From: Dubosiella newyorkensis
GTDB lineage: Bacteria; Bacillota_I; Bacilli_A; Erysipelotrichales; Erysipelotrichaceae
Length of the DNA stretch: 6,599 nucleotides
Assembly (NCBI RefSeq): GCF_001945605.1
Contig: NZ_MPKA01000040.1
Location: forward strand, 1-6,599
Reading direction: 5' to 3'
Notes under the pieces: generated by a model
Told to the model about the DNA's origin: nothing
The model's database searches: none
Seen by the model: the letters and a program-made list of their open reading frames with translations, nothing else
Shown: positions 1 through 6,599 of the stretch, in pieces
Layout: each line of letters opens with the position of its first letter
How positions within the stretch are numbered: the stretch's first letter is position 1
Made by a program: the position numbers and the translations under genes

Positions 1-1
1 G

Positions 2-70
2 AACAAAATCGTCAAAAATGCCAACGGGAAAAATGTGGCGAAATTCATAAAAGAAAGAAAAGGCGTCTAA
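2..70 (+). CDS. Possible 3' end of a convergent gene entering from the left edge (partial; ...NKIVKNANGKNVAKFIKERKGV*)
   Basis: Plus frame 2 is open from the window edge to TAA at 68-70. That stop lies inside the 59-100 hairpin, the usual geometry for a gene ending at a shared terminator. Only 22 codons are visible. The other two plus frames are also open for 16-36 codons, so neither frame nor product can be established. Confidence 0.3.
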   Translation, partial: NKIVKNANGKNVAKFIKERKGV

Positions 71-100
71 ACCCTTTAAATAAAGGAGATAGGCGCCTTT
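46..100 (-). terminator. Rho-independent terminator closing the minus-strand two-gene operon (probably bidirectional)
   Basis: The minus strand reads AAAGGCGCCTA-tct-CCTTT-attt-AAAGG-gtt-TAGACGCCTTT, followed by TCTTTCTTTTAT. The outer stem pairs 59-69 with 90-100 and has one C.A mismatch on the minus strand (G.U on the plus strand). The inner stem is 5 bp (73-77 with 82-86). The T-rich tail on the minus strand is at 46-58. On the plus strand the hairpin follows an A-tract and is trailed by only TTT, so it is stronger for minus-strand transcripts. Confidence 0.7.
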
Positions 101-297
101 CGCACTGTTAAAACTGTAAAAGATGGGATAATAACACAGTTTATGGAATTTCAAGCATAAAATTCTAATATTATAGGAAGAATCATTCACTTTTCAGTCA
201 AATCGCTTTAAAAAGTTATAGAAAACTGATATGAATTCTGATCTTTCCTAGTCAAGTAACTATGATACCATAATTTCCCATAAATCGTTTCTTTTTT

Positions 298-3200
298 TTA
301 ATGTTTGAGTTTGAACTTCTTTAAAGAATCTGTATTGATCTTGTTTTTTATAAGAGAAATTTTCATCTGAAAAATTGGAAAAGCATTTCTTTGATCCTCT
401 GTGATCATCTTTGCCGTTTGGTTCAACATCAATCCGTCTCCATCTAAATCGGTAGGAAGAATGATCAACTCTTTTTCCTTTACTTCTTGGATCGTAAAGC
501 AAATCTTGTTTTTGAATTCTTCATTGATCAATAAATTCGCTTGATACATTTCTTCCTTTTGTTTTTTGACCTCTAATAAAGTGTTTTGGATATCGTAATT
601 CTTGATTTTCCATCCATTTCTTCGAAAATATTCCACCTGAACGGAATCGACATTGAATTGTTTTCGCTTCAAATTATCTTTTCCATACAACATTGGAATA
701 TCTCTTAGAAACAAAAAGGTTTCTTCCTGTTTTGAAAACAAGCTCTTTGTCTGAATAGATCCTCTCACTCGATAAGGTCTAAAAGATTCTAAGTGTTCAA
801 ATCTACAGATTAGGGTTTTTGCGTTCGCTTCAATAGTCTTTGTACTTAACGTATTGTTGCCTGGATCTAAAAGCTGAACAACGATCACTTCATTGTTTTT
901 TATATCCTTCAACAACTCGAACTGAATGAAAACGTCCCTTTTTTCATGGTTCGTTTGAATTTGGATCGATCTTTGGTCGACTTCCGGACGATATTGAATG
1001 CGAATCATATTTTCCTTGTTCTGTTCTTTATAAAAAAATAAATTTAGATGTGAATACTCTTTATTGTTTTTTAAAGCTGCCGTTTCGATATACATATGCT
1101 TCTTCGTCCGCTGGATCTTTGGAACCATTCGAAATTGACCATCATCGCTCATCAAAACGACCCGATCAAAACCAATTCCATCAAAATACAATTTTGAAAA
1201 AGACTTGAATTCATCCGAATCGATCGAATGTTCGAATCCTCTCCATGCAAGATCATCAATCCGATAGATCGCTTCAGGTGGGGTCAAAACAAGCCAAAAC
1301 GTTTGTTTTGAATTCGGATAATACCATTCGATTTCGTACACATTCTTTTTCGAAACATCTTTATGAATGATCTTTCCATCGATCACATACGAATCCTCGA
1401 ACAAAGAAATCGAAAGTCTAGGCTCATAAAATACTTTTCTATGCGCTACTTTCCTTTTATCTTGAAAAAATTCTAAAACATTTAATCCTTCTTCAAACGA
1501 ATCAAGCAGCTCTTGAATGTTTTCATAACAATGCCCATTTCGCAAATAGAAACCATCTTCTTCAGGCTCGATCCGATAAATTGAACGATAAATCGGATAC
1601 GATGTTAGATAATCCTTGATATGAACATTCGAAAACTGATTTCCATACAGTTGAATAACGACCTTTTTTCTTTTCTCTAAACAAATCGTTCCTAGATCAT
1701 ACATTTCAAACTCTTGATCGACTTGGACACTCTCATCCTCTTGCAGATCAACACCAGCCACAATAAATTGACCTTCTAAAGAATCAGTGTTAGAGACATT
1801 CTTTCCAAACTCGTCAAAATACAAACGAGAATGGTAAAGACTCTCCCCACTACTAAAAAGAAGATGCTCATCCGTTTTGATTTGAAGTTTTAATCTTCCA
1901 AAAGGATCTTCCAATTCAATTTCGAAAGCTCGGATTCGATAGTTGTTGTCATGTCGAACGACCTTTAATCGATCTACCGTTTGAATCATTTCGTTATTTT
2001 GGAAGAATTCGATTCTTAACGACTTTGAATATCGTTCTGGATCAAAATCAAAATCCGGAATCCGCAAACAAATTTGATTACCATCCAATATAAAGTCAAA
2101 ATCAATGCTCTTCTCTTTACTATCATTTCGATCTTTAGTTTCTGTTTTCTCTCTATGATTTACTTTCTTTCCTCCAAGAATGCTTTGGATCTTTTCTTGG
2201 ATCTTATGATTCGATCCTTTGCCTGTCTTTACACTATGGATCCACTTAAAAAGTTCATAAACATAAAGAACAAGCTCATCCAGTTTGCTTTCATCTTCAA
2301 AATAACTCTTGAACGCGATATTCAAATGCGCTTCTGGCCCTCTTCTAAGCAAAGCCTGTTTTAGTTTTGGCTTTGAAACTTTCGCGAGATCATAATTAAA
2401 CTCATATTTAAAGATCGAATCCAAATACGGAATGAAAAGATCCCAATATGGAAACGGAACAAACGCTTGCCTTAAAACATTGTCGATCTTTCGCCACGAC
2501 TTTTTCTCTACAAAAGCATCGATGATCTTTCTTAAGCGGGTTTCTACATTGATCACATCATAAGTGGACTGTTCAAAAATAAGTGTCTGCTCTACCTTAT
2601 CCCAAAATGAACTGTCATAACATTCCATTCCGATCAAGCACAGAGCTAAAAATACCCAGTCTTGATGAATGATCTTAGAAGACTTATTCTTTAAAGCGTT
2701 TTGAGCTACAGAATAAATTTCTTTCACATAAGAATCGTTATCGATCAAATATGTAAGAGCGATCCCGATTGGAATATTTTTACGCACTTCTTGAATCAAG
2801 ATTTGAACGATCTTGTCAAGATCGTATTCTAAAATCGTCGATTGATCAAAACGACGGATTTGGTTCATAAAAAGGATCGGATCGATCGGTATTACATTCC
2901 TATAAATTTGCGGAACTCTTTTCTCGTGCGTTCCAAGTCGGCCTGCGATTACAATACCTTCGATAATTTCCTCTTTTTCTTGAATCGGATCAATTTTATA
3001 GAATTGGATTTGTTGTTGAAACAAAGAAATTCTGATCATCGGAAAGGATTGTTCATGGACTCCCAAATAACCCCTTAAAATTGTTCCGTCAACACTCTCT
3101 TCCTCTTCTTCAGAAGTTGACTCATTCACGGTTAGAAAAACGATTTGAAAAGCTATAGAACTGCGCTTGATCGGAACACAAGGTTCATGTGTTTCTAAAT

Positions 3201-3567
3201 AACCATCGATCAAAACACCTTCTACAACGCTCTCTTCTTCTTTTTTGATTTTGTTTTGTAGAGTTGTGAATTGTGAAAATAAAACTGGTCGCCTTATCGT
3301 GAGATTGTTTGGAACGTGATAATCCAAATAGCCCGAAAGAACAGTTCCTTCTAGGATTTCTTCGTTTGACGTATTATGTACTTCGTTTTTTAATTCAACC
3401 CTTTGAATCGTTCGTTTAGGAAAAAAGATGATGAGTTGCCTTGGTTGCTCAATTTTTAGTTGTTCTTCTTTTGGTTGTTCTTCATTTAATTTTTCTCTTT
3501 TGAAAAATGAGAAAAATTTTAAGAAAAGTTCTTTCCACTTCATATTTCTAACAACTCTTCCAGCCAT
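298..3567 (-). CDS. Large (1089 aa) hypothetical protein: N-terminal tandem ~43-aa repeats, helical middle, beta-rich C-terminal region; no recognisable catalytic motif
   Basis: An uninterrupted 1089-codon ORF in stop-rich AT-rich DNA, on the same strand as and overlapping the upstream helicase-like gene, with TAA stop at 298-300. There are two candidate starts. ATG 3567 gives the longest ORF, a 28-nt overlap and no obvious SD. ATG 3543 (Met9) forms ATGA with the upstream TGA at 3540-3542 and has GGAAGAG 11 nt upstream. By eye there is no GxxxxGK[ST], DExx helicase motif, HxK(x)4D, HNH or Cys/His cluster. Layout: EEQPK-like mini-repeat (aa ~29-43), 4.5 repeats (aa 42-244), W/F/Y-rich helical-looking region (aa ~245-465), charged linker (aa ~466-487), then alternating hydrophobic/polar beta-like sequence to aa 1089. 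Confidence 0.9.
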   Translation of the reverse strand: MAGRVVRNMKWKELFLKFFSFFKREKLNEEQPKEEQLKIEQPRQLIIFFPKRTIQRVELKNEVHNTSNEEILEGTVLSGYLDYHVPNNLTIRRPVLFSQFTTLQNKIKKEEESVVEGVLIDGYLETHEPCVPIKRSSIAFQIVFLTVNESTSEEEEESVDGTILRGYLGVHEQSFPMIRISLFQQQIQFYKIDPIQEKEEIIEGIVIAGRLGTHEKRVPQIYRNVIPIDPILFMNQIRRFDQSTILEYDLDKIVQILIQEVRKNIPIGIALTYLIDNDSYVKEIYSVAQNALKNKSSKIIHQDWVFLALCLIGMECYDSSFWDKVEQTLIFEQSTYDVINVETRLRKIIDAFVEKKSWRKIDNVLRQAFVPFPYWDLFIPYLDSIFKYEFNYDLAKVSKPKLKQALLRRGPEAHLNIAFKSYFEDESKLDELVLYVYELFKWIHSVKTGKGSNHKIQEKIQSILGGKKVNHREKTETKDRNDSKEKSIDFDFILDGNQICLRIPDFDFDPERYSKSLRIEFFQNNEMIQTVDRLKVVRHDNNYRIRAFEIELEDPFGRLKLQIKTDEHLLFSSGESLYHSRLYFDEFGKNVSNTDSLEGQFIVAGVDLQEDESVQVDQEFEMYDLGTICLEKRKKVVIQLYGNQFSNVHIKDYLTSYPIYRSIYRIEPEEDGFYLRNGHCYENIQELLDSFEEGLNVLEFFQDKRKVAHRKVFYEPRLSISLFEDSYVIDGKIIHKDVSKKNVYEIEWYYPNSKQTFWLVLTPPEAIYRIDDLAWRGFEHSIDSDEFKSFSKLYFDGIGFDRVVLMSDDGQFRMVPKIQRTKKHMYIETAALKNNKEYSHLNLFFYKEQNKENMIRIQYRPEVDQRSIQIQTNHEKRDVFIQFELLKDIKNNEVIVVQLLDPGNNTLSTKTIEANAKTLICRFEHLESFRPYRVRGSIQTKSLFSKQEETFLFLRDIPMLYGKDNLKRKQFNVDSVQVEYFRRNGWKIKNYDIQNTLLEVKKQKEEMYQANLLINEEFKNKICFTIQEVKEKELIILPTDLDGDGLMLNQTAKMITEDQRNAFPIFQMKISLIKNKINTDSLKKFKLKH
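2836..3444 (-). repeat. Protein-level tandem repeat array (about 4.5 copies of a ~43-44 aa unit) in the N-terminal region of the 1089-aa protein
   Basis: Aligned units are EEILEGTVLSGYLDYHVPNNLTIRRPVLF..., ESVVEGVLIDGYLETHEPCVPIKRSSIAF..., ESVDGTILRGYLGVHEQSFPMIRISLF... and EEIIEGIVIAGRLGTHEKRVPQIYRNVIP.... The E/D-G anchors fall at aa 73, 116, 160 and 203, a spacing of 43, 44 and 43 aa. Acidic linkers (EEES, SEEEEES, EKEE) separate the units. A half unit at aa 42-67 (FPKRTIQRVELKNEVHNTSNEE) matches the second half of unit 2 (VPIKRSSIAFQIVFLTVNESTSEE). The units are diverged at the DNA level, so the duplication is old. Confidence 0.8.
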
Positions 3568-6419
3568 TGTTTGGCGTACTTTCTTTTTAAGTGCTGGTGT
3601 TCTCTGCGATTTCTATAAGTTCTCAAACACCTGTAGCAGCTGCTTTCTTCTTCACAACAATCTTGCGAAACAATATCAAGAGCACAATTTAAAACGAGAG
3701 AAAGTGTATTCTCATCCGCTAGTCTTTGCACATGACCCGCTCCTCCTGGAACTTGATCAAAAAGAATAAACTCAAATTCTTGAAACGAGTTTGTCACCAA
3801 AAGTCCATTGATATCGTTTCTTTCGATTTGTAGGCTTTGACTTAAAGCGTTCAAGAGTCCATAAAGCAAAGACAAACACCAATCTCTATTTTTAGCATGT
3901 TCGCTGTTGATCTTGAGACGTACGACATCGGTTTTGAATACGTAGCCTAACGCTGTATGCTGTAGCGTCGTGTTCTCGCATTCAAAACCTCGAGGATCTC
4001 GATGCTTTTTTCTTTCCTTGATCGTATTCGAGCGCATCGTCTGCATTCGTTTCGTATAGCCACAGCTTTTACAATAATAAAAATGTCCTTCATTGATCAT
4101 TGCAAGCCTGTCTTCTTGGATTGCGGTCAGGCGGATCTTGTTAGCCAACAATACTTTTTCTTTAAATGGGAGTCCTTTTCCTAAATAACGGATTTCTCCT
4201 GCGTACGACTTGATCGGTTTGATGTTTTTCGAACGTTTTTCATTGGAAGCCACAAAACCAAATCGAGGCTCCAAAAAGAATAGATCCGTCTTTTTGTACG
4301 GCTTGAAACATGTTGGACAGAGTGACCCTTCTTCAAAAGGTTCTAAGGATACTTGCGTATCATGGCATTCTTCACATGTGTAGTAATAAGTCTTTGTCAG
4401 CTCTTTGCCTGTCTTTTTTGGAAGCTCGATATAACGAGAAACAAACTTCTTTTCATCGGCGATTACTTCTGAATCCGGCGCGTATTCGCTTATACCAATC
4501 AAAAGGTCTCTTTGCAGATCCACACTATGATCTTGAGGCACTTCCATTCGAATGAGATCGACAGGAAATCCATATTTTGGAATAATGGCAAATTTAGATA
4601 AGTCTTCCAAAATATTTTTCTTATTCAAATTGTCGATTTGGTTTTTAAAATAATCAGCTTGCCTAAAATTCTCGGATTGGGAGGCTTTGTCTTTTGCCGC
4701 TTCCAATGTATTGACGAGTTCGCTTGTTTCTTGAATATATTTTGATAAAACACTTTCGTCTTTCTTTAAAGCGTCGATCCATTTGCTTTGTTTGAACGCT
4801 TCTAAATTCGTGTTTTTCAGCACCCATTGATCAATATATTCAACTAAATCTTTTGGATTGCTGTTTATATAGTCAATAAAAGGTTCAAGATGGTCATCAT
4901 AAACAAAAGAAATATTTCGAAAATGGTCTGGATGCTTTCTAAAGTAATGGGCAAATGCACTTGCCAATATATGGCGAAGAGCGATCTTTTCATTTTCGAC
5001 CTTGAATTGTGGTGGATCGATCTTTCCGGAAATCATATCTTTTGGTCTTTGATAATAGTAATAATCGTGCGATTCGTTTTGGCAATACGTCATGATCAAG
5101 GCGCTCGCGTCTTTGCTTCGGCCTGCGCGCCCTGCTCTTTGGATATAATTGGCAGGCGTAGGTGGGATATTTCGACAAAACACGTATTCAAGACTTCCTA
5201 GATCGACTCCCATTTCAAAGGTCGTCGAGCAGCTAAGTACATTGATCTTTTTATTTTTAAAATCGATTTGGTATTGTTTGGCTTTATCGTTTTTCAACTG
5301 CGCTGTATGCTCTTGCGCGATTACGTTTTCGATCTTTTTTGTTTTATAGTTATTTCGGTAATAATGGTTTGCGAACACGTGATCAACATCGCATCGATGA
5401 AGCGTTCCAGGACATTCATGTTCTGGACACATTCCATGAATGTTGTATAGAGTCACTCTTTTACATTTGTCACATTGATACCAAGTCAACTTGGTATAAG
5501 GAATCACTTTAAATTTTTCAACCGGAATATGGTAAGAAAACACTTGGCTCGCTTCTGTTTCTTTCAAGATGCCTAGATTGCACATGAGCGTAAACAGCTT
5601 TTCCATAATATCGATGATTTCTTCTCTTTTAGCGTTTGGATAGAGCTTTTGTAAATAGGCGCTCGTCTTATTCTCTCTTTGGGCTTGTACTGGCAAAAAG
5701 CTTTCTACATATCGGTATTCATCCTTGTGGTTGTTGTACTCTCGCTTTTCTATGATCGTCTGCTCACGATTTCGATAAGGAAAGGCGTTGATCTTTTCTT
5801 CATCGGATAATTCAGCCACTTGATAATCAATAATGCATTTATGGCGCATTTGATCGATTAAAATATTAAAAAGAGTGATCGTTTCTTCTACATTTAATTG
5901 AAACGCGGAATGAAGCTCGGCTTCATTTTCATAAAGGATTTGAGGATTCAACTCAAATTGGTAGCCATACAAACCAAGGCTTTGTGCTGAATAGCGTCCA
6001 CTGGTATACATAAGATCCTGCAAAACGCTGATCCAGGCTTCGCTTTGCTCATGCTTTTGGTTTTTTGAAAAAAGTCCTTCTCTACGGATTTGGTTTGTTA
6101 GCTGCATCGCTAACGAGCGAATGTTCACGCCTTGTGTTTCTTTGATCGCATCCCATACGAGTCGTTTTCGTAAAAAGAGTTCATGGTTGTTGTTGAACTG
6201 CATTGAAAAGAAGCTGGCTTGTTGTCTTGAGTCAGAGAAAGTCAAAAGCTGTTTTACATTCTTTTTTGGAGTTGTTTCTATTGAAGTTTTATCAAAAAGA
6301 CTCTTTTTTACAGGTCTTTGCGTTTTTACTTCTACTTGTTTTTCGTCGATCGATTCATAAAAGATTTCGGAAAGTACGGCTGTTCCTGTGTCTTTATTGA
6401 GATTGAACGATGAAATCAT
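3540..6419 (-). CDS. SF2 helicase C-terminal half (RecA2 lobe only) fused to a DUF1998/MrfA-type Zn-binding domain; lacks the RecA1 ATPase lobe
   Basis: A 959-codon ORF with ATG at 6417-6419 and TGA at 3540-3542. RecA2 motifs: LLTFSDSRQQA (aa 58-68), EHTAQL (aa 370-375), VLSCSTTFEMGVDLG (motif V, aa 394-408) and YIQRAGRAGR (motif VI, aa 425-434; 5118-5141 reads caa aga gca ggg cgc gca ggc cga on the minus strand). DUF1998-type C-terminus: IIPKYGFPVD (aa 612-621), CxxC pairs, and CCEEESSCYRCLRTYRNRREHQHL (aa 921-944). No Walker A (GxGK[ST]) or DExH/DEAD motif occurs anywhere, and only ~57 aa precede the first RecA2 strand. Confidence 0.9.
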   Translation of the reverse strand: MISSFNLNKDTGTAVLSEIFYESIDEKQVEVKTQRPVKKSLFDKTSIETTPKKNVKQLLTFSDSRQQASFFSMQFNNNHELFLRKRLVWDAIKETQGVNIRSLAMQLTNQIRREGLFSKNQKHEQSEAWISVLQDLMYTSGRYSAQSLGLYGYQFELNPQILYENEAELHSAFQLNVEETITLFNILIDQMRHKCIIDYQVAELSDEEKINAFPYRNREQTIIEKREYNNHKDEYRYVESFLPVQAQRENKTSAYLQKLYPNAKREEIIDIMEKLFTLMCNLGILKETEASQVFSYHIPVEKFKVIPYTKLTWYQCDKCKRVTLYNIHGMCPEHECPGTLHRCDVDHVFANHYYRNNYKTKKIENVIAQEHTAQLKNDKAKQYQIDFKNKKINVLSCSTTFEMGVDLGSLEYVFCRNIPPTPANYIQRAGRAGRSKDASALIMTYCQNESHDYYYYQRPKDMISGKIDPPQFKVENEKIALRHILASAFAHYFRKHPDHFRNISFVYDDHLEPFIDYINSNPKDLVEYIDQWVLKNTNLEAFKQSKWIDALKKDESVLSKYIQETSELVNTLEAAKDKASQSENFRQADYFKNQIDNLNKKNILEDLSKFAIIPKYGFPVDLIRMEVPQDHSVDLQRDLLIGISEYAPDSEVIADEKKFVSRYIELPKKTGKELTKTYYYTCEECHDTQVSLEPFEEGSLCPTCFKPYKKTDLFFLEPRFGFVASNEKRSKNIKPIKSYAGEIRYLGKGLPFKEKVLLANKIRLTAIQEDRLAMINEGHFYYCKSCGYTKRMQTMRSNTIKERKKHRDPRGFECENTTLQHTALGYVFKTDVVRLKINSEHAKNRDWCLSLLYGLLNALSQSLQIERNDINGLLVTNSFQEFEFILFDQVPGGAGHVQRLADENTLSLVLNCALDIVSQDCCEEESSCYRCLRTYRNRREHQHLKRKYAKQWLEELLEI
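3585..4592 (-). other. DUF1998 / MrfA-type Zn-binding C-terminal region
   Basis: The region begins near IIPKYGFPVDLIRMEV (aa 612-627). It contains CEEC...CPTC (aa 682-704, 4308-4376) and CKSC...H...C (aa 783-814, 3978-4073). The family-typical tail follows: FDQVPGGAGH (aa 887-896) and CCEEESSCYRCL-x-x-Y-x-N (aa 921-937; the Cys cluster aa 921-931 is at 3627-3659). Confidence 0.75.
5010..6251 (-). other. RecA2 (helicase C-terminal) lobe with a ~290-aa insertion between the FSDSRQ strand and motifs IV-VI
   Basis: FSDSRQ is at 6222-6239, motif V at 5196-5240 and motif VI at 5118-5141. The stretch between aa ~75 and ~365 is a helical-looking insertion that ends in a Cys-rich knuckle. Confidence 0.75.
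5412..5474 (-). other. Cys4-type zinc-ribbon-like knuckle inserted in the RecA2 lobe
   Basis: WYQCDKCKRVTLYNIHGMCPEHECPGTLHRC (aa 313-343) has a CxxC, 12 intervening residues, then CxxxxC. A further His and Cys follow (H341, C343). Confidence 0.6.
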
Positions 6420-6479
6420 GCCATTGTCGCTATGCTGTTGACAATATGGACAATCATTTAAATTATTCTTTCTATATAG

Positions 6480-6508
6480 ATTATCCTAAATAATCCGCCT
6501 TTGCTCAA
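6480..6508 (-). promoter_or_regulatory. Sigma-A-like promoter for the two-gene operon
   Basis: The minus strand reads TTGAGC (6508-6503), a 17-nt spacer, then GATAAT (6485-6480). That is 4/6 and 5/6 matches to TTGACA/TATAAT at optimal spacing. The predicted 5' UTR to ATG 6419 is ~50 nt. This is prediction from sequence only. Confidence 0.5.
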
Positions 6509-6526
6509 ATGACTTGTTCAAATCAT
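6501..6526. repeat. Tandem imperfect 13-bp direct repeat overlapping the -35 element (possible operator)
   Basis: On the plus strand TTGCTCAAATGAC (6501-6513) is immediately followed by TTGTTCAAATCAT (6514-6526), with 10/13 identical. On the minus strand this reads ATGATTTGAACAA GTCATTTGAGCAA, and the proximal copy contains the -35 TTGAGC. Confidence 0.35.
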
Positions 6527-6599
6527 TTAACACTTAAACAATAAAGCGTTTCAATAATAAAGATAGATAGAAAGAAGTGTATCTCTATGAATCCAGCTT

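Follow-up and report, generated by a model that had tools for sequence, protein, structure and literature searches.

A probable Druantia-type module in Dubosiella newyorkensis with an IS630-interrupted druE gene and a partner of an unannotated family

What does a DUF1998 helicase form together with a large, co-encoded protein that resembles no known component? The question is raised by a two-gene module on the minus strand of the mouse-gut bacterium Dubosiella newyorkensis. Within the 6,599-nt stretch of DNA analysed here (the window), two long ORFs lie co-oriented and overlapping at 3540-6419 (ORF1, 959 aa) and 298-3567 (ORF2, 1089 aa), as a sequence-only reading of the same DNA had described. 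That reading proposed a self-contained cassette of a native helicase half and an orphan partner, and left open whether it was a distinct system or a strongly diverged or decayed variant. We find that the locus is both diverged and decayed. Our favoured explanation, to which we give a probability of about 0.72, is a candidate defence module of Druantia type in an inactivated copy, with two genes: an IS630-broken druE and its cognate partner from an unannotated family.

The druE gene and its IS630 insertion

The helicase fragment matches the PADLOC DruE1 profile at E 2.7e-102 over profile positions 718-1674 of 1776, and an intact allele matches DruE1 at 2.5e-156 and DruE3 at 1.2e-152, which bears out the DUF1998/Druantia kind of helicase proposed earlier. 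The best PDB sequence match is chain 9tu7_Y (2108 aa, 'DEAD/DEAH box helicase') at 5.8e-73, with YprA/MrfA (6znp) at 1.6e-20; we infer that 9tu7_Y is DruE, since the series of its entry adjoins 9tud, an entry that bears the name DruH. The intact allele carries the helicase domains of Druantia of any type, namely DEAD/RecA1 (Pfam DEAD, aa 89-278), Helicase_C and MZB/DUF1998, and the protein terminates 27 aa past MZB, with no C-terminal nuclease domain. Weak Pfam matches to UVR, FAST_1 and DUF6865 were treated as noise. Judged by these matches, gene 1 is a compact YprA-like SF2 helicase of the DruE family that has no nuclease domain.

ORF1 is a broken piece of a longer gene rather than a native helicase half. 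It corresponds, gap-free and at 98% identity, to residues 574-1532 of WP_304750049.1 (1532 aa), which together with the partner WP_304750046.1 forms the intact allele pair, and the remnant represents the 3′ 63% of druE. Homology of the window to the intact allele ends at about 6474. Beyond this point, antisense to the helicase gene, comes an IS end with one of the inverted repeats (from 6475) and the opening transposase codons (ATG 6587-6589, + strand). The same IS-end sequence runs on into the HTH N-terminus of a transposase on locus L002, and the second IS end was found with the DDE part of the transposase on locus L017; in a by-eye comparison on the alignment, the two ends agree at 16/22 positions. 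Annotated IS630-like ISBs2 transposases share 65.6% identity with this transposase. The insertion site is the TA after druE codon 556, and TA duplication is typical of IS630/Tc1-mariner elements. The 5′ part of druE was located in the same assembly on contig JBGNFS010000024.1, where it ends in ...HQTGDT followed by an IS-derived tail.

Because IS630 interrupts druE after codon 556, the remnant is left without RecA1, the part of an SF2 helicase that carries the Walker A and B motifs, and the window keeps Helicase_C and MZB only. We also observed a second, independent lesion, Q1341* (CAA to TAA), in metagenomic contigs of the same species. Alleles of druE across D. newyorkensis strains thus comprise IS-broken, Q1341* nonsense and intact forms. 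Neither gene 2 nor the IS flank had a match in searches of plasmids. The module in the source strain is most likely dead. Downstream of ORF2, the terminator noticed earlier holds up as a hairpin with a T-run; its folding energy (dG -18.7 kcal/mol, z -3.68) was reached by 0/200 shuffles.

Table 1. Features of the window, with coordinates counted from its first nucleotide.
Feature	Position	Strand	Basis or remark
3′ remnant of druE	3540..6474	-	Callable ORF 3540-6419; 6420-6474 still codes in frame but has no start codon
Helicase_C (RecA2) segment including motif VI QRAGRAGR	5115..5336	-	Pfam PF00271, E 7.1e-12, aa 362-435
MZB/DUF1998 zinc-binding domain	3624..3863	-	Pfam PF09369, E 5.3e-11, aa 853-932
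Partner gene, 1081 aa (longest ORF from 3567)	298..3543	-	Start, overlap, homologues, adjacency to DruE-like helicases
Four repeats of ~44 aa in the N-terminal extension of the partner	2848..3372	-	Motif search
All-alpha globular domain, partner aa ~240-475 (predicted)	2143..2850	-	Domain model
Ig/FN3-like beta-sandwich array, partner aa ~490-1075 (predicted)	343..2100	-	Model and Foldseek
Terminator-like hairpin (58-101), then U-run (45-57), directly before the next gene	45..101	-	Folding energy
Start of downstream unrelated sugar-transferase (Bac_transf) gene, polysaccharide cluster	1..48	-	Gene order on related loci L004 and L005; sequence
IS630-family (ISBs2-like) end, terminal 125 nt	6475..6599	.	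No homology to intact allele; transposase match
TA target-site dinucleotide flanking the IS	6473..6474	.	Junction sequences; TA also at the other junction (L017)

The partner protein and its family

The likely start of gene 2 is the ATG at 3543, giving a protein of 1081 aa, and other annotations and the N-termini of homologues agree with it. This ATG overlaps the ORF1 stop as ATGA, an arrangement that suggests translational coupling of the pair. ORF2 has no match in Pfam or PADLOC, and the earlier observation that the partner resembles no known Druantia, DISARM or MrfB component stands. No recognisable nuclease was found in either protein of the pair.

The partner had also been described as built from internal repeats. 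We confirmed four repeats of ~44 aa by a search for the motif E-G-x-V-[LI]-x-G-[YR]-L-x-x-H (positions 74, 117, 161 and 204; BLASTP self-comparison did not show them), but they are confined to aa 66-240, and the remainder is modelled as a helical domain and Ig-like beta-sandwich domains. The repeats occur only in Dubosiella proteins and are missing from the 13 homologues checked. Residues 1-238 are modelled at low confidence (pLDDT below 40). A conserved amphipathic helix at the N-terminus reads MKWKELFLKFF. The all-alpha domain is modelled well (pLDDT 83.8, pTM 0.82), has no match among PDB structures (best E 0.18) and is the most conserved region of the partner family, with most homologues aligning to query residues 232-650. 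The beta region is predicted to be all-beta at pLDDT 80-95, with an Ig-like array of about 600 aa following the helical domain. Foldseek matches of this array are generic (Robo2, CD109, alpha-2-macroglobulin and phage Big-1/FN3 tail proteins), and a Foldseek search of BFVD gave only generic Ig/FN3 phage proteins, with no specific baseplate-J signal.

In word-index protein searches, gene 2 and the family alignment recovered only the 95%-identical cluster; an exhaustive HMMER search with gene 2 yielded 97 remote homologues. For six remote homologues the flanks could be read, and each of the six lies next to a helicase of 1541-1603 aa that carries DEAD, Helicase_C and MZB domains; the contig of P0055 was too short to show neighbours. 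We collected 80 helicase loci from GTDB using the helicase alignment. In 65 of them an ORF of roughly 900-1160 aa stands directly upstream, and jackhmmer places 61 of these ORFs in the gene-2 family. The partner is therefore not an orphan; it belongs to a large family whose members are consistently encoded beside a compact DruE. The co-occurrence with DUF1998 helicases that the sequence-only reading had put up for checking is thus found in 6/6 contexts and 61/65 large upstream ORFs. Ranked by identity, helicase and partner give congruent orders. The partner is 21-26% identical between loci versus 38-51% for the helicase, and its family is fast-evolving. We conclude that gene 2 is the cognate partner of the DruE helicase.

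Members of the family were found beside compact DruE in Bacillota, Mycoplasmatota, Bacteroidota and Spirochaetota and in one gut phage, whose copy is located after the endolysin gene. The order helicase then partner is seen in the window and in the loci closest to it (L004-L010, L018 and L019); in more distant relatives the partner comes first, and across the family it is usually upstream of the helicase, in the DruH position. N-terminal modules differ among subfamilies and include repeats, acidic linkers and a PDC-S48/YmfL-like segment; the PDC-S48 and YmfL-like matches belong to an N-terminal segment of another subfamily and have no bearing on gene 2. A third gene of ~570 aa, with no PDB sequence match, is present in some relatives. 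Around the pair in intact loci, additional conserved genes are absent.

In relatives the context is one of defence, with type I R-M, GmrSD, HNH, a PLD-helicase, a toxin-antitoxin pair and an AlbA_2 (Schlafen-type) ATPase among the neighbours. The Dubosiella locus lies next to an IS66 and a polysaccharide cluster, with no clear defence island. On the strength of the defence-gene neighbours, the phage-borne copy and the patchy distribution, we regard the pair as a candidate anti-phage defence system. By analogy with published Druantia III, the helicase of the intact alleles would load on exposed 3′ ssDNA of replicating or injected phage DNA and unwind phage DNA 3′-to-5′. The partner would act as a sensor or regulator and as the DNA-binding subunit that the helicase needs, and the two proteins together would block phage DNA replication.

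Relation of the partner to DruH and other explanations

No DruH model (PADLOC DruH3, Pfam PF27205/PF27201 and the NCBIfam STY4851/ECs_5259 family) matched gene 2, 36 family members or 10 further partner ORFs. As a positive control, E. coli YjiT matches DruH3 at 3.7e-241, and the E. coli DruH half matches 11 of the PADLOC DruH3 models. Alignment by hhalign to a 22-sequence DruH alignment gave a probability of 0.1%, the family profile did not match the PDB DruH chain 9tud_A, and PADLOC models for DruA-D (type I), DruM/F/G (type II) and DruF/L (type IV) matched neither gene 2 nor its family. A confident match of the pair to an already named system, which had been set out as grounds for abandoning a separate system, was thus obtained for DruE but not for DruH.

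These results can be read as showing that the partner is an unrelated replacement of DruH rather than a diverged DruH, in which case the system would count as a new Druantia type. The Ig-like array might then recognise phage structural proteins, with the helical domain serving as effector or regulator. Besides the HMM and profile-profile tests, this reading draws on the helical domain having no match among solved structures, on the variable N-terminal modules of the subfamilies and on the model, whose lack of a DruH-like helical C-terminal domain means that the partner may work by a different mechanism. However, the partner is in the DruH size class (roughly 900-1150 aa), and its position relative to DruE is that of DruH in most genomes. 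Published DruH consists of an alpha-helical NTD and Ig-like domains (10.64898/2026.05.12.722862; 10.64898/2026.05.12.724681), and the predicted plan of the partner, a helical domain and then an Ig-like array, resembles this structure. DruH is also reported to evolve much faster than DruE and to be under positive selection (10.64898/2026.05.12.724681), so loss of the sequence signal between partner and DruH is expected. Finally, the family has a weak collinear hhalign match (E 0.002, 547 columns) to actinobacterial partner ORFs, although jackhmmer did not bring those sampled (Nocardiopsis, Glycomyces) into the gene-2 family. We consider replacement possible but rather unlikely. Equally tentative is the wider proposal, against which we would put the odds, that the gene-2 family is a separate kind of DruE partner, which either shares no ancestry with DruH or has diverged too far to be recognised as such, with a ~235-aa helical domain of new fold, and that it marks an unrecognised and widespread Druantia type with two gene orders and swappable N-terminal modules.

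A Druantia-type module, whatever the origin of its partner, fits the data far better than an MrfA/YprA-type DNA-repair or housekeeping module, which we think very improbable. The helicase does have the YprA architecture (6znp, as above), and the Dubosiella neighbours are metabolic and polysaccharide genes. However, the DruE match is far stronger than the YprA match, there is no MrfB-like exonuclease, the gene has been inactivated repeatedly within one species, and the distribution of the pair is patchy and cross-phylum, with defence-gene neighbours and a phage-borne copy.

Slightly less credit still goes to a split but functional helicase, whose N- and C-terminal halves would be made as separate products, the C-terminal one from a promoter reading out of the IS end, and would come together again like DrmA/DrmB. 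Sporadic splits of YprA-like helicases have been reported (10.1101/2025.09.15.676423). In the window, an in-frame ATG lies at 6419, and the IS end contains a -35/-10-like pair (TTGAGC, 17 nt, GATAAT; 6508-6480) reading toward the remnant. However, promoter-like hexamers are not enriched, with 12 found versus 19 expected from shuffled sequence. The cut also falls between RecA1 and RecA2, inside the motor, whereas the DISARM split is at the OB-CON-DUF1998 boundary. Moreover, the species has Q1341* as a second independent inactivating lesion, which suggests a decaying gene and not a functional redesign.

A native, self-contained cassette with a naturally short DUF1998 helicase half, its own promoter and a 1089-aa orphan agrees with the ORF coordinates, their overlap and the downstream hairpin, but can practically be dismissed, as the supposed promoter region (6475-6599) is an IS630-family end, the missing 573 residues were found elsewhere in the assembly on a separate contig, the species also has intact alleles of 1532 aa and the partner has many homologues.

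Comparison with known systems

Druantia is among the commoner defence systems, its mechanism is only now emerging, and nearly all work has been on E. coli type III-A. The locus indicates that gut anaerobes hold a large set of compact DruE systems. Compact two-gene DruE systems were already known; new here is a partner family unrecognised by three libraries. Since PADLOC 2.0, Pfam and NCBIfam all miss the partner, annotation tools that rely on these models would fail to report such systems as complete. A definition of the family, on the basis of its alignment, the conserved core at aa 240-650 and its strict adjacency to DruE, would improve defence annotation. Because it has a DruH-like gross plan without detectable similarity to DruH or a DruH-type C-terminal domain, the family is also a natural comparison for what a DruE partner must provide.

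MrfAB/YprAB has the SF2 core and MZB domain in common with the present helicase, which is, however, about twice as long (1532 vs ~750 aa) with many zinc-module insertions; the MrfB exonuclease is absent, the partner has no nuclease match, and the context is defence-like and mobile. DISARM also has a YprA-like helicase with DUF1998, and the Q1341* allele superficially mimics the DrmA/DrmB split. DrmA matches are, however, weak (E 1e-13 to 1e-21) compared with 1e-156 for DruE, and no DrmC, methylase, DrmD or DrmE was found at the locus.

The III-A system (E. coli DruH/YjiT and DruE; structures including 9TU7-9TUD and 28XY) shares the DruE core, the predicted partner plan of helical then Ig-like domains and a similar partner length (1081 aa here vs 1096 aa for DruH). 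However, E. coli DruE extends ~400 aa further after MZB (PLD domains according to the cited papers), and this extension is absent here, where the helicase differs from the III-A pattern of a ~2000-2100 aa DruE with two C-terminal PLD-like domains. The partner lacks DruH sequence similarity, the gene order is inverted, and the helical C-terminal domain with which E. coli DruH forms an ssDNA/ATP pocket has no equivalent in the partner model. Another compact system is the DruH-DruE pair of M. smegmatis (MSMEG_1253/1254), for which activity against phages was shown by experiment and depends on both proteins (PMC13316683). Its compact DruE of 1667 aa (DEAD, Helicase_C and DUF1998, no nuclease) and its partner of 1132 aa are encoded by overlapping genes as here, but in the order DruH then DruE.

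A compact DruE without PLD domains together with a single partner constitutes Druantia III-B (10.1101/2025.09.15.676423; 10.64898/2026.05.13.724758), which was delineated by Bell et al. 2025 (10.1101/2025.09.15.676423), cited by Himpich et al. 2026, with GIH50614.1 as the representative of the III-B clade of the YprA phylogeny. The Dubosiella module likewise has two genes, DruE and one large, adjacent, co-oriented partner. Its intact helicase of 1532 aa ends shortly after MZB, with no PLD/Vsr nuclease domain, and its single partner of ~1000 aa has no annotated domains; most relatives are ordered partner then helicase. It differs in that the window and its nearest relatives depart from the DruH-then-DruE order of Druantia III, that the partner matches no DruH profile and that the window copy is IS-disrupted. 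We therefore describe the module as Druantia III-B-like with inverted gene order, a likeness drawn from its compact DruE and gene content and not from phylogeny.

Disruption of a DruE helicase gene by an IS630-family element

ORF1 carries a Helicase_C domain (Pfam, aa 362-435, QRAGRAGR included) and an MZB/DUF1998 domain (Pfam, aa 853-932). Its alignment to the PADLOC DruE1 profile (1776 positions) covers positions 718-1674 (E 2.7e-102), and it also aligns with all other PADLOC DruE models, while the matches to DrmA, DpdF/J, and BrxH are 50 to 90 orders of magnitude weaker. ORF1 is therefore the C-terminal part of DruE and not the stand-alone half helicase of the sequence-only reading. In relatives with a 95%-identical ORF2, the partner gene, a full-length 1532-aa helicase (DEAD/ResIII, Helicase_C, MZB) lies directly upstream of the partner, and ORF1 corresponds to its residues 574-1532 with 98% identity and without gaps. 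Judged by its PADLOC matches (DruE1 2.5e-156, DruE3 1.2e-152), the intact helicase is clearly DruE. Its best PDB sequence match is 9tu7_Y (5.8e-73; YprA, 1.6e-20), a 2108-aa chain named "DEAD/DEAH box helicase" that we infer to be DruE, as its entry series neighbors 9tud, named DruH. A protein identical to ORF1 is recorded for Dubosiella newyorkensis (WP_076340488.1/OLU47797.1); its contigs, about 6.6-7 kb long, stop just upstream of ORF1, where there is a divergent HTH gene.

Alignment of the window with the intact allele shows that homology ends at window position about 6474. The missing 5′ part of druE was found on a small contig of the same assembly, JBGNFS010000024.1, where it ends in ...HQTGDT and runs into foreign sequence. 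The opposite strand of this foreign sequence codes for the C-terminal portion of a DDE transposase, which shares 65.6% identity with transposases annotated as IS630-like ISBs2. The two foreign ends form imperfect inverted repeats (16/22 positions match, counted by eye on the alignment), and TA, the usual IS630 target, flanks each of them where the intact allele has a single TA. Together, the homology break, the inverted-repeat ends, and the flanking TA identify the sequence beyond druE as an IS end. This end also accounts for the "promoter-like element" previously noted upstream of ORF1; promoter-like hexamers are not more common in the window than in shuffled sequence (12 found vs 19 expected). 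Assemblies break at the element, which suggests that it is multi-copy in Dubosiella newyorkensis. Since the ATPase motifs sit in the DEAD domain (RecA1, aa 89-278 of the intact helicase), which the remnant lacks, the remnant cannot act as a motor, and the system in the window is most probably inactive.

An independent second lesion occurs in the same species. The nonsense allele Q1341* (CAA to TAA at codon 1341 of the helicase) is carried by the Dubosiella contigs L004, L006, L008, and L005, the last representing 18 further similar places, and leaves the MZB domain on a separate ORF of 168-186 aa. The CAA is intact in the window, and intact helicase alleles are on record (WP_304750049.1, WP_304805497.1). 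On the other side of the module, the Bac_transf sugar-transferase gene is unrelated to the helicase-partner pair.

Features of the window, the partner protein, and related loci
Feature	Location	Strand	Remarks
Bac_transf sugar-transferase gene, start	window 1-48	-	heads polysaccharide-biosynthesis cluster
Promoter-like CTGAAA, 16 nt, TATAAT	window 170-197	-	before Bac_transf gene
ORF2 (partner, gene 2), longest form	window 298-3567	-	1089 aa
Basic amphipathic N-terminus of gene 2	window 3502-3543		aa 9-22
ORF1 (druE remnant)	window 3540-6419	-	959 aa
Q1341* site	L004 9426-9428; L005 6402-6404		window equivalent about 4115
IS630-family (ISBs2-like) element end	window 6475-6599		antisense in druE; with L002 1-266 (contig continuing into transposase N-terminus) and L017 1420-2069 (contig with other IS end)
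Transposase ATG	window 6587-6589	+
Unstructured region	partner residues 1-238		AlphaFold2, pLDDT below 40
All-alpha globular domain	partner residues 240-475		AlphaFold2
All-beta part	partner residues 490-1075		AlphaFold2, pLDDT 80-95
Phage NatCom_28274 pair	L101 8953-16376
Partial second gene-2-family ORF	L046 12663-14012		449 aa, E 3e-21
E. coli K-12 MG1655 yjiT-yjiV	L015 6415-10856		yjiV annotated pseudogene

The partner family and its predicted structure

The partner likely starts at the ATG at 3543, yielding a protein of 1081 aa, since this ATG overlaps the druE stop (ATGA), has been called as the start in other records, and brings the N-terminus MKWKELFLKFF into alignment with MWNLIKRLFERYF, MNLFKIIRNTF, MFKFLAELIQSIF, and MFRWLKELLKRF of its homologues. 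ORF2 has no match in Pfam or PADLOC; it is not the orphan first supposed, as an exhaustive HMMER search of 1.84 billion representative proteins returned 97 homologues at E ≤1e-3 and 36 at ≤1e-10. These proteins are 900-1430 aa long and 22-29% identical, matching mainly residues 232-650 and 710-1060. Residues 1-238 are not conserved across homologues. In the Dubosiella proteins this region holds four ~44-aa repeats (EGxV[LI]xG[YR]LxxH at 74, 117, 161, and 204), so that "built from internal repeats" describes about 16% of the partner and not the remainder. Long acidic low-complexity linkers replace the repeats in P0003, P0004, and P0009, three of the four other partners read from the helicase-first clade, in which the helicase precedes the partner.

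A short basic amphipathic N-terminus (MKWKELFLKFF-like) is common to the helicase-first partners (P0002, P0003, P0004, P0009, and gene 2), is followed by the long acidic linker in P0003, P0004, and P0009, and may be a tether or docking motif. A partner subfamily of about 1065 aa (P0018, P0023, P0028, P0031, P0032) matches the PADLOC candidate PDC-S48 at residues about 20-120 (best E 1.6e-6). Gene 2 has no PDC-S48-like segment, which makes the family's N-terminal module exchangeable. The YmfL-family regulator model of NCBIfam is also matched by nine members of the family (7.5e-5).

An AlphaFold2 model built with 36 homologues gives the domain plan listed in the table. The beta part matched only generic multi-Ig/FN3 arrays in the PDB (Robo2, CD109, alpha-2-macroglobulins) and only Big-1/FN3 phage tail proteins in BFVD. 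Modeled alone, the helical domain reached a pLDDT of 83.8 and a pTM of 0.82, and it had no match in the PDB (best E 0.18).

Linkage of helicase and partner across genomes

The pairing of partner and helicase is strict. Seven remote partner homologues were looked up; the contig of P0055 is too short to show a neighbor, and a helicase of 1541-1603 aa (DEAD, Helicase_C, MZB) immediately adjoins all six others, with P0002, P0003, P0004, and P0009 downstream of it, as in the window, and P0017 and P0040 upstream. An alignment of seven partner-linked helicases found 80 GTDB species-genome loci in Lachnospiraceae, Ruminococcus, Erysipelotrichaceae, Acholeplasma, other Mycoplasmatota, Bacteroidota, Spirochaetota, Nocardiopsis, Glycomyces, and one archaeal MAG. 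Of the 80 loci, 65 have an ORF, mostly of 900-1160 aa, whose end meets or overlaps the start of the helicase; most of the others are truncated upstream by a contig end. A jackhmmer search from gene 2 converged after taking in 61 of these 65 ORFs, leaving out three actinobacterial ORFs and the archaeal one; E. coli-type DruH was not taken in at convergence. Compared with the Dubosiella proteins, the helicases are 38-51% identical and their partners 21-26%, in the same rank order, consistent with joint inheritance of the pair and a far more rapid evolution of the partner. DruH is likewise reported to evolve much faster than DruE (10.64898/2026.05.12.724681).

Defense neighbors in several loci include type I R-M, GmrSD, HNH, a PLD-helicase, a toxin-antitoxin pair, and an AlbA_2 (Schlafen-type) ATPase. 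The 59-kb genome of the gut Ruminococcus phage NatCom_28274 (PV036439.1) encodes a phage-borne copy of the module directly after the endolysin gene: a 916-aa partner and a 1558-aa helicase, 39% identical over its full length, both annotated as hypothetical proteins.

Some of the related loci (L031, L033, L037, L039, L040, L044, L045, L046, L050, L053, L054, L057, L058, L061, L063, and L095) have a longer helicase of about 1670-1725 aa and, directly after it, an ORF of about 550-620 aa, which has no PDB sequence match and may be a third component. Locus L046, from a Bacilli MAG, has a partial second gene-2-family ORF about 2.5 kb downstream of a complete partner-helicase pair. Large ORFs also lie upstream of compact DruE in L092, L094, L096, and L098 (Nocardiopsis, Glycomyces) and in L088 (archaeal MAG). 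None of these ORFs matches the gene-2 family, E. coli DruH, or any PADLOC DruH3 model, and proteins in the DruH position thus form three or more groups with no sequence link between them.

Comparison with Druantia III

The cassette had been read as a candidate uncharacterized defense-type system; that observation is confirmed in part and its interpretation supported in part. Rather than being categorically new, the system belongs to a Druantia III-B-like group; it is decayed and its gene order is inverted. If intact alleles work as Druantia III does, the helicase would load onto 3′ ssDNA exposed in phage DNA and unwind it 3′-to-5′, the partner would serve as a sensor or regulator, possibly an ssDNA-binding subunit, and the two together would halt replication of the phage DNA. 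Neither the helicase nor the partner has a recognizable nuclease. A less likely and more novel reading is that the partner family and its fold are genuinely distinct and represent an unrecognized Druantia type common in gut anaerobes.

"Compact DruE lacking PLDs" denotes Druantia III-B (10.1101/2025.09.15.676423; 10.64898/2026.05.13.724758). The intact Dubosiella helicase is of this compact kind and stops 27 aa past MZB, whereas E. coli DruE (Druantia III-A) runs about 400 aa further. The compact two-gene system of M. smegmatis consists of DruH (1132 aa) and DruE (1667 aa), both required to block phage DNA circularization and replication, with DruH on its own reported toxic (PMC13316683); as in the Dubosiella pair, neither has a recognizable nuclease.

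Canonical E. coli DruH is full-length YjiT (1096 aa), beside a 2114-aa DruE. The yjiT gene of K-12 corresponds to the N-terminal half of DruH (PADLOC DruH3 3.7e-241), and comparison with the full-length DruH-DruE pair that another E. coli strain carries at this position indicates that K-12 yjiT-yjiV, which lies next to mcrBC, is a Druantia III in decay. At NCBI the canonical family is named "STY4851/ECs_5259 family", and in Pfam it carries PF27205 and PF27201. None of these is matched by gene 2 or its relatives, nor is PADLOC DruH3, DruA-D, or DruF/G/L/M; the gene-2 family profile misses the PDB DruH chain 9tud_A, and against an alignment of 22 DruH sequences the profile-profile probability is 0.1%. 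At the level of sequence, the partner family is thus unannotated and without detectable relation to DruH. The family's one link to the partner ORFs of actinobacteria is a weak collinear hhalign match (E 0.002, probability 14%, 547 columns). Cryo-EM of DruH shows an alpha-helical/globular N-terminal domain, an Ig-like series, and a C-terminal domain that helps form the ssDNA/ATP-binding pocket (10.64898/2026.05.12.722862; 10.64898/2026.05.12.724681). The gene-2 model is without a comparable C-terminal domain but shares the helical domain and Ig-like array, and in its predicted architecture the partner does resemble DruH.

Follow-up and report, generated by a model that had tools for sequence, protein, structure and literature searches.

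The 959-aa open reading frame (ORF) at 3540..6419 (minus strand) of the window, i.e. of the whole 6,599-nucleotide stretch of Dubosiella newyorkensis DNA analysed here, represents codons 574-1532 of a helicase gene of the DruE/YprA family that has been disrupted. It is almost certain that a 1176-bp IS630-family insertion split this ordinary druE-like gene, a relative of the Druantia phage-defence helicase gene, and that the RecA1 part of the gene lies across the insertion. The element would have inserted between codons 555 and 556, at a TA dinucleotide that was thereby duplicated. The site would lie within the zinc-binding insertion that separates RecA1 from RecA2, with the RecA1 half preserved intact beyond the IS.

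The ORF, recorded as WP_076340488.1 of D. newyorkensis, comprises a RecA2 lobe with insertions, motif VI (QRAGRAGR, at residue 427) and a C-terminal MZB/DUF1998 zinc domain. The Helicase_C and MZB matches scored 46 bits (cut-off 23.5) and 43.5 bits (cut-off 24.2), respectively, and the match of the fragment to PADLOC DruE1 (E = 2.7e-102) was confined to profile positions 718-1674 of 1776. A first-pass annotation of this DNA had reported that the protein contains neither a Walker A nor a DExH/DEAD motif and that LLTFSDSRQ lies close to its start. The motif scan bore this out, since no GxxxxGK[ST], GK[ST], DExx or SAT was found in the 959-aa ORF, and LLTFSDSRQ begins at residue 59. When tested for an SF2 core, motifs I, II and III of RecA1 were absent from the window ORF and present in the undisrupted gene; the window ORF is thus a gene fragment and not a DruE/YprA family member in its own right. 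Residues 1-58 are too few to hide a cryptic RecA1 lobe, and they align to residues 574-631 of the intact protein.

ATG 6419 coincides with the internal codon M574 of the intact protein, an alignment column whose consensus is Ile in most homologues, and is best read as an internal Met codon rather than a genuine start. No Shine-Dalgarno sequence precedes it, as had been noticed earlier. The 959-aa 'gene' is the longest ATG-initiated frame left past the junction, and hence has no ribosome-binding site and no RecA1 lobe. For the same reason ATG 6419 is preceded by 18 startless helicase codons and four IS-derived in-frame codons, which together make up the extension DNLYRKNNLNDCPYCQQHSDNG that was correctly described as following TAG 6486-6488 in frame. 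Further stops at 6534-6536 and 6585-6587 are also present.

The upstream DNA had been taken as genuinely non-coding, a view that did not survive comparison with intact alleles. Positions 6420..6472 (minus strand) encode helicase codons 556-573 (RKNNLNDCPYCQQHSDNG), cut off in frame by the IS junction and lying ahead of the first Met; they are collinear with the intact alleles at loci L021 and L022. At the protein level these codons equal those of the intact relatives, except that one allele group differs by R/K at codon 556. They encode a conserved CxxC (C563/C566), and N558, N559, C563 and C566 are invariant in an alignment of 13 homologues. The 959-aa ORF showed 98% identity with residues 556-1340 of protein P0001. 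Homology to the intact alleles ends at TA 6473..6474, the right-hand copy of the target-site duplication, at the boundary of codons 555/556. The left junction reads GATAC-TA-[IS] and the right junction [IS]-TA-GAAAG, while the empty site at L021/L022 reads GATAC-TA-GAAAG.

The remaining 125 nt of the window (6475..6599, plus strand) are the terminus of the IS630-family element, which continues past the window edge. In them lie an imperfect inverted repeat of the IS terminus and the transposase 5' untranslated region, and their sequence is 100% identical to the full IS copy. The first 13 nt of transposase orfA (ATGAATCCAGCTT) occupy 6587..6599 (plus strand) and run off the window from ATG 6587-6589. 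The stop at 6585-6587, earlier suggested as the possible end of a RecA1 gene, is simply the antisense of this transposase start region, as are the four codons that go with it at the window edge. A 'good promoter' had also been described in front of the ORF. Sigma-70-like hexamers (TTGAGC-17-GATAAT) do occur at 6480..6508 (minus strand), facing outward to the truncated gene, but they lie inside the IS end. This putative promoter matches the consensus at 9/12 positions, and three such sites were found against 1.2 expected in shuffles.

The full IS, rebuilt from two contigs of one sample (L028 and L015, exact 30-nt overlap), is 1176 bp with TA/TA flanks. Its imperfect inverted repeats (TATATATTGCC.../TATAGATTATCC...) extend to a common AATGACTTG block about 45 nt inward. 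Two transposase frames, orfA and orfB, meet at an A9 run, where a -1 frameshift gives a 350-aa transposase. This joined product matched the NF033545 IS630 profile at 263.7 bits (cut-off 100) over positions 4-298 of 299, and the called transposase ORFs matched Pfam DDE_3 and HTH_23/28/29. The element thus displays the TA duplication, terminal inverted repeats, length of about 1.1-1.2 kb and DDE transposase of the IS630 family. It lies antisense to the helicase gene, and the insertion site is polymorphic for its presence, empty-site alleles occurring within D. newyorkensis. At each IS end, SPAdes and Logan contigs run on for roughly one k-mer length before they stop, as a repeat predicts. An exact-pattern scan for the IS end (TTTGAGCAAAGGCGGATTATTTAGG) gave 0 matches in GTDB species-representative genomes, and megablast of the IS against PLSDB plasmids returned no near-identical match.

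The RecA1 half was located on contig JBGNFS010000024.1 (L010) of D. newyorkensis GCA_041448535.1, given as the same assembly as that of the 959-aa ORF. This contig carries codons 83-555, with DEAD and ResIII domains and motifs I (GSGKT), II (DEAH) and III (SAT). It then runs through ...GATAC-TA- into the other IS end, with the transposase C-terminus in antisense, and the N-terminal frame closes after 13 IS-encoded codons past the junction. A homology search with residues 1-555 of P0001 had shown no near-identical fragment among the matches listed, as the clustering subsumes fragments under a longer representative; the member list of the cluster in question revealed it. Since short-read assemblers break at the IS copy, the two halves stand on separate small contigs and the window ends 125 nt into the IS.

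To reconstruct the gene, we took out the IS and one TA and joined JBGNFS010000024.1 to the window. The two pieces rejoined with zero bases lost, and the reconstructed gene gave a single collinear blastn match to the intact locus L021 (7743 nt, 98.2% identity). No stop interrupts its frame between codon 83 and the normal one at codon 1532, and its protein carries GSGKT, DEAH240, SAT274 and QRAGRAGR1000. For the IS-bearing allele the reconstruction covers codons 83-1532; as L010 begins at codon 83, short of codons 1-82 and the promoter, a further lesion or rearrangement upstream in that allele is possible. Nine contigs with the 959-aa ORF were recovered, from independent isolate and metagenome assemblies. 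All of them end 79-433 nt upstream of the ATG (eight of them within 79-107 nt) and share an identical right junction, and the longest (L002) enters an IS630-type transposase N-terminus. An identical left junction was found in six contigs, from isolates as well as metagenomes and from different assemblers. One contig spans the left junction and the entire IS, reaching 3 nt (TAG) into the right flank. No single contig of the window's own assembly covers both junctions, and the evidence for a physical link of the halves is that their IS ends match, that the TA is duplicated, that they are collinear with intact alleles and that contigs overlap in one metagenome sample.

Intact 1532-aa alleles occur in D. 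newyorkensis (WP_304750049.1 and WP_304805497.1). The intact protein (P0242) matched PADLOC DruE1 at E = 7.6e-159, the best stretch being residues 168-1527, and DruE3 at E = 9.4e-156. Its best match of solved structure was 9tu7, a 2108-aa helicase (2.3e-73). The MZB match lies at 1426-1505 of 1532, the protein ends 27 residues later, and the domain search showed no PLD match in it. By its sequence, the intact gene is assigned to the DruE/YprA family of SF2 helicases, its product having an MZB zinc domain at the C-terminus. Of 120 homologues listed, about 100 are single chains of about 1530-1590 aa, shorter entries being left aside; going by these lengths, the 959-aa form is not the family norm. 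A separate lineage carries an independent nonsense mutation, Q1341*. The IS-bearing alleles fall into two sub-lineages, 12 residues apart, and in both of them the 959-aa frame and the partner gene remain open. Secondary lesions are so far absent from the fragment and its partner gene, which makes some residual expression from the promoter-like site in the IS end conceivable. An additional lesion is carried by one sub-lineage.

The first-pass annotation had rightly held that one nonsense or frameshift mutation does not suffice to account for the missing RecA1 lobe, the cause being the IS insertion. A sequencing frameshift as the origin of the 959-aa ORF was likewise rejected, because it is IS sequence, and not a shifted helicase frame, that closes the frame upstream. 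Of its three proposals, a 5'-truncated remnant came closest, with the breakpoint now at 6472/6475 and a parent of 1532 aa, but the event was an insertion and not a deletion. That the 5' half was deleted and only the RecA2/MZB part kept in the genome would agree with the window, where no RecA1 sequence lies upstream and stops close the frame. Yet the RecA1 half is on contig 24 of the same assembly, ending at the matching IS junction, and the pieces fit without base loss, which refutes deletion for codons 83-555 and makes this account scarcely credible. A naturally split motor, its RecA1 and RecA2/MZB halves being separate co-evolved genes as with DrmA/DrmB in DISARM, deserves equally little credence. 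The RecA1 half is indeed encoded nearby, both halves are present with no further stops over codons 83-1532, and split YprA-family helicases are known elsewhere (PMC12458937). Nevertheless, what separates the halves is not an intergenic spacer but a mobile IS630 element flanked by a TA duplication, and intact single-ORF alleles of 98% identity exist in the same species. The break falls inside the conserved zinc-binding insertion, between invariant cysteines. A conserved split would give each half translation signals of its own; here the C-terminal half is without a Shine-Dalgarno sequence, its Met is Ile in most homologues, and the N-terminal half terminates in 13 IS-derived residues.

A non-motor scaffold, the third of these proposals, gained no support. 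In a wider form, the RecA1-less fragment would be expressed from the promoter-like site in the IS end and act as a scaffold, as a partner of the 1081-aa protein or as a dominant-negative. The TTGAGC-17-GATAAT site faces the fragment, and both IS-bearing sub-lineages retain the 959-aa frame and the partner gene; a recent insertion, however, equally predicts open frames. The fragment has no ribosome-binding site and a weak promoter match (9/12), the helicase core of E. coli DruE is needed for defence (bioRxiv 10.64898/2026.05.13.724758) and the species tolerates another null allele (Q1341*). We consider expression with such a role very unlikely. It is just as improbable that the IS630-end promoter transcribes the DruE C-terminal fragment together with the DruH-like partner, both being kept for a helicase-independent activity. 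If true, that activity would be DNA or partner binding, interference with incoming Druantia, or a split helicase created by the IS and reassembled with the RecA1 half. Least probable of all, to the point of being negligible, is an assembly or sequencing artefact in which a chimeric IS join hides an intact gene. All the evidence does come from draft assemblies of short reads, which break at the IS, but the same right junction recurs in nine contigs and the same left junction in six, the TA duplication is present, and one contig crosses the left junction and the whole IS. Insertion of the IS630-family element therefore stands as the preferred explanation. A look past position 6599 for an IS junction or a RecA1 ORF, as advised earlier, showed the IS630 element there and the RecA1 half on another contig; in the comparison of related strains, D. 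newyorkensis has intact alleles with an empty site, and the truncation point lies at TA 6473-6474.

The helicase stop overlaps by 4 nt an intact gene at 298..3543 (minus strand) encoding the 1081-aa partner, which has four tandem repeats of about 43 aa in its N-terminal part. Searches of the partner against Pfam, NCBIfam, PADLOC (even at E <= 10) and PDB sequences gave nothing significant. It is homologous to the partners of about 1100 aa at related loci L025 and L027, and members of its family stand beside the helicase at about 28 of the 80 genome loci; the profile built here did not reach the partners in actinobacterial loci. Gene order here is helicase followed by partner, and is reversed in about 27 of the 28 related genome loci. 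The relatives lie in a defence-island context, Hachiman adjoining L025, and GmrSD and a PLD-helicase adjoining L027. By its position, the partner would be the DruH-like second component of a two-gene module. Subtypes of type III Druantia possess (III-A) or lack (III-B) PLD nuclease domains (PMC12458937; bioRxiv 10.64898/2026.05.13.724758), and the C-terminus here, with no PLD nuclease domains after MZB, fits III-B.

In E. coli, mutations in motifs I, II and VI and in the MZB cysteines of DruE abolish Druantia III-A defence (bioRxiv 10.64898/2026.05.13.724758). Citing the motif I and II mutants, which abolish DruE-dependent defence there, we infer that the gene and the two-gene Druantia type III-like module have been inactivated in the IS-bearing lineage. 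WP_076340488.1 ('helicase-related protein' / 'DUF1998 domain-containing protein') and WP_269843888.1 ('DEAD/DEAH box helicase') represent the halves of a single IS-disrupted druE-like gene, and are not to be taken as a RecA1-less helicase or a split motor. At least three states of the module (intact, Q1341* and IS630 insertion) exist in one mouse-gut commensal species, which fits rapid gain and loss of defence systems. These alleles offer natural isogenic-like material for probing an uncharacterised Bacillota clade of DruE and its partner.

This is an ordinary IS-disrupted gene. With gene inactivation of the IS630/Tc1-mariner type it shares the DDE transposase, TA duplication, imperfect inverted repeats, 1176-bp length, A9-joined frames and short-read assembly breaks, with nothing unusual here. 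MrfA/YprA of Bacillus subtilis (PDB 6znp) has the same SF2 core and MZB/DUF1998 zinc domain (sequence match E = 1.4e-18), but is a DNA repair protein of 751 aa with no large insertion between RecA1 and RecA2 and no DruH-like partner. In DISARM, DrmA and DrmB likewise place helicase and DUF1998 functions on separate polypeptides, and weak PADLOC DrmA matches to the RecA2 region were seen (E = 3.9e-13). That split is conserved and lies between the helicase core and DUF1998, whereas the one described here lies between RecA1 and RecA2, was caused by an IS and occurs in some strains only; split YprA-family helicases are known in other systems too (PMC12458937). A further close likeness is to DruE of type III Druantia, especially III-B, with which the intact protein shares full-length PADLOC DruE matches, the layout of RecA1, helical and zinc-binding insertion, RecA2 and MZB, and an end directly after the MZB domain. 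The two-gene module, with a partner of about 1100 aa without an annotated domain, and the defence-island context in relatives are also shared. In contrast to type III Druantia, the gene here is broken by an IS, the helicase precedes the partner, and the partner matches no PADLOC DruH model, its likeness to DruH being one of position.

A motif scan of the product of the 959-aa ORF (3540-6419, minus strand) detected none of GxxxxGK[ST], GK[ST], DExx or SAT, and located motif VI (QRAGRAGR) at residue 427. Pfam analysis revealed Helicase_C (residues 362-435) and the MrfA zinc-binding domain MZB/DUF1998 (residues 853-932), and nothing else. The product matched the PADLOC profile DruE1 (Druantia helicase) with an E value of 2.7e-102 at profile positions 718-1674 of 1776 only. 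Thus, the ORF represents the C-terminal ~60% of a DruE-type helicase. The frame 5' of ATG 6419 reads DNLYRKNNLNDCPYCQQHSDNG and is preceded by TAG at 6486-6488, with more in-frame stops at 6534-6536 and 6585-6587. All the sequence facts given in the first-pass annotation, among them the missing motifs, the upstream frame and the stops, proved correct. The start of the '959-aa gene' corresponds to internal Met574 of the intact 1532-aa helicase, a column occupied by Ile in most homologues, and no ribosome-binding site precedes it.

About 100 of the 120 listed homologues, the shorter entries among the 120 being left unchecked, are 1530-1590 aa long and carry DEAD/ResIII, Helicase_C and MZB domains. 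The closest match, P0001, was 98% identical, extended 555 residues further N-terminally and possessed GSGKT, DEAH and SAT motifs. Proteins clustering with the window protein at 90% identity belong to Dubosiella newyorkensis, Erysipelotrichaceae (WP_076340488.1, OLU47797.1, MFA1015977.1), and the same cluster holds three intact 1532-aa alleles, including WP_304750049.1 and WP_304805497.1. It further includes 441-486-aa N-terminal fragments (MFA1015989.1; OLU47885.1, re-annotated as WP_269843888.1), which come from the assemblies of the 959-aa protein. DNA alignment of the window with the longer alleles showed that homology ends at the TA at 6473-6474.

Four short contigs (three shown) were found by exact-sequence look-up to encode the 959-aa protein, and all stop shortly 5' of the ATG. 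The longest upstream stretch was on JBGNFS010000020.1 of assembly GCA_041448535.1 (L002), which is 100% identical to the window and carries a divergent ORF with 88 visible residues matching the IS630 transposase model; its ATG lies at window position 6587 on the plus strand. Another contig of this assembly, JBGNFS010000024.1 (L010, 2069 nt), carries codons 83-555 with DEAD and ResIII domains. Past codon 555 it continues as ...CAGGAGATAC-TA-TATATATTGCC..., followed by 649 nt encoding, in antisense, the C-terminal portion of a transposase with its DDE domain. The empty site, GATAC-TA-GAAAG, is present in two intact loci of the nearest lineage (L021 and L022), and matches the TA-GAAAG of the window exactly. 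When L010 was joined to the window and the IS and one TA were removed, the reconstructed locus gave a single collinear blastn match to L021 over 7743 nt with 98.2% identity. Its frame runs uninterrupted from codon 83 to the usual stop, codon 1532, and contains DEAH240, SAT274 and QRAGRAGR1000. The contigs recovered for the IS-bearing allele cover neither its first 82 codons nor its promoter; L010 begins at codon 83, perhaps owing to a deletion or to a further repeat at which the assembly broke. The N-terminal fragment from the earlier assembly starts, as annotated, at about codon 87.

The entire element was recovered on a contig from run SRR14862903 (L028), which crosses the left junction and the whole IS (1068-2243), ends 3 nt into the right-hand flank, and overlaps by exactly 30 nt a contig of the same run carrying the C-terminal half (L015). 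The IS is 1176 bp long, carries imperfect inverted repeats at its termini and lies between two TA copies. Of its two frames, orfA (173 aa) has HTH domains and orfB matches DDE_3; a -1 shift at an A9 run fuses them into a 350-aa product, which scored 263.7 bits with NF033545, 'IS630 family transposase' (cut-off 100), and matches this model end to end. On the transposase strand, the A9 run occupies IS position 622-630. The split at A9 could be due to programmed frameshifting or be a mere homopolymer-length state. The 125 nt of IS sequence in the window, the 378 nt in L002 and the 649 nt in L010 match the L028 copy with 100% identity. Contigs stop inside each IS end, at ~55 nt in SPAdes and ~30 nt in Logan assemblies, just as repeats behave when assembled through de Bruijn graphs.

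These data show an IS630-family insertion at codons 555/556 of the helicase gene. The RecA1 lobe is indeed missing from the ORF; an ordinary IS insertion, together with the window and contig edge, accounts for this. Of the readings offered in the first-pass annotation, a 5'-truncated remnant came nearest and placed the breakpoint correctly, but not the cause. The upstream DNA was wrongly considered genuinely non-coding: it carries helicase codons 556-573 and the start of the transposase gene. A split motor with its RecA1 half encoded elsewhere found no support; the stop at 6585-6587, suggested as a possible end of such a neighbouring gene, is an antisense reading around the transposase ATG at 6587. 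Neither did our data support a non-motor scaffold. The sigma-A-like promoter proposed in front of the ORF corresponds to a promoter-like site, TTGAGC-17-GATAAT (6508-6480, minus strand; 9 of 12 matches), that is located wholly within the IS end and faces outward.

The element entered the TA spanning codons 555/556 of the 1532-aa helicase gene. The site is flanked by invariant cysteines, C519/C522/C536/C538 on one side and C563/C566 on the other, which belong to the zinc-binding insertion separating RecA1 from RecA2. In Druantia III-A of E. coli, defence is lost on mutation of any one of motif I, motif II, motif VI (a RAGR box that the study calls motif IV) and the MZB cysteines (bioRxiv 10.64898/2026.05.13.724758). 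By analogy, we infer that the helicase would be non-functional in the IS-bearing lineage. A 4-nt overlap of the partner gene with the helicase stop suggests that the two genes are translationally coupled; expression of the partner is therefore probably reduced as well in this lineage.

At least three states of the helicase gene occur in D. newyorkensis. The intact 1532-aa form is represented by P0242 (13 contigs), P0248 (14) and P0243 (at least 1). P0001, from a second lineage (24 contigs read), carries a CAA→TAA nonsense mutation at codon 1341, its MZB part being called as a separate ORF of 168-186 aa. The IS630 insertion occurs in two sub-lineages, P0241 and P0251, differing at 12 of 959 residues. 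Since the nonsense and IS alleles are separate, at least two inactivations of the gene have occurred in this species. The stop codon lies at 14021-14023 in L004 and 6402-6404 in L005, and is independent of the IS allele. In the N-terminal fragment of the P0251 sub-lineage, which comes from metagenomes, helicase homology ends ~10 nt upstream of codon 212 and unrelated sequence follows upstream. This break points to a second lesion within the RecA1 part, perhaps another insertion or a rearrangement. The unrelated sequence is TCGGATTTGTCAAAAACAGAAATTTAGATTGTCCTCAAACTTGACATAGTACCA (L028 1-25; L029/L030 1-50).

The region around the helicase module is variable and rich in IS elements. The helicase gene is closely preceded by an IS66-family element in the nonsense-allele loci (L004 7703-9286; L005 84-1667) and by an IS256-type Transposase_mut in L021-L024 (L021 24-449; L022 1-376). 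A polysaccharide-biosynthesis cluster lies downstream of the module in other alleles. Related modules are located in defence islands. A Hachiman pair (HamA and helicase) adjoins the module in a 50%-identical relative (L025 4802-8055), and a PLD-helicase and GmrSD adjoin it in a more distant one (L027 679-5551).

The partner ORF extends over 298-3567 (minus strand; 1089 aa from the first start codon), and gene callers start it at ATG 3543, giving 1081 aa. The 1081-aa protein had no match in Pfam, NCBIfam, PADLOC or PDB. It is homologous to the large gene downstream of the helicase in L025 (27% identity, E = 2e-66) and to that upstream of the helicase in L027 (E = 1e-32). Its N-terminus holds four tandem ~43-aa repeats (residues ~64-236; window ~2840-3355, minus strand) with a consensus of roughly EG.V/IL.GYL..HE...P..R...F; this region is unaligned with the L025 and L027 homologues, similarity beginning at about residue 231-241. 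By iterated profile, the partner family adjoins the helicase in about 28 of 80 reference-genome loci, nearly always upstream; drift over the iterations is possible, but the strict adjacency and co-orientation of the matches argue against it. The gene order is helicase then partner in the window (298-6419) and in L025, and the partner is immediately upstream in about 27 of 28 related genome loci (L033-L068), which is the canonical druH-druE order.

The intact allele matched the PADLOC profiles DruE1 (7.6e-159) and DruE3 (9.4e-156). Its closest solved structures were 9tu7 (a 2108-aa 'DEAD/DEAH box helicase', 2.3e-73), 9wae and MrfA/YprA (6znp). We provisionally place the helicase-partner pair in type III Druantia, the partner being a candidate DruH. 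The layout of helicase and partner is that of type III Druantia (DruH and DruE). The intact helicase terminates just past MZB and is devoid of PLD domains, and a compact helicase without PLD domains is the type called III-B in the Druantia literature.
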